NCBI GenBank assembly: GCA_046598715.1
Contig: JBKJIE010000130.1
Coordinates: 1-63,202 of the forward strand
DNA: 63,202 nt
Direction of reading: 5' to 3'
Origin: Acidimicrobiales bacterium
GTDB taxonomy: Bacteria > Actinomycetota > Acidimicrobiia > Acidimicrobiales > VFJN01
Shown here: in pieces, positions 1 to 63,202 of the stretch
Position numbering within the stretch: the stretch's first letter is position 1
How the letters are laid out: the number at the start of each line of letters is the position of its first letter
Notes under the pieces: generated by a model
What the model was told of the DNA's origin: nothing
Database searches by the model: none
What the model saw: the letters and a program-made list of their open reading frames with translations, nothing else
Made by a program: the position numbers and the translations under genes

Positions 1-126
1 GGCGTGGCCCAGCGCTACCTGGAGATCAACGGCCAGTGGGAGGACCACATCCGCTACGCGATGACCGCGGAGGAGTGGGAGCAGCGCCGGGAGCAGCTCC
101 TCAGCGACTGGATCGACGGCGCCTGA
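1..126 (+). CDS. C-terminal end of a GNAT (RimJ/RimL-like) N-acetyltransferase, 5' truncated by window edge
   Basis: Frame 1 reads GVAQRYLEINGQWEDHIRYAMTAEEWEQRREQLLSDWIDGA*; R-Y-L-x-I-N-G-x-W-x-D-H resembles RimJ C-termini. Confidence 0.75.
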   Translation, partial: GVAQRYLEINGQWEDHIRYAMTAEEWEQRREQLLSDWIDGA

Positions 127-144
127 CCGTCACCTCCGTGATGA

Positions 145-909
145 TCACCGGGAGGTGATCTTGGCCTGCAGGGCGGCCACTCGCTCCTTGAAGGCGGGCT
201 GCTCGAGCGACCACACCTGCGGGATGAGCTCCCGGTCGACCGAGGCTTCGTGGTTCCCGATGTTGGCCATGTCCGAGATCGTGGCCTTCGTGCGACCGAC
301 GAGCTCGCGGGGCGCGGCCGCCGCTCGGGCCGCCATGGTCCGGGCCTCATCGAGGAGCGCGTCGTCGCTCACGCACCGCCACACGAGACCGACGCGCTCG
401 GCCTCGGCGCCGTCGAGGATCTCGCCGAACAAGACGGTGGCGGCCACGGCTTGCGGTCCGGCGATCCGTCGGAACATCCAGGTGTGGCCGCCGCCGGGAT
501 GCAGCCCGAGCTGCAGGAACCGCGTGTCGAACCGGGCCCGGGTGGCCGCCAGGCGGACATCGCACACGAGGGCGAGGTTCATGCCAGCCCCCACCGCGGC
601 GCCGTTGACCGCCGCGATCGTGGGGAGTGGCGACCGACCGATGCGCAGGAACCCCTCGTAGATCGACCGAAGGCCCGCTTCGGGGCCTTCCGCGGCGGAG
701 GAGGAGAGATGCGACAGATCGGCACCGGCGCAGAACGCGGGCGGCTCGCCGGTGACGACAACCGCCCCGACGGCGGGGTCGGCCTCGAGCTGGTCGAACA
801 GGTCGACGATCTCGGTGACCATCGGCATCGTGAGGGCGTTGCGGCGGTCGGGGTCGGCCAGCGTGACGGTGGCAACGCCGGCGGTGATCTCAGTTCGAAC
901 GAGCGACAT
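145..909 (-). CDS. Enoyl-CoA hydratase/isomerase (crotonase) family protein
   Basis: AFCAGADL and IAAVNGAAVGAG motifs; start set at ATG 909 (MSLVRTE) within ORF 145..939. Confidence 0.9.
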   Translation of the reverse strand: MSLVRTEITAGVATVTLADPDRRNALTMPMVTEIVDLFDQLEADPAVGAVVVTGEPPAFCAGADLSHLSSSAAEGPEAGLRSIYEGFLRIGRSPLPTIAAVNGAAVGAGMNLALVCDVRLAATRARFDTRFLQLGLHPGGGHTWMFRRIAGPQAVAATVLFGEILDGAEAERVGLVWRCVSDDALLDEARTMAARAAAAPRELVGRTKATISDMANIGNHEASVDRELIPQVWSLEQPAFKERVAALQAKITSR

Positions 910-1138
910 GTCGCGAGTCTGGCACCGCCACGCGCTCAAGGCTTCGTGTCGTCCGTGTCGATGACGTGACTTCAGGGTGCGTTATTGTTACAGTTCGATG
1001 TCAACCCCACCGCCAGTGGGGGCGCGAGCGGTGTCGTGGTTCATGTGGGGCTTGTTGTTTGTGTGGCTCCAGGGGACCATGTGGTCACTGATCGTTGTTG
1101 TCCGTCAACCCACGGTGAGGTTTGTGCGCGTTCCGTCG

Positions 1139-2311
1139 ATGTCCCCCAGAACACTGATCAAGACGCTGGGCGCCGTGCTGGCTGCCTCGCTCGTCCTGTC
1201 ACCGGTGGTGAGCCTGGCGGAGAGGGTCGGCAGCAACCCGTCTGCCGAGCGGGCGGCGGTGCGGGCCGAGATGGCCAAGCAAGCCTCGAAGGTCAACGCC
1301 CTCAAGGCCACCGACGCCGAGGTGTCCGCTGCGCTCGATGCGCTCCAGGCCAACGTGCGCGGCCAAGAGGCGCTCGTCGCCGAGGCCAACCGCGCCGCCG
1401 CCGAGGCGCAATCCGCCCTCGAGCAGGCGCTGGCCGCCGTGGACGCCAAGAACCGCGAGATCGATGTGCTGCACAAGCAGATCCGCGACTTCGCCGTGCA
1501 GGCCTTCGTGCACCCGCCGTCTGACGACGCCATGGCGGCGCTCGACACCGCCGATCCGGGTGAGGCCGCGCAGAAGCGGGCCCTCCTCGACATCCAGAAC
1601 ACCAACGACGCCGACCTCCTCGATCGGCTCAGCGCCGCCCAGGAGGATCTCCAGGTGCAGCGCAAGCTGGCCGAGGAGGCGTCCAAGCGGGCCGAGGAGA
1701 AGCGGGCGGCCGCGGCCGGTCGCCTCGGGGAGCTCACCGCCGCCCGCAACCAGCAGGCGTCCTACGCCAACCAGGTGCAGGCGCGCCTCGAGCAGGCGCT
1801 CGGTGAGGCAGCCGCCCTCGAGCAGCACGACGCTCAGCTCTCCGCCAAGATCGCCGCCCAGCAGGCCGAGCTGGCCCGCAAGGCCGCGGCCGCGTCGTCT
1901 CGTCGCTCCGGGGGCGGTGGCAGCAGCGCCACGTTCAACGGTTCCTTGTCAACAGTGTCCTGCCCCACGGGCGGGTCGATCACCGTGGCCAGCTCGATCG
2001 CCGACAACACCCAGTCGCTGCTGAACGCCGCTCCGGACAGCCTCAACCTGTGCGGTTGGGGCTGGCGGAGCTCGCAGCGCCAGCAGGAGCTGTGGGACGA
2101 GCACGGCTGCGACAGTGGCTGCAGCGTGCCCACGGCACGGCCGGGTTCGTCGATGCATGAGCAAGGCCTGGCGATCGACTTCACCTCGGGTGGCCAGACG
2201 ATCCAGTCACGCAGCAGCGCCGCCTTCCAGTGGCTCGACGCCAACGCCGGCGGCTACGGGTTCCACAACCTCCCGTCCGAGCCGTGGCACTGGAGTACTA
2301 ATGGCAACTAG
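1139..2311 (+). CDS. Secreted coiled-coil protein with C-terminal M15B (VanY-like) D-Ala-D-Ala peptidase domain
   Basis: Signal-peptide-like N-terminus, long Ala/Gln-rich coiled coil, GWRS..Q, SMHEQGLAID (SxHxxGxAxD) and EPWHW motifs; ATG 1139 chosen within ORF 977..2311. Confidence 0.85.
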   Translation: MSPRTLIKTLGAVLAASLVLSPVVSLAERVGSNPSAERAAVRAEMAKQASKVNALKATDAEVSAALDALQANVRGQEALVAEANRAAAEAQSALEQALAAVDAKNREIDVLHKQIRDFAVQAFVHPPSDDAMAALDTADPGEAAQKRALLDIQNTNDADLLDRLSAAQEDLQVQRKLAEEASKRAEEKRAAAAGRLGELTAARNQQASYANQVQARLEQALGEAAALEQHDAQLSAKIAAQQAELARKAAAASSRRSGGGGSSATFNGSLSTVSCPTGGSITVASSIADNTQSLLNAAPDSLNLCGWGWRSSQRQQELWDEHGCDSGCSVPTARPGSSMHEQGLAIDFTSGGQTIQSRSSAAFQWLDANAGGYGFHNLPSEPWHWSTNGN

Positions 2312-2320
2312 CCGGACGCA

Positions 2321-2991
2321 TCACGAGATGTCGACCAGCGTTGGCGTCGCCAGCAGCCGCTCGAGGTCGGCCGGCGGCAGAGGCCTGGCGAAGAGGTAGC
2401 CCTGGGCATGAGGGCAGCCCAGCTCTCGCAGCGTCTCCAGCTGCTGCGGGGTCTCCACCCCTTCCGCCACCGCCGTGAGGTTGAGGGCGCTGGCCAGCCG
2501 CATGACCGCCTTGACGATGGCGGTGTCCTCCGGGTCCTCACCGAGCCCACTGACGAAGGACCGGTCGATCTTGAGCTCGTCGACCGGGAAGCGCTTCAGG
2601 TAGTTGAGCGACGAGTTGCCGGTACCAAAGTCGTCGACGCTCAGCCTGACCCCGAGGGACTTGAGGGCGAGGAGGATCGTGACGGCTGCCGGGGCATCGT
2701 CCATCACGACCCCCTCCGTCATCTCGAGCGTCAGGCTCTGGGGCGCCAGCCCGGTCTTCTCCAGCACGCCTCTCGCGTCCCGGCCCGGTCGTCCGGGTGC
2801 ACGAGGTCGAGGAAGTGACTGCCCGGCAGGGCGCTGGCCTCATAGCCGAGCGCGGCCAGGAAGGACTCGTTGGCTTCGATCATCTCCCCATCCGCTCCCA
2901 CCGTGCAGAGCAGCGCGGGGGAGAGGTCGAAGAACTCCCGATGGGCGGAGGATCGTGCCGGGGCGGACGCGGTGCTCAAGTCCTGGTGCAT
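2321..2991 (-). pseudogene. Deleted/frameshifted PAS-(GGDEF)-EAL signalling gene: PAS N-terminus (2991-~2768) joined out of frame to the C-terminal half of an EAL domain (2767-2321)
   Basis: PAS features (FFDLSPALLC..G..IEANESF..LGY, VHPDDR) run straight into LTLEMTE..DDFGTG..KIDRSF..AEGVE..QGYLF in another frame; the EAL signature half and any GGDEF are absent. Confidence 0.7.
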
Positions 2992-3056
2992 CCGTTGTCC
3001 AGTCTGGTGGGCTGACTAGACAACCTTCGTCCACCAAACGGTACCGCTTCCCACCC

Positions 3057-4094
3057 TCAGCCAGGAGCGCACGGTGGGGGAGCTACTCGGCCTGCTCGTC
3101 CCCGGCGGACCGTGACCACGTCGTGGACGTCACGTGCTGCTCGCTCGAGCAGGGCCCTGGCTGCCGGGTGGTCGTGCGCTGCGGCCTTGGCGAGCTCGGC
3201 GACCCCTTGCTCGAAGTGGGTTGGTTCGAGGCCTCGGGGGGCGCCGACGGACCAGGACCACGTCAGGACCTCGGTCAGAACGGTGGGGTCATGGGCGGCG
3301 AGGGCGGCTTCGGCGGCGCGCAGGACCTGGCCGAGTGCGTCGTGCACCTGCGGCTGGCTCGCTGCTGCCGGTGCGGAGCGAAGCAGGTCCGCTCGTACCG
3401 CGGCAAAGGCGATCGCAGCCCGCTGCGACCCCGCCGCGCCGAGGCTCGGTCGTCGCTCGCTCCAGCCGTCGAGCACCTCCACCGCGCCGGCCGCCGTAGC
3501 CGCCCACCCGTCCGCGCCGATGGCTACGGCGCGCGCCGGGTCCGCGCCGAGGCCGAGCCCACCGGCGAGCACCGGGAGCCCGTGGCGGTGGACCGCCTCG
3601 ATGCTTCGCTGGGCGCCCGGGAGCAGGGTCGCCATCGAGCAGCTGATCGCCACGGCCACCGGCTCCACGGCGGCGATGAACCGTGCCAAGTCTCGGGCTG
3701 GGGTCGAACCACCCAGGAAGGTGACTCCCCAGCCGAGGTGACGCAGCTCCTCGGCCAGCATGCGGGCGGGGAGCGCATGCCATTCTCCCTCGGCGCACGT
3801 GACGACGACGCTGCCCCGGGACGGTGCGGTGTGGTTGGCCAGCTCGAGCTCGGCCAACGCGGCATCGACGATCGCGGTCGCGGCGTGCTCCTGGGCGACA
3901 TTCCAGTGGTCGTCCTGCCACAGCGTTCCCACGCGTCGCTGCGCAGGCGCCAGCAACGTAGTGATCAGGTCGCTCCCGGTGACGCCGTCTGCAGACCGCC
4001 GGCGCACGAGGGCCAGCGCCGCCTCTCGGTCACGGGCCTCCAGATGGTGCATCAGCTCCGCGAGGGAGGGGTCGGGGTGTGTCGTCGCGACCAT
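3057..4094 (-). CDS. Stand-alone cobalamin (B12)-binding protein, CarH/AerR-type sensor domain with C-terminal helical extension
   Basis: W-x9-EH motif (WQDDHWNVAQEH), EWHALP (ExHxxG variant), LGGSTP, AISCS, LAGG Rossmann motifs. Confidence 0.85.
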   Translation of the reverse strand: MVATTHPDPSLAELMHHLEARDREAALALVRRRSADGVTGSDLITTLLAPAQRRVGTLWQDDHWNVAQEHAATAIVDAALAELELANHTAPSRGSVVVTCAEGEWHALPARMLAEELRHLGWGVTFLGGSTPARDLARFIAAVEPVAVAISCSMATLLPGAQRSIEAVHRHGLPVLAGGLGLGADPARAVAIGADGWAATAAGAVEVLDGWSERRPSLGAAGSQRAAIAFAAVRADLLRSAPAAASQPQVHDALGQVLRAAEAALAAHDPTVLTEVLTWSWSVGAPRGLEPTHFEQGVAELAKAAAHDHPAARALLERAARDVHDVVTVRRGRAGRVAPPPCAPG

Positions 4095-4803
4095 GATCGA
4101 GTGTGGGAGATCCTGCCACGGCCGCGCGGCGGAGGCCGGCGACGATGAGGCGGGCGTCCTCGATGGCGCTCGGGAGCACCGCCTCCAGACGGAGGCGGGC
4201 CACGCTGGCCGATGGAGCCCGAACCACCGAGGGCTCCGTCTCGCCGAGTCCGACGTCGATGGGGAGCACCTCGTCGGACTCGAGGGTCGCCGGCACCAGC
4301 TCGCCCCCGAGGTCGATCACCAGGTCAGCCAGCGCCGCCGCGACCGCGGCAGGGGAGGCCGCGCGCAGCATCGCCCGAGTCGCCCGATGCGCGGCCGCGA
4401 GGGCCTCGGTGTCGGCGGCCTCCATGAGGTCGTCGAGGGGGGTGAGCAGGGCCGTCGTCGCTGACCCACCATCGCTGCGGCGGGGCTGCTCGCGACGGTC
4501 AGGGAGTGGCCGCTGTGGCGCGCGGGCGTCCGCCCCGTCGGGCACCGGGGCGTCGGCGTAGCCGGTCGGGGCCGAGGCGCGTGCCGCCACGTGGGCGGCC
4601 GCCTGCGAGACCGCCCAGCCCTCGTCGACGTGGGCCGCCACCTCGAGGAGGGCGGCGACGTCGGCTCGGCCGTACAGACGCTGGCCGCCCTCGCTGCGCG
4701 TCGGCGCCAGTAGCCCGTACCGGCGCTGCCACGCCCGGATCGTCCCCGGGCTCAGCCCCGTCCGTCGTGCCACCTCACCGATCCGCATCGTGGGCTCGTC
4801 CAT
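4030..4803 (-). CDS. MerR-family (CarH/CarA-type HTH) regulator with non-B12 C-terminal domain
   Basis: MRIGEVARRTGLSPGTIRAWQRRYGLLAPTRSEGGQRLY; RAWQRRY matches the CarH RxWERRY recognition helix; AAGGGAA upstream of ATG 4803. Confidence 0.85.
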   Translation of the reverse strand: MDEPTMRIGEVARRTGLSPGTIRAWQRRYGLLAPTRSEGGQRLYGRADVAALLEVAAHVDEGWAVSQAAAHVAARASAPTGYADAPVPDGADARAPQRPLPDRREQPRRSDGGSATTALLTPLDDLMEAADTEALAAAHRATRAMLRAASPAAVAAALADLVIDLGGELVPATLESDEVLPIDVGLGETEPSVVRAPSASVARLRLEAVLPSAIEDARLIVAGLRRAAVAGSPTLDHGRDDTPRPLPRGADAPSGGP

Positions 4804-4821
4804 CGTTCGCCGTTCCCTTGA

Positions 4822-4865
4822 GTTGCTAGACAAGACCTGTACAATTGTGTGACAGTACCTGTACA
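4822..4865. promoter_or_regulatory. CarH-type operator: four direct repeats at 11-bp period, overlapping a predicted promoter for the ECF sigma gene
   Basis: TAGACA 4827, TGTACA 4838, GTGACA 4849, TGTACA 4860; GTGACA-N17-TACCGT(4872-4877) forms a -35/-10 pair toward 4909. Confidence 0.75.
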
Positions 4866-4908
4866 CCCACCTACCGTAGCACCATCCCCATTCCGCCGGA
4901 GCTCGTCG

Positions 4909-5430
4909 ATGACGCACCACGTGGAGCACCCGCTCCAGCAGATCTACCGAGACCACGGGCACGCGGTCCACGAGGTGGCACGGCACATCTGTGGCCCGTC
5001 TCTCGCCGCCGACGTCACGCAGGATGTGTTCAGCCAGCTCTGGCGGAATCCGCACATGTTCGATCCGCGGCGGGGATCGATGCGGGCCTTCCTCGTGACC
5101 GTGGCCCGCCGCCGGGCGATCGACGTCATGCGCGCCGAAGGTGCGCGGCGAGCACGCGAGGGCCGCGAGGAGCCGGTGCTAGGGAGTTCGGCGGACGTGG
5201 ATCAGCGACTCCTCGCCGAAGAGCGCTCGGGCGCGGTGGCCAAGGCGCTCCGGGCCCTTCCCGCCGTGGAGCGCGACGCGATCGTGGCTGCCTACTTCGG
5301 CGGGTGCACCTACCGGGAGGCGGCGAGGATCCTCGGGGCGCCGGAGGGCACCATCAAGTCACGCATCCGCTCCGGCCTGCGGCGCCTCCAGGCACCATTG
5401 CGCGAGGTGGCCGCGTGCGCGCCCGGCTGA
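4909..5430 (+). CDS. ECF RNA polymerase sigma factor (SigK-like)
   Basis: AADVTQDVFSQLW, FDPRRGS, ARRRAID, YFGGCTYREAARILGAPEGTIKSRIRSGL (regions 2 and 4.2); start could be 4849 or 4909. Confidence 0.88.
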   Translation: MTHHVEHPLQQIYRDHGHAVHEVARHICGPSLAADVTQDVFSQLWRNPHMFDPRRGSMRAFLVTVARRRAIDVMRAEGARRAREGREEPVLGSSADVDQRLLAEERSGAVAKALRALPAVERDAIVAAYFGGCTYREAARILGAPEGTIKSRIRSGLRRLQAPLREVAACAPG

Positions 5431-5474
5431 CAGGACCTGTGCGAAGCGCCGACCGCGCCGCCCGGCGGGGCTGG

Positions 5475-6515
5475 CTACTCGTCGCGGATGACGGCGGGGG
5501 AGTGGCGGAAGAACTGCTCCACGTCGCGCTCGTACTGGTACGCCGTGCCGCTGGCTCCCACGAGCTTGCGGATCCGCAGGGCCTCCACGAAGTCGGCGAC
5601 GGCGCCGGCCGAGGTGTAGCCGTATTCGAAGCCCGCCTGCTTGAGGCGGCGGTTGTCCACGCCTCGTCCGTGACGGAGCAGGTCGAGCAGCTCCTTGGGC
5701 AGGTCGATCCCGCCGAGGCGGGCCAGCGGGCCTGAGAGCAGGTTCATGCCGTAGGGGGGCAGCGGGAAGGTGCGCTTGCCGCAGATCGCTGCCACCTCGC
5801 TCCAGGGGAGGAGGCCGTCGCCGGCCACGTTGTAGACGCCTTGGAGCTGCGTCTCGAGCGCGAAGAGGATCGCCCGCACGACGTCTTCCTCGTGCACGAA
5901 CTGCAAGCGCGGGTCGAACCCGAACAGGCTCGGTACGAGGGGCAGCTCGAGGGCCTTCACCAGCGGGGTGGTGATGTCGGGGCCGAGCACGTTGGCGAAG
6001 CGCAGGATCGACACGGCGACGTGCGGGTTGTCGACGGCGAAGTCGCGCACGTAGCCCTCCACCGAGAGCAGGCTCTTCTCAACCACGCTCTTCGGCTGGG
6101 CCGCCCGGCGCGACTCCTCGGAGAACCAGGTGGGATCGCGCGGGTCGGACCCGTAGACGAGCGTGGAGGACTTCACGACCACATCGCGCACCGTGGAATC
6201 CGTGGCGGAGGCGGCGGCGAAGAGGTTCATCGTGCCGATCACGTTGATCTCGTGGATCGACCGCGAGCGCATCTGCGTGGAGTCGACCACGAGGAAGGTG
6301 TGGACGATCGTGTCGATCCGAGCCGCCTTCACGATGCGGGCGAGGATCGAGTAGCTCTCGTCGCTCCGCACGTACTCCGTGCGCTCGAGCTGCACCTCGG
6401 GCTCGAGGCGGTCGAGACCCACGATCACATCGACGTCGGGGTCGGCCTCGAGCGCCTGGGCGACTCGACCGCCCCAGAAGGTGCCGAGCCCGGTGATGAG
6501 CACGCGCTTGCCCAT
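5475..6515 (-). CDS. NAD-dependent epimerase/dehydratase family protein
   Basis: RVLITGLGTFWG, INVIGTMNL, KSSTLVYG, LQFVHEEDV; ATG overlaps upstream stop (TGATG). Confidence 0.85.
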   Translation of the reverse strand: MGKRVLITGLGTFWGGRVAQALEADPDVDVIVGLDRLEPEVQLERTEYVRSDESYSILARIVKAARIDTIVHTFLVVDSTQMRSRSIHEINVIGTMNLFAAASATDSTVRDVVVKSSTLVYGSDPRDPTWFSEESRRAAQPKSVVEKSLLSVEGYVRDFAVDNPHVAVSILRFANVLGPDITTPLVKALELPLVPSLFGFDPRLQFVHEEDVVRAILFALETQLQGVYNVAGDGLLPWSEVAAICGKRTFPLPPYGMNLLSGPLARLGGIDLPKELLDLLRHGRGVDNRRLKQAGFEYGYTSAGAVADFVEALRIRKLVGASGTAYQYERDVEQFFRHSPAVIRDE

Positions 6516-7537
6516 CAGCCGAACCACACGGACTTGCGGTTGCGGAGCATGTCGAACAACGCCTCTTGGATCTGCTGACGGATCGTCTCGGCTTCGTCCA
6601 TGATCCGGCTGCGCGAGTACCGAGCCTGGTCGGGCGGGACATCGAGGTGCACCGGATCGAGCACGCGGATCTTGATCTTGGCCGGAAAGGCGAGCAGACC
6701 GCCGACGGGACCGAAGGCGAGCATGTTGGCCGTGAGTGGCACGTAGGGGACGCCGAAGAGCTTGGCCAGCTGGGGGCTCTTCCAGAGGGTGGGCATTGCC
6801 TCCTCGGAACCGACGACGGCGATGGGGATGATCGGCACGCCCGCTCGCATCGCGATCTGCACGAACCCACCGCGGCCGAAGCGTCGGAGCTGGTAGCGCT
6901 CGCTGTAGGTCTTGCCGGTGCCCTTGGTGCCCTCGGGGAAGACGAGCGCGAGCTGCTCCTGCTCGCGCAGGAGGCGGTAGGCGTTGTCGGGATGAGCGAG
7001 CACGCCGCCGACGCGCGACCACATCGTGCCCACGACGGGCATCCGCTTGAACATCTCGTCGGCCAGCCCGTAGACGGGCCGCCCGAGCTCGGTCTCGATG
7101 CCGTGCATGATCGCCGGCGCGTCAGAGGGGATGGCCCCGGCGTGGTTCGACACGAGCAGCGCGCCGCCGGTGGTGGGGATCTTCTCGAGCCCCTCCCACT
7201 CGACACGGTGCCACGAGCGGTAGAGAGGGTCGTAGATGCGGCGAGCGATCTCGCGCATGTGCTCGGAGCGACCCCACTCGTCGACGTCGGAGCCACGGGG
7301 ATCCTCCAGCGGCTCCGGCGGCTCGGCGGGGCTGGGCACCGGCACGAGGGCAACCGAGTGCGAGGCCCCGATGTGTGACTCCTCGGCGCGGAGGTCGACC
7401 ATGGCGGGCCGGGCCTCGGCCACCTTGGTGGCCTTCTTCGTGACGTTGGTGACCTTGGCGACCGCCGGTCTTGGCGCGGGGGCAGTGCCGTTGGCGACTG
7501 CCCGCTTCGTCCCCTTCGTCGGCTTTGTGGGCGGCAT
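6515..7537 (-). CDS. Lysophospholipid/glycerol acyltransferase (PlsC family)
   Basis: SNHAGAIPSD and VFPEGTKG motifs; TACGAT -10 7 nt before ATG 7537. Confidence 0.88.
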   Translation of the reverse strand: MPPTKPTKGTKRAVANGTAPAPRPAVAKVTNVTKKATKVAEARPAMVDLRAEESHIGASHSVALVPVPSPAEPPEPLEDPRGSDVDEWGRSEHMREIARRIYDPLYRSWHRVEWEGLEKIPTTGGALLVSNHAGAIPSDAPAIMHGIETELGRPVYGLADEMFKRMPVVGTMWSRVGGVLAHPDNAYRLLREQEQLALVFPEGTKGTGKTYSERYQLRRFGRGGFVQIAMRAGVPIIPIAVVGSEEAMPTLWKSPQLAKLFGVPYVPLTANMLAFGPVGGLLAFPAKIKIRVLDPVHLDVPPDQARYSRSRIMDEAETIRQQIQEALFDMLRNRKSVWFG

Positions 7538-7575
7538 CAGTCCGATCGTAGCGGCCCTGTCGTAGCGGTCCTGCT

Positions 7576-8589
7576 CTACAAGCCGTCCTGGTCGGCCCGA
7601 TCTTCCAGCCAACGGGTGCCGACCTCGCAGTCGTCTTGGCACGGACACCACCGGCAAGGAGGCCCCGGTCGCAGCACCGGCTCGCGTCCCTCGTGTCGGA
7701 GCGCGATGGCAGCGTCGACCCCGTGGACGACGCGCTCGAGCGCGCTGGCCAGGAGATCCTCGGTGACGGTCTCGTCTTGCAGACGTCCGCCGTCGAGGTA
7801 GTAGGTGGCGAGCAGACGGGGCGGCACACCGATGCGCACCGCCTCGATGAGGGCGTAGAAGCGAAGGTCGTCTCGGTGGTTGGGTGCAAAGGAACCCGTC
7901 TTGAGGTCGATGAGGACCTTGCCGGCGCGCGTGCCCTCCGGTCGGCCGATGGTGAGGTCAACCTTGCCCGAGAGCACGACCTTGTCGTTGCACAGGTCGG
8001 CGCGCAACCGGCTCTCGGGGACTGGTCGCCACCGGGCCTCGAGGGGTGGGAAGCACTCGAGGAACATCGCCACCCGTTCGACGGCTTCGCCATGGAGCTC
8101 GGCGCGCTCGCCCTCGCCGAGTCCGCCGAGGTAGTCGGCGATGCGGTCGTTGCCCCCGATGAGGCGTGCGATGGCCTCGTCGACGAGCTCGCCCGGGGGC
8201 GGATCGCCTCGCCAGCTCACCGACAGCTCGATGGCCTTGTGCGACACCACGCCGCGCGCGTTCGCGCTGTTCCAGGCGAACTCCTCTGCTTCCCGCGCGA
8301 GGAACATGCCCTCACAACCGTGGACGGAGGCGAGCAGGTGCTTGCTCACCCAAAGCACCTCGCCGGCCGGGAGGCGCTCCGCGAGGGGGCCGAGGCGCTC
8401 CTGCAGCGCGGCGCGCAGCTCGGCCCGCAACCGCGGGTCGAAGGCCGGTCGCTCGTTGGGTCGGGCCCCGAGGGCGGCCAGCACCTCGGCCTGGGCCGGG
8501 TTCAGGGCTGGTGCGTAGGTGGCGTCCTCGGCAGCGGTCTCTTCGGCAGCGGTCTCCTCGGTGAGGGGGACGGGGTCGACGAGCTCCAC
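7576..8589 (-). CDS. PD-(D/E)XK nuclease family protein (RecB/AddB/Cas4-like, probable Fe-S staple)
   Basis: PESRL..SGKVDL..LIDLKTG..LRFYAL; Cys in VHGCE plus C-terminal CRWCPCQDDC; GTG start at 8589 assumed. Confidence 0.8.
   Translation of the reverse strand: MELVDPVPLTEETAAEETAAEDATYAPALNPAQAEVLAALGARPNERPAFDPRLRAELRAALQERLGPLAERLPAGEVLWVSKHLLASVHGCEGMFLAREAEEFAWNSANARGVVSHKAIELSVSWRGDPPPGELVDEAIARLIGGNDRIADYLGGLGEGERAELHGEAVERVAMFLECFPPLEARWRPVPESRLRADLCNDKVVLSGKVDLTIGRPEGTRAGKVLIDLKTGSFAPNHRDDLRFYALIEAVRIGVPPRLLATYYLDGGRLQDETVTEDLLASALERVVHGVDAAIALRHEGREPVLRPGPPCRWCPCQDDCEVGTRWLEDRADQDGL
8525..8561. repeat. 15-bp tandem repeat (~2.5 copies) encoding EETAA
   Basis: tcctcggcagcggtc/tcttcggcagcggtc/tcctcgg. 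Confidence 0.8.
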
Positions 8590-8628
8590 GGCGCCATTGT
8601 CACACCTCGTGAGTTGACTGGAGCGGTG

Positions 8629-8967
8629 GTGCAGTCCTCCTCCCTTCGCTTCGCACGAGCCGTCCAGAGCCTCGGGGCCGCCGCGCGTGGCCTCGGCCTC
8701 GTGGTGCCGGGGTTCCGCAGCCCCCCACGGCTGGTCGGGGTGCAACGGTCGATCAAGCGCTGGCCCGGTGGCGCCACGGTCGCGGTGGTGGTGCGGGATC
8801 GGCCCTGGCCCGCCGTCCAGTCCGACCTCATCGAGGGGGTGATCGCTGCCAACGCGCTCGCGAGCCCGGCCGCCGACCGGGCCCGGGCCGAGCTGTGGCT
8901 CGCGCTCGACGGCGAAGGGAGCCCAGCCCCGTCGCGCACGCAGTCGTCGCGCGCTGAGGCGGCCTGA
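8629..8967 (+). CDS. Hypothetical protein (112 aa)
   Basis: GGAG upstream of GTG; protein-like sequence (VPGFRSPPR..VVVRDRPW..DLIEGVIAAN); fills the gap. Confidence 0.65.
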   Translation: MQSSSLRFARAVQSLGAAARGLGLVVPGFRSPPRLVGVQRSIKRWPGGATVAVVVRDRPWPAVQSDLIEGVIAANALASPAADRARAELWLALDGEGSPAPSRTQSSRAEAA

Positions 8968-8984
8968 CCGGTACCGTCCAGTCG

Positions 8985-9287
8985 ATGCGGTCGTGGCGCC
9001 TGCTGGCCTCGAGGCTGGCCATCAACGAGGTCGACGTCGATGTCGCGTACGCCGACGTGTTCGTGGTGCTCCGCGAGGGCGACGATCGGCCCGGTCCGAA
9101 CGACTGGGAGGCCACCATCCGCACGGCTGTGCGCCATCACCTACCTCCGGGCACCTACGAGCTGCGCGTCGACACGCCCGACGACCTCGTCCTGAGCGGC
9201 CACGCCATGCTCCGGTTCAGCGACGGCCATCAGCACCTGTTCCGCGGCGACGGCGACCTCGGTGGAGTCGACGCTGCCTTAACCTGA
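8985..9287 (+). CDS. Hypothetical protein (100 aa)
   Basis: TACCGT -10 7 nt before ATG; normal high-GC3 codon usage. Confidence 0.65.
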   Translation: MRSWRLLASRLAINEVDVDVAYADVFVVLREGDDRPGPNDWEATIRTAVRHHLPPGTYELRVDTPDDLVLSGHAMLRFSDGHQHLFRGDGDLGGVDAALT

Positions 9288-9297
9288 GCGAGCACCC

Positions 9298-9383
9298 GCC
9301 CGGGTGGCGCAACTGGTGGACGCGGAGGGCTTAAACCCCTCTGGCCCCTCGGGGCTGTGTGGGTTCGACTCCCACCCCGGGCA
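9298..9383 (+). tRNA. tRNA-Leu(UAA), reads TTA (bldA isoacceptor class); CCA not encoded
   Basis: Acceptor GCCCGGG/CCCGGGC + A; anticodon stem GAGGG/CCCTC with loop CT-TAA-AC (9332-9334); long variable arm; GGTTCGACTCC T-arm. Confidence 0.95.
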
Positions 9384-9822
9384 CGGGGACGCCCCCCAAC
9401 CGATGTACCCGGGCCTCGAGCTGGCGGAGGCTGGCCCGGTTGCGGAGCTGCGTGATGGGGGCGATCAGTGGGGCGAGCAATCGGAACAGGCCGATCGGGT
9501 GCTCCTCCATGGCGACCTCAGTGCCGCCGCCGAGCTTCTGGAGCTCGAAGGTGACCTTCCCGTGCACGATCGGCAGCGCTCGCACATCGAGCACCAATCG
9601 CTGCAGGGGCACCACGGCCACGGAGCGGGTCCGGTCGGCGATCCTGAACGGCCCGCCGAGGCCGACCTCGTGGTGGAAGGCAGTTCCCGGGGCGGGCCAG
9701 CCCGCGTCCACGTCCCGGATCCGCAACGCCCCGATCAGCCACCTCGGATAGGTGCGGACGTCGATCAGGGTCTCCCACACCTCGGTGAGCGTGGCGTCGA
9801 TCGTCACGTGCACGGTGCCCAT
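9331..9822 (-). CDS. SRPBCC/START-fold (polyketide cyclase-like) protein; 3' end runs antisense through the tRNA
   Basis: IDATLTEVWETLID..YPRWLIGA..DVDAGWPAPG..HHEVG pattern; first stop is at 9331-9333 inside the tRNA. Confidence 0.75.
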   Translation of the reverse strand: MGTVHVTIDATLTEVWETLIDVRTYPRWLIGALRIRDVDAGWPAPGTAFHHEVGLGGPFRIADRTRSVAVVPLQRLVLDVRALPIVHGKVTFELQKLGGGTEVAMEEHPIGLFRLLAPLIAPITQLRNRASLRQLEARVHRLGGVPVPGVGVEPTQPRGARGV

Positions 9823-9899
9823 GCAGGGGATCCTGCCCGCTCCTGATGTGTCCCAGACCCTGGGCGTCTGAACGCCCGGCGACTGGGTAGGTCGCATCC

Positions 9900-10934
9900 A
9901 TGACTGAGCTCGAGGCGTCGTTCGAGGTGATGCCGACGCCACTGCCGACGCCGCGCGGGCCGGTGTCCGAGCAGCTCCTCGAGCATCTTCGCCGCCCGGT
10001 GCACCAGCTCAGCCCACTGCCTGAGGTGAGCGGCAGCGCGCTGACAGATGACGACCTCGCGCTGGCGCTGTACTGCTGCTACGAGCTCCACTACCGCGGG
10101 CTGGCCGACGTGGATGAGGCTTGGGAGTGGGAGCCGACGTTGCTGCACGAGCGCAGGCGGCTCGAGCACCTGCTCATCGACGACGTGCTGGAGCTTGCGG
10201 GCCCGGTGCCGATCGGCCTCACGAGGGCAGCCACCACGGACGCTCTGCGCTCGCTGGCCCATGCAGGCGGTCCTCCGCTGTCGACGTACATCGCCGAGCG
10301 AGGAACCGTCGAGCAGGTGCGGGAGCTGGCCATCCACCGTTCCGCCTATCAGCTCAAGGAGGCAGACCCGCACACCTGGGCCATTCCGCGCCTCACCGGG
10401 CGGGCCAAGGCTGCGCTGGTGGACATTCAGATGGGTGAGTACGGCAACGGGCTGGCCGCCGAGGTGCACGCCACGCTCTTCGCCGATGTGCTCGACGAGC
10501 TCGGTCTCGATCCCACCTACGGCGCGTACGTCGATCTCCTCCCGGGCATCACCCTGACCACCTGCAACCTGGTCTCGATGTTCGGCCTGCACAGGAGCTG
10601 GCGGGCGGCACTGGTCGGGCATCTGGCCTTGTTCGAGATGTGCAGCGTGGGCCCGATGGGTCGCTACCAGGCGGCTCTCGAGCGGCTGGGGTTCGGCGAG
10701 CGTGCGACCCGCTTCTACGAGCGGCACGTGGTCGCCGACGTCCGACACCAGGACGTGGCCCTGCACGACATGGTGGGGGGACTCCTCGATGACGAGCCGC
10801 TGCTCGGCGGTGAGGTGGTGTTCGGGGCGAGGGCGCTGGCGACGGTCGAGCGCCTCTTCGCCCAGCACCTGCTCGACAGCTGGGCGGCGGGGCGCTCTTC
10901 GCTCCGTGCGCCTAGGGATGTCGGAGCAGCCTGA
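9900..10934 (+). CDS. Iron-containing redox enzyme family (heme-oxygenase-like diiron) protein
   Basis: YELHYRG, YQLKEADPH, GEYGNG..HATLF, LFEMCS, FYERHVVADVRHQ metal-ligand motifs. Confidence 0.85.
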   Translation: MTELEASFEVMPTPLPTPRGPVSEQLLEHLRRPVHQLSPLPEVSGSALTDDDLALALYCCYELHYRGLADVDEAWEWEPTLLHERRRLEHLLIDDVLELAGPVPIGLTRAATTDALRSLAHAGGPPLSTYIAERGTVEQVRELAIHRSAYQLKEADPHTWAIPRLTGRAKAALVDIQMGEYGNGLAAEVHATLFADVLDELGLDPTYGAYVDLLPGITLTTCNLVSMFGLHRSWRAALVGHLALFEMCSVGPMGRYQAALERLGFGERATRFYERHVVADVRHQDVALHDMVGGLLDDEPLLGGEVVFGARALATVERLFAQHLLDSWAAGRSSLRAPRDVGAA

Positions 10935-11898
10935 TGACCTGCTGCTCGAGCTCCTCGAGCGTCTCGACCTGCTCGGGCGCACGCAGCGTGCGATCTGCCT
11001 CGAACCTCTCCACGACGCGCGGGTCGATGTAGGCCGAGCGCGCCACCGCAGGCGTGTTGCCGAGGTGGGCAGCCACCTCAGCGGTGGCGTGGGCGACGGC
11101 TCGTTGTTGGTCGCGCTCGGTCTCAACGGCGGATTCGGACGCCAGCACAACCGCCGCCAGCACCGTCCCTGCCCACGTGCGGAAGTCCTTGGCCGAGAAC
11201 TCCGTCCCGAGGTGCTCCTTCAAGTAGTCGTTGATGTCCTGCGAGCGGATGTCGACCCACCCGGTCTCACCGCGGTACGCGAGCAGCTCCGCATCGGGGG
11301 CGGCGCGTCGGCGGCGGAGGGTGACGAGGACCTCGGTCACCTCGGGGTCGACCACCTCGCAGCGGCGGCGCTGGCCGCTCTTGGCATCGAAGTCGAACCG
11401 TACGGTGTCGCGGCGGAGCTTCACGTGCTGCTTCTGGAGCGTGGCGAGGCCGAAGGTCCCGTTTTCCTTCGCATACGTCTCCCCGCCGACGCGGAAGAAC
11501 CCGAGCTCGAGCAACCGCGTCGCGCAGGCGAGCACTCGGGCCTTGGGCATGCCGTCGAGGGCGAGGTCGTGCGCAACCTGTGCCCGGAGGGCCGGGAGCG
11601 CCCGGGCGAACCGGAGCATGCGCTCGAACTTCTCCCGCGACCGCTTGTCGTGCCAGTGCTGGTGGTACAGGTACTGACGACGCCCCCTGGCGTCGATGCC
11701 CGTGGCCTGGATGTGTCCCTTGGGGTCGGAGCAGATCCACACGTCTGACCACGCAGGGGGGATCGCGAGCGCTCGGATGCGGTCCACGACCTCGGGGTCG
11801 TCGATGCGGCGGCCCGCTGCGTCGCGGTAGAAGAAGCCGCGCCCGGCGCCGATCCGCGCGATTCCGGGTGCGTTGCAGTCGATCTCGCGCACCCGCAT
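10912..11898 (-). CDS. Bacterial DNA topoisomerase IB (poxvirus-like)
   Basis: IPPAWSDVWI, GHIQATGIDARGRRQYLY, FRVGGE.Y, AKSG, SAKDFRTW, LGNTPAVARSAYIDP catalytic motifs. Confidence 0.93.
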   Translation of the reverse strand: MRVREIDCNAPGIARIGAGRGFFYRDAAGRRIDDPEVVDRIRALAIPPAWSDVWICSDPKGHIQATGIDARGRRQYLYHQHWHDKRSREKFERMLRFARALPALRAQVAHDLALDGMPKARVLACATRLLELGFFRVGGETYAKENGTFGLATLQKQHVKLRRDTVRFDFDAKSGQRRRCEVVDPEVTEVLVTLRRRRAAPDAELLAYRGETGWVDIRSQDINDYLKEHLGTEFSAKDFRTWAGTVLAAVVLASESAVETERDQQRAVAHATAEVAAHLGNTPAVARSAYIDPRVVERFEADRTLRAPEQVETLEELEQQVIRLLRHP

Positions 11899-12039
11899 AG
11901 CGCTGCGTTACCCCGTCGGCTGCCGGCCCAGACCGGGCCGGCAGCGTCTGCTCGCAGCGCTGGGTATACGGTGACAGGTGACACGACAAGAGGACCCTGG
12001 TAGCGCCTCATCTGCAGCACCCGATGCCAGGAGAGAGCC

Positions 12040-12618
12040 ATGGCTTCAGCCACCCACCTCCGCGGTGAGGCATCGTTCACTGGTCTCGACACCGATCGCA
12101 CGGTCGTCTGGCTGCGCGGTGAGCACGACCTCGCTACGGTTGCCGAGCTGGCCGAGACCCTGGCGCGGGCCATCGCCATCGACGACGCGGACCTCGTCGT
12201 GGACCTGAGCGATGTCGAGTTCATGGACGCGTCCACGGTCCGGCTGATTGTCGGCACCCGCGACTTCCTCCGGACGCGCACGCGGACGCTGGGCGTGCGA
12301 GCGCCGTTGGATTGCGCGCGGCTGGTGCTTGATCGCTGTGGGCTGAGCAACCTGGTCGAGCCCCACCCGGCCGTCGCCAAGCAGGCCAAGCGGGCCAAGC
12401 ACACCGAGCACCTCACGGGAACGACGGGTGCCCTGGCTACATGGGTGCGGGTGCCAGTCGCCGAGCCACCAAGGGTGCAACAGCTGCGTCCGGACGATGA
12501 ACCCGCTGGAGCGCAGGAGCCCCGCTCGAATCACGGTCCCCACGACCGCCGAACAGACGGGGTCGCGGGTCCCCACGACCGCCGAACAGACGGGGTCGCT
12601 CGCACCGCGCCAGAGTGA
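12040..12618 (+). CDS. STAS-domain (anti-sigma-factor antagonist-like) protein with disordered tail
   Basis: VVWLRGEHDLAT, LVVDLSDVEFMDAS; GGAGAG RBS. Confidence 0.8.
   Translation: MASATHLRGEASFTGLDTDRTVVWLRGEHDLATVAELAETLARAIAIDDADLVVDLSDVEFMDASTVRLIVGTRDFLRTRTRTLGVRAPLDCARLVLDRCGLSNLVEPHPAVAKQAKRAKHTEHLTGTTGALATWVRVPVAEPPRVQQLRPDDEPAGAQEPRSNHGPHDRRTDGVAGPHDRRTDGVARTAPE
12535..12599. repeat. 33-bp in-frame tandem duplication (2 copies) in STAS gene tail
   Basis: ggtccccacgaccgccgaacagacggggtcgc at 12535 and 12568 (GPHDRRTDGVA x2). Confidence 0.95.
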
Positions 12619-12662
12619 TGCGTGACGGACCCAATCAGACCGATCACCAGGGGCGCTGAGCC

Positions 12663-12866
12663 ATGCCCGGTCCCCGACGCCAGCGGATCCTTGCGCAGCT
12701 CGCCGGACCCACGCCGCCCGGCCAGTTCGCGTCCGAGCTCGAGGCCAGGGCGAACTTCCACTACGTGGTGCATCAGGCATCGGGCATGGTGGCCGCACAG
12801 CTCGACCTCAGCGTCGGGCAGGCCTTCATCCGCCTGCGTGCCCATGCGTTCGGCAACGATCGCCCC
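12663..12866 (+). pseudogene. Remnant of GAF-ANTAR gene 1 (GAF missing, end truncated)
   Basis: About 20 N-terminal residues join directly to ANTAR VVHQASGMVAAQLDLSVGQAFIRLRAHAFGNDRP, after which similarity is lost. Confidence 0.65.
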
Positions 12867-13258
12867 AGTCGGTGCATGCGCTGCCGATGCGGTTGCGAGG
12901 CACGACGATCGGGGCACTCAACCTCTTCAACGCACATACCGGTGCGCTGGACGAGGCCGACGTCGAGATCGCTCAAGCCTTGGCCGATGTGGCAACGATC
13001 GCCATCCTCCAGCACCGCGCTGCGATCGAATCGCAGGTGGTCAACGACCAGCTCAACAACGCCCTCAACACGCGCGTCGTCATCGAGCAGGCCAAAGGGA
13101 TGGTCGCCGAGCGCGAGAGCCTCGACATGGAGGCGTCGTTCGCCCGGTTGCGCCTGTACGCGCGGAACCACAACCTCCGGTTGGCCGACGTCGGCGAGGC
13201 CGTGATCTCCGGCGCCCTGGGCGCGTCGGCACTCGATCATCCCGGCGACCGGCGCTAG
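12866..13258 (+). pseudogene. C-terminal part of GAF-ANTAR gene 2 (N-terminus missing)
   Basis: SVHALPMRLRG..IGALNLF..AQALADVATI..LNTRVVIEQAKGMVAER..F..LR.YAR; begins mid-GAF. Confidence 0.7.
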
Positions 13259-14127
13259 GAGCGGGCGATGACGTCCTCGCCGTACTTGGCGAAGGCCGTG
13301 CGCTGGCCTTCCGGGTCATAGGCGAGGGGCGGCACGATCACCCGAGACACGCCAAGGTCGCCGAGTGCCTTCACCTCGTCGAGTGCCTTGCTGCCCAGCG
13401 CGCCGTTGCCTCCTGCGCTGATCTCGATGGCATCGGGGTCGCGCCCGTGCTCGACAGCCGTGGCCTTCATGACCGCGATGAGCTCGGCCAGCGCTTCGTG
13501 GCTGCCGCGGCCGGGGAAGAAGCCGTCGCCGAGTCGGCCCGCCCGGCGCGCTGCCACCTTGCTGTGCCCACCCACGACGATGGGCACCGAGCCCTGGGTG
13601 GGCCGGGGACGGGAGATGGCGCCGTCGAACGAGGAGTGGGTTCCGTGGTGGCTGGCGGCGTCCTGGGTCCACAACGCTCGCAGCGCCGCAATGTGATCGT
13701 CGGTGCGGGCGCCGCGATCGGCAAAGGAGATGCCCAGGGCGTCGAACTCCTCCTCGAGCCACCCCACGCCGACGCCGAGCTCCACCCGTCCGCCGGAGAG
13801 CCGGTCGAGGGTGGCCACCTCCTTGGCGAGGACGATCGGGTTTCGCTGCGGGAGGATGAGGATGCCGGTGCCGAGCCTGATGGTCGATGTCGATGCAGCC
13901 ACATAGGTGAGCCAGATCAGCGGGTCGGGGATGTCAGAGTCTTCTGGGCCCGGCATCTTGCCGGTGGGGCTGTAGGGGTAGGGCGACTGGTAGCCGGCGG
14001 GCACGATCGTGTGCTCGACCGTCCACAGGGACTCGAAGCCGCCCGCCTCAGCGGCTTGGGCGAGCGCGACCGCTCCCTCCGCGTAGGCCATCGGTCCAAC
14101 GTTCGCGAACGCCACTCCGAACTTCAT
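13255..14127 (-). CDS. LLM-class (probably F420-dependent) oxidoreductase
   Basis: GFESLWTVEH, DPLIWL, RLGTGIL, LAKEVATLDRLSGGR; start ATG 14127 or GTG 14133. Confidence 0.9.
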   Translation of the reverse strand: MKFGVAFANVGPMAYAEGAVALAQAAEAGGFESLWTVEHTIVPAGYQSPYPYSPTGKMPGPEDSDIPDPLIWLTYVAASTSTIRLGTGILILPQRNPIVLAKEVATLDRLSGGRVELGVGVGWLEEEFDALGISFADRGARTDDHIAALRALWTQDAASHHGTHSSFDGAISRPRPTQGSVPIVVGGHSKVAARRAGRLGDGFFPGRGSHEALAELIAVMKATAVEHGRDPDAIEISAGGNGALGSKALDEVKALGDLGVSRVIVPPLAYDPEGQRTAFAKYGEDVIARS

Positions 14128-14197
14128 CGCCACAGGTCCTCCATCGACTCAGGTCCTCCATGGCCACAGCTCCATCATCTGACGGAGCGCGGTGAAC

Positions 14198-15250
14198 CTA
14201 CAGCCGTGGCGCGGGGCCGGACCGAGTGCGGGCAAAGCGCCCCAGGCCAGCGGACTCAGTGGGCGCGCTCGGCGGCACCGCCACTCCGCCGGCGGCGCCG
14301 TCCCTTGTGCCGTCGCCGAAGGTGCCGAGGCGACGCGGCGCGGGCACGGGCAGCTGGGCTGACCAGAGGAGGGCACCCCCGCAGAGCATCAGCACCAGCG
14401 CAGCCAGGCCCTTGTGCTCGACGACGGTCGACGCCGGTGTGGCCTGCAGAGGAGCGTTGCGCCCTTGGGCGATCGGAGCGGTGGCGGTCAACCCCTGGTC
14501 GGCTTCGGGCAGGGCTGGGGTGAAGGTGGCCGCCGGATCGATCGGCGGAGCAGAGAAGTCGCCGCCAACGGCAGGCGGGTCAAACGAGCCGGCATCGGTG
14601 GGAGTGAACGCTGGTGCGCCGAAGTCCGGGAGGGTGAAGTCGCCACCGCCACCGCTACCGCCGCTCGTGGTAGCCAGCGAGGCGGCCGTCGGCGCGTTGA
14701 AGGCGAGCTGGAAGACCGAACCGTTCGCACCCTCGGGCCGACTGGGGTCGATGCCGGGCACGAGGGTGATGTCGAGGATCCCATCGGAGAGGAGAGGGGC
14801 CAGAGCGAACGTCCACGACGTCTTGTCGTCACTGCGCAGGCCGTTGACGGAGCCCTTTGCGCATGCGGGGAACGGCTTGTCCGCCCAGCGGCCACCGCTG
14901 GCGGTCTGCCACGCCGATCCGGTCACGCAGGCGGCCAAGATGGCGGTGTCGCCGCCCTGGTCGCCGTTGTCGGCCACTGACAGCGTGAGCACGGGGGCGC
15001 TCTCGTCGTCGCCCAGATCGAAGTGCAGCGCCGCGATCGCGGTGGCGCCGTCGGCTGCGCCCGCCACCATCAGTCCACCGGCGGGGACCGTCGGGGGCGC
15101 GGGAAGGGGCGTCGGCAGCGCGCCGTCGTTCACGCGCCACCACCAGCCGGTCTGGGTGAGCGTTGAGGCGCCGGCCCCGACCGGCACCAGGGCGAGCAGG
15201 GCGGCACCGGCGAGCAGCGCCACCCCCAGCACGGTTCGTGCGCGCTTCAT
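14198..15250 (-). CDS. Secreted, membrane-anchored hypothetical protein (last gene of the transport operon)
   Basis: Signal peptide (MKRARTVLGVALLAG..AGA), GWWW motif, two Cys, Pro/Gly linker, C-terminal TM (GLAALVLMLCGGALLW); ATGA overlap with upstream stop. Confidence 0.75.
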   Translation of the reverse strand: MKRARTVLGVALLAGAALLALVPVGAGASTLTQTGWWWRVNDGALPTPLPAPPTVPAGGLMVAGAADGATAIAALHFDLGDDESAPVLTLSVADNGDQGGDTAILAACVTGSAWQTASGGRWADKPFPACAKGSVNGLRSDDKTSWTFALAPLLSDGILDITLVPGIDPSRPEGANGSVFQLAFNAPTAASLATTSGGSGGGGDFTLPDFGAPAFTPTDAGSFDPPAVGGDFSAPPIDPAATFTPALPEADQGLTATAPIAQGRNAPLQATPASTVVEHKGLAALVLMLCGGALLWSAQLPVPAPRRLGTFGDGTRDGAAGGVAVPPSAPTESAGLGRFARTRSGPAPRL

Positions 15251-18200
15251 CGAGTCTCCTCCGTCGCGGCGACGAGCGGCTTGGCTCGGTTGCCGTTGCC
15301 ATTGGCCGCGCCGTTTCCCGTTGCCTTGTCTGTCGCCTTGGGCTTCGCCTTGCGGGCAGGCGACGGGTCGGTTGGTGCCGATGCTCCCGACCGGTTGATG
15401 ACGGCGAGGTCGCCGCCGAGGTACGACGAGACGACCCGCGGATCGGTGGTGACCTCGTGCGGCGTGCCCTCCACGATGGGGTGGCCCAGCTCGAGGGCGA
15501 TCATCCGGTCGGAGATCCCCGTGATGAGCGGCATGTCGTGCTCGATGACGAGCAGAGCGCACCCGGTTTCCGACTGGATGCGCTCGAGGAGCGGTCCGAG
15601 TGCCTCGGTCTCCTTCTGGGCGATGCCGGACGAGGGCTCGTCGAGGAGGAGCACCTTGGGGTCGTGCGCGATGCACATGGCCAGGTCGACGATGCGACGC
15701 GAGCCCGTGGAGAGCTCGCGCACGAACTTGTCGCGATAGGCGCCGAGGTGCATGAGCTCGACGAGGTCGGCGACCGTCCACGCCACGTCCTCTTCGAGCC
15801 GCACCACGCCCGGAAGGGAGAGCAGCGAGGCGAAGTGGTCGCGCACGTCGAGATGGCGTTCGAGGCCGAGAGCCAGGTTCTCCGCGACCGTGAGCGAGGG
15901 CACGAGGCGGGCATCCTGGAACGACCGGCCCAACCCGAGGCTGGCGCGACGGTCGGGGCTGTGGTTCGTGACGTCGATGCCATCGAAGCTGATCGCACCG
16001 GCGTCGAGCTTCGTGAAGCCGGAGATGAGGTCGAAGATCGTGGTCTTGCCGGCGCCGTTCGGGCCGATGAGCCCGAGGATCTCGCCCTCTCGCAGGAGGA
16101 AGCTCGTGTCGTCGACTGCTTGGATGCCGCCGAAGCGCTTGGACAGACCATCCACCTCGAGGACCACGGGACGGGCATCGATCTCCTCGGCGCCCTCCGT
16201 ACGGGCCGTGACGGTCGACCGCTTCTCTCCCTTGGCCACGGCGGCGCCGTCGAGGAACACGGAGCGGACGATGTCGTCCCGCTGGATCAGCTCCGCGGTC
16301 GGGCCTTCGAACCGAACCTCACCCTTCTCCATGAAGTACGCCCGCTCGGCCAGCGTGAGCGCCACGTTGATCGACTGCTCCACGAGCAGGATGGCCGTGC
16401 CACTTCGTTGGATCTTGCGCACGACCTCGAGGAGCTGTTCGACGATGGTGGGTGCGAGGCCGAGGGAGAGCTCGTCGATGATGAGGAGCTTCGGCTTGGC
16501 GATGAACGCCATCCCGAGCGCCAGCATCTGCTGCTCGCCACCGGAGAGGTTGCCGGCCATCTGGTCGATCCGCTCCCGCAGCCGCGGGAACAGCTCGTAC
16601 ACCTCGGCCGTCGTCGCCTCGAGGTGGCCGGGATCGTCGCGGTAGAGCCACCCCGCGGCCCGCAGGTGCTCGGCGACGGTGAGGGTGGGGAACACGGCCT
16701 TGCCGCCGGGTACCTGCACGATGCCCAGGGCCGCGGTCTGACCGGGGTCGGCGTGGGTGATGTCGCGGCCGTTGAAGAAGATGGCGCCGCCCATCGGGTC
16801 AGTGGTGCCGCTGATGGCCCGCAAGAGGGTTGACTTGCCCGCGCCGTTCGTGCCGAGCAGGGCGACGATCTCGCCGGGCAGCACCTCGAGGTCGACGCCG
16901 AACAGCACCTGCACCTGGCCGTAGGCCACCTCCACGCCGCGGCAGGTGAGCAGTGCGCTCTCGTCGCCCCGCTCGAGGCGTGATCGTCGGAGCTCGGCAG
17001 CCAATCCGAGCTGACTCATCGATCGGGTGACGTCGTCGGTCACGAACTTGTGTGCCGATCGCAGCACCAGGCCGCCGATCAACCAGTACGGCACCGTGAC
17101 GAAGAGGCCCCAACGCAGCCCGTGCGTGTCAGAGATCTTGGCGATGCCGGGGAGGAAGTAGAGCAGCCACACGCCCACGACGATGAAGAGCGACCCGAAG
17201 CTGAACGACAACGTGCGAACCCTCGCCGGGGACACGAGCGCCTGCGTGGCGTAGAAGGGCGGGAAGAACACCCCGGCCACGAAGCTCGTCACCATCCCGA
17301 GCACGATGAACAGACCCAACCAGGGGCTGGCAGCCACCAAGGCGAGGCCGACGCCGACGCCAACGAGCGCGAGGCCGGCCTTCTTCACCGGTTCGCCGAG
17401 GCCCTCGCCGATCCAACGCATCGTCCACTTGCCCGACATCTGGATGCCGGCGAACGTCGCGGCGGCGTTGAGTGCGGAGATCACGCCGCGCCCCAGCTCG
17501 TTCACGCCGAACACCCGGTCGAGGAAGAGCGGGAGCAGGTAAGCGAGCGGGATGAGGCCGGCGCCGATGAACACCCAGGCCAGGAACTGGCGCCGCAGGG
17601 TCTTCACGTTGGCGATGATCGCTCTGGCCTCGCGGAAGGGGACCGGGTCCTCCTTCTCGAGGTCGAGGGCGGCATCGGGGTCGTCGGTGCCGCCGCGCAC
17701 CGGGTCCTTGAGCTTGGTGGCCCCGACGAGCGCCGTGATGACGATGGGCCCGATGAGGACCAGGAACGCAAACCGCCAGCCGAACAGCGCAGCGGCGATG
17801 CCGGCCAGCGCGGAGCCCACGATCGAGCCCACGTAGATGGCATTGCGGTGGGCCGCGAACACGCGTGGTCGGTCGAAGGGCTTGTAGTAGTCGGCCAGCA
17901 GCGAGTTGTGGATCGAGTCGTTCATCAGGCGGCCGATGCCGTTGCCGAGGCGGGCCAGGATGAGGAACCCGATGAGCGGCGCGAGGCCGGTGAAGAAGCT
18001 GAAGACGCCGGCGATGATGGCGCCGGTGATCACGAGGTTGCGGCGAGGCAGACGGTCGCCGTAGTAGCCCACGGGGACCGCGAGGAGCAGCACCACGGTG
18101 AGGTTGGTGACCACGAGCAGGCCGAAGGCCGTGTCGGTGAGGTGGAACGCCTCCTTGATGTTGGGCGCCAGCACGTTGAACGCGGCGGTGTCGAACTCGT

Positions 18201-18288
18201 CGAAGAAGAACAGCAGGAAGAGGATCCGCAGGGGGAAGGTGGGCATCCCGCCGGTGATGTCGTCGAGGCGCTTGCGCAGCGAGCTCAT
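15247..18288 (-). CDS. Fusion of MFS permease and two branched-chain-type ABC ATPase domains (LivF-like then LivG-like)
   Basis: About 12 TM N-terminal region with GYYGDRLPRR (MFS motif A); GTNGAGKST..LSGGEQQ..IIDELSLGL; GPNGAGKTT..LSTGSRR..LLDEPSSG..IEHDM. Confidence 0.88.
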   Translation of the reverse strand: MSSLRKRLDDITGGMPTFPLRILFLLFFFDEFDTAAFNVLAPNIKEAFHLTDTAFGLLVVTNLTVVLLLAVPVGYYGDRLPRRNLVITGAIIAGVFSFFTGLAPLIGFLILARLGNGIGRLMNDSIHNSLLADYYKPFDRPRVFAAHRNAIYVGSIVGSALAGIAAALFGWRFAFLVLIGPIVITALVGATKLKDPVRGGTDDPDAALDLEKEDPVPFREARAIIANVKTLRRQFLAWVFIGAGLIPLAYLLPLFLDRVFGVNELGRGVISALNAAATFAGIQMSGKWTMRWIGEGLGEPVKKAGLALVGVGVGLALVAASPWLGLFIVLGMVTSFVAGVFFPPFYATQALVSPARVRTLSFSFGSLFIVVGVWLLYFLPGIAKISDTHGLRWGLFVTVPYWLIGGLVLRSAHKFVTDDVTRSMSQLGLAAELRRSRLERGDESALLTCRGVEVAYGQVQVLFGVDLEVLPGEIVALLGTNGAGKSTLLRAISGTTDPMGGAIFFNGRDITHADPGQTAALGIVQVPGGKAVFPTLTVAEHLRAAGWLYRDDPGHLEATTAEVYELFPRLRERIDQMAGNLSGGEQQMLALGMAFIAKPKLLIIDELSLGLAPTIVEQLLEVVRKIQRSGTAILLVEQSINVALTLAERAYFMEKGEVRFEGPTAELIQRDDIVRSVFLDGAAVAKGEKRSTVTARTEGAEEIDARPVVLEVDGLSKRFGGIQAVDDTSFLLREGEILGLIGPNGAGKTTIFDLISGFTKLDAGAISFDGIDVTNHSPDRRASLGLGRSFQDARLVPSLTVAENLALGLERHLDVRDHFASLLSLPGVVRLEEDVAWTVADLVELMHLGAYRDKFVRELSTGSRRIVDLAMCIAHDPKVLLLDEPSSGIAQKETEALGPLLERIQSETGCALLVIEHDMPLITGISDRMIALELGHPIVEGTPHEVTTDPRVVSSYLGGDLAVINRSGASAPTDPSPARKAKPKATDKATGNGAANGNGNRAKPLVAATEETR

Positions 18289-20564
18289 CGCGTCAGCTCC
18301 GCGTTCTCGAGTTCAGCCAGGCGGGCTTCGAGGGCAGCGACCTTGGCGACCAGCACGCGCGTCTCCTCCTCGTCGTCGAGCTCCGGGTCCGGGACGGCGC
18401 CGGCCGCCACCGCCAGCTCGTTGCCAGCATCGGACACGAGGCTGTCTGAGACGAGGCTGGGCACGTGGATGTCGTGGCGGACCGCGACCCAGCGCAGGAA
18501 GGTGTCCCGCATGCGATACATGATCTCGGACAGGCCGCCGGGCACGATCAGCAGCAGCAAGAGGAGGCCCACACCACTCGTGAGCAGGCGCACGAACTCG
18601 CTCCCGTTGAACAAGAAGGGCACCCCTTCCACCCAGACGGCGCCGAGCATGGCCCCGGGCAACGAGGTGAGCCCGCCGATGACGGCGATGGTGAACACCG
18701 AGATCGACCGTTCGGGCGAGAAGGTGGTGGCGTCGACGCTGCCCGTCTTGAACGCCAGGAGGGCCCCGGCGACCGCCGCGATGAACCCGGAGATGGCGAA
18801 GGCGGCCAGCCGGGTGCGGGCCAGGCTCACGCCGTAGGCCTGCACGCCCCGGCCGTTGTCACGCACGCCGATCATCACCCGACCCGACCGGTTGCGCCGC
18901 AGCGACCGGGCCGCCAGCAGCGACAAGCCGAGGAAGAAGAGGCACACGAAGTAGAAGCGGGTGTCGCTCGACACGTCGAACCGGCCGTAGAGGCGGGGGC
19001 GGCCGACGACCTCGCCTTGCCGTGGCAGTGCCCACTGGAAGTAGTCCTTGTTGAGGAAGAAGTACTGCACGGTGAAGGCGAAGGCCAAGGTCGTCACGGC
19101 CAGGAACAGGCCCTGGATGCGCAGCGCCGGGAGGCCGATGAGCACCGCGGCGATGGCGCCGACGATCCCGGCCGCTACCAGACACGTGAAGAAGTCGGCG
19201 TGGGCGTGCGTGGTGAGGCCGCCAGCAACACCGGCACCGATGCCGGCGAAGCCGAACTGGCCGAGGCTGATCTGGCCCGACCAGCCGGTGAGGATCACGA
19301 GCGACACCCCGACGATGGCGATGATCACCACGAGGGTGAAGCGGCCCGCGAATCGGTCGGGGAGCAGGATCGGCAGGGTGACCGTCACGAAGAGCACCAG
19401 CGCAGCGAGAACGCTCCTCGCATAGCCCACCTCGGTGGTGTCGCGGAGCTCGGTGGGGATGGGGCGGTACTCCTTGACCGATTGCCACGTGCCGATGGCT
19501 GTGTCGAAGGCACGGGCCAACCGCGCCCGCTGAGCCAGCAGGGCCACGAGGATGACCACGAGCATGATCGCCACGGACAGCGAGGCCTTGCGAGTGCCGT
19601 AGAGGGCTGACTGGTCGATGATCCCGATCCCCATGCCGGCGATCACGCACAGCGGGAGGCTGTCCATGCGGGCCACCACCGCGGCGGCCAGCCCGTAGAG
19701 GAGCACGGATGGCCCCACGGAGCTACCGAGGGTCAGGCCAACCATCGGGGCCCGCAGGAACACGGCGGTGGCCGAGAGGACCGCCGCGATCACCCACACG
19801 ACGGTGGACACCCGGCGCACGGGGATGCCCAGCAGCGCGGCTCGCTCGCCGTTCTCCGCCGACGCTCGCACCGCGATGCCCATGTCGGTGAAGCGGAAGA
19901 AGGCGCCGAGCAGTGCGCAGATGATCGCAGTGGCGACGGCGGCCATGATGAAGTCGCCGTTGAACCGCAACGGCTGCACGTCGAAGCCGAACCGGGTCCA
20001 GGGGGTGTGGAAGTCGCTGCTCGTCACGAGGCCGCCCGTGATCGATGTCTGCGCCTGGAACTCCATCACGAGCAGGAGCAGGGAGACGCCGATCGTGGCT
20101 ACCGTGACGATGAGCCGGGGAGCGTCCTTGAAGCGGCGGATGAAGGTGACCTCGACGAACGCGCCGAGGAGCGCGCCGCCGATCAGCACGATCGGCACCA
20201 CCAGGAAGTAGTTCAGGTCCTTGCGCAGCATGAGCAGCAGCGCGACCACCGCCGGGACAGATCCGAGCTGAGCCTGGGCAAAGTTGATGATCCTGTTGGC
20301 CCGGTAGACGAGGATGAGGCCCATGCCCAGCAGGCCGTAGAGCAGCCCGATCGTGGCGCCGTTCAGGAAGATGGCATGGGGGACCGCCGCCCCGCGCAGG
20401 CCGACATCGATCGGCCCCACGCGCAGCCGACCGAACAGCACCTGTACCGCGATCTCGACGAGCACCACATAGCCGACGAGGAGCTTGAGCGGCGGGCCCG
20501 TCCGAGGCGATCGCCACGCACGCCTGAGCGTGTCGGCGGGGCCTGCCAGGGTGGCAGCGGTCAC
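18285..20564 (-). CDS. Fused LivH-LivM type ABC permease
   Basis: YGLLGMGLILVYRANRIINFAQ (LivH-like); LTGWSGQISLGQ, PALRIQGLFLAVTTLAF (LivM-like). Confidence 0.9.
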   Translation of the reverse strand: MTAATLAGPADTLRRAWRSPRTGPPLKLLVGYVVLVEIAVQVLFGRLRVGPIDVGLRGAAVPHAIFLNGATIGLLYGLLGMGLILVYRANRIINFAQAQLGSVPAVVALLLMLRKDLNYFLVVPIVLIGGALLGAFVEVTFIRRFKDAPRLIVTVATIGVSLLLLVMEFQAQTSITGGLVTSSDFHTPWTRFGFDVQPLRFNGDFIMAAVATAIICALLGAFFRFTDMGIAVRASAENGERAALLGIPVRRVSTVVWVIAAVLSATAVFLRAPMVGLTLGSSVGPSVLLYGLAAAVVARMDSLPLCVIAGMGIGIIDQSALYGTRKASLSVAIMLVVILVALLAQRARLARAFDTAIGTWQSVKEYRPIPTELRDTTEVGYARSVLAALVLFVTVTLPILLPDRFAGRFTLVVIIAIVGVSLVILTGWSGQISLGQFGFAGIGAGVAGGLTTHAHADFFTCLVAAGIVGAIAAVLIGLPALRIQGLFLAVTTLAFAFTVQYFFLNKDYFQWALPRQGEVVGRPRLYGRFDVSSDTRFYFVCLFFLGLSLLAARSLRRNRSGRVMIGVRDNGRGVQAYGVSLARTRLAAFAISGFIAAVAGALLAFKTGSVDATTFSPERSISVFTIAVIGGLTSLPGAMLGAVWVEGVPFLFNGSEFVRLLTSGVGLLLLLLIVPGGLSEIMYRMRDTFLRWVAVRHDIHVPSLVSDSLVSDAGNELAVAAGAVPDPELDDEEETRVLVAKVAALEARLAELENAELTR

Positions 20565-22297
20565 TGTGCCTTCGCCGGCACGGTGAACTGAGCCGGCAGC
20601 TGGTTCTGGCCCGGTTCGTACCGGCGTCCGCCGTTCAAGTCGACGGAGGCGCCCTTCTTGCCGTCGATCCCGGAGGTGGCCGTGGCGTCCCAGTACACCT
20701 CTCGGAAGTCCGAGATGGCGTTGTAGTCACCGGGGCCGAACTTGATGAGGTACTGGCTGGGATTGCCCTTGGTCTCCGCCCAGCCTCCTCGGCTCGCCCG
20801 TGCCCCGACCATCCCTCGCTCCACCGTGAGCGGGTTGAGCGTCGGGCCGGCCTCTTGGAGCAGCGACCCGATGAGGGTCCAGTAGCCGGTGGGCAGGTTG
20901 CAGGCCCCGCAGGCCGAACCTGAGTTGCCAGCGGCCCGCCAGATCTTCTGGGCGTCGCTTTGCTCGAAGGGCACGGGCTTCACGAGCTGGCTCGGACCGA
21001 ACGCGTGGGCCCACTGGTCCTGGCCGTAGAGCCGTCCCAGCACGTCGTAGTCGACCAGGTTCTGCCCCTCGAGCAGCCACTCGGGGAAGTAGTTGTTCTG
21101 CGTAGCGCCGTTCGTGAGGAACACCGGAGCGATCAGGTCGCCCATGAACGCCACTGTGGTGACCTTGGCGCTGATGAGACCGGCGACGGTGACCCTCGTC
21201 TGCTCCTGAGCCCGGTTGATGTCGGACTGGTAGGTGAAGACCGGCACCTCCTTGCCGCTGCACTTCTCCACGAGCGACTTCACGCGGGCGGCGACCGCCG
21301 TCTGCGAGCCGTTGCCGTTGTCGGGGATGATCACCGCCAGCTTCCGGGGGGTGGTGCGCCCCCCGATGCTCTGGTGGATGAGCACGCCGGCGTTGGTCGC
21401 CGTGCCCTTGGCCATCTTCGTGCAGTAGTACTCGGCGACCTCGTTGGCCGACTCGGTGCCGCTCGGGAACACGTCGTAGCGATAGGGGCGGCGACCGGCG
21501 TAGAAGCTCACGTCCATGCTCGGCCCGCCGAGGCTGACGATGCCGGCGCGCGACCACACGTCGTGGGTCTCCGGGCCAGCCGCGTAGTGGATCACCATGA
21601 ACGGGTTCATCTTCGCCACCTCGGCCGCCGCCTGGCGGCTCTTGGCGGGGTCCGGTGGGGTCAGGGGGCAGTCGCCGGTCACGCGCTTGACGACGATCTT
21701 GCGGCCATAGAGCTCGTAGTGCTCGTTGATGAACTTCACGGCTGCGTCGTCCATCGCCTGGTACTCCGCCTCGCTTGCGGCGAGGCCCTGTGTGGCGAGG
21801 ATGGCGTTGACCTGCTCGTTGGGCTGGCACTGGAAGTTGACGACGAGGATCTCCTTGTCGGTGACCCCGCGGTAGGTGGCGCCGCCGTTGTTGCCGACGA
21901 ACTTCGGTCGACAGGGCGGTGCTGTGTAGATCACATCGGTCTGGCGGCCGCCTCGGCAGTGGCTGGTGTCGCCGGCTGGCGCACCGCCGCCGCCCGAGAT
22001 GTTGCCGGAGGTGCCGCCGGCGCCGCCCGTCTTGCTCCCCGCACCCGTGGAGCCCCCGGATCCCGTCGTGCCACCGTCGACCGGCAGTCCGGTGGCCGGG
22101 TCGGTGGCGACCGCGTCGGTGCCGCTGCCTGTTCCGTTGTCGGCCGCGGCACCGTTGCTGTCCAGAGGAGCGAGCGAAGACACCTGCGACCCGCCGCCGG
22201 GCGCCTTGGACGGCGCTCCCACGATGATCACCGCCTGCAGGGCGGCCAGCGCGATGAACGGCGCGTACAGCTGGATCCACGACTTGCGCACGGGCAA
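20561..22297 (-). CDS. Membrane-anchored ABC substrate-binding protein (LivJ-like type I fold)
   Basis: N-terminal TM, Gly/Thr linker, NGGATYRGVTDKEI, INEHYELYGRKI; first gene of the operon. Confidence 0.75.
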   Translation of the reverse strand: MPVRKSWIQLYAPFIALAALQAVIIVGAPSKAPGGGSQVSSLAPLDSNGAAADNGTGSGTDAVATDPATGLPVDGGTTGSGGSTGAGSKTGGAGGTSGNISGGGGAPAGDTSHCRGGRQTDVIYTAPPCRPKFVGNNGGATYRGVTDKEILVVNFQCQPNEQVNAILATQGLAASEAEYQAMDDAAVKFINEHYELYGRKIVVKRVTGDCPLTPPDPAKSRQAAAEVAKMNPFMVIHYAAGPETHDVWSRAGIVSLGGPSMDVSFYAGRRPYRYDVFPSGTESANEVAEYYCTKMAKGTATNAGVLIHQSIGGRTTPRKLAVIIPDNGNGSQTAVAARVKSLVEKCSGKEVPVFTYQSDINRAQEQTRVTVAGLISAKVTTVAFMGDLIAPVFLTNGATQNNYFPEWLLEGQNLVDYDVLGRLYGQDQWAHAFGPSQLVKPVPFEQSDAQKIWRAAGNSGSACGACNLPTGYWTLIGSLLQEAGPTLNPLTVERGMVGARASRGGWAETKGNPSQYLIKFGPGDYNAISDFREVYWDATATSGIDGKKGASVDLNGGRRYEPGQNQLPAQFTVPAKAQ

Positions 22298-22395
22298 ACC
22301 CCCCAGAAGGTGTCGGTGGCCGAACCGTCCCTCGGCATCACCTGATTGGCATCAACCGGAGGTTCGGGACGAATCGGGACGAATCCTGCCAGACC

Positions 22396-22409
22396 TGACC
22401 CGTGGGTCA
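22396..22409. promoter_or_regulatory. Palindromic operator TGACCCGTGGGTCA upstream of the transport operon
   Basis: 6-bp arms with 2-nt centre; near-identical site at 48447-48462. Confidence 0.6.
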
Positions 22410-22453
22410 AGTTTTTCCCGCGATTCGGGGCAGAGTGCTCGGGGCGGCGCTGC

Positions 22454-23347
22454 TCAGGTCTGCATCGGGAGGAGAGCCTCGGCGACCCCCGCCAGGTGGT
22501 CGTCCCAATCGGTGGGCTCGGCCACCGGCACCACCACGAACTTCGACCCGCCGGCCTCGATGTGCCGCTCGATCATCGTGCGGAGGCCCGACAGCCCGGC
22601 GCCGATCACCTGCGACGGTTCGACGTCGGGCCGTCGCCGGGCGATGCCGGCGGCCACGATGTCGGGGATCGGCCCCTCGACGTAGGCGATCAGAGCGCCG
22701 AAGTGCTCGTCATCGATGGCCCGGCCCGCCGCCTCGGCGTGCTCCTTGATCACATCGATGCCGGCGCCCACGTCGTCGGGCGTGCAGAACGACGGCAGCC
22801 AGCCGTCGCCGAGACGGCCGCAGCGCTTGAGCTCCGACGGCGCGATGCCGCCGAGCCATATCTCGAGGGGTGCCTGGAGAGGCAGCGGCCGCACCGTGGC
22901 TGCCTCGAAGTGGTGGAACCGGCCGTCGTGGTCGACGGTGTCCCCAGCCCAGAACCGCCGGAGCAGCGGGAGGGACTCGTCGAAGCGGGCGGCCCGCTCG
23001 GTGCGGTCCACGCCGAAGGCCTGCTGCTCGGCGGGGTCGACGGCGCCGAGCCCGAAGGCGGGCAGGAGTCGGCCCCCGGAGAGCCGGTCGAGGGTGGCCA
23101 GCTCCTTGGCCAGCAGCATCGGGTTGCGGCCCGGCAGGACGAGCACCGAGAAGCCGAGCTTGATGCGGGTGGTGAGGCCGGCCGCCACCCCGAGGGCGAC
23201 GATGGGATCGGGGCAGTCGCCGGTGATCCGCTCGGACAGCCACAGCGAGTCGAACCGGAGGCGTTCGAGACCGGTGACGAGCGCCGCGAAGCGCTCGGGG
23301 TCGGTGGACGCCCGCGTGCCGAGCCCGAAGCCGATGCGCACCTTCAT
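22454..23347 (-). CDS. LLM-class (probably F420-dependent) oxidoreductase
   Basis: MKVRIGFGLG, FDSLWLSER, LAKELATLDRLSGGRLLPAFGLG. Confidence 0.88.
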   Translation of the reverse strand: MKVRIGFGLGTRASTDPERFAALVTGLERLRFDSLWLSERITGDCPDPIVALGVAAGLTTRIKLGFSVLVLPGRNPMLLAKELATLDRLSGGRLLPAFGLGAVDPAEQQAFGVDRTERAARFDESLPLLRRFWAGDTVDHDGRFHHFEAATVRPLPLQAPLEIWLGGIAPSELKRCGRLGDGWLPSFCTPDDVGAGIDVIKEHAEAAGRAIDDEHFGALIAYVEGPIPDIVAAGIARRRPDVEPSQVIGAGLSGLRTMIERHIEAGGSKFVVVPVAEPTDWDDHLAGVAEALLPMQT

Positions 23348-23412
23348 CTGGGCAGCCTGCCACGGGGACGCGCGGCGATCGACGGTGGCTGTCGATCGCT
23401 AGGTTCGTCGTC

Positions 23413-24186
23413 ATGACCACGATCGATCTCGCCGCTCCGTTCCGCCTCGATGGCCGTGTCGCCGTCGTCACCGGCGCATCGAGCGGGCTGGGTGACCGCT
23501 TCGCCCGCGTGCTGCACGCGGCGGGGGCCACGGTCGTGGCCTCCGCCCGCCGCACCGATCGGTTGGAGGCGCTGGCCGACGAGCTCGGTGATCGCCTCGT
23601 GGCCATGACGTGCGACGTGTCGGTCGACGAGGACTGCGAGCGGCTGATCGCTGATGCCATCGCCCTCGATGGTCACCTCGACATCCTCGTGAACAACGCG
23701 GGCATCGGCGGGCCGGTGGCCGCGGAGCACGAGTCGATCGGCGACTTCCGTGGGGTGGTCGACGTCAACCTCAACGCGCTGTTCCTCCTCAGCCAGCTGG
23801 CCGGGCGGCACATGATCGAGCGCCGTCAGGGCACGATCGTGAACCTGGCGTCGGTGCTCGGGCTCGTGGCATCGACGCCCATCAAGCAGGCGTCGTACTG
23901 CGCCACCAAGGGTGCGGTCGTGAACCTCACCCGCGAGCTCGGCGCCCAGTGGGCTCGCAAGGGCATCCGCGTGAACGCGCTCGCCCCTGGCTGGTTCCCC
24001 TCGGAGATGACGCAGCTCATGTTCGAGGATCAGGGCTCGAGCGACTTCATGAAGAAGAACTGCCCGATGGGGCGCGCCGGTGAGGTCCACGAGCTCGACG
24101 GTGCCCTGCTGTTCCTCGCCAGCGACGCCAGCAGCTACATGACCGGCCAGACCCTCACCATCGACGGCGGCTGGATCGCCCGCTGA
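23413..24186 (+). CDS. SDR family oxidoreductase
   Basis: TGASSGLG, NNAG, YCATK (YxxxK). Confidence 0.92.
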   Translation: MTTIDLAAPFRLDGRVAVVTGASSGLGDRFARVLHAAGATVVASARRTDRLEALADELGDRLVAMTCDVSVDEDCERLIADAIALDGHLDILVNNAGIGGPVAAEHESIGDFRGVVDVNLNALFLLSQLAGRHMIERRQGTIVNLASVLGLVASTPIKQASYCATKGAVVNLTRELGAQWARKGIRVNALAPGWFPSEMTQLMFEDQGSSDFMKKNCPMGRAGEVHELDGALLFLASDASSYMTGQTLTIDGGWIAR

Positions 24187-24208
24187 ACCCGCGAACAACG
24201 TTGGTTGG

Positions 24209-25114
24209 TTACAACAGGCCGCGGAGAAACTCGCGGGTGCGGTGCTGGTCGTCGGGGGTGCCGAACTCGACGGCGAGAAAGTCGGTGAGGCCGGCGGCGC
24301 GGTAGCGGTCGATGCCGCTCGCCACCTCGTCCTCCGTGCCCACCAGGGCCATGTCGGCTGGGCCCTCCAGGCCCTCACGGTCGAGCATCGCTCGGTACGA
24401 CGGGAGGATGCCGTAGACGGCGAAGGTGGCCGCGGCGCTCTCGCGAGCGCCGGCGACGTCGTTGGTGACGCACACCGGGATGCCGGCGGCCACCCGCGGC
24501 GCCGGGCGACCATGGCGCTCAGCGGCTGCGGTGATGGTGGGGATGGTGTGGTTGGTCAGCGTGTCGGCGCCGGTCATCCAGGTGATGGTGCCCTCGGCCA
24601 TCTCGCCGGCGAGGGCGAGCATCTGCGGGCCGAGGGCGGCGATCAGGATGGGGCACGGCGTCACGTCGCCGATGCCGATGGTGGCATGGGTGCCCAACGT
24701 GTCGCCCGTGAAGGCGACGGAGCGCTCGTGGAGGAGCGGCCGCAGGATCGACAGGTACTCCCGCATGTGGCGCACCGGCTTCTCGAAGGACAGGCCCATC
24801 ATCTGCTCGATCACCATCTGGTGGGACAGGCCGATGCCGAGGGTGAAATGACCTCCCGAGAGCGCGTTGGCCGTGAGGGCCTGCTGGGCCAGCATCATCG
24901 GGTGGCGGGGATAGGTGGGCACGACGGCCGTCCCCACCTCGAGCGCCGGCACCTCACGGCCGATCACGGCGGCGACCGTGATGGCGTCGGGGCCGAAGAT
25001 CTGTGGCAACCAGAACGAGCTGAATCCCTCCGCGGCGACGGTGTGGGCGGCCACGACGAGGTCGTCGGGGTTGCCCGAGGTGGACGAGGTGCCGGCGAAG
25101 ATCCCGATGCGCAT
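24209..25114 (-). CDS. LLM-class (probably F420-dependent) oxidoreductase
   Basis: GTAVVPTYPRHP, LAQQALT, GIGLSH, AALGPQML. Confidence 0.88.
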   Translation of the reverse strand: MRIGIFAGTSSTSGNPDDLVVAAHTVAAEGFSSFWLPQIFGPDAITVAAVIGREVPALEVGTAVVPTYPRHPMMLAQQALTANALSGGHFTLGIGLSHQMVIEQMMGLSFEKPVRHMREYLSILRPLLHERSVAFTGDTLGTHATIGIGDVTPCPILIAALGPQMLALAGEMAEGTITWMTGADTLTNHTIPTITAAAERHGRPAPRVAAGIPVCVTNDVAGARESAAATFAVYGILPSYRAMLDREGLEGPADMALVGTEDEVASGIDRYRAAGLTDFLAVEFGTPDDQHRTREFLRGLL

Positions 25115-25183
25115 GGGCCGACCCTACCGACCGCACCTCGATCCGGTTCGCCCCCGGCAACCCGACCCTGTGACCATGTACGG

Positions 25184-26791
25184 GTGCTACAGGTCCGCGA
25201 GCTCGCAGTCGAGGTGGGTGGCTCCGTCATCATGGACGGCGTCAGCTTCTCGATCCGCGCCCGCGACAAGGTGGGCCTCGTTGGCCGCAACGGCGCCGGC
25301 AAGACGAGCCTGCTGAAGGTGCTGGGCGGCGGCAACGACCCGTTCGCCGGCGTCGTCCATCGCACCGGCGGCCTCGGCTACCTGCCGCAGGACCCGAAGA
25401 TCGAGGGCATCGACGACAGCACCCCCGCCATCCGCCACATCCTCTCGGGCCGGGGCTTCGACGAGGCGATGACCCGCTTGGAGAAGCTGCGTCTCCAGAT
25501 GGAGGAAGACCCATCGGAACGGGCCGTGGAGCGCTTCACCCGCGCCGAGGAGCAGTTCAACACCGACGGCGGGTATGCAGCCGAGAGCGAGGTGCACCGC
25601 ATCGCGGCCGGGTTGGGGCTCGAGGCCGATCGCCTCGACCTGCCGATCAGCGCGCTGTCGGGTGGTCAGCGCCGGCGCGTCGAGATCGCCCGCATCCTGT
25701 TCGCCGGCAGCGACGTCCTGCTCCTCGACGAGCCCACCAACCACCTCGACAGCGATGCCAAGGAGTGGCTGCTCAGCTTCATGCGGGCCTATCGCGGCGC
25801 CCTCCTCGTGATCAGCCACGACCTCGACCTGCTCGACGAGGCCATCACGCGCGTGCTGCACCTCGATCGCTACGACGACGCCAGCCTCGGCACGATGGAG
25901 GAGTACAAGGGCACCTACAGCCAGTACCTCGTCGCTCGGGAGAAGGACGAGATCCGGTTGGCCAAGGTGGCACAGCGCCAGGCCAAGGAGATCGACCGCC
26001 TCCAGACCCTCGTCGACCGCTTCGGCGCGAAGGCATCGAAGGCGTCGATGGCGCACAGCATCGAGAAGCGCATCACCCGGCTCGAGGCCGGCGCAGTCGA
26101 GGTGTCGAAGGGCAACCGAGCGGTGCACGTGCGGTTCCCGCCGCCACCGCAGTCGGGTCGGGTCGCGCTCGAAGGCTCCGATCTGGCGGTGCGCTACGGC
26201 GAGCTCGAGGTGTTCCGCGACGTCGACTTCGCCGTCGAGCGCGGAGAGCGCCTGCTGATCATGGGCCTCAACGGCGCCGGCAAGACGAGCCTGCTGCGCG
26301 TGCTCGCCGGCGAGCTGCAAGCGAATGAGGGGCAGTTCCACCTCGGGCACAACGTGGTCGCCGGGTACTACGCCCAGGAGCACGAGGGCATCCACGCCGG
26401 TCGCACGATCCTCGAGCACCTGCGCGAGCAGGTGCCACACGCACCCGACCCCATGCTGCGCTCCATCGTCGGCGCCATGGGGCTCACGGGCGACAAGGTG
26501 CACCAAGACGCGGGCACGCTCTCCGGCGGCGAGAAGACGAAGCTGGCGCTGGGCATCCTCGTGGCCGGTCGCCACAACCTGCTCCTCCTCGACGAGCCCA
26601 CCAACAACCTCGACCCCGGTTCACGGGTGGCGGTGGCCGAGGGCCTGCGTGGCTGGCCCGGCTCGATCGTGCTCGTGAGCCACGATGCCCAGTTCGTTCG
26701 CGACCTCGAGCCCAACAAGGTGCTGCTCATGCCTGATGGCACCCTCGACCACTGGGCCGACAGCTACCTCGACCTGGTCGAGCTGGCCTAA
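25184..26791 (+). CDS. ABC-F family ATP-binding protein
   Basis: Two NBDs (GRNGAGKT..LSGGQ..LLDEPTNHLD; GLNGAGKT..LSGGEK..LLDEPTNNLD), no TM; GTG 25184 within ORF 24242..26791. Confidence 0.92.
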   Translation: MLQVRELAVEVGGSVIMDGVSFSIRARDKVGLVGRNGAGKTSLLKVLGGGNDPFAGVVHRTGGLGYLPQDPKIEGIDDSTPAIRHILSGRGFDEAMTRLEKLRLQMEEDPSERAVERFTRAEEQFNTDGGYAAESEVHRIAAGLGLEADRLDLPISALSGGQRRRVEIARILFAGSDVLLLDEPTNHLDSDAKEWLLSFMRAYRGALLVISHDLDLLDEAITRVLHLDRYDDASLGTMEEYKGTYSQYLVAREKDEIRLAKVAQRQAKEIDRLQTLVDRFGAKASKASMAHSIEKRITRLEAGAVEVSKGNRAVHVRFPPPPQSGRVALEGSDLAVRYGELEVFRDVDFAVERGERLLIMGLNGAGKTSLLRVLAGELQANEGQFHLGHNVVAGYYAQEHEGIHAGRTILEHLREQVPHAPDPMLRSIVGAMGLTGDKVHQDAGTLSGGEKTKLALGILVAGRHNLLLLDEPTNNLDPGSRVAVAEGLRGWPGSIVLVSHDAQFVRDLEPNKVLLMPDGTLDHWADSYLDLVELA

Positions 26792-26807
26792 CCCCCAACA
26801 CCACTGC

Positions 26808-26854
26808 TTCTGTGTGCCGGCACCCACGAATGGCGGGGCTGGATGCACACAGAA
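26808..26854. terminator. Inverted repeat between convergent genes (possible bidirectional terminator or REP-like element)
   Basis: TTCTGTGTGC..GCACACAGAA 10-bp arms with 27-nt partly pairable interior. Confidence 0.45.
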
Positions 26855-26872
26855 CCCGGGGAGGGAGGGGGG

Positions 26873-28504
<1,632 letters not shown>

Positions 28505-28539
28505 GCCCGAGACGCTAGGGCCCGCCCTACCGTGGGGTC
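28505..28539. promoter_or_regulatory. Back-to-back leaderless -10 elements for the two fumarase genes
   Basis: TAGCGT on - strand (28517-28512) 7 nt before GTG 28504; TACCGT (28528-28533) 6 nt before ATG 28540. Confidence 0.6.
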
Positions 28540-29934
28540 ATGTCCGACGACGGGTTCCGGATCGAGCACGACACGATGGGTGAGGTCCGGGTTCCCGCTG
28601 CTGCTCGGTGGGGAGCCCAGACGCAGCGCGCCGTCGAGAACTTCCCCGTGTCGGGCATGGTGGTGGAGGCGTCGCTGATCCATGCACTCGGCGCGATCAA
28701 GGCGGCTGCGGCCGAGGTCAACGGCAACCTCGGCGTGATCGCGGCAGATGTCGCGGCGGCCATCAGCAGTGCGGCCACCGAGGTCGCCGACGGTGCTCAC
28801 GACGCTGAGTTCCCGATCGACGTGTTCCAGACCGGCTCCGGCACGTCCACCAACATGAACGCCAACGAGGTGATCGCGTCGCTCGCGGCGGCGGCGATCG
28901 GCCGGCCTGTGCACCCCAACGACGAGGTCAACGCGTCGCAATCGTCGAACGACGTGTTCCCGTCCGCGATCCACGTGGCCGCCGCGGTGTCGGTCCGACA
29001 CGGGCTGCTCCCGGCGCTCGACCACCTCGCCGCCGCCCTGGGGGCCAAGGCCACCGAGTACGCCACCGTGGTCAAGGCGGGTCGCACCCACTTGATGGAC
29101 GCCACGCCGGTGACCCTCGGTCAGGAGCTCGGCGGCTACGCCGCCCAGGTGAGCCAGGCCGGCGAGCGCATCCACGAGGCGGCGCGACGGGCGGGCGAGC
29201 TGCCGCTGGGCGGCACGGCCACGGGCACGGGTCTCAACGCCCCGGAAGGGTTCGCGCCCGCGGTGATCGGGCTTCTGGGTGAGCGGCTCGACGTGGAGCT
29301 GGTGGAGGCCCGCGACCACTTCGCCGCGCAGGGCGCGCGCGATGCGCTGGTGAGCCTCTCGGGCGAGCTGCGCGCCCTGGCCGCTGCGCTGCTCAAGATC
29401 GCCAACGACCTGCGCTGGATGGCGTCGGGTCCGAAGACAGGCCTGGCGGAGATCCGCCTGCCCGACCTGCAGCCGGGCTCGTCGATCATGCCCGGCAAGG
29501 TGAACCCGGTGATTCCCGAGGCCGTGAGCCAGGTGGTGGCCCAGGTGTACGGCAACGACGCCGCGGTGGCCTTCGCCGGCAGCCAGGGCAACTTCGAGCT
29601 CAACGTGTTCCTGCCGGTGATGGCCCGCAACCTGCTCGAGTCGATCCGTCTGCTCACCAACGTGACCCGCCTCTTCGCGGATCGTTGCATCGACGGCCTC
29701 GAAGCCGACGTCGAGCGCCTGCGCACCTATGCCGAGGCCACACCGCAGGCCGCCACCGCGCTCAACCCAGTGCTCGGCTACGAGCGGGTGGCCCAGCTCG
29801 TGAAGGAGTCGGCCAAGACGGGCAAGAGCATCCGCACGCTCGTGGTCGAGCAGGGACTGGTGCCTGAGTCAGAGGTCGATCAGGTCTTCGACCTGCTCAA
29901 GCTCACCCGAGGCGGCACCCCAGGACCGAGCTAG
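28540..29934 (+). CDS. fumC: Class II fumarate hydratase
   Basis: [47 protein letters not shown]. Confidence 0.95.
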
Positions 29935-29935
29935 C

Positions 29936-30033
29936 CCGAGGCAATAGGTCCCGTTTCACCCGTCTCGAGGTTATGAGTCCCACATGTGGGACTCATAACC
30001 TCGGCCTGGCCCGAGTGGGACTCATTGCCTCGG
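29936..30033. repeat. Nested inverted-repeat element: perfect 38-bp palindrome (29966-30003) inside outer 17-bp imperfect IRs
   Basis: CGAGGTTATGAGTCCCACA|TGTGGGACTCATAACCTCG; outer CCGAGGCAATAGGTCCC (29936) and GGGACTCATTGCCTCGG (30017-30033) match at 15/17. Confidence 0.9.
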
Positions 30034-30049
30034 ATGCCAGACTGCGGCG

Positions 30050-30547
30050 GTGAAGCTCACCGTGCACCACACGATCAACTGCTCGCCCGACGAGTTCTGG
30101 GCCCTGTACTTCGAGGCCGCGTTCACCGAGCGCCTGCACCTCGAGGGGCTCGGCTCGACCTCGGTCGAGGTGGTCGAGCAGTCCGGCGAGCCTCCGGCCA
30201 AGGTCACCCGCACGCTGCGCTATGGGCAGCAGCCCGACATGCCTGGTCCCGTGCGCAAGCTCTTCGGTGACGAGGTGGTCACCACTGAGAACGGCACGTT
30301 CGATCCGGCCACGGGCACGTGGACCTTCACCCTCGTGCCCGGCACGATGGCCGACAAGACCAACCTCGCCGGCGCGATGTCCCTGGTCGACAACGGCGAC
30401 GGCACGAGCGACCAGACATTCACCCTCGAGGCCAAGGTCAAGATCTTCGGCGTCGGCCCGGTGGTCGAGAAGTTCATCGAGAAGCAGGCCAAGGCCAGCC
30501 AGGCGCGGTCAGCCGAGTTCGTGAACGAGCACCTCGCGGGCGCCTGA
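30050..30547 (+). CDS. DUF2505-like (START/SRPBCC-related) protein
   Basis: HHTINCSPDEFWALY..F..L, VKIFGVGPVVEKFI pattern. Confidence 0.7.
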   Translation: MKLTVHHTINCSPDEFWALYFEAAFTERLHLEGLGSTSVEVVEQSGEPPAKVTRTLRYGQQPDMPGPVRKLFGDEVVTTENGTFDPATGTWTFTLVPGTMADKTNLAGAMSLVDNGDGTSDQTFTLEAKVKIFGVGPVVEKFIEKQAKASQARSAEFVNEHLAGA

Positions 30548-30564
30548 GGGCGCGTTGCGGGGGG

Positions 30565-31053
30565 TCAGCCCGCGGCGGCCGAGCCCGCGTAGGGCGACGG
30601 ATCGCTCTCCGCGGGGATCAGCGGGGCCGACCAGCTCATGTTCTTGGCCAGCGCGTTGGCCACAGCCCGCCACTCGAGCGGGTCCCACCCCTCGGCCACA
30701 GCCGCCACGTGCAGGTCGCCCCGGACCTGCAGGAACGCCGGGAGCTCGTTGAGCCCCAGGGCCTTGACCGCGGTGCGGTCGGGGTCGGCGAAGGTGAGCA
30801 CCTTGTCGGCCCACGGACCGAGGAACTGGCGAGCTTCGTCGGCGGTGCCGGTGACGAGGAAGGCCACGCGGCAGTCGGCGCCGGTGAAGTGGGTGAGCAC
30901 CCGACCCGCCGTCTCCAGCAGCCACGAGCTCTCGTTGGTGAACGGATCGAGCACGACAACAGCGAGCTGGAACGTCGTGAGCCATCCGGAGATGGGACGG
31001 GGTTCGCCGTTGATCGGAGCCAGCGTGAGATCGGCAGGGGGGTCGGTCGCCAC
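30565..31053 (-). CDS. Hypothetical protein, possible degenerate thioredoxin/peroxiredoxin-like fold
   Basis: DLTLAPINGE, FADPDRTAVKALGLNELPAFL resemble redoxin-fold segments; no CxxC; TACCGT -10 upstream of GTG. Confidence 0.6.
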   Translation of the reverse strand: MATDPPADLTLAPINGEPRPISGWLTTFQLAVVVLDPFTNESSWLLETAGRVLTHFTGADCRVAFLVTGTADEARQFLGPWADKVLTFADPDRTAVKALGLNELPAFLQVRGDLHVAAVAEGWDPLEWRAVANALAKNMSWSAPLIPAESDPSPYAGSAAAG

Positions 31054-31133
31054 GGGCGGAGACGGTAGCGCGGCAGGTTCAGCGCGAGCAGATCCCGGGC
31101 ACTTCGTCGCGCCGGCAGGGCTACCGTCGGTGC

Positions 31134-31958
31134 GTGCACCCGATCGAGCGGCTCCGCTACGTAGCCCGAGCATCGGGCGCCGACCAGGCCATGCTCGTGC
31201 GCGAGACGGCGCAGGCGCTGGCCGCGTTCCGCGACGACCCTGCCGGGCTCGTGGCCGCCTGCCGCCGCATCGTCGACCGCCACCCCACCTCGGGCCCCCT
31301 GTGGTGGCTGAGTGCACGCGTGCTGACCGCACCTGATGGCCAGCGCGAGGCTTGGCAGGCCGTGGACGACATCGACAGCGACAGCACCCCGGCCGAGCTC
31401 GGGTTCGCGCTCCCGGAGGATGCCACGGCCTGTGTGATCGGGTGGCCTGAGCTCGTGGGCGAGGCCCTGCCGAGGCGCGGCGACGTGGAGGTCCTCGCGG
31501 TCGACGCGCTGGGCGAGGGCAGCGGCCTGGTGCGGCGCCTCATGCATGCCGGGATCGACGCGGTCGACGTCCCCACCTCGGGGCTCGGTGCCGCGGTGGC
31601 GTCCTCGGACGTGCTCATCCTCGAAGCCGTGGCGCTCGGACCCACGGGGTTCGTCGGCGTGAGCGGCTCGCTGGCTGCGGCCGCCGTGGCGCGACACGCT
31701 GAGGTGCCCGTGTGGGTGGTCGCAGGCGTGGGTCGGCTGCTGCCGGCTCGGATGTGGGACGCACTCGCAGGCCGCCAGGCCACCCACGCGGCCGATCCGT
31801 GGGACCTCGACGAAGAGGTCGTGCCGCTCACACTGGTCGATCAGGTGTGCGGGCCGGTCGGCCTCGAGTCACCAGAGCTCGCGCTGCGTCGCACGGATTG
31901 CCCGATCGCACCGGAGCTGTTCGACACCGGGAGTGCTCCGGGCACCTACAGGCGCTAG
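31134..31958 (+). CDS. Hypothetical protein, possibly eIF-2B/IF-2B-like fold
   Basis: RIVDRHPTSGPL, GEGSGLVRRL, SGSLAAAAVA..VPVWVV, EVVPLTLVD resemble the IF-2B family; TACCGT -10 6 nt before GTG. Confidence 0.6.
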   Translation: MHPIERLRYVARASGADQAMLVRETAQALAAFRDDPAGLVAACRRIVDRHPTSGPLWWLSARVLTAPDGQREAWQAVDDIDSDSTPAELGFALPEDATACVIGWPELVGEALPRRGDVEVLAVDALGEGSGLVRRLMHAGIDAVDVPTSGLGAAVASSDVLILEAVALGPTGFVGVSGSLAAAAVARHAEVPVWVVAGVGRLLPARMWDALAGRQATHAADPWDLDEEVVPLTLVDQVCGPVGLESPELALRRTDCPIAPELFDTGSAPGTYRR

Positions 31959-31969
31959 ACCGTCAGCCC

Positions 31970-32428
31970 ATGTCCCGCCGCGATCAGATCCGCATGTCCG
32001 ACGCCGAGATCGAGGAGTTCCTCGCCGGCCGTCACACGATGAACGTGGCGTCGTTCAACCACGATGGCACGATCCACCTCGTGGCCATGTGGTACGCCGT
32101 GCTCGACGGCGACGCCGTGTTCTGGACCTTCGGCAAGAGCCAGAAGATCCTCAACCTGCAGCGCGATCGGCGCATCACGCTCCTCGTGGAGTCAGGCGAC
32201 GAGTACAGCGAGCTGATCGGGGTGGAGATCGTCGGCCAGGCCACGGTGCTCACCGACCACGACGACATCATGGAGATCGGCGAGGCGGTGTACGCCCGCT
32301 ACTTCGGCGAGGTCACCGACGAGGTGCGTCCCTTCGTGGAGCTCACGGGCGCCAAGCGCTTCGGTGTGCGAGTCAAGGCCGACCGAGTCGTGAGCTGGGA
32401 TCACAAGAAGCTCGATGGCGCGTACTGA
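31970..32428 (+). CDS. Pyridoxamine 5'-phosphate oxidase-like (PPOX/F420-binding) protein
   Basis: MSRRDQIRMS..FL, DGTIHLVAMWY, KSQKILNLQRD, VSWDHKKL. Confidence 0.85.
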   Translation: MSRRDQIRMSDAEIEEFLAGRHTMNVASFNHDGTIHLVAMWYAVLDGDAVFWTFGKSQKILNLQRDRRITLLVESGDEYSELIGVEIVGQATVLTDHDDIMEIGEAVYARYFGEVTDEVRPFVELTGAKRFGVRVKADRVVSWDHKKLDGAY

Positions 32429-32450
32429 CACGACGCGCATTGGGGGGTCC

Positions 32451-33131
32451 CTACTCGAGGTGTGAGCGCAGGAAGCCGATCGTCTGCCGCCACGCCGCGA
32501 GCGACTCGGTCGCGTCGTAGACCTCAGGCCGAGTGTCGTTGAAGAAGGCATGATCGACGCCGGGGTGGATGACGATCTCCACCTCCTTGCCGAGGTCGTG
32601 CAGCGTGTCGGCCAGCTCGTGGGCGGCGGCGGGCGTGAAGAACCCGTCGTTCTCGGCGTAGTGCCCGAGCACCGGCGCGTCGAGGTGCTCCCATTGGGGT
32701 TGCGCGTCGGGCCACGGGATGAGCCCGTACCACGGCACGCACGCCTTGATCCTGTCGGGGCGCTGGGTGGCGGCGACTAGCGCGAGCCCACCGCCCATGC
32801 AGAAGCCGGTGATGCCGACGCGGTCGCTGTCGCTTCGGCGGGCCACCTCGTCGATGGCGCCCGACAGGTCCTTGCCGGCCTGGGCCATGTTGAGGGCCAT
32901 CATCAGCTTGCCGGCCTCGTCGGGCTCAGTGGTGGTCTGGCCGTGGTAGAGGTCGGGGGCGAGCGCGAGGAACCCCTCGGCGGCGAACCGCTCGCAGAGG
33001 TCGGTGATGTGCGGGACAAGGCCCCACCACTCCTGGATCACGACGAGCGGGATCGCGTTGCCGGTGTCGGGCTTGGCGAGGTAGCCGCTCGCCGTGCCGC
33101 CGTTGGAGGGGAACTCGATGATCTCTCCCAT
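32451..33131 (-). CDS. Dienelactone hydrolase family protein
   Basis: QEWWGL, GFCMGG nucleophile, HAFFNDTRP. Confidence 0.92.
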   Translation of the reverse strand: MGEIIEFPSNGGTASGYLAKPDTGNAIPLVVIQEWWGLVPHITDLCERFAAEGFLALAPDLYHGQTTTEPDEAGKLMMALNMAQAGKDLSGAIDEVARRSDSDRVGITGFCMGGGLALVAATQRPDRIKACVPWYGLIPWPDAQPQWEHLDAPVLGHYAENDGFFTPAAAHELADTLHDLGKEVEIVIHPGVDHAFFNDTRPEVYDATESLAAWRQTIGFLRSHLE

Positions 33132-33155
33132 GCCGCGTGACCCTAGTGAGCGAGA

Positions 33156-34043
33156 TCAGCCCTCGGCGGCGAGCGCGGTGATCGCCTCGTGGATGGCGAG
33201 GACGCGACGCGCCTCCTCCACGTGGAGGTTCTCGATCATGCGGCCGTCGACGGTGACGACACCGCGACCGTCGGCCTCGGCTTCGGTGAAGGCAGCGATG
33301 ATCCGACCGGCCCTCTCCACCTCGTCGTCGGCCGGGGCGAAGGCCGCGTTGCAGGGATCGACCTGGCTCGGGTGGATCAGCGTCTTGCCGTCGAAGCCCA
33401 TCTCACGGCCCTGCCGGCACTCGGCCGCGAAGCCAGCCTCGTCCTTGATGTCGTTGTAGACGCCGTCGAGGATCACCTTGCCGGCAGCGCGGGCGGCGAG
33501 CAGGCACAGGCCGAGCCCACTCAGCAGGGGAGCCCGCCCCGGAACGTGGGTGGCGTGGAGCTCCTTGGCGAGGTCGTTCGTGCCCATCACGAGCACGGCC
33601 AGGCGCTCGGACGACGAGCAGATCTCCTCGGCGTGGAGCATGGCGATCGGCGTCTCGAGCATGGCCCAGATCATCGTGTGATCGGGGGCACCGCCGGCTT
33701 CGAGGGCCTTGGCGATCTGGTGCACCTCGGCAGCGGAGTTGATCTTCGGCACGACCACCGCGGCGGGGCCGGCCGCGGCGATGGCGCGCAGGTCGTCATC
33801 GTGCCAGGGCGTGCCGATTCCGTTGGCCCGGATCGCGATCTCGCGGCCGCCGTACAGACCGGATGCTGCGGCCGCGCAAACGCGGTCGCGCGCCCCGGGC
33901 TTGGCGTCGGGAGCGACGGCGTCCTCGAGGTCGAGGATCAGCGCGTCGGCTGGGATCGTCTGCGCCTTCTCGAGCGCCCGCTCATTGGCCCCGGGCATGT
34001 AGAGGACGGAGCGGCGAGGTCGAAGCAGAACCGAGTCGGCCAT
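33156..34043 (-). CDS. CitE/HpcH-family CoA ester lyase, probable (3S)-malyl-CoA thioesterase (Mcl2-like)
   Basis: RPRRSVLYMPG..RALEKA, ILDLEDAV, MGTNDL, GFDGKTLIHPSQ. Confidence 0.8.
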   Translation of the reverse strand: MADSVLLRPRRSVLYMPGANERALEKAQTIPADALILDLEDAVAPDAKPGARDRVCAAAASGLYGGREIAIRANGIGTPWHDDDLRAIAAAGPAAVVVPKINSAAEVHQIAKALEAGGAPDHTMIWAMLETPIAMLHAEEICSSSERLAVLVMGTNDLAKELHATHVPGRAPLLSGLGLCLLAARAAGKVILDGVYNDIKDEAGFAAECRQGREMGFDGKTLIHPSQVDPCNAAFAPADDEVERAGRIIAAFTEAEADGRGVVTVDGRMIENLHVEEARRVLAIHEAITALAAEG

Positions 34044-35101
34044 CAGAGGTCCGCCGCCGCGTAGGCCTTGGCCAGCTCAGGATCCCGAGCGGCAAGGCGC
34101 TCGGCCAGCTCCAACATCACGAGGCACTGCTTCACCGAGGCGTCGTCCTCCATCTTCCCGTTGAGCATCACCGCGCCGGTGCCATCGCCCATCGCGGCCA
34201 CCACCTCGCGCGCATGGCGCACGTCGGCAGGGTCGGGCGAGAACACACGCTTGGCGATCTCGATCTGCACCGGGTGCAGGCTCCACGCCCCGACGCAGCC
34301 GAGCAGGAACGCGTTGCGAAACTGGTCCTCGCAGGCGACCGTGTCCTTGATGTCGCCGAACGGGCCGTAGTAGGCGAAGATCCCGTTCGAAGCGCACGCG
34401 TCGACCATGCGGGCCACGGTGTAGTGCCAGAGGTCCTGCTGGTAGGTGGCTCGCGGGGCGTCGATGTCGCCGCCGGGCGGATCTTCCCGAACGAGGTAGC
34501 CGGGATGGCCACCACCGACGCGGGTGGTCTTCATGCGGCGGTTGGCGGCCAGGTCGGCCGGGCCCAGCGAGAGCCCCTGCATGCGGGGCGAGGCGGCGCA
34601 GATCTCCTCGACGTTGGCCACGCCGCGGGCGGTCTCCAGGATGGCGTGCACGAGGATCGGGCGATCGAGGCCCGCCTTGGCCTCGAGCTGCGCCAACAGC
34701 CGGTCGACGTAGTGGATGTCCTCGGGGCCCTCCACCTTCGGGATCATGATCACGTCGAGCTTGTCGCCGATCTCGGTGACTGCGGCGGTGAGATCATCGA
34801 GGCACCACGGCGAGTCGAGGGAGTTGACGCGGGTCCACAGCTGGGTCTCGCTCGGCGTCCACGCCTTGCCCACCTCGATGAGCCCGGCGCGAGCGGCCTC
34901 CTTGTCTGTGGACGGCACGCCGTCCTCGAGGTTGGCGAGCAGCACGTCGACCGTCGGCGCGATGTCGGGCACCTTCGCCACCATCTTGGCGTTCGACGGC
35001 GGGAAGAAGTGGATGACGCGCGATGGGCGAGACGGGATCTCGCGCACCGGGTCAGGGGCACCCACGGCGAGTGGGCGGAAGAAGTCCTTGGCGGAGCGCA
35101 T
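34043..35101 (-). CDS. mcl: Malyl-CoA/beta-methylmalyl-CoA lyase (Chloroflexus Mcl-like)
   Basis: [60 protein letters not shown] closely match my recollection of Chloroflexus Mcl. Confidence 0.8.
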
Positions 35102-36708
35102 CAGGCGTTGATCCCTTCGACCATGCGGCGGGCGATGACCTTGAGACAGAGGATCTCGTCGGCGCCCTCGAAGATCGAGAGCACGCGGGCGTCGACGTAG
35201 TAGCGGCTCACGTCGTACTCCTCCGCGAAGCCCATGCCACCGTGGATCTGCATCGCCTCGCGGGTGACCCACTCGGCGGCCTTGCACACATAGGCCTTCA
35301 CCATGGCCGCTTCGAGCGTGCCCTCGCCCTTGGCCATGAGCCGGGCCACCGCGTACGACGACTGGCGGGCGGCCTGGATCGTGACGGCCATGCGGGCCAG
35401 CTTCACCTTGGTGAGCTGCAGATCGGACAGCGGTGCTCCGAACACGATGCGGTCATCGGCGTACTGGCGGGCGGCCTCGTAGGCGGCCTGCATCACGCCG
35501 ACGGCGCGGGCTGCGGTCTGGAGGCGACCGTTCTCGAAGCCGGCCATCTGGAGGTAGAAGCCCTTGCCGAGCCCGTCGGTACCGCCGACCAGGTTCTCGT
35601 CGGCCACGAACCAGCCCTCGAAGGAGATCTCGTAGGAGTGCATGCCGCGGTAGCCGATCGTGTCGATCGGCCGACCCTCCATGCGTCCGCCGCCCGGTGC
35701 GCCGCCGTCGGCGCCGGCTGCTTGGTCGAGCACGAAGCCGTGGCCCTCCCCGCGAGCCTTTGGAATGACGAACATCGACAGGCCGCGGTGCGTCTTGCTG
35801 CGGTCGGGGTCGGTGCGGGCGAGCAGCATGAGCACGTCGGCACGGGCGCCGAAGGTGCACCACGTCTTCACGCCGTTGATGACCCACCCGCCGTCGACCT
35901 TCGTGGCGGTGGTCTTGATGCCGGCCACGTCGGAGCCGAAGTCGGGCTCGGTGACGGCGACTGCGTTCATGATCTCGGCCGTGGCCAGCCGCGGGAGGAT
36001 GCGCTGCTTCTGCTCCTCGGTGCCGCCCTTCACGAGGGCGCGGGTGAGGATCTCCGGACGCGTGATCAGCGACCCGCCTGCGCCGAGCGAGCCCCGGGAG
36101 AGCTCCTCGGTGGCGACGACCATCCCGATGTACTCCGACTCGCCGCCGCTGCCGTAGCCGCCGTACTCCTCGGGGATCGACAAGCCGAAGGCGCCCATCT
36201 CGCCGAGCCCGCTGATGATGTCCTCGGGGATGTCGCCGTTCTCACGATGGATGTGCTCGGCGATCGGCTTCAGCTTCTCGTCGGCGAAGCGTCGGAAGGT
36301 GTCCTGCACCAGCTCGAAGTCGTCATCGAGGTGGCGGGGACCGTCCTGACCGGCGAGCTCGGCGAGGAAGTCGGCGTCGCGGTACGTGGCGCAGAAGGGG
36401 CGGGCCCCGTCGAGGGCGCCGGGGTCCACGCCCCATGCGTCCTCTCGCCCATAGAGGCGAGCCGCGAGCTCGCCGACCGCGTCGGCCACGAAGGCGCAGG
36501 TGATGGCGGCCTCGACGTCGCCAAGGGAGCCGTAGTCGAGCATGGCGGATGCTGTCTCGACGGCGGCCCCGGCGTGGGCCAGGTCGTAGCCGAGCACCTG
36601 GTTGACGTCTGGGCCACCGGCCCCGGCGAGGGTGCGTGTGCCAGCGCGCACCACGCTCCGGGCCAGCTCCACGACGTCAGCAGCGGCAGTCAGATCGGGG
36701 GTCGACAT
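35101..36708 (-). CDS. mcd: Acyl-CoA dehydrogenase with N-terminal extension, probable (2S)-methylsuccinyl-CoA dehydrogenase
   Basis: [50 protein letters not shown]; 535 aa; operonic with mcl. Confidence 0.75.
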
Positions 36709-36830
36709 GTTCGGGAGGTTAGTGATGGCCCCGTTCCCGTACGGAATCGCTGACCACGAGCGGCGCCTGGGCTCGCCGCATCCTTCACATACCGGTCAAG
36801 TCGGTTACAACAGCGTGCCGATCCACTCTC

Positions 36831-39500
36831 ATGGGACTGGTCCCGGGACAGCGACGAGGAGCAGGCGTCACGGTGCGGACGCGGCTCCTCGCCGCCGTCC
36901 TGCTGCCTCTGCTGCTCGTGACGACCTTCGTGGGGCTCATCGTGGCCGACCGGCAGGGCACGGTCCGGGCCACCGCCGCCCTGCGCGAACGAACGGAGGT
37001 GCTGGCCGATCTGGCCATGCTGCGGACGCGGGTGTTCGAGGAGCGACGGCAGTTCGAGACGGTCACCCGGTCTGCTGCCTTTGGTGTCGATCCGGCCACC
37101 GTGAGCAACCTGATCGGGATGGAGGTGGAGGCTGATCCGACGGCGGCCCGCACCGCCACTGATGCGGTCATCGCTCGCATCGACCTGGGTCATCGACCCT
37201 TCGCCGCAGGCACGCTCGCCGCCCTGCGAGCTGACATCGACACCTCCGCCGTCAACACCGACGAGGCGAGCGCCCGGTTCTCGGCGCTCGAGTCGAGCGT
37301 CGTCGCATCCCTCGACGGCGCCCTCGACGACATCGCCCGTCGCGCCGTGGGCATTGGCGACGTCACGCTCGAGCAGGCCGTTCGGACGATGAACGACTCG
37401 GTGCAGGTGGCCGGCCTGCGGGGTCGGCAGATCCAGGCGCTGGTGGGCCTCTGGTTTGCCGGCGGCGGTTCGCACGTGCCAGCCCTCGCCGAGTTGGCCA
37501 GGGCCACGGAGCTGTACGAGCGGACGGCCCACAAGCTCGACGCCACACCGGTGAGGTCCGTCGCCGACGCGTGGTCGAGCGCCGATGCCGCTGGGGCGGC
37601 GTTCAGCGGTGCGATCGCAGACGAGCTCGCCGGGACCCCGAGTGCTGGCCTCGACGTGGCTGACCTCACGTCGATCGGGCGAGTGCTGGGCGATGGGCTG
37701 CGTCACTACGAGGCGATCGCGTCGCTCCCAGAGCTCGCCTCGGTGCCCGTCTCTGCCTCGGCGGCCGCCCGCGGTGCCCGCGCCACGGCGGACGCCGAGC
37801 GGGCGGTGGCCGCCGCCGCGACGTCGATACTCATCGCCGTTGGTGCCGCGCAGTGGTTCGGACGCTCAATCACACGACCGCTGCGCAACCTAACCGAGCA
37901 GGTCAGAGCTGTCAGCGACGGTGATCTGGCCCTCGCCCCGTTGCCCCTGCGCGGACCGCCCGAGCTGCGCGTCGCCTCTGCTGCGTTCAACGAGGTGGCC
38001 GCCAACCTCATGCTGATCGAGCAGAAGGCCCTGGCCCTCTCGGCGTGCGACTTCACGAGCCCGGCCGTGACGACCGATCTGCCCGGTCGCCTTGGAGAGG
38101 CGCTGAGCACCTCCCTGCAGGTCCTGTCGAGGTCGATCATCGAGCGACACCAGCTGCAGTCCCGACTGCTCCACCAGGCCACCCACGATTCGCTGACCGG
38201 TCTGGCCAACCGCCGAGCGGTGATCGAGACCCTCGGCGCTGCAGTGGAGCGCTCGCGGCGATCGGGGAGCCTGCTCGCCGTCACGTTCATCGACCTCGAC
38301 GACTTCAAGGCCACCAACGACTCCAGCGGGCACGCCATCGGTGACCTGCTCCTCCAGGCCGTGGCGGACCGGATGCGCGGCGCGGCACGGCGAGGTGACG
38401 TCGTTGCCCGCCTCGGCGGTGATGAGTTCGTCATCGTGGCCGAGCACGTGGGTGGCCCGGATGAGGTGATGGCACTGGTCAGGCGCGTGCTCGACGCCGT
38501 CGCCGCTCCTATCGAGATCGATGGCCGGGACTACACGATCAGGGCTTCCGCTGGCGTGGCGCTGAACCATGACCTGACCGATGACCCCCTCTCTCTTCTC
38601 GCCAAGGCGGATCTGGCCGTCTACCGCTCGAAGCGGCGCTCGCCATCGGCCATCGAGCTCTACGACGAGCAGCTCCAGCGGGTGGTCAGGAACCACGCAG
38701 AGGTGGAGGCCGCGCTCGCGGCAACTCTGGCCGTCGGTGGTGATGAGCTCCAGCTCCACTACCAGCCGATCGTGGACGCCAGCACGGGAGCGGTCGTATC
38801 GCTCGAGGCGCTCGTTCGGTGGGATCGGCCCGACGAAGGGCTGATGCAGCCCGATCAGTTCATCCCGATCGCCGAGGTGTCTGACCTCATCGTGCGGCTC
38901 GACTGCTGGGTGCTGCAGGCTGCCACGCGGCAGCTGGCGGCATGGTCAGATCACCCGCTCCTGAGCCGGACCACGATGGCGGTGAACATCTCCGGCCGGC
39001 ACATCACCGATGTCGGCTTCGTCGACAACGTCGTCGCGGCGCTCGCTGCGACCGGCATCGCTCCGCACCGCCTGGTGCTCGAGGTGACGGAGACCGCGCT
39101 CGTGAGAGATCTCTCGCGCGCCGCGGCCCAGATCGAGGCCGTCCGCGCCCTCGGTGTTGCGGTAGCCGCAGACGACTTCGGAACGGGACACACCGGCCTG
39201 GCCCACGTCCGGACGCTGACGGTGGACGAGATCAAGATCGATCGCAGCTTCACGAGCGAGCTGCCGGTGGTGACCGAGCTCGTGCAGATCGTGATCGACC
39301 TGGCCCGTCACCTCGGCGTGCGAACGGTGGCCGAGGGCGTGGAGACACAGCAGCAGGCCGACGCGCTTCGCGCACTGGGCTGCAACCTCCTACAGGGCTA
39401 TCTCTTCAGCCCGGCGCTGCCACCCGGGGAGCTCCTGCTCTGGATGCACGAGCACCACCGTGCCCTGACGGTCTGGTCGCCGGCGTCGGTTGTCTCGTAG
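36831..39500 (+). CDS. Membrane sensor HAMP-GGDEF-EAL diguanylate cyclase/phosphodiesterase
   Basis: Two TMs, HAMP (ITRPLRNL), HDSLTGLANR, RRGD..RLGGDEF, EALVRW, DDFGTG, AEGVE, QGYLF. Confidence 0.92.
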   Translation: MGLVPGQRRGAGVTVRTRLLAAVLLPLLLVTTFVGLIVADRQGTVRATAALRERTEVLADLAMLRTRVFEERRQFETVTRSAAFGVDPATVSNLIGMEVEADPTAARTATDAVIARIDLGHRPFAAGTLAALRADIDTSAVNTDEASARFSALESSVVASLDGALDDIARRAVGIGDVTLEQAVRTMNDSVQVAGLRGRQIQALVGLWFAGGGSHVPALAELARATELYERTAHKLDATPVRSVADAWSSADAAGAAFSGAIADELAGTPSAGLDVADLTSIGRVLGDGLRHYEAIASLPELASVPVSASAAARGARATADAERAVAAAATSILIAVGAAQWFGRSITRPLRNLTEQVRAVSDGDLALAPLPLRGPPELRVASAAFNEVAANLMLIEQKALALSACDFTSPAVTTDLPGRLGEALSTSLQVLSRSIIERHQLQSRLLHQATHDSLTGLANRRAVIETLGAAVERSRRSGSLLAVTFIDLDDFKATNDSSGHAIGDLLLQAVADRMRGAARRGDVVARLGGDEFVIVAEHVGGPDEVMALVRRVLDAVAAPIEIDGRDYTIRASAGVALNHDLTDDPLSLLAKADLAVYRSKRRSPSAIELYDEQLQRVVRNHAEVEAALAATLAVGGDELQLHYQPIVDASTGAVVSLEALVRWDRPDEGLMQPDQFIPIAEVSDLIVRLDCWVLQAATRQLAAWSDHPLLSRTTMAVNISGRHITDVGFVDNVVAALAATGIAPHRLVLEVTETALVRDLSRAAAQIEAVRALGVAVAADDFGTGHTGLAHVRTLTVDEIKIDRSFTSELPVVTELVQIVIDLARHLGVRTVAEGVETQQQADALRALGCNLLQGYLFSPALPPGELLLWMHEHHRALTVWSPASVVS

Positions 39501-39546
39501 CGTCAGGGGGGTTCCACGGCTGCCCACGCAGGAGACGCCCCGCTCC

Positions 39547-40065
39547 ATGACCACCTTCGACCGCCCCTTCGGACGCCACCTCGAGGACTTCACGCCCGGC
39601 GACGTCTACAAGCACTGGCCCGGCAAGACGATCACCGAGTACGACGACCACCTGTTCTGCATGATCACGATGAACCACCACCCGCTGCACACGAATGCAT
39701 GGTTCGCCGAGAACGAGACGGTGCAGCGCAAGAACGTGGTGGTCGGCAACCTCGTGTACTCGCTCGTGCTCGGCATGAGCGTCCCGGACGTGAGCGGCGC
39801 GGCCATCGCCAACCTCGAGGTGGAGTCGTTGCTGCACCCCAAGCCCACCTTCCACGGCGACACCATCTACGCCGTCACGAAGGTGCTCGAGGTGAAGGAG
39901 ACGTCCAAGGGCGACCGTGGAATCGTCACCGTAGAGACGAAGGGCATCAACCAGCGGGGCGAAGAGGTCTGCTACTTCCGCCGCAAGCTGATGGTGTGGA
40001 AGCGCGATCACGCGCCGACGCGCAAGTTCCCCTATGACGACACCTCCGTCTTCGACGGCGAGTGA
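39547..40065 (+). CDS. MaoC-family dehydratase, probable mesaconyl-CoA hydratase
   Basis: GRHLEDF..GDVYKHWPGKTITEYDDHLFC.ITMNHHPLH, GMSVPDVSG.AIANL, PTFHGDTIYA. Confidence 0.8.
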   Translation: MTTFDRPFGRHLEDFTPGDVYKHWPGKTITEYDDHLFCMITMNHHPLHTNAWFAENETVQRKNVVVGNLVYSLVLGMSVPDVSGAAIANLEVESLLHPKPTFHGDTIYAVTKVLEVKETSKGDRGIVTVETKGINQRGEEVCYFRRKLMVWKRDHAPTRKFPYDDTSVFDGE

Positions 40066-40853
40066 CGCCGGTGCGACGCACCACCCGGCGAGCCCTCCTC
40101 GGCGTCGCCGCGGTGCCCGTCGCTGCCATCGCCGTGCTGATGATCGAGGTGCAGCTGGCGCGGATGGGGCCCGATCTCCACGACACCCCGTTTGATCACG
40201 ACGGACGGGTGGGCGGTCCCGGGGTGCCCCTTCGCATGGTGTGGCTCGGCGACTCCACCGCCGCCGGGGTTGGAGCCTCGTCGCCAGATCGGGCGATTCC
40301 GCGCCGGGTTGCCGTTGGCTTGCCGTACCCAGTTGAGGTCACTGACCTTGGGGTGTCGGGCGCGCGGATCGCTGACGTGGGCGACCAGCTCCGTCACCTC
40401 GATGCCCTCCACCCCGACGTGGTCCTCATCAGCATCGGCGCCAACGACGTCGTCCACCTCACCTCCCGGCACGCCTTCCGGTCCAGGTATCGGCACCTCG
40501 TCGACCGGATGCCTCGCGGTGCGCTCGTCGTCCTGCTGGGTGTGCCCGACATGGGCGCGCCGCCCCGGTTTGCGCAGCCGCTGCGGGGGATCGCTGCCTG
40601 GCGTGGCCGCCAGCTCGACGAGATCGCGCGTGCGGTCGCTCGCGATGCTGGCGCGATCTACGTTGACATCGCGGGCGAGACTGGTCCCACGATGCGCTCC
40701 GACACCGCCCGCTACTTCGCCGGTGATCACTATCACCCGAGCGACTCTGGGTACGCGCTGTGGGCCGCGGCTGTGCTGCAGCAGCTCACGCCAGTCCTGC
40801 TCCGCGACCGGCCTGTCGTGCTCAGCGACCAGGAGGCCGTCGGTGCCAATTGA
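40062..40853 (+). CDS. SGNH/GDSL hydrolase, secreted
   Basis: LGDSTAAG, GVSGA, GAND, DHYHP; hydrophobic N-terminus. Confidence 0.88.
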   Translation: MTPVRRTTRRALLGVAAVPVAAIAVLMIEVQLARMGPDLHDTPFDHDGRVGGPGVPLRMVWLGDSTAAGVGASSPDRAIPRRVAVGLPYPVEVTDLGVSGARIADVGDQLRHLDALHPDVVLISIGANDVVHLTSRHAFRSRYRHLVDRMPRGALVVLLGVPDMGAPPRFAQPLRGIAAWRGRQLDEIARAVARDAGAIYVDIAGETGPTMRSDTARYFAGDHYHPSDSGYALWAAAVLQQLTPVLLRDRPVVLSDQEAVGAN

Positions 40854-41592
40854 CGACGTCGCGGCGCGTGGCTTCGAGGCCGGGGCCGCCGCCTACGAGG
40901 TGGCCCGGCCGGGGTACCCGGACGACGCGGTCGCAGTCCTCCGCGACGTGGTGGGCATCGTGTCTGGCACGCGAGTCCTCGACCTCGCCGCGGGCACGGG
41001 CAAGCTCACCCGTCGTCTGGTGGAGCTCGGCGCGGCGGTGACCGCGGTGGAGCCGGTGGCGGCCATGCGCGGTCAGCTGGCCACCGTCCTGCCGAACATC
41101 GAGGTGGTCGACGGCACGGCAGAGCAGATCCCGAGCGCGGAGGCGTCCGTCGAGGTGGTGTCGGTCGCCCAGGCGTTCCACTGGTTCGACGCGCCGCTCG
41201 CGCTCGACGAGATCGCCCGGGTGCTGGGGCCGGGCGGCCGCCTCGTGCTGCTCTGGAACGAGCGGGATGAGTCCACGCCCTGGGTGGCAGAGATGAGCCG
41301 CATGATCAGGTGGCACGAGCGCACGGTGTCGCGCTACCAGCACGTGAGCTGGCCGGAGATCGTCGCGTCATCGCGGCACTTCACGCCGCTCGAGGAGCGC
41401 GTCATCAGGTGGGATCAGCCGATGACCCGTGATCTGCTGGCCGATCGGGTGCGCTCGATCAGCTACATCGCGGCGATGCCGATCCCCCAGCGCGAGAAGC
41501 TTGTCGCCGAGGTGGTGCACCTGGCTCGACGCATGTCCGAGCCCTTCCCCTTGCCGTACATCTGCCGCGTCCAGTGGGCGAGCCTGAGCTGA
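40843..41592 (+). CDS. Class I SAM-dependent methyltransferase
   Basis: YEVARPGYP, VLDLAAGTGK, AQAFHWFD; AGGAGG RBS. Confidence 0.9.
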   Translation: MPIDDVAARGFEAGAAAYEVARPGYPDDAVAVLRDVVGIVSGTRVLDLAAGTGKLTRRLVELGAAVTAVEPVAAMRGQLATVLPNIEVVDGTAEQIPSAEASVEVVSVAQAFHWFDAPLALDEIARVLGPGGRLVLLWNERDESTPWVAEMSRMIRWHERTVSRYQHVSWPEIVASSRHFTPLEERVIRWDQPMTRDLLADRVRSISYIAAMPIPQREKLVAEVVHLARRMSEPFPLPYICRVQWASLS

Positions 41593-42461
41593 CTCGAGCT
41601 GACCTGACTCGAGCTGCCGCCGTCCTCGACTGGTGGGAGGGCCAGCGACGAGAGCTCCCCTGGCGAGCCACGCGCGACCCCTGGGCGGTACTGGTGTGCG
41701 AGGTGATGGCTCAGCAGACGCAGGTGGCCCGAGTGGCGGAGCGGTGGGCCCCGTTCCTCGAGCGCTTTCCAACCCCTGCAGCGTGCGCCTCGGCGCCAGT
41801 GGCCGACGTCCTCCGCTGGTGGGCGGGCATGGGCTACAACCGTCGCGCCCTGAACCTGCACCGGTGCGCCGAAGAGGTCGTCGCACGGCATGCTGGCCGG
41901 CTGCCGGACACGCTCGACGAGCTCCTCGCCCTCCCCGGCATCGGCGCCTACACGGCACGCGCCGTGCTCGCCTTCGCCTTCGATGCAGACCATGCCGTCG
42001 TCGACACCAACACGGCCAGGGTGCTGGCTCGCTGGGAAGGGCATCGCCTCACCGCGCGGGAGGCTCAGGAGGCCGCCGATGCCGCGCTGCCGCCTGGGTC
42101 AGCCTGGGCCTGGAACCAGGCGATGCTCGACCTGGGCGCCACGGTGTGCACGCGGCGCGCCCCGAGGTGCGACCTCTGTCCGGTCGTCGATCGATGCGGC
42201 TGGGCTCGCGCCGGCGCTCCCGCGCCGGACCCTGCCGACGGCTCGGCCGGCGTGTCGGGCGGACAGACGCGCTTCGAGGGCAGCGACCGCCAGGGGAGAG
42301 GACGGCTCGTCGATGCGATGCGCACCGGTCCGATCGCTGGGCGCGACCTCGCTGCGCTGGCCGGCTGGCCGACCGACCCTGAGCGGGCCGCCCGCGTCGC
42401 CGCCACCTTGGTGGCCGACGGCTTGGCCACCACAGACGGCGATCGCCTTCAGCTCCCCTGA
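41574..42461 (+). CDS. mutY: A/G-specific adenine glycosylase (short actinobacterial form); start uncertain
   Basis: RELPWR, EVMAQQTQV, GMGYNRRA, LPGIGAYTA (HhH), VDTN, CTRRAPRCDLCPVVDRC Fe-S loop. Confidence 0.9.
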   Translation: MGEPELTRADLTRAAAVLDWWEGQRRELPWRATRDPWAVLVCEVMAQQTQVARVAERWAPFLERFPTPAACASAPVADVLRWWAGMGYNRRALNLHRCAEEVVARHAGRLPDTLDELLALPGIGAYTARAVLAFAFDADHAVVDTNTARVLARWEGHRLTAREAQEAADAALPPGSAWAWNQAMLDLGATVCTRRAPRCDLCPVVDRCGWARAGAPAPDPADGSAGVSGGQTRFEGSDRQGRGRLVDAMRTGPIAGRDLAALAGWPTDPERAARVAATLVADGLATTDGDRLQLP

Positions 42462-42501
42462 GCGCAGCGTTGGCCCGCGGTCACCGGCATGGCGTCCGCC
42501 G

Positions 42502-43374
42502 TCAGCCGGTGATGAAGTCGACGACGAGCTGGTTCACCACGTCGGGCCGCTCGAGCTGGAGGAAGTGGCCGGCGTCGTCGACCACCTCCATGCGAGAGCC
42601 GGGGGCGGTGAGGAAGGCCCGTGCCATCTCCGCCACCTCGATGCCCATGCAGCCGTCGGTGCGGCCATGCAGGTACAGCGTGGGCTGGGCGGTCACCTCG
42701 CCGCCCTTGGCCTGCACGGCGTCGAGCGACGGATCGACGCCGACGGTGCCCAAGGTGGCCCGGTAGTAGCCGATCGCTGCCGCGAGGTTGGCCGGGTCGC
42801 GCAGCGCGTCCTTCACGTGGGCGAGGTCCTCGCTTGCCGCGTAGCCCGGCGACCAGTCGGCCCACAGCCCGTCGATGAAGGCCAGGTCGCCCATGCCCAC
42901 GACCACGTCGGCCAGCGCGTGCTGGAAGAAGAACATGTACCACGACCGCTTGAGCTGCGCGTAGGTCATGAAGCCTCCCGCGACGGCACCGGCAGGGGGC
43001 ACTGCCATCGTGACGACGCGACGCCACCGGTCGGGTTCGTGGTTGGCCGCGACGTAGGTCGCCATGGCCCCCCAGTCGTGGCCGATGATCACCGCATCGC
43101 CGTCACCACCGAGGGCCTCGTGCAGCGCGCACGCATCCATGCCGAGCGCTGCGGTTTGGAAGCGACCGTCGGCGGGCACCGAGGTGGGCGCGTAGCCCCG
43201 CATGAACGGCGCCACGGCCCGGTACCCAGCGCCGGCCAGGGCGGGCAGGAGGTGACGCCAGGTCCAGGCGGAGTCGGGGAACCCGTGCAAGCACAGCGCG
43301 AGGGGTCCCTGGCCGGCTTCGAGGTAGGCGAAGTCGACGCCGTTGGCCGTGATCAGTCCGTCGGTGCTCGTCAT
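42502..43374 (-). CDS. Alpha/beta hydrolase (epoxide hydrolase-like)
   Basis: LHGFPD, GHDWGA, GHFLQLE. Confidence 0.9.
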   Translation of the reverse strand: MTSTDGLITANGVDFAYLEAGQGPLALCLHGFPDSAWTWRHLLPALAGAGYRAVAPFMRGYAPTSVPADGRFQTAALGMDACALHEALGGDGDAVIIGHDWGAMATYVAANHEPDRWRRVVTMAVPPAGAVAGGFMTYAQLKRSWYMFFFQHALADVVVGMGDLAFIDGLWADWSPGYAASEDLAHVKDALRDPANLAAAIGYYRATLGTVGVDPSLDAVQAKGGEVTAQPTLYLHGRTDGCMGIEVAEMARAFLTAPGSRMEVVDDAGHFLQLERPDVVNQLVVDFITG

Positions 43375-43505
43375 GGCCGCGCACCGTAGTGCTCGCGCCC
43401 GCGAGCGTGGTGCTCGCTCTCATGCGTGAGACAGACGTCACACGACCTACAGCAGGTCGACAATCCCCGATAACCTTCGAACCTCAGTTGAACCGGGGGG
43501 GACCA

Positions 43506-44348
43506 CTGCTCAACGTCAGCTTCTTCGGTGTCCGGGGATCCACCCCATGCCCGTGCGAGGCCAACCGTCGCTACGGAGGCAACACCTCCTGTGTGGCGCT
43601 GGAATCGCCCGGTCATGCGCCGATCGTCCTCGATCTCGGCACAGGTCTGCGCTTCTGGGGCGAGACCCTCGACGCCTCGCAGACCTTCGTGGGCTCTGCG
43701 CTCGTGACCCACATCCACTGGGACCACGTGCAGGGCCTGCCGTTCTTCACGCCCGTGCTGCAACCCGGGGCACAGTTCGACGTGTACGGGCCGCCCCAGC
43801 CCGAGCAGGGCTCGCTGGCCGACGCCTTCAACGAGTTCATGCGCCCGCCCTTCTTCCCAGTCACCACCGCCGAGCTCCTCGGCGACATCCGCTTCCACGA
43901 GGCGTGGAACGAGGACCTCGAGCTCGATGGCGCCAAGGTGAAGACGCGGGCGGTGCCCCACGTCGGGCGCACCAGTGGCTACCGGATCGAGATGGGTGGC
44001 GCCACCGTGGCCTACCTGTCCGACCATCAGATGCCCGCCGACGGCAGCCACGAAGTCACCGATGCGGTGCTCGAGCTCTGCGATGGCGCCGACCTCCTCA
44101 TCCACGACGCGCAGTACACCACCGACGAGTTCCCCGCGAAGTCCACCTGGGGTCACTGCACCCCCGACTACGCGGTGCACGTGGCCAAGGAGGCCGGCGT
44201 GCGGCGCCTCGCGCTGTTCCACCACGACCCAACCCACCACGACGGTGCCGTCGACGCCATCCTCGCTCACGCTCGCCAGCTCGCCAACGGGTCGGCGATC
44301 GACGAGGTCGTGGCCGCCCACGAGGGCCTCGTCATCTCGCACTCCTGA
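43506..44348 (+). CDS. MBL-fold metallo-hydrolase (RNase Z/phosphodiesterase-like); probable CTG start
   Basis: FGVRGSTP, YGGNTSCV, THIHWDH, IHDAQY, WGHC, FHHDP. Confidence 0.85.
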   Translation: MLNVSFFGVRGSTPCPCEANRRYGGNTSCVALESPGHAPIVLDLGTGLRFWGETLDASQTFVGSALVTHIHWDHVQGLPFFTPVLQPGAQFDVYGPPQPEQGSLADAFNEFMRPPFFPVTTAELLGDIRFHEAWNEDLELDGAKVKTRAVPHVGRTSGYRIEMGGATVAYLSDHQMPADGSHEVTDAVLELCDGADLLIHDAQYTTDEFPAKSTWGHCTPDYAVHVAKEAGVRRLALFHHDPTHHDGAVDAILAHARQLANGSAIDEVVAAHEGLVISHS

Positions 44349-44368
44349 CGGCCGATAGCGTCGCAGCG

Positions 44369-44866
44369 ATGAGAGAGCGAAGCGAGCAGGCCCCCTTCGA
44401 CGCCGCCACGTACCGCCAGGTGCTCGGCCACTTCCCCACCGGAGTCACCGTGATCGCCGCCGCCCCCGACGGCGTGCCCGTGGGTCTTGCGGTCGGGTCG
44501 TTCGCGTCGGTGTCGCTCGAGCCGCCGCTCGTGGCCTTCTTCGCCGGGAAGAGCTCGTCGTCGTGGCCCAAGATCGAAGCGGCGGGCTCGTTCTGCGTGA
44601 ACATCCTCGCCGAGGACCAGGAGGCCGTCTGCCGACGGTTCGCATCGAAGGACGACGACAAGTTCGCCGGTCTCGGCTGGGCTCCGGCGGGCTCGGGATC
44701 GCCCCTCATCGACGGCGTCCTGGCCTGGATCGACTGCGACATCGAGACGGTGGTCGACGCCGGCGATCACCATTGTGTGATGGGGCACGTGCGCGACCTC
44801 GGTGTGGGCCACGACGGCGCCCCGCTCATCTTCTTCCGCGGTGGCTACGGCCGCTTCTCGGTGTAG
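44369..44866 (+). CDS. Flavin reductase family protein
   Basis: RQVLGHFPTGVTVI, SFASVSLEPPL, AGDH, PLIFFRGGY. Confidence 0.9.
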   Translation: MRERSEQAPFDAATYRQVLGHFPTGVTVIAAAPDGVPVGLAVGSFASVSLEPPLVAFFAGKSSSSWPKIEAAGSFCVNILAEDQEAVCRRFASKDDDKFAGLGWAPAGSGSPLIDGVLAWIDCDIETVVDAGDHHCVMGHVRDLGVGHDGAPLIFFRGGYGRFSV

Positions 44867-44875
44867 CGCCCGACC

Positions 44876-45397
44876 GTGCCGATCTACGCGCTGGGTGACG
44901 TCGTCCCGGACATCGATCCGACGGCGTACATCCACCCCGACGCGGTGGTCATCGGCGCCGTGACCATCGGCGCCGAGGCCTCGGTGTGGCCCTGCGCCGT
45001 CCTCCGAGGCGACCCTGGGGGGATCGTCGTGGGGGCCCGCACCTCGGTGCAGGACGGCACGGTGGTGCACACCACGCCGATGCACCCCACCCGCATCGGG
45101 AGCGAGTGCGTGATCGGGCACAACGTGCACCTCGAGGGGTGCGAGATTGGCGACGGCGTGCTCATCGGCTCGGGGGCCATCGTCCTCAACGGTGCCGTCG
45201 TAGAATCGGAGGCGCTGGTCGGTGCCGGAGCGCTCGTGTCGGGTTCGATGGTTGTGCCGAGCCGCGCCATGGCGCTGGGCGTGCCGGCCACGATCAAGCC
45301 TGACTCCGTACGTCCCGAGGCCCAGATCGCCCCCGGCGTGCACGTCTACGTCGAGCGAGGCCGCACGTACCGCGCCCAGCTCCGACGCATTGACTGA
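44876..45397 (+). CDS. Gamma carbonic anhydrase family (hexapeptide repeat) protein
   Basis: AVLRGD, VQDGTVVH, IGHNVHLEGC. Confidence 0.88.
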   Translation: MPIYALGDVVPDIDPTAYIHPDAVVIGAVTIGAEASVWPCAVLRGDPGGIVVGARTSVQDGTVVHTTPMHPTRIGSECVIGHNVHLEGCEIGDGVLIGSGAIVLNGAVVESEALVGAGALVSGSMVVPSRAMALGVPATIKPDSVRPEAQIAPGVHVYVERGRTYRAQLRRID

Positions 45398-45418
45398 GAT
45401 CGCCCCGACTGAGATTGC

Positions 45419-47803
45419 TCAGACTGGTTCGGGCGCCAATTCGAGCAGGGTGATCGTGCCGTCGAGAGCGCGCTGGCGGGCCCAGGCGGCCACGAAGGCG
45501 TCGTCGCTCAGGTAGACGAGCTGATGGCTCTCGGCGAGCCGGTGCAGGAGGTCGAGCAGGTCCCACTTGCGGTCAGCCGGCACCCGGAGGAACACCTCGT
45601 CGAGGACGACCGGAACCGGGTCGCCGGCCGGACCAGCAGTCGCTGCGGTGGCCAGGTGGCCGAGGAGGTGCTGCTGGATGTCCGCGATCGCGGCCGGGTC
45701 GCCCGTGACGTCGTATCCGCCATGTCGGGCCTCAAGCGAGGCGACGCGTCGCTCGACGGCGGCGTGGCGGTCGGCCAGGCGCTCGGTGTCGACCTCGGCA
45801 CTGGCGGTGGCCAGCAGCTTGAGGAGCTCACCCCGTCGGGCCTCGAGCTCGGGGATGTCGGGCGTGGCGGCATCGGCGGCCGTCACGGTCGCCCACTCGG
45901 GTCGACGGAGCTGGGCGGCGGCGTCCTGCAGCTGGAGGATCTCGGCGTCGATCTCGTCGCGCGGCCGAGCATTGGATCGTGCGTCTTCGCGCTCGGTCGC
46001 TCGGGTCACCGCCCACTCCAGCGCCCCGGTGCGGGCATCGAGCGGGCCGGCCTCGAACCCGAGCTCGAGCAGCAGATCGTCGAGACGGGCCTCGGCCTTC
46101 TCGAGGTCGACCTCGGCCTCGTCGAGCACGGTCTGCGCTCGGGCGGCGGCGCCGCGGTCGCACTGCCAGGCGACGCGGCCCGCAAGGTCGCTGAGGTCGT
46201 CGAGATCGGTGTCGGTGAGGAGGAACGGCTCGATCGCGGCGCGGAGGTGGTCGCGGGCGGTTGCCTCGACGGGCTCGGCCTGTTCGTGGAGCTCCCGGCG
46301 GAGCTGTTCGATCTCGTCGGCCGTGTCGCCGAGGTTGCGGAGGGCATCGTTGTAGGCCTCGATCTCGATCCGAAGCGACCGGGCCGCCTCGAGGTCGATC
46401 TCCGGGCCGACGACATCGAGCCACCCGGCGAGTGCTGCGCGGTGCTCCACCATCGTGGTCTCCACGAGCTCGCGGAGCTTCGGATCGACGCTCGCCTCCA
46501 CTCGGCGGATGTGGAACCCGAGGTAGCTGGTGGCCTCGGCGCGGAGCAGCGCGGCCTTCTCGGTCCTGCCCGCCTTGGCCCGTCGAGCACCGGGTCGCAC
46601 GATCCCTGCACCGGCGGCGACGGCCGCACCGAGCAGTCCGACGGGGAGCAGCACGGGGGCGGCCGCGAAGCCGATCACGCCAGCCGCCACGCCGAGTCCG
46701 ACACCTCCGAACCCAGGAAGCCGTGCCGCGTCGGCGGCGCGGTCGGCCGCTTCCACCTCGGTGTGCGCGGCCTCGATGCTCTCGATCAGGTCCGGTGCAG
46801 GGCCCATCTCGTTGACCTCGAGCCCACCAAGGGAGACCTGGAGTCGCTGCAGTGCCTCTGCGGCGTCGGCCAGCCGATCGGCGGTGGTCCACAGCGTCGA
46901 CTGCTCGAGCAGCCCGAGCTCGGCGACTGCAGCGTGCGATGGGGCGGGGAGCTTCGAGACGGACAGCGCCTGCAGTCGTTGATCGAGCGCGTCCCGCGCT
47001 TCGGCGGCGCGGCGGAGCTCGTCGATGAGGGCGTCGAGCCCGGCAGGGGGCTCCGTAGGGATCAGCGCGGTGTGGTCTCGTTCCTCCTGGGGGAGCCGAG
47101 ACACGCCGTCGAGCTGCACCGCGAGGTTCCCCACGCGCTCGCTGGCCTCCACCCAGGCCGCAGCCAAGGCGCGAGCGTTGTCGGCGCTCGAGAGCAGGTG
47201 ACGGTCCGACTCGACGCTGGCCGTTCCCGCCTGGATCGCGGCGGCCTCGGCACGCACCCGTTCCAGCCGGGCGAGCACCTGCGCGTACTCGCGGCGCGCG
47301 ACTCCATCGCGGGCGCTGCGCAGCTCGTCCTCGAGTCCGTCGACCTCCGCTTGCAGGGCATCAACGGCCTGTTGCTGGCCGAGGGCGGCATTGAGCTCCG
47401 CCGTCAGCTCCTCGAGCATCGCTCTCGCCTCCCGCAGCTCCGGAGGCTCTCCCTCGCGCACCACCTTGGTGAGCGCTCCGAGGTCATCCGCGCTCAACAG
47501 CATCAGCGATCGCAGCGCGACTGGGTCAGCGCCGACGGCGCCGAGCGGTGGCGTGGCGGGGGAGCCGTCGTCCTGGTGAGCGGTGATGCGCCCGTCGCCG
47601 CCCACGGCGGTCAGCGTGTGGCCATCAGCGTCGACGTACCGCAAGGTCGTGGCCTCACGTCCGCCGCCCACGGAGCCGACGATGCTCTCAGCAAGTGACC
47701 GCCGTTCGAGCGCGCCCAAGCCGGAGAGCACCGTGAGCTCCGGGTGGAAGCGCACGTGCAGCTCGTCATCTGGGTCTTGCAGGGTCAGCTCGTCGAACCG
47801 CAT
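45419..47803 (-). CDS. Large coiled-coil SMC/YhaN-like protein with degenerate ATPase motifs and central hydrophobic hairpin
   Basis: MRFDELTL..FHPELTVLSG (no GKS/T), long coiled coils, TM pair, PVVLDEVF..QLVYLSDD; GGAGGAG RBS. Confidence 0.7.
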   Translation of the reverse strand: MRFDELTLQDPDDELHVRFHPELTVLSGLGALERRSLAESIVGSVGGGREATTLRYVDADGHTLTAVGGDGRITAHQDDGSPATPPLGAVGADPVALRSLMLLSADDLGALTKVVREGEPPELREARAMLEELTAELNAALGQQQAVDALQAEVDGLEDELRSARDGVARREYAQVLARLERVRAEAAAIQAGTASVESDRHLLSSADNARALAAAWVEASERVGNLAVQLDGVSRLPQEERDHTALIPTEPPAGLDALIDELRRAAEARDALDQRLQALSVSKLPAPSHAAVAELGLLEQSTLWTTADRLADAAEALQRLQVSLGGLEVNEMGPAPDLIESIEAAHTEVEAADRAADAARLPGFGGVGLGVAAGVIGFAAAPVLLPVGLLGAAVAAGAGIVRPGARRAKAGRTEKAALLRAEATSYLGFHIRRVEASVDPKLRELVETTMVEHRAALAGWLDVVGPEIDLEAARSLRIEIEAYNDALRNLGDTADEIEQLRRELHEQAEPVEATARDHLRAAIEPFLLTDTDLDDLSDLAGRVAWQCDRGAAARAQTVLDEAEVDLEKAEARLDDLLLELGFEAGPLDARTGALEWAVTRATEREDARSNARPRDEIDAEILQLQDAAAQLRRPEWATVTAADAATPDIPELEARRGELLKLLATASAEVDTERLADRHAAVERRVASLEARHGGYDVTGDPAAIADIQQHLLGHLATAATAGPAGDPVPVVLDEVFLRVPADRKWDLLDLLHRLAESHQLVYLSDDAFVAAWARQRALDGTITLLELAPEPV

Positions 47804-47939
47804 CGGTCTCCTCCGTTGCCGTTCGTCATCGGCATCGAGGGGCTCGACCTGTAGCGCTGCCTGGGCCGTACGACCTATGGCGCAAAGCCGGATGATCCGG
47901 ACGAGCCGGTCTCGGGCCGCGGCCTCAGGACAAGCGGTC

Positions 47940-48371
47940 TCAGGCTGCGCTGTCGAGCCAGGACAGGCTCTGGATCGGGAGGTTGCGGGCGACGGCGAAG
48001 ACAGTGGCCACGACGATCGCAGCGGGCACAGCCCAGCTCGGCAGCTCGCGCTGGCTCACCGGCCTCCCCAGCGCGCTCATGACCCACCGCCACCAGATCA
48101 CCGCGCCGATGGGGACGGCGACGAGGAGGAGCACGTTGTGGTCGAGCGCCGTGGCGAGGTGTCCACGGCTGAGGGCGTGCAGGCCACGCAGGGTGCCGCA
48201 GGCGGGACAATCGATGCCGAGCAGGGCTCGCGTGGGGCAGACCGGGTAGCGGCCCGCTTCGTTCGGGTCGACCAGCGCGATGAAGGCGCACCCGCACATC
48301 GCTCCCAGCGCCATCGTGGCCGGCACGGCCCGCTCTGTCCCGAGACGACGGCTGAGCACGGTGGCGACCAC
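47940..48371 (-). CDS. DUF2752-like membrane protein
   Basis: DPNE..YPVCP...LLGIDCPACGTLRG.H.L..G..A...N, VARNLP. Confidence 0.8.
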   Translation of the reverse strand: MVATVLSRRLGTERAVPATMALGAMCGCAFIALVDPNEAGRYPVCPTRALLGIDCPACGTLRGLHALSRGHLATALDHNVLLLVAVPIGAVIWWRWVMSALGRPVSQRELPSWAVPAAIVVATVFAVARNLPIQSLSWLDSAA

Positions 48372-48446
48372 GGCACAACCGTAGGCGGCGCCGGGTGCCG
48401 CGGGTGGGCGGATCTGACTGGGGGATCGGGGGGTGGCACCAGTATG

Positions 48447-48462
48447 TTGACCCGCGGGTCAA
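48447..48462. promoter_or_regulatory. Perfect 16-bp palindrome TTGACCCGCGGGTCAA upstream of the ABC exporter operon
   Basis: 24 nt before ATG 48487; same core as 22396-22409. Confidence 0.65.
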
Positions 48463-48486
48463 GGCGCCCGGGGGGAGCAGCAGGAC

Positions 48487-50301
48487 ATGCCACACAAGGG
48501 CAGGCCACGAGGCGCGAAGCGGGCGAGCACAGGCTGGCGACTGATGGTCGACGCGTGCCGCCCGCGGCGCAGGGGGATCCTCATCGGCGTGCTCGTGGGG
48601 CTGGGCTGGACGGTGGGCAAGGTGAGCGTTGGCCTGCTCATCCAACGAGCGGTCGACCGCGGCATCGAGGCCGACGACATGGCTGCGCTTCGGGGCTGGG
48701 CGCTCGTCATCGCCGGTGCGGCGGCGGTGGTCGGCTGCTTCACCGGCCTTCGCAGGTACTACGCCTTCCGCGAGGCGCGCTGGGTCGAGGCCGATCTGCG
48801 CGAGCGCCTCTTCGCGCACATCCAGCGCCTCCACTTCGCCTACCACGACCGCGCCCAGACGGGGCAGCTCATGAGTCGGGCCAACACCGACCTGCAGCAG
48901 ATCCAGGCCTTCGTGGTGATGATCCCGCTCACGATCTCCAACGCCGTCACGGTGCTGGCGGTCACCGTCATCCTCGTCACGGTCGACCCGGTGCTCACGC
49001 TCCTCGCGCTGGGGAGCTTGCCCTTCCTCAACGTGCTGGCCACGCGGTTCTCCCGTCGGCTCCACCCGGCGGTGATGGGGATCCAGCAGGAGTCGGCCGA
49101 GCTGGCCGCCGTCGTCGAAGAGACGGTCGCTGGTGTGCGCGTGGTGAAGGGGTTCGGTGCCGAGCGCGTCCAGGCGGCTCGTCTTCGCATCGAGGCCGAC
49201 GACGTCTACGAGTGCTCGATGGAGGCGGCCCGCGTGCGAGCGACCTTCCTCCCCGCCCTCGAGCTGCTTCCCAACATCGGGCTGATCGCCACCCTGGGCT
49301 ACGGCGGCCATCAGGTGCTCGCTGGCCACCTCACCCTCGGCGAGCTGATCGGCTTCAACGTCTACGTCGTGATGCTGATCTGGCCGCTGCGCATGCTCGG
49401 GATGATCCTCGCGCAGGCCCAGCGGGCCGCCGCGGCGGCCGAGCGGGTGAGCGAGGTGCTGGAGACCGCGCCTGTGATCGCCGACTCCACCGCCGGGGCA
49501 CCCCTCCCCTCGGTCGGCCCCTCGGGCGGCCGCGGCGAGGTGCGGTTCGAGGCGGTGCGGTTCGCGTACTCGTCCGAGCTTCCGAGCGTGCTCGACGGGC
49601 TCGAGCTCGTGGTGCCCGCAGGCCAGTCCGTCGCCCTGGTCGGCGCTACGGGCTCGGGCAAGAGCACCGTGGCGCGGCTCATCCCCCGCTTCTACGACGT
49701 GGTCGGGGGACGGGTGGTGGTCGATGGCGTCGACGTGCGCGATGTGCGGCTGCGCGACCTCCGCAAGGCCGTCGGCATCGTCTTCGAGGAGACCTTCCTG
49801 TTCTCCGACTCGATCGGGGCGAACATCGCCTTCGCTGATCCCGAGGCGCCGATGGAGGCGATCGTCCGCGCTGCCCGGCTGGCCGGCGCGCATGAGTTCA
49901 TCGAGGCGCTCCCCGAGGGCTACGACACCGCCATCGGTGAGCGGGGCTACTCCCTCTCTGGCGGCCAGCGTCAACGAATCGCCATCGCCCGCGCGATCCT
50001 CGCCGACCCGCGGGTGCTCATCCTCGACGACGCAACGTCGTCGGTCGACCCCACCAAGGAGCACGAGATCCGCGACGCGCTGGCCGAGGTGATGCGCGAC
50101 CGCACCACCATCGTGATCGCCCACCGCCCTGCAACGATCGCGCTCGCCGACCGGGTGGTGCTGCTCGAGGGTGGCCGCATCGTCGCCGACGGCACCCATC
50201 GCGGGCTGCTCGACTCGAGTGCGGCGTACCGCGAGGTGCTCGCCTCGGCCCAACGCCGTGGGCCTGACGGCGACAGCATCGAGCTCGAGGAGGTGCGCTG
50301 A
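48487..50301 (+). CDS. ABC exporter subunit (TMD+NBD), heterodimer subunit 1
   Basis: Six-TM region; GATGSGKST, LSGGQRQR, ILDDATSSVD (degenerate D for E). Confidence 0.92.
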   Translation: MPHKGRPRGAKRASTGWRLMVDACRPRRRGILIGVLVGLGWTVGKVSVGLLIQRAVDRGIEADDMAALRGWALVIAGAAAVVGCFTGLRRYYAFREARWVEADLRERLFAHIQRLHFAYHDRAQTGQLMSRANTDLQQIQAFVVMIPLTISNAVTVLAVTVILVTVDPVLTLLALGSLPFLNVLATRFSRRLHPAVMGIQQESAELAAVVEETVAGVRVVKGFGAERVQAARLRIEADDVYECSMEAARVRATFLPALELLPNIGLIATLGYGGHQVLAGHLTLGELIGFNVYVVMLIWPLRMLGMILAQAQRAAAAAERVSEVLETAPVIADSTAGAPLPSVGPSGGRGEVRFEAVRFAYSSELPSVLDGLELVVPAGQSVALVGATGSGKSTVARLIPRFYDVVGGRVVVDGVDVRDVRLRDLRKAVGIVFEETFLFSDSIGANIAFADPEAPMEAIVRAARLAGAHEFIEALPEGYDTAIGERGYSLSGGQRQRIAIARAILADPRVLILDDATSSVDPTKEHEIRDALAEVMRDRTTIVIAHRPATIALADRVVLLEGGRIVADGTHRGLLDSSAAYREVLASAQRRGPDGDSIELEEVR

Positions 50302-50302
50302 C

Positions 50303-52105
50303 ATGTGGATGCAGGGCGGCGTCGACGAAGCCGACCGGCTCGATGCAGAGGCGGCCCGGCACCTGCTCCGCCGCGCCTTCTCGATGCTGCGCCCCTACCG
50401 GCGGGCGATGCTCGGCGCCCTCTGCATGGTGGTGCTGTGGACGGCCACGACGCTCGCTGGCCCCTTCCTCGTGCGGCACGGCATCGACAAGGGCATCAAG
50501 GCGCATGACGGAGGGGCCCTCGACGCCGCGGTGATCGGCTACATCGTCGTGGCGGGGATCTCGTACGTCACGTATCGCTTCCAGGTGCTGCTCATCAGCC
50601 GCATCGGGGAAGCGTTCCTGCGAGACGTTCGGGTCCGGGTGTTCGATCACCTGCAGCGGCTGTCGATGCCCTTCTACGACCGCGAGAAGGCGGGCGTGAT
50701 CGTCTCGCGCATGACTAGCGACGTCGACTCCATGCAGGAGCTGGTCCAGATGGGCCTGCTGATGTTCGTGAGCAACGGCCTGCTGCTGATGGTGTCGGTC
50801 GTGGTGCTGGCCGTTGTGTCGTGGAAGCTCCTGGCGCTCTCGGTCGTGTGCCTGCCGATGGTCATCGCGGCCAGCATCAAGTTCCAGCGCGACTCGAACG
50901 TGGCTTACCTCGACGTGCGCGACGGCATCGGCAGCACGCTGTCCCACCTGCAGGAGGGCATCGCCGGCGTGCGCGTGGTGCAGGCCTTCGGCCGGGAGGA
51001 TGTGGAGTCGGCCCGGTTCCGTCAGGGGAGCCGACGGCTCTTCGACGCCCACATGCGCTCGGTGAAGATCTCAGCCTGGTATCTACCGATCATCGAGCTG
51101 TCGGGCTTGCTGGCCACGGCCATCGCGGTGGGCGTCGGGGGCTGGTGGGTGCACACCGGCGACCTCACCATCGGCACGGTCACCTTCTTCGTGCTCACGT
51201 TGTCCAACCTCTTCGAGCCGGTGCAGCAGCTCTCCCAGCTCTTCAACATCGTCCAGTCGGCCGGCGCCTCGCTCAACAAGCTCTTCGGCCTGCTCGACAC
51301 TCCCGTCGATGTGCCCGAACGACCAGGAGCCGTCGATCTCCCCGAGCGTGGCGACATCTCGGTCGAGCACGTCGACTTCGCCTACACCGACGGGCCGCCG
51401 GTGCTCTCCGGGGTGTCACTGCAGATCCCGGTCGGCGCCCGCATCGCTCTGGTGGGCCCCACCGGAGCCGGCAAGTCGACGCTGGCCAAGCTCATCGCCC
51501 GCCTCTACGACCCCACGAGCGGCACGGTTCGCTATGCGGGGATCGACCTGCGCGACGCCACCCGTCGCTCGCTCCGCCAGCGTGTGGTGGTGGTGCCCCA
51601 GGAGGGGTTCCTGTTCAACGGCACCATCATGGAGAACGTGCGCCTCGCCCGGGAGGGCGCCACCGACGCCGACGTGCTCGCCGCCCTCGACGCCATCGGC
51701 GTGCTCCAGCGCTTCGCCGAGCTGCCCGAGGGGCTGGCCACCGAGGTGCAGGAGCGCGGCTCCCGGTTCTCGGCGGGGGAGAAGCAGCTCGTCTCTCTGG
51801 CACGGGCGGCCCTGGCCGACCCGGCCGTGCTCGTGCTCGACGAGGCCACCTCCAGCCTGGATCCGGGCACGGAGGTGATCGTCGAGCAGGCCATGGCCAA
51901 GCTCATGGAGGGGCGCACGGTGATCGTGATCGCCCATCGGCTCTCCACCGCCGAGCGGGCCGACGTCGTAGGGGTGGTGGCCGACGGCCAGCTGCTCGAG
52001 CTCGGCACCCACCAAGACCTCGTGGCCCGGGGTGGGCGCTACGCAGAGCTCTTCGCCACGTGGTCGGGTGGGATCGCCGGGCCGGAATTGTTACCATCGT
52101 CATAG
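50303..52105 (+). CDS. ABC exporter subunit (TMD+NBD), heterodimer subunit 2
   Basis: [34 protein letters not shown]; GAGGAGG upstream. Confidence 0.92.
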
Positions 52106-52140
52106 GAGAAATCCCCCTCGCTCCCGAAAGGGCTCCCCTG

Positions 52141-53541
52141 ATGGCTGTCACCGATCTGGACCTCTCGAAGTACAAGCTGGGCTGGAGCGACGCCGAGGAC
52201 TACGTCTTCAAGCCGAAGAAGGGCCTGAACGAGGACATCATCCGCGAGATGAGCTGGATGAAGGGCGAGCCCGACTGGATGCTCGAGTTCCGGCTTCGCG
52301 CCTACCGGGCCTTCCTCAAGCGGCCGATGCCCAAGTGGGGCGGCGACATGTCGGAGATCTACCTCGACGACATCTACTACTACATCAAGCCCACCTCGGG
52401 CGGCGTGGTCGACCAGTGGGACGAGCTGCCCGACGCCATCAAGAACACCTACGAGAAGCTCGGCATCCCTGAGGCCGAGCGGAAGTACCTCGCCGGCGTC
52501 ACCGCGCAGTACGAGTCCGAGGTGGTGTTCCATCGGAACCGGGAAGACCTCGAGCGCCAGGGTGTCATCTTCTGTGACATGGACACCGCGCTGAAGGAGT
52601 ACCCGGAGCTCGTCAAGCAGTACTGGGCCAAGATCATCCCGCCCAACGACAACAAGTTCGCGTCGCTCAACAGCTCCGTGTGGTCGGGTGGGTCGTTCAT
52701 CTACGTGCCGCCCGGTGTCGAGGTCGACATGCCGCTCCAGGCCTACTTCCGCATCAACGCGGAGAACATGGGCCAGTTCGAGCGCACGCTGATCATCGCC
52801 GATGAGGGCTCGAAGGTGCACTACATCGAGGGCTGCTCGGCCCCCGTGTACACCACCGACTCGCTGCACTCCGCCGTCGTCGAGATCGTGGTGAAGCCGT
52901 CGGCTCGCGTCACGTACACCACGATCCAGAACTGGTCGAACAACGTCTTCAACCTCGTCACCAAGCGTGCCCGCGTCGAGGCCGAGGGCCACATGGAGTG
53001 GATCGACGGCAACATCGGCAGCCGCCTCACGATGAAGTACCCGGCCGTCTACATGGTGGGCCCGAAGGCCTCGGGCGAGGTGCTCTCCGTGGCCTACGCC
53101 GGCGCCGGCCAGCACCAAGACGCCGGCGCCAAGATGGTGCACGCCGCCCCGGAGACCACCTCCAAGATCGTCTCCAAGTCGATCTCCAAGGACGGCGGTC
53201 GCACCAGCTACCGCGGTCTCGTGCGGGTGGAAGACGACGCCTACGGCTGCAAGAGCCACGTGCAGTGCGACGCCCTCATCCTCGACGAGGACTCGATCAG
53301 CGACACCTTCCCGTACATGGAGGTCGGCGCCCGCGACGCCGTGGTGGGCCACGAGGCCACCGTGTCCAAGGTGGCCGACGAGCAGCTCTTCTACCTGATG
53401 AGCCGTGGCCTCTCCAACGAGCAGGCCATGGGCATGATCGTCAACGGCTTCATCGAGCCCGTCACCCGCACCCTGCCCATGGAGTACGCCGTCGAGTGGA
53501 GCCGGCTCATCGAGCTCCAGATGGAAGGCAGCGTCGGCTGA
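52141..53541 (+). CDS. sufB: Fe-S cluster assembly scaffold SufB
   Basis: [60 protein letters not shown]. Confidence 0.97.
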
Positions 53542-53577
53542 CAGCGCTTCTGGCTGCGTCGCTGGCAGACTGATGCC

Positions 53578-53931
53578 GTGCCGATGCGCGAGGACTGCAA
53601 GTACTTCGAGAGTCGCACCTACTCCAATGGGGAGACCGTGCGGAAGTGTGACCTCGACCTCGCGCCCGAGGCGCCCTGGCGCTGCCCAGAGGACTGCCCC
53701 AAGTACACGCGACGCTTGGCTGACGTGAACTGGAGCCACGGCGCCCTCGTCACGCCCCCCACGCCCGAGGAGCCCACTGATGCCCTCGATCGCGACGACG
53801 GCTCCGTGGCCGCCGTGCTCGACGAGGCCGAGGACTACATCAACTCGATCGGCGCGCAAGTGCTCGCCGACGTCGAGGCTGAGCAGTCTCCAGGCGGCCG
53901 GTTCAAGCGCCTCTTCCGCCGAAAGCACTGA
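53578..53931 (+). CDS. Small 4-Cys hypothetical protein within the suf operon
   Basis: MREDCKYFESRTY..RKCDLDLAPEAPWRCPEDCPKY; normal codon usage. Confidence 0.8.
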   Translation: MPMREDCKYFESRTYSNGETVRKCDLDLAPEAPWRCPEDCPKYTRRLADVNWSHGALVTPPTPEEPTDALDRDDGSVAAVLDEAEDYINSIGAQVLADVEAEQSPGGRFKRLFRRKH

Positions 53932-54046
53932 CCCCGCCCCGCTGAAGCCGTGGGGTGACCTTGGGAAGTGGGCGGGCGCGCCGGTAGGATGACCCGGTTT
54001 CCGGGGGCCAACGCGGCCCCCGTTGCGCGAATGCTGAGAGGTCCTG

Positions 54047-55213
54047 CTGAGCTCGTTCACCCCTGAAGCCATCGCCGCGCTGGGCGGCCCGGGCTGGTTG
54101 GCGGATCGACGCGCGGCTGCGGCCACGCGGCTGGCCGGGGCTGCGCTGCCCACCGTCGATGAAGAGGTGTGGCGCTACAGCCGCATCGGTGACCTCGACC
54201 TGGCGCGGTACGCGCCGGCTGCATCGATGACCTCCGTCGAGCACGGCGAGCTGGGCCGCGCCCGAGTCGGCCGGGCCAGCGAGCTCGATGGCGCGGAGCC
54301 GATGCTGGGCGAGCTGCCCGCCGATGGGGACGCGCTCGTGTGGCTGCACCACGCGCTCGCCGTCGATCCGATCATCATCGACATCCCAGCGGGCGTGACC
54401 GTTTCGGAGCCCATCGTCGTTCGCCACACTGGTCCCGCCGACGGCACCGCTGCCGCTCCCCGCCTCGTGGTGCGGGCCGGAGCCGACAGCGGGTTGCGCA
54501 TCGTCGAGCTCTTCGACGGTGGCGGCGCCGGCCTGCTGCTCCCGATCACCGACATCTCCATCGCCGACGCCGCCCGGGTCGGCTACGTGTGCGTGCAGCT
54601 GCTCGGCCGGTCCACCTGGTCGATCGCCTCGCTCGACCTCGACGCCGGCGCACAGGCCACCATCACCGCCGGCATGGCTGGGTTCGGCGGCGACTACGCC
54701 AGGCTGCGCACCAACTGCCGCCTGTCGGGGCGCGGCGCCTCGGGCGATCTGCTCGCCGCCTACTTCGGTGATGGTGACCAGACGCTCGACTACCGCACGT
54801 TCCAGGAGCACGTCGCCCCCGACACCACGAGCAACCTGCTGTTCAAGGGTGCCGTGAGCGATCGGGCGCGCTCCGTGTACACCGGGCTCATCAAGGTCGA
54901 CGCCACGGCGCATGGCACCAACGCCTTCCAGACCAACCGCAACATCAAGCTGTCCGAGGATGCGTGGGCCGAGTCGGTCCCGAACCTCATCATCGAGAAC
55001 AACGACGTGCACTGCAGTCACGCGTCGGCGGTCGGTCCGATCGACGAGGAGCAGCGCTTCTACCTGGAGAGCAGGGGTGTGCCCACGGTCGAGGCCGAGC
55101 GGCTGATCGTGGCCGGCTTCTTCGCCGAGGTGTTCGACAAGATGCCGAGCAACACGCTGCGCCCGAGCCTCGATGCTGCGGTGGCCGCCAAGCTGGAGGC
55201 GGTGCTGGCATGA
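54047..55213 (+). CDS. sufD: Fe-S cluster assembly protein SufD (probable CTG start)
   Basis: EEVWRYS, HVAPDTTSNLLFKG, PNLIIENNDVHCSH.SAVG, FYLESRG; GAGAGG before CTG 54047. Confidence 0.92.
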   Translation: MSSFTPEAIAALGGPGWLADRRAAAATRLAGAALPTVDEEVWRYSRIGDLDLARYAPAASMTSVEHGELGRARVGRASELDGAEPMLGELPADGDALVWLHHALAVDPIIIDIPAGVTVSEPIVVRHTGPADGTAAAPRLVVRAGADSGLRIVELFDGGGAGLLLPITDISIADAARVGYVCVQLLGRSTWSIASLDLDAGAQATITAGMAGFGGDYARLRTNCRLSGRGASGDLLAAYFGDGDQTLDYRTFQEHVAPDTTSNLLFKGAVSDRARSVYTGLIKVDATAHGTNAFQTNRNIKLSEDAWAESVPNLIIENNDVHCSHASAVGPIDEEQRFYLESRGVPTVEAERLIVAGFFAEVFDKMPSNTLRPSLDAAVAAKLEAVLA

Positions 55214-55527
55214 CCACGGTCGAGCGCATCGGTCCCCTCGACGACCTCAAGCCAGGCACCTCCAAGCAGGTGATCATCGGCGAGCACCGCATCGCGCTGG
55301 TGCGCATCGACGACGACGTCTACGCCATCGGTGACGTGTGCAGCCACCAGGACGTGTCGCTCTCCGAGGGCGAGGTCTACCCCGACGACAAGAGCATCGA
55401 GTGCTGGAAGCACGGCAGCACGTTCTCGCTGGAGGACGGCAGCGCCGAGGCGCTCCCGGCCACCAAGCCCGTGCCCGTCTACGAGGCCCGCGTCGTCGAC
55501 GGCCAGATCGAGGTGATCGTCCCGTGA
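55210..55527 (+). CDS. Rieske-type [2Fe-2S] ferredoxin
   Basis: CSH..CWKH ligand motifs; ATGA overlap with sufD. Confidence 0.92.
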   Translation: MTTVERIGPLDDLKPGTSKQVIIGEHRIALVRIDDDVYAIGDVCSHQDVSLSEGEVYPDDKSIECWKHGSTFSLEDGSAEALPATKPVPVYEARVVDGQIEVIVP

Positions 55528-56324
55528 GCCATGTCCTCGAGATCAAGGGCCTGCGTGCGGGTGTGGCGGGCAAAGAGATCCTCAAGGGGATCGACCTCAC
55601 GATCCGCTCCGGCGAGGTGCACGCCATCATGGGGCCCAACGGCTCCGGCAAGTCCACGCTGTCGCACGTGATCATGGGCCGCCCTGGCTACGAGGTGCTC
55701 GGAGGCACGGTCACCCTCGATGGCGCCGACGTGCTCGCCATGGCCCCCTACGAGCGGGCCCAGGCTGGTCTCTACCTCGCAATGCAGTACCCCACAGAGG
55801 TGCCGGGCGTGCCCGTGCTCGACGTGCTCGAGGCGGCGTTCCGGGCCTCCGGTCGCGATGCGAGCGAGGTCGCCGGGCTGATCACCGCCGAGGCCGAGCG
55901 CATCGGCTTCGACGACAAGTTCCTCCTACGGCCCATGAACGTCGATCTCTCTGGCGGCGAGAAGAAGCGCAACGAGACGCTGCAGCTCGGCGTGCTGCGC
56001 CCGGCCATCGCCATCCTCGACGAGCTCGACTCCGGCCTCGACGTCGACGCGCTGCGCGCCTGCTCACGTCGGATCGAGCAGGCCACGCACGAGACGGGCC
56101 TCGGCGTGCTCGCCATCACCCACTACAGCCGGCTGCTCCACGAGCTGCGCCCGGATCACGTGCACGTGCTGGCCCGCGGTGCGATCCAGCTCACGGGCGG
56201 CCCTGAGCTGGCCAACGAGCTCGAGTCCACTGGCTACGCCGCCTTCGGCGAGGATCAGCCCGCCTCGGTGGCGTCCACGAACGGCTCGGCATCGGCCGAC
56301 CCCTTCGCCGACCCGCTGGCCTGA
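55524..56324 (+). CDS. sufC: Fe-S assembly ATPase SufC (copy 1)
   Basis: GPNGSGKST, QYPTEVPGV, LSGGEKKRNE, LDELDSGLD, ITHY. Confidence 0.93.
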   Translation: MSHVLEIKGLRAGVAGKEILKGIDLTIRSGEVHAIMGPNGSGKSTLSHVIMGRPGYEVLGGTVTLDGADVLAMAPYERAQAGLYLAMQYPTEVPGVPVLDVLEAAFRASGRDASEVAGLITAEAERIGFDDKFLLRPMNVDLSGGEKKRNETLQLGVLRPAIAILDELDSGLDVDALRACSRRIEQATHETGLGVLAITHYSRLLHELRPDHVHVLARGAIQLTGGPELANELESTGYAAFGEDQPASVASTNGSASADPFADPLA

Positions 56325-56347
56325 CGCCCGCCCCCCTCGCTGACCTC

Positions 56348-56385
56348 GCGACGGTTGAGCCACAGATCTGTGGCTCAACCGTCGC
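56348..56385. repeat. Perfect loop-less 38-bp palindrome after sufC
   Basis: GCGACGGTTGAGCCACAGA|TCTGTGGCTCAACCGTCGC. Confidence 0.9.
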
Positions 56386-56420
56386 CAGTTCGAGCCGGGG
56401 TTGGGGGGTAGACAGGAGCC

Positions 56421-56708
56421 ATGCCCGACGCTGTGCTGCCCGCCGATGACATCGACGCTCGCCTGCGTGACCGACCGGCCTGGTCCATCGTGGGCGGAGC
56501 GCTGCACCGTGAGCTGGAGTTTGCCGACTTCACCCACGCCTTCGCGTTCATGACGGTGGTGGCAGCGGCAGCCGAGCGGCTCGATCACCACCCGGACTGG
56601 TCGAACTCGTGGAACAAGGTGGTGCTCGACATCTCGTCGCACGCCGCCGGCGGCATCACCGAGCGCTGCTTTGCCCTCGTCGAGGCCGTCGACGACGCCG
56701 TGGTGTAG
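56421..56708 (+). CDS. phhB: Pterin-4-alpha-carbinolamine dehydratase
   Basis: FADF..AFAFM..V...AE.LDHHPDWSN, SHAAGGITE; AGGAG RBS. Confidence 0.88.
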   Translation: MPDAVLPADDIDARLRDRPAWSIVGGALHRELEFADFTHAFAFMTVVAAAAERLDHHPDWSNSWNKVVLDISSHAAGGITERCFALVEAVDDAVV

Positions 56709-57233
56709 CTACTCGCCAGTCTCGCCATCGATCGCTTCGCGCAACAGGTCGAGGTGACCGTTGTGTCGGGCCGTCTCCTCGATCATGTGCAGCAAGATCC
56801 ATCGCAGCGAGAAGTGCGAACCGGTTCGGTCGGGGACCACCGAGGCCTGCTCGAGCGACGCCGCGGCGTCGACCACCGCTCGACTGCGAGCGCAGGACGC
56901 CGCGTAGAGCGCCAGCAGGTCGTCGGGCGTGGCGTCGAGGGCCGTGCGGAACTCCCAGTCGGGGTCGGTCTCCCAGTCGATCCCCGCCCACTGGCCCTCG
57001 CCCAGGCCGGCGAAGCGCTCGGTGAACCAGGAGTCCTCCACGAGGGCGAGGTGCTTCAGCAGCCCGGCGATCGTGAGCGACGAGGACGGGATGGTGGTGG
57101 CCATCTGCGCCGGCGACAAGCCAGCGGCCTTCCAGGCCACGGTGGCCCGGTGGTAGTCGAGGAAGCCGGTGAGCATGGTGCGCTCGTCGGCGTCGAGCGC
57201 CGGCTCCCAGCGCCCGTGTGAACCCTCCGGCAC
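56709..57233 (-). CDS. DinB/DUF664 family protein
   Basis: DERTMLTGFLDYHR, GLLKHLA.VE..WF, LRWILLHMIEETARHNGH.D; AGGAG before GTG 57233. Confidence 0.88.
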   Translation of the reverse strand: MPEGSHGRWEPALDADERTMLTGFLDYHRATVAWKAAGLSPAQMATTIPSSSLTIAGLLKHLALVEDSWFTERFAGLGEGQWAGIDWETDPDWEFRTALDATPDDLLALYAASCARSRAVVDAAASLEQASVVPDRTGSHFSLRWILLHMIEETARHNGHLDLLREAIDGETGE

Positions 57234-57238
57234 GGCTC

Positions 57239-57715
57239 CTACTCGCCCGCGGGCTCGTCGAGCGCTTGCAGCAGCGTGTTCCAGGACAGCGTGGCGCACT
57301 TGATGCGCACCGGGAACTTCACCACGCCGCGCAGTGCCTCGAGATCGCCGAGCTTCACGTCAGGGTCGACCTCGATCGGCGCATCGGTGTCTTCGCCGTC
57401 GAGCGTCTGCTCGTGGATCGACATCATCCCCTTGAAGGCACGAGTGAGGGCATTGACCTCGTCGATCGTCTTGCCCTTCACCGCGGCCGACATCATCGAC
57501 GCCGAGGACTGGCTGATGGAGCAGCCTTGGCCCCCGATGCGGATGTCGTTGACGACGCCGTCGTGCACGTCGACGTAGACGACGATCTCGTCGCCACACA
57601 GTGGGTTGAACCCCTCCACCCGTGCCGCGGGCGGCGAGGGCAGCTCGCCGCGGTTTCGCGGGGAGCGGTAGTGGTCGAGGATGATCTCTCGGTACAGGTC
57701 TTCGAGGCCAGGCAT
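57239..57715 (-). CDS. sufU: SufU (NifU-family) sulfur transfer protein
   Basis: LYREIILDHY, NPLCGDE, GCSISQSSAS, RIKCATL.W. Confidence 0.95.
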   Translation of the reverse strand: MPGLEDLYREIILDHYRSPRNRGELPSPPAARVEGFNPLCGDEIVVYVDVHDGVVNDIRIGGQGCSISQSSASMMSAAVKGKTIDEVNALTRAFKGMMSIHEQTLDGEDTDAPIEVDPDVKLGDLEALRGVVKFPVRIKCATLSWNTLLQALDEPAGE

Positions 57716-57754
57716 GCGGGTTGCGATCCTACCGGTGGGTCGGGGTTCGTTGGC

Positions 57755-58987
57755 TCAATGGGCGAAGAAGGCAGCGGCCGAGCCGATGGCGTCGGCGAGG
57801 GCGTCGACGTCGGCTTCGTCGTTGTAGACGTAGAGCGACGCCCGGGCGGTGGCCGGTGCACCCAGGATGCGCATCAGGGGCTTGGCGCAGTGGTGGCCCG
57901 CTCGCACGCACACGCCGTGCTCGTCGAACACCTGGGTGAGGTCATGCGGGTGCAGGTCACGGAAGGTGAACGACAGCACGCCGCCCCGCTCGACGGCGGC
58001 CGCGGGGCCGTGGATCGTGATGTCGTCGCCGAAGCGCTCGTGGAGCACGCGCAGGGCGTAGCCGGTGAGCTCGATCTCGTGGTCGCGCACGGCATCCATG
58101 CCGAGTGCGGTGAGGTAGTCGACCGCTGCACCCAGGCCCACCGCTTCCGCGATCGGCGGCGTGCCGGCCTCGAACTTCCAGGGGAGCTCGTTGGTGGTGA
58201 ACCCCTCCTTGGTGACGTTGAGGATCATCTCGCCGCCGGTGAGAAAGGGCGGGGTGGCATCGAGGATGGCCTCGGTGCCCCAGAGCACGCCGATGCCCGT
58301 GGGGCCACACATCTTGTGGCCGGTGAAGGCGACGAAGTCGGCCCCCCAGGCCTGCACGTCGGTGGCGACGTGGGGCACGTACTGCGAGGCGTCGACCACA
58401 GCGATGGCCCCGGCCGCGTGGGCGGCCGCGGTGAGCTGCTCGACCGGCAGGATCGTGCCGAGCACGTTGGACATGGCCGCGAAGGTGACGATCTTGGCGC
58501 CGTCGACGAGGCGGTCGAGGTCGGCGAGGTCGAGGTGGCCGTCGGAGCCGAGGGGGATCCAGCGCAGCTCGATGCCGAGCTCGTCGTGGAGCTGGTGCCA
58601 CGGCACGATGTTGGCGTGGTGCTCGAGCTCGGTGAGCACAACGGCGTCGCCGGCGACGAGGTTGGCGCGCCCCCAGGCCTTGGCTACGAGGTTCAAGGCC
58701 TCAGTGGCGTTCTTGGTGAACACCACCTCGCGGGCAGCGCGGGCGCCGATGAAGCGGGCCACCTTGGCGCGCCCACCTTCCAGGGCGGCGGTGGCCTCCT
58801 CGGCGATGAGGTAGGTGCCGCGGTGGACGTTGGCGTTGGAGTGCTCATAGTACTGCGCCATCGCATCGAGCACGGCTCGGGGCTTCTGTGATGTGTTGGC
58901 GGAGTCGAGGTAGACGAGGCGACCCCCGTGCACCTCGCGCTCGAGGATGGGGAAGTCCTTCTTCAGTGCGGCGACGTCGATGCTCAT
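57755..58987 (-). CDS. sufS: Cysteine desulfurase SufS
   Basis: YLDSANTSQKP, GHKMCGPTG, FEAGTP, RAGHHCA. Confidence 0.95.
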   Translation of the reverse strand: MSIDVAALKKDFPILEREVHGGRLVYLDSANTSQKPRAVLDAMAQYYEHSNANVHRGTYLIAEEATAALEGGRAKVARFIGARAAREVVFTKNATEALNLVAKAWGRANLVAGDAVVLTELEHHANIVPWHQLHDELGIELRWIPLGSDGHLDLADLDRLVDGAKIVTFAAMSNVLGTILPVEQLTAAAHAAGAIAVVDASQYVPHVATDVQAWGADFVAFTGHKMCGPTGIGVLWGTEAILDATPPFLTGGEMILNVTKEGFTTNELPWKFEAGTPPIAEAVGLGAAVDYLTALGMDAVRDHEIELTGYALRVLHERFGDDITIHGPAAAVERGGVLSFTFRDLHPHDLTQVFDEHGVCVRAGHHCAKPLMRILGAPATARASLYVYNDEADVDALADAIGSAAAFFAH

Positions 58988-58991
58988 CGAG

Positions 58992-59774
<783 letters not shown>

Positions 59775-59780
59775 GCCCCC

Positions 59781-59806
59781 AGTGTATTAGCACTATGGCG
59801 ATAGTG
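59781..59806 (-). promoter_or_regulatory. Leaderless -10 (TACACT) of sufC2-sufS-sufU with adjacent palindrome CACTAT-N4-ATAGTG
   Basis: -10 at 59786-59781, 6 nt before ATG; inverted repeat 59791-59806. Confidence 0.5.
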
Positions 59807-59816
59807 GAAAAGGGGG

Positions 59817-59975
59817 TCAGCGGGCGTCGGGAGACGACGGGGCGTCGCGCAGCCCGTCCTTGAACTCCTTCTGGGCCTTGCCCAGCGAACGGGCCAGCTC
59901 GGGCACCTTCTTGCTGCCGAACATCAGCATCACGACGACCAGGACGATGAGCATTTCGGGTCCACCAAGGTTCAT
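59817..59975 (-). CDS. tatA: Twin-arginine translocase TatA/TatE subunit (52 aa; not in ORF track)
   Basis: MNLGGPEMLIVLVVVMLMFGSKKVPELARSLGKAQKEFKDG. Confidence 0.92.
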   Translation of the reverse strand: MNLGGPEMLIVLVVVMLMFGSKKVPELARSLGKAQKEFKDGLRDAPSSPDAR

Positions 59976-60006
59976 GCCCCCTCTACGGCGCCCGTGCCGG
60001 TGCCGG

Positions 60007-60046
60007 ATGACCGCTACCCGATGACCCCTACCGCATGACCCCTACC
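60007..60046. repeat. 14-bp tandem repeat x3 at the MBL gene 3' end
   Basis: atgaccgctacccg/atgacccctaccgc/atgacccctacc. Confidence 0.75.
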
Positions 60047-60653
60047 AGCCCCGGTCGATCCACTCCTGGAGGTGGGGACGCTCCGCGCCGATGGTCGTGG
60101 GCTTGCCGTGGCCGGGGAGCACCAGCGTGTCGGCCGGGAGCGTGAAGAGGCGGCGGTCGACGGATTCGATGATCGTGGGGAAGTCGCCCCCCTCGAAGGT
60201 GGTGTTGCCCGGCCCGCCAGGGAAGAGCGTGTCGCCGCTGAAGATGACGGGGTGGCCCTCCACGAGGAAGCACATCGATCCCGGCGTGTGGCCCGGTGTG
60301 GCGATCGTGTGGAGCCGCAGTCGGCCCACCTCGATCACCGTGTCGTCCTCGAGCACCTCGTCGTAAGAGGGGAGCATGGCGGCGTCGGCGGCGGTGACGC
60401 CCACCGAGTAGCCGGCGTCGCGCAGCTCGGGGACGGCCTGGATGTGGTCCCAGTGGCCATGGGTCTCGAGCACCCGTCGCACCCCGAGCGTCTTGCAGAG
60501 GTCCAGCAGCAGCTCGTGCTCGTTGGCGGCGTCGAGGAGCACGGCGTCGCCGGTCTCGGTGCAGCGCAAGATGAGCACGTTGTTGTCGACCGGACCCACC
60601 ACCACCTCGTGGATCTCGATTCCAGTGGCGTCCCAGATCAGCGTGTCGGCCAT
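60042..60653 (-). CDS. MBL-fold metallo-hydrolase (glyoxalase II-like)
   Basis: THGHWDH, TPGHTPGS, FSGDTLF, PGHG. Confidence 0.9.
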   Translation of the reverse strand: MADTLIWDATGIEIHEVVVGPVDNNVLILRCTETGDAVLLDAANEHELLLDLCKTLGVRRVLETHGHWDHIQAVPELRDAGYSVGVTAADAAMLPSYDEVLEDDTVIEVGRLRLHTIATPGHTPGSMCFLVEGHPVIFSGDTLFPGGPGNTTFEGGDFPTIIESVDRRLFTLPADTLVLPGHGKPTTIGAERPHLQEWIDRGW

Positions 60654-60665
60654 GCTGACGAGCGT

Positions 60666-61997
60666 ATGCGGACTCGGCTGCGGCGCCTCGATGCACTCGA
60701 TCGGCGCATCCTCGCCATCGCCGTGCCCGCGCTCGGGTCACTGCTGGTTGAGCCCGTGTACGTGCTAACCGACACTGCGGTGGTGGGGCGTCTGGGCACG
60801 GTGCCGCTCGGCGGCCTGGCCCTCGCGTCGACCGTGCTCAACACCCTGGTGTGGGTGTTCAACTTCTTGTCGTACGGCACGACGGTGCGGGTGGCGGTGC
60901 GTCGAGGGCGCGGCGATCCGGCCGGCGCGGCCACCGATGCCCTGCAAGCGCTGTGGCTCGCGGTGGGGATCGGCAGCGTCGTCGCCGCTGGGATCGGGCT
61001 GTGTGCGCCAGCGCTCGTCGGTCTCCTGGGCCACGATGCAGCGGTCGTCGCCCAGGGCGTGACCTACCTGCGCATCAGCGTGGTGGGCGTGCCCTTCCAG
61101 TTCGTGACCATCGCCTGCATCGGCTACCTCTACGGCCTTCCCGACACGAAGCGGCCCTTCGCAGTGCTCGCCGTGGCCACGTCGGCCAACCTCGCCCTCG
61201 AGCTGTTCCTCGTGTTCGGCCTCGACTGGGGCATTGGCGGGAGCGCGTGGGGCACCGTGACGGCGCAGATCCTGAGCGCGGCGATGTTCCTGGCCATCGT
61301 CGTGCCGAGCCTGCGGGCCGATGGCCTGCGGCACCTCAGCGTGGTGCCATCGGTGATGTGGGCCGTGGTGAAGGTGGGTGCGCACCTCGTGCAGCGCACC
61401 GCCTTCCTGCTTGCCACGCTGGCCGTGGCCACTGCGGCGGCCAGTCGCGTCGGAACCGTGCAGCTGGCGGGCCACCAGATCGCCGCTCAGCTCTTCTTGT
61501 TCCTCGCCATCGGGGTCGACATGTTCAAGGTCTCGGGCCAGTCGCTCATCGGGCACGCGCTTGGAGCTCGCCGACCCGACGAGGCGCGTGCCGTCGTCAC
61601 CCACCTCTACGGGTGGGCCTGGCGCGTGGGTCTGCTGCTCACGGTGACGACGTTCGTCGCGTCGCCCCTGCTGCCGCACCTCTTCACCAGCGACCCCGCC
61701 GTGCAGCACACGGCCACGATCGCCTTGGTGGTCTTGGCGGTGATGCAGCTGCCCGCCGCGCTCACCTTCGTGCTCGACGGCGTGCTCATGGGTGCCAACG
61801 ACTTCCGTGACCTGCGTTGGCAGACCACGCTCGCCTTCGCGCTGGTGCTGCCGGTGTTCGTGGCCGTGATGGTCCGTCCGTCGCTCGGGATCGCGACGGT
61901 GTGGCTCGGCATGCTGCTGTGGGTGTGCGTGCGGGCGCTGAAGAACCACCTGCGGGTGCAGGGCGACCGCTGGATGACGAGCGCAGAGTCGGTCTAG
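60666..61997 (+). CDS. MATE family efflux transporter (DinF-like)
   Basis: DRRILAIAVPALGSLLVEP..LTDTAVVGRLG, FNFLSYGTT, LDGVLMGA.D; about 12 TM. Confidence 0.9.
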   Translation: MRTRLRRLDALDRRILAIAVPALGSLLVEPVYVLTDTAVVGRLGTVPLGGLALASTVLNTLVWVFNFLSYGTTVRVAVRRGRGDPAGAATDALQALWLAVGIGSVVAAGIGLCAPALVGLLGHDAAVVAQGVTYLRISVVGVPFQFVTIACIGYLYGLPDTKRPFAVLAVATSANLALELFLVFGLDWGIGGSAWGTVTAQILSAAMFLAIVVPSLRADGLRHLSVVPSVMWAVVKVGAHLVQRTAFLLATLAVATAAASRVGTVQLAGHQIAAQLFLFLAIGVDMFKVSGQSLIGHALGARRPDEARAVVTHLYGWAWRVGLLLTVTTFVASPLLPHLFTSDPAVQHTATIALVVLAVMQLPAALTFVLDGVLMGANDFRDLRWQTTLAFALVLPVFVAVMVRPSLGIATVWLGMLLWVCVRALKNHLRVQGDRWMTSAESV

Positions 61998-62007
61998 GGC
62001 TCGAGGT

Positions 62008-62421
62008 CTAGGCCTCCATCGGGCTGATCACCTCGAAGCCCAGCGCGTCGGCGGCCGGGATCTGCTGGCGGTCGAACGTGAGGTAGCGCACCGGCCCCGG
62101 GAGGCGATCGGCTGCCGCGAGGTGGATGGCGTCGACGATGCGCACGCCGTAGGTGGCGCCGATCTCGACGGCCCGGGCCATGCAGCGATCGTCCATCGGC
62201 ACCACCCAGAACGCCTCCCACTCGTCGCGCAGCTCGCGCCACAGCTGCGTCTGCTGGCGGGCCGTGACCGAAGCGCGGTGCAGCGCGAGCTGTGCCTCCG
62301 TGCGCACCAGCGCCGAGGCGCACCACGCGTCGTCGCCCCCCATGGCGTCGAGCACCACAGACCGATGTCGATCATGCAGGTACCGCCGCACGAGCGCGGA
62401 GGTGTCCACGTACAGCGTCAT
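62008..62421 (-). CDS. vapC: PIN-domain VapC-family toxin
   Basis: LYVDTSALVRRY, RTE, IVDAIHLAAA, LTFD acidic residues. Confidence 0.88.
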   Translation of the reverse strand: MTLYVDTSALVRRYLHDRHRSVVLDAMGGDDAWCASALVRTEAQLALHRASVTARQQTQLWRELRDEWEAFWVVPMDDRCMARAVEIGATYGVRIVDAIHLAAADRLPGPVRYLTFDRQQIPAADALGFEVISPMEA

Positions 62422-62693
62422 CCGCCGCGGACCTCGGTGAGGACGCGGTCGAGGCGGACGTCGACCGCGGCGTCGAGCGCATCCGGTGGGCCCGGGCGGT
62501 CAGCGCGGCGCGGGGGATCGACGAGGCCGGAGGCGGCCAGCTCGTGCAGGGTGGGCGCGCCAGCCGGCTCCAGCGGCCCGAGCTGTGCGACCGGGCGTCC
62601 GTCGACGGTGATCACGACTCGTTCGCCCCCGGCGGCCTGGCGGAGGGCGGCGGCCAGGTTCGACCGCAGCTCGCGGGTGCCGATCGGGTCCAT
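62418..62693 (-). CDS. Phd/YefM-family antitoxin
   Basis: IGTRELRSNLAAALRQAAGGERVVITVDGRPVAQLGP; 4-nt overlap with vapC. Confidence 0.9.
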   Translation of the reverse strand: MDPIGTRELRSNLAAALRQAAGGERVVITVDGRPVAQLGPLEPAGAPTLHELAASGLVDPPRRADRPGPPDALDAAVDVRLDRVLTEVRGG

Positions 62694-62709
62694 GGCGTGA
62701 GTGTACGCT

Positions 62710-62735
62710 CGATGTGTACACGGGTGTACACATCG
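62710..62735. promoter_or_regulatory. Toxin-antitoxin operator palindrome with TGTACA cores
   Basis: CGATGTGTACAC-GG-GTGTACACATCG, perfect 12-bp arms, 16 nt upstream of the antitoxin ATG. Confidence 0.75.
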
Positions 62736-62776
62736 GGGGTGGCGGGGGTGGCGCAGATCTGGCTAGAACCTGGCCC

Positions 62777-63202
62777 ATGAACTTCGCCTTTTCAGAAGAG
62801 CAAGAAGAGCTCCGCCGCATCACCCGCCAGTTCCTCGAGAGCAAGTCGCCCGAGGCCGAGGTCCGTCGCTTGATGGACACCGACGAGGGCTACGACACCA
62901 AGGTCTGGGGCCAGATGGCCAACGAGCTGGGCCTCCAGAGCCTGATCATCCCCGAGGAGTTCGGCGGTCAGGGCTTCACGTTCGTGGAGCTCACCGTGGT
63001 GCTCGAGGAGATGGGCCGGGCCCTGCTGTGCGCTCCCTACTTCTCCTCCGCCGTGCTCGCCACGACCACCCTCCTCCACGCCGGCGACGACGCCGCCAAG
63101 AAGGAGATCCTCCCGGGCATCGCCTCCGGCGACACGATCGCCACCCTCGCCTTCACCGAGCCGAACGGCAAGTGGGACGCCAGCGGCATCGAGGCCACCG
63201 CC
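62777..63202 (+). CDS. Acyl-CoA dehydrogenase family protein, 3' truncated by window edge
   Basis: MNFAFSEEQEELRRITRQFL.., IPEEFGGQG, LEEMGRAL, ATLAFTEP. Confidence 0.9.
   Translation, partial: MNFAFSEEQEELRRITRQFLESKSPEAEVRRLMDTDEGYDTKVWGQMANELGLQSLIIPEEFGGQGFTFVELTVVLEEMGRALLCAPYFSSAVLATTTLLHAGDDAAKKEILPGIASGDTIATLAFTEPNGKWDASGIEATA

What the first reader, a model, noticed from the sequence alone, without database searches (positions are those of the whole stretch)
2321..5430. Candidate split CarH/LitR B12 photosensory module: separate MerR HTH and B12 sensor, divergent ECF sigma, c-di-GMP output
Seen: a MerR protein with the CarH-like RAWQRRY helix but, after a Pro/Ala linker, a ~120-aa C-terminal domain with no B12 motifs. 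Directly downstream and overlapping by 65 nt is a stand-alone protein with Wx9EH and ExH motifs, followed by a PAS/EAL gene. An ECF sigma lies divergently across a CarH-type operator. Established: in CarH/LitR the HTH and AdoB12 domain are one polypeptide, Wx9EH marks AdoB12 photoreceptors, and Streptomyces litR/litS is a MerR repressor with a divergent ECF sigma. Inference: sensing and DNA binding are split here. The MerR C-terminal domain may dock the B12 protein, making a two-protein light (or B12) switch that controls a sigma factor and c-di-GMP turnover rather than adjacent crt genes, which are absent from the window.
Basis: partly seen in the sequence, partly recalled or inferred. Interest (0 to 1): 0.85.

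Follow-up and report, generated by a model that had tools for sequence, protein, structure and literature searches.

The report
Split CarH-like switch using a photocobilin
A DNA-binding protein resembling the light repressor CarH has lost its own vitamin-B12 sensor and instead appears to dock a separately encoded B12/bilin photoreceptor through a previously undescribed small domain, together controlling a neighbouring sigma factor gene.

Summary
The observation largely holds. On the minus strand lie a MerR-family gene (4030-4803), an overlapping stand-alone B12 protein (3057-4094) and, divergently, an ECF sigma gene (4909-5430). Between them are four tandem 11-bp repeats of the CarH operator type.

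- The B12 protein is a stand-alone photocobilin (B12 domains plus a C-terminal globin). It matches the solved SasPcob structure 8J2W at E 3e-48, and Trp/Glu-His/His are invariant in 72 of 72 relatives.
- The "PAS/EAL gene" is a dead remnant. Half a PAS and the last half of an EAL domain sit in different frames, and a related strain carries a further 556-nt deletion there.

The MerR C-terminal domain (about 110 aa) matches no Pfam family and no PDB fold. It recurs fused to GGDEF, EAL, kinase, anti-sigma and, in 5 of 152 held proteins, photocobilin modules.
- In a 401-genome sample, 8 of 9 genomes with this domain have a photocobilin, against 13 of 392 without it.
- In that sample, 9 of 10 domain copies lie within 800 nt of a photocobilin.
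- All 9 MerR-type loci carry the ECF sigma.
- A complex model scored 0.80 against a best control of 0.10.

Best reading: a two-protein, CarH-like light switch driving an ECF sigma. It is a new variant of a known kind; binding and light response are untested.

The parts
4030..4803 (-). MerR-family regulator, 257 aa. CarH-like winged-helix DNA-binding domain (residues 1-77, nt 4573-4803), disordered Pro/Ala linker (residues 78-117, nt 4453-4572), novel C-terminal domain 'CTD' (residues 118-231, nt 4111-4452), and an unconserved tail that overlaps the next gene.
   Evidence: Pfam MerR_1 at residues 6-68. AF2 model has mean pLDDT 84.5 with helix-helix-three strands-helix in the CTD. The top 8 Foldseek PDB hits are T. 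thermophilus CarH DNA-binding domains at 36-40% identity and rmsd 0.9-1.7. The tail is absent from relatives.
3057..4094 (-). Stand-alone photocobilin, 345 aa. Four-helix bundle (B12-binding_2, residues 13-84), Rossmann B12-binding domain (95-205) and C-terminal photoglobin-type domain (about 215-325).
   Evidence: Pfam. phmmer against PDB gives 8J2W/8J2X 'Cobalamin-binding protein' at E 3e-48 over residues 12-321. W59, E69, H70 and H106 are invariant in 72 of 72 relatives and W279 is kept in 71 of 72.
4822..4865 (-). Operator-like array of four tandem 11-bp units, read on the minus strand: DR1 4855-4865, dr2 4844-4854, DR3 4833-4843, DR4 4822-4832. Three fit TGTnnA, which is TnnACA on the + strand; dr2 is a pseudorepeat.
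   Evidence: The CarH consensus 5'-nnnnTnnACAn-3', with three or four tandem repeats, comes from passages of PMC9304148.
4818..4845 (+). Sigma-70-like promoter match facing the ECF sigma gene (TTGAGT, 16-nt spacer, TACAAT). It lies almost wholly inside the repeat array.
   Evidence: 1 site found against a mean of 0.0 in 50 shuffles. This is a consensus match only.
4909..5430 (+). ECF sigma factor, 173 aa from ATG 4909 (the ORF is also open from GTG 4849). No anti-sigma gene lies beside it.
   Evidence: Pfam Sigma70_r2 and r4_2. The best NCBIfam hit is the SigK subfamily at 118 bits, below its cut-off of 226. Relatives align from residues 1-9 of the ATG form.
2321..2991 (-). Remnant of a PAS-(GGDEF?)-EAL gene. 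The N-terminal half of a PAS domain (2731-2991) joins out of frame, near 2768-2778, to the C-terminal 55% of an EAL domain (2321-2767).
   Evidence: A contig of run X2, from another study, joins 2461 to 3018 and so lacks 556 nt of this region.

Best explanation
This is a three-gene photosensory module: a 'split CarH' built around a photocobilin.

The MerR-family protein keeps a CarH-type DNA-binding domain and flexible linker. In place of B12-binding domains it carries a roughly 110-aa domain whose job is to dock a separately encoded stand-alone photocobilin, an AdoCbl-binding four-helix bundle plus Rossmann fold plus bilin-type globin. The DNA-binding domains recognise four tandem 11-bp repeats that cover the sigma-70-like promoter of the divergent ECF sigma gene and sit 19 nt upstream of the merR start.

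The most likely working is as follows.
- In the dark, the AdoCbl-loaded photocobilin, a head-to-tail dimer in its solved homologue, holds several MerR chains in an oligomer able to occupy the repeats. This represses both promoters.
- Green light, or red light if a bilin is bound, cleaves the Co-C bond and moves the Glu-His helix. The assembly changes and the ECF sigma gene is released. The sigma factor then transcribes a so far unknown regulon.

Shown by computation: identity of the parts, conservation of the photoreceptor residues, the operator array, the conserved three-gene linkage, the domain fusions and a supportive complex model.

Inferred: that the two proteins bind, that light (not just B12 supply) is the signal, the sign of regulation (dark repression), and the sigma cascade.

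The adjacent PAS/EAL piece is a decayed gene and not part of the module.
For: 1. Sensor identity.
- E 3e-48 to SasPcob structures 8J2W/8J2X over residues 12-321. SasPcob binds AdoCbl and biliverdin and changes quaternary state in light (PMC10979010, sections 7-9 read).
- The equivalents of SasPcob Trp61, Glu71-His72 and His108 are W59, E69-H70 and H106. All are invariant in 72 of 72 aligned relatives.

2. DNA-binding domain.
- The best eight PDB fold matches are TtCarH.
- The NCBIfam CarH profile is tiled by the two proteins: MerR covers positions 8-84 and the photocobilin covers 78-260 of 274.

3. Operator.
- Tandem 11-bp TGTnnA units lie between merR and the ECF gene in 7 of 7 loci of the closer group (window, L020-L025).
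- This matches the published CarH repeat nnnnTnnACAn, with 3-4 in tandem overlapping -35/-10.
- 0 of 100 shuffles of the window gave the pattern.
- A weight-matrix scan of the 2.94-Mb assembly gave 4 hits above threshold. Two overlapping ones are here and one lies at the start of the only other CarH-like MerR gene.

4. Linkage.
- All 6 genome-contig loci found with the CTD profile encode MerR-CTD, photocobilin and ECF sigma. So do 2 further loci in another family (L067, L068).
- With the window that makes 9 of 9, in three gene orders. The photocobilin follows merR in 4, follows the ECF gene in 3, and all three genes are co-directional in 2.

5. CTD-photocobilin coupling.
- Of the 152 proteins then held (P0001-P0152: the 150 listed CTD-profile hits plus two), 5 fuse the CTD to a full photocobilin module.
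- In a 401-genome phylum sample, 9 genomes have the CTD and 8 of these have a full-length photocobilin, against 13 of the 392 without it.
- 9 of the 10 CTD matches lie within 800 nt of the photocobilin gene, whatever the output domain: MerR, GGDEF, histidine kinase or degenerate GGDEF.

6. Complex model.
- ipSAE was 0.80 (runs 0.80, 0.79, 0.81) against a best control of 0.10. That mark was reached by 58 of 80 solved complexes and 2 of 110 mismatched pairs in the tool's calibration. Runs agree in at least 82% of contacts and partner pLDDT is at least 78.
- The modelled contacts put the CTD C-terminal helix (218-229) against photocobilin helix 1 (23-31). This fits the 10-15-residue linker of the natural fusions P0065 and P0101.
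- 5 of the 9 near-invariant CTD residues (D183, G187, P191, E207, P211) are in the interface.

7. Precedents.
- LitR with divergent ECF LitS in Streptomyces (PMC11519972, passages).
- Class II LitR regulated in trans by a short LOV protein (PMC9758184, passages).
- Stand-alone photocobilins acting on a diguanylate cyclase in trans (PMC10979010, section 8).
Against: - No experiment exists on any of these loci. Every step from 'binds' onward is inference.
- The modelled interface includes cofactor-contacting residues (H70, W105-H106, G128-S130) and was made without cobalamin. Part of the docking may therefore be into space that the cofactor or the dark-state partner protomer occupies. If the site is the homodimer interface, the CTD would bind the light-state monomer and the sign of regulation could be reversed.
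- My own alignments were used in the complex model, so the calibration counts hold only roughly.
- The biliverdin-ligating Asp270 of SasPcob is Ala253 here (Asp in 51 of 72 relatives). No heme oxygenase (PF01126) was found in this 77%-complete assembly. Bilin use is therefore doubtful in this organism.
- In 3 of 9 loci the photocobilin is co-transcribed with the ECF sigma rather than with merR. This also fits a direct sensor-sigma link.
- The two most distant MerR-type loci (L067, L068) show only a degenerate, 12-bp-spaced version of the repeats.
- Genomes sharing the features are relatives, so the co-occurrence counts overstate independence. Only 10 first-look candidates per genome were scored.
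- One CTD-positive genome (G307, unpublished, match on a 3.2-kb contig) showed no photocobilin.
Confidence: 0.6

Rival explanations
1. The photocobilin acts mainly on the ECF sigma factor itself, as a soluble light-controlled anti-sigma or anti-sigma partner. The MerR protein is an ordinary autoregulator whose CTD senses something else.
For: - In 3 of 9 loci (L021, L022, L025) the photocobilin gene directly follows the ECF gene, where anti-sigma genes usually sit.
- No anti-sigma gene lies next to the ECF gene in the window, in L020 or in L068.
- One CTD homologue (P0097) carries an RskA_N/zf-HC2 anti-sigma N-domain. The ECF here is closest to the SigK subfamily, whose anti-sigma is RskA.
Against: - CTD-photocobilin fusions and tight CTD-photocobilin gene pairs exist in loci with no ECF gene at all.
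- The complex model supports CTD-photocobilin contact.
- P0097 itself argues that the CTD, not the photocobilin, is the piece attached to the anti-sigma module.
Confidence: 0.1
2. The module senses cobalamin availability or cofactor state rather than light. It would be a B12-responsive transcriptional switch in a soil or sediment organism.
For: - B12-binding domains also serve as non-photic B12 sensors, such as the AerR/CrtJ type (recalled, not from a call).
- The assembly encodes B12-dependent enzymes (three further B12-binding matches) and a PduO-type adenosyltransferase.
- Runs that hold the DNA are labelled soil and sediment metagenomes.
Against: - The Wx9EH and E/DxH motifs that mark light-responsive B12 domains are invariant.
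- The closest solved homologue is photoactive.
- The genome also carries a photolyase, carotenoid genes and a second CarH-like regulator next to idi/polyprenyl synthase genes. This indicates a light-exposed lifestyle.
Confidence: 0.12
3. The two genes are neighbours without a physical partnership. MerR-CTD works alone (the CTD is a dimerisation or small-ligand domain), and the photocobilin signals to other, unlinked partners.
For: - The CTD has two long helices that could mediate self-association.
- 13 of 392 genomes have photocobilins without any CTD, so photocobilins certainly use other partners too.
- The literature suggests STAS/SpoIIE partners for SasPcob.
Against: - 9 of 10 CTD copies sit next to a photocobilin, across four different output types.
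- 5 natural fusions exist.
- The complex model gives 0.80 against 0.10.
Confidence: 0.1
4. The split is an artefact: a single MerR-B12 fusion gene broken by an assembly or sequencing error at the 65-nt overlap.
For: The window comes from a 77%-complete metagenome-assembled genome. The MerR tail overlapping the B12 gene is unconserved.
Against: - The same two-gene split occurs in all 9 loci. In 3 of them the photocobilin is on the opposite strand from merR.
- In G025 the genes overlap by only 4 nt.
- A 1542-nt contig from a different study covers 3564-5066 with 12 substitutions and no indel in 4030-4094.
Confidence: 0.03

Closest known systems
CarH / class I LitR (Thermus thermophilus CarH, PDB 5C8D/5C8E)
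   Same: - MerR-type winged-helix DNA-binding domain: best fold match, 36-40% identity.
- Flexible linker.
- Operator of tandem 11-bp TnnACA repeats overlapping a promoter.
- AdoCbl photoreceptor motifs Wx9EH and E/DxH in the sensor.
   Different: - DNA-binding and B12 domains are on two polypeptides.
- The DNA-binding chain carries a novel docking domain instead.
- The sensor has an extra globin domain.
- Both proteins score far below the NCBIfam CarH cut-off (51 and 64.6 bits against 400).
- The adjacent target is an ECF sigma gene, not crt genes.
Stand-alone photocobilin SasPcob (Saccharothrix syringae; PDB 8J2W/8J2X; PMC10979010)
   Same: Same three-domain architecture and length. Homologous over residues 12-321 (E 3e-48). 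The AdoCbl-binding Trp, Glu-His and His, and Trp296 of the bilin pocket, are conserved.
   Different: - Asp270, the key biliverdin ligand, is Ala here.
- For SasPcob the paper says the function of stand-alone photocobilins 'is less clear' and suggests STAS/SpoIIE neighbours. Here the conserved neighbours are a MerR-CTD protein and an ECF sigma.
AbDPcob, diguanylate cyclase-photocobilin fusion (Acidimicrobiaceae; PDB 8J2Y; PMC10979010)
   Same: The photocobilin controls an attached or added output domain through protein contacts. Relatives found here (P0115; L069, L070, L073) have CTD-GGDEF followed by or fused to a photocobilin.
   Different: The output here is a DNA-binding domain on a separate chain. 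Whether AbDPcob itself has the CTD at its N-terminus was not tested, because its full sequence was not held.
Streptomyces LitR-LitS (PMC11519972)
   Same: A MerR-type light regulator sits divergent from an ECF sigma gene whose product drives the light regulon. The bidirectional promoter region is bound by the regulator.
   Different: LitR is a single chain with its own B12 domains. LitS orthology of this ECF was not tested; its best NCBIfam hit is the SigK subfamily.
Class II LitR PmlR2 with short LOV protein PmSB-LOV (Pseudomonas mendocina; PMC9758184)
   Same: A LitR/CarH-family regulator without a working chromophore site is controlled in trans by an adjacently encoded stand-alone photoreceptor.
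   Different: - The chromophore is FMN (LOV) there, not B12/bilin.
- LOV binds the N-terminal HTH domain of PmlR2. Here a dedicated C-terminal domain is the predicted docking site.

Membership tests
CarH / class I LitR | MerR-type N-terminal DNA-binding domain of the CarH kind | tested here: met
   The top 8 PDB fold hits are TtCarH. The NCBIfam CarH profile is matched at positions 8-84.
CarH / class I LitR | [quoted passage not shown] | tested here: not met
   Pfam finds only HTH families in the 257-aa MerR protein. The B12 domains are in the next gene.
CarH / class I LitR | Wx9EH and E/DxH cobalamin photoreceptor motifs | tested here: met
   Present on the separate sensor protein: W59, E69-H70 and E104-x-H106. 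W, E, H and H are invariant in 72 of 72 relatives.
CarH / class I LitR | Operator of three or four tandem 11-bp repeats nnnnTnnACAn overlapping the promoter | tested here: met
   Four units lie at 4822-4865, three of them fitting TnnACA. Similar arrays occur in 7 of 7 closer loci. Consensus from PMC9304148. Binding itself was not tested.
CarH / class I LitR | Score above the curated NCBIfam equivalog cut-off (400 bits) | tested here: not met
   51 bits for MerR and 64.6 bits for the sensor.
CarH / class I LitR | AdoCbl-dependent oligomerisation and light-triggered release from DNA | not testable with these tools
   Needs biochemistry.
Photocobilin | B12-binding_2 + B12-binding + C-terminal globin (photoglobin) domain, homologous to solved photocobilins | tested here: met
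   8J2W/8J2X at E 3e-48 over residues 12-321; 8J2Y at E 1e-38.
Photocobilin | AdoCbl ligands: Trp61, Glu71-His72, His108 (SasPcob numbering) | tested here: met
   W59, E69-H70 and H106, from the alignment and the counts. Residue roles from PMC10979010, section 7.
Photocobilin | Biliverdin pocket: Asp270 and Trp296 | tested here: inconclusive
   The Trp is kept (W279). The Asp is Ala253, with an Asp one position earlier beside an alignment gap. Asp is present in 51 of 72 relatives. AbPcob, with His at this site, binds biliverdin weakly.
Photocobilin | Binds AdoCbl and biliverdin and is photoactive | not testable with these tools
   Needs spectroscopy.
LitR-LitS type cascade | ECF sigma gene linked to the light regulator and sharing its control region | tested here: met
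   An ECF gene is present in 9 of 9 MerR-CTD loci. The repeats overlap the promoter-like site of the ECF gene.
LitR-LitS type cascade | The ECF sigma is an orthologue of LitS and drives light-induced genes | not tested
   No LitS sequence was held. The best NCBIfam match is the SigK subfamily, below its cut-off.
EAL c-di-GMP phosphodiesterase | Complete EAL domain including the N-terminal half with the EAL signature | tested here: not met
   Only profile positions 110-236 of 236 are present. 14 of the 15 multidomain relatives queried matched, all through the C-terminal part of the EAL domain only; P0140 gave no hit. The fragment is out of frame with the PAS piece.
DICT domain (PF10069) | Match to the Pfam DICT profile | tested here: not met
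   0 of 41 CTD family members matched DICT even at E<=1. The paralogous MerR on contig C26 does match (2.3e-16).

The most novel reading that the evidence does not exclude
The roughly 100-aa C-terminal domain is a previously undescribed, dedicated 'photocobilin receiver'. It would be a portable adaptor that wires stand-alone B12/bilin photoreceptors to MerR DNA-binding domains, diguanylate cyclases, histidine kinases and anti-sigma modules.

It would read the light state by binding the Glu-His helix face of the four-helix bundle, which the dark-state homodimer otherwise uses. Light signalling would then work by partner swapping. This would give the orphan stand-alone photocobilins their natural effectors and a new two-part optogenetic switch.
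Probability: 0.35. Interest if true: 0.8.

Novelty: new variant of a known kind. Interest (0 to 1): 0.68.

Why it matters
Photocobilins were described in 2024 as photoreceptors that combine B12 and biliverdin. The authors state that the role of the stand-alone forms is unclear (PMC10979010, section 8). This locus and its relatives point to concrete natural partners: proteins carrying one small, unnamed domain, here joined to a CarH-type DNA-binding domain.

If the pairing is real, three things follow.
- The CarH design (sensor-driven oligomerisation on tandem repeats) can be split into two chains.
- A defined docking domain and interface become available to test.
- A green-to-red light-controlled transcription switch would exist whose sensor and DNA-binding halves can be exchanged, which is useful for optogenetics.

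It also extends the LitR-LitS logic (light regulator, then ECF sigma, then regulon) to Acidimicrobiia-like Actinomycetota known only from metagenomes.

Tried and rejected
- A word-indexed search with the CTD found only 2 proteins. The full HMMER scan of representatives was needed and found 496 at E<=1e-3.
- Pfam at E<=1 on 41 CTD members and NCBIfam on the MerR protein gave no family for the CTD.
- Foldseek of the CTD-only model (pLDDT 93) against PDB gave nothing below E 0.7. The best hit was the KdpD GAF domain (TM 0.35, probability 0.30), so I do not call the CTD GAF-like.
- The ESM Atlas look-up scored 0.80 (DUF5682 clusters), within the range of shuffled sequences, and was discarded.
- DICT relationship: considered because the paralogous MerR carries DICT. 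Rejected for lack of any match.
- Sequencing runs: no RNA holder is listed, so nothing can be said on expression. X3 and X5 contigs do not bridge the PAS/EAL junction, so only X1, the possible source, confirms that exact junction.
- I did not try to define the ECF regulon or its promoter motif. No anti-sigma gene was seen next to the ECF gene in the window, L020 or L068.
- I could not read Sumi et al. 2018 on LitR classes (not held). I therefore cannot say whether this MerR or the DICT paralogue equals 'class V' LitR.
- Figures and supplements of PMC8717448 and PMC10979010 (neighbourhood figures, Supplementary Figs 24-31) were not visible. They may already show MerR or ECF neighbours or this domain. 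Text searches of PMC8717448 for 'ECF', 'DUF', 'unknown domain', 'novel domain' and 'uncharacterized' found none, and 'new domain' occurred once, in the methods. PMC10979010 has 0 occurrences of 'MerR'.
- Literature searches for 'photocobilin' (6 papers hold the term, 5 listed) and 'photoglobin' (8 hold it, 7 listed) turned up no title or abstract on a MerR-photocobilin pair.

Full report
**What is there**

The window is high-GC DNA (about 70%) from a 2.94-Mb, 77%-complete metagenome-assembled genome. The nearest related loci carry record titles of Acidimicrobiales/Actinomycetota MAGs. In 2321-5430 the minus strand carries, in order of transcription, the following genes.
- A MerR-family gene at 4030-4803 (257 aa from ATG 4803).
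- A B12-domain gene at 3057-4094 (345 aa).
- Two short ORFs in different frames: 2731-2991 (half a PAS domain) and 2321-2767 (the second half of an EAL domain).

The plus strand carries an ECF sigma gene ending at 5430. The MerR and B12 ORFs overlap by 65 nt with the ATG at 4094. The overlap is 23 nt with the ATG at 4052 that the public collection's gene call uses (P0153, 331 aa). In the homologous pair of genome G025 the overlap is 4 nt, and the MerR protein ends about 25 residues earlier. The long overlap here is therefore a local, unconserved tail.

**The sensor is a photocobilin**

A phmmer search of PDB sequences gave 8J2W/8J2X ('Cobalamin-binding protein') at E 3e-48 over residues 12-321. 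It gave 8J2Y at E 1e-38, well ahead of CarH (5C8A, E 3e-10). These entries are the stand-alone photocobilin SasPcob and the photoreceptor part of the cyclase fusion AbDPcob. Both bind AdoCbl in a CarH-like four-helix-bundle/Rossmann module and biliverdin in a C-terminal five-helix globin ('photoglobin') domain (PMC10979010, sections 7-9 read; PMC8717448, passages).

Using the printed alignment and the paper's numbering, the key residues map as follows.

| SasPcob residue | Window residue | Conservation in 72 relatives |
|---|---|---|
| Trp61 | W59 | 72 of 72 |
| Glu71-His72 | E69-H70 | 72 of 72 |
| His108 (lower axial ligand) | H106 | 72 of 72 |
| Trp296 (bilin pocket) | W279 | 71 of 72 |
| Asp270 (biliverdin ligand) | Ala253 | Asp in 51 of 72 |

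AbPcob, with His at the Asp270 position, binds biliverdin weakly. No heme oxygenase (PF01126) was found in this incomplete assembly, while a PduO-type adenosyltransferase is present. B12-based photoreception is thus well supported by homology. Bilin use in this organism is open.

**The MerR protein**

The AF2 model (78-row alignment, mean pLDDT 84.5) has three parts.
- A confident winged-helix domain (residues 1-77).
- A disordered Pro/Ala-rich linker (about 78-117).
- A confident C-terminal domain (CTD): helices 118-146 and 151-164, three short strands, and helix 201-231.

The usual MerR coiled-coil dimerisation helix is missing, as in CarH. The eight best Foldseek matches in PDB are T. thermophilus CarH chains, at 36-40% identity over 67-75 columns and rmsd 0.9-1.7 Å.

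In NCBIfam the MerR protein matches CarH profile positions 8-84. The photocobilin matches positions 78-260 of 274. The two chains together tile the CarH model, but each scores far below its 400-bit cut-off.

The CTD alone (pLDDT 93.2) has no Pfam match, in 0 real hits among 41 members at E<=1. It has no significant PDB fold match either; the best is E 0.7.

**The operator**

Between the merR start (4803) and the ECF start (4909) lie four tandem 11-bp units at 4822-4865. Read on the minus strand they are TGTACAGGTAC, TGTCACACAAT, TGTACAGGTCT and TGTCTAGCAAC. Three fit TGTnnA, the complement of the TnnACA core.

CarH from Thermus and Bacillus binds tandem 11-bp repeats 5'-nnnnTnnACAn-3', three or four in a row, overlapping -35 or -10 elements (PMC9304148, passages).

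- The three-repeat pattern with at most one mismatch occurs only here in the window (two overlapping matches) and in 0 of 100 shuffles.
- Comparable arrays (TGTAGAGGTTT TGTCAAGGTAT TGTCTATGTTA and the like) lie at the same place in all six related loci L020-L025.
- The two most distant loci (L067, L068) show only a degenerate version with 12-bp spacing.
- The only sigma-70-like promoter match in 4700-5000 faces the ECF gene (TTGAGT-16-TACAAT, 4818-4845) and lies almost wholly inside the array.
- A weight matrix built from these repeats gave four hits above threshold in the whole assembly. The matrix includes the window's own repeats, so the home hits are circular. Two overlapping hits are here, one is at C26:54658 and one is an AT-rich stretch on C111.

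The C26 site sits at the start of the only other CarH-like MerR gene of the genome. That protein carries a DICT domain and is divergent from NUDIX/idi and polyprenyl synthase genes at a contig end.

**Is the three-gene set conserved?**

A profile of the CTD found six loci in the species-representative genome collection. All six encode MerR-CTD, a photocobilin and an ECF sigma. Two more loci in another family (L067, L068) do too. With the window this gives 9 of 9 loci, in three arrangements.

| Arrangement | Loci |
|---|---|
| ECF divergent from merR-pcob | window, L020, L023, L024 |
| merR divergent from ecf-pcob | L021, L022, L025 |
| merR-pcob-ecf co-directional | L067, L068 |

None of L020-L025 has a PAS or EAL match (0 of 6). 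No anti-sigma gene was seen beside the ECF gene in the window, L020 or L068.

**What the CTD is for**

The profile search of 1.84 billion representatives found 496 proteins at E<=1e-3 and 321 at E<=1e-10. I scanned 115 of the best 150 against Pfam, choosing the longer ones. The co-occurring domains were as follows.

| Domain | Proteins of 115 |
|---|---|
| GGDEF | 44 |
| MerR HTH | 34 |
| EAL | 15 |
| PAS | 10 |
| GAF | 6 |
| HATPase_c | 5 |
| B12-binding + B12-binding_2 | 5 |

The five B12 cases are fusions of the CTD to a whole photocobilin module.
- P0065 and P0101: CTD, then a 10-15-residue linker, then photocobilin.
- P0115: CTD-GGDEF-photocobilin.
- P0076: PAS-GGDEF-EAL-CTD-photocobilin.
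- P0084.

One small homologue (P0097) joins an RskA_N/zf-HC2 anti-sigma N-domain to the CTD.

In an evenly drawn sample of 401 genomes of the phylum, 9 have the CTD at E<=1e-8. In the same sample, 21 have a full-length photocobilin, meaning the profile is covered to position 325 or beyond. Eight of the 9 CTD genomes have a photocobilin, against 13 of 392 without the CTD. Nine of the 10 CTD matches lie within 800 nt of the photocobilin match. The CTD protein's other domain varies: MerR, GGDEF, a PAS-histidine kinase or a degenerate GGDEF-like domain. The exception is G307, which is unpublished and whose match sits on a 3.2-kb contig. These genomes are relatives and only 10 first-look candidates per genome were scored, so the figures indicate association, not a statistical proof.

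**Complex model**

With my alignments (72 and 78 rows), the photocobilin plus MerR residues 112-232 scored ipSAE 0.80 (runs 0.80, 0.79, 0.81). The best of three controls scored 0.10. In the tool's calibration that mark was reached by 58 of 80 solved complexes and 2 of 110 mismatched pairs. Runs agree in at least 82% of contacts and partner pLDDT is at least 78. The model supports binding; it does not show it.

The contacts are as follows.
- On the photocobilin: residues 23, 27 and 31 (helix 1), 66-85 (the helix carrying E69-H70), 105-107, 126-132 and 252.
- On the CTD: residues 171-229, including five of its nine near-invariant residues.

The CTD's C-terminal helix lies against photocobilin helix 1, which fits the short linkers of the natural fusions.

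There is a caveat. The Glu-His helix is part of the dark-state head-to-tail dimer interface and moves about 2.4 Å on illumination (passage, section 7). The model also had no cofactor. The CTD may therefore bind a surface that is only free, or only shaped correctly, in one light state, and I cannot tell which.

**The PAS/EAL piece**

Pfam places ORF 2731-2991 on PAS positions 5-62 of 113. It places ORF 2321-2767 on EAL positions 110-236 of 236. Of 15 multidomain relatives queried, 14 align, and only through the C-terminal part of the EAL domain, all in the EAL frame; P0140 gave no hit. The two frames meet near 2768-2778. The PAS frame stops at 2731.

Contigs tell the same story.
- The run that may be the source carries this junction unchanged, which is not independent.
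- A contig from another study (X2) joins 2461 directly to 3018, a further 556-nt loss.
- X2 also keeps 3564-5066 (merR, the overlap and most of the photocobilin gene) with 12 substitutions and no indel in the overlap.

The region is thus decaying while the regulator pair is maintained.

**Mechanism proposed**

By analogy with CarH (dark AdoCbl tetramer on three or four repeats), the photocobilin supplies in trans the light-sensitive oligomerisation or allostery that the MerR chain lacks. The CTD is the coupling piece. The target is the shared control region of merR and the ECF sigma gene. The sigma factor then carries the signal to other genes, as LitS does for LitR.

Trans-acting photoreceptors on LitR-family regulators have an experimental precedent with LOV. 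Photocobilins have been shown to act on a cyclase domain in trans.

The sign of regulation, the stoichiometry, the role of bilin and the regulon are inferred or unknown. The main rivals are listed with their tests in the Rival explanations section: a direct sensor-sigma link, B12 rather than light as the signal, and no partnership.

**Novelty**

Each part belongs to a known kind: the CarH-type DNA-binding domain and operator, the photocobilin, and the LitR-LitS-like layout. What appears new is the split design and the docking domain. That domain has no Pfam or NCBIfam family and no PDB fold match. It also seems to be the common handle of photocobilin effectors.

I found no description of it in the texts I could search. 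Figures and supplements were not visible. I rate the finding a new variant of a known kind, with interest 0.68.

Noticed in passing
G000 contig C26, L026:7846-8673 (- strand), outside the window: A second CarH-like MerR regulator with a C-terminal DICT domain (PF10069, E 2.3e-16). A DR-type site lies at its start. It is divergent from a NUDIX/idi plus polyprenyl synthase ORF at the contig end. Phytoene synthase lies 2.2 kb from the start of contig C74. It may be a B12-independent carotenoid regulator of the LitR family.
   Followed up: partly
window 2461-3018: A contig of run X2, from a different study, joins 2461 to 3018. A related strain therefore lacks 556 nt covering the PAS piece and most of the EAL piece.
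   Followed up: partly
P0097 (186 aa, from the representative search): An anti-sigma N-domain (RskA_N/zf-HC2, residues 5-38) is fused to the CTD (73-170). This hints that in some organisms the photocobilin signal reaches an ECF sigma through an anti-sigma factor rather than through a MerR protein.
   Followed up: partly
L071 (G092:C1), L069/L070 (G229), L073 (G165), L072/L074 (G134, G047): The CTD is attached to a PAS-histidine kinase, to GGDEF domains, or to a degenerate GGDEF-like domain. In each case it sits next to a photocobilin gene.
   Followed up: partly
L068:2004-2837 (G175): The MerR HTH and the CTD lie in separate ORFs, and the search reports an internal TAG. This may be a frameshift or an assembly error in that MAG.
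   Followed up: no
window 977-2311 (+): A 444-aa protein with a long Ala/Glu-rich coiled-coil region and a C-terminal VanY-type D-Ala-D-Ala carboxypeptidase domain.
   Followed up: no
window 38178-38639 (+): A GGDEF domain within a 924-aa open frame. It is one of 14 GGDEF matches in the assembly. None of the other GGDEF proteins of this genome has the CTD (1 CTD match in G000).
   Followed up: no
L026:5217-6194 (+), contig C26: A DACNK sensor domain plus DisA-type diadenylate cyclase domain protein (c-di-AMP synthesis).
   Followed up: no
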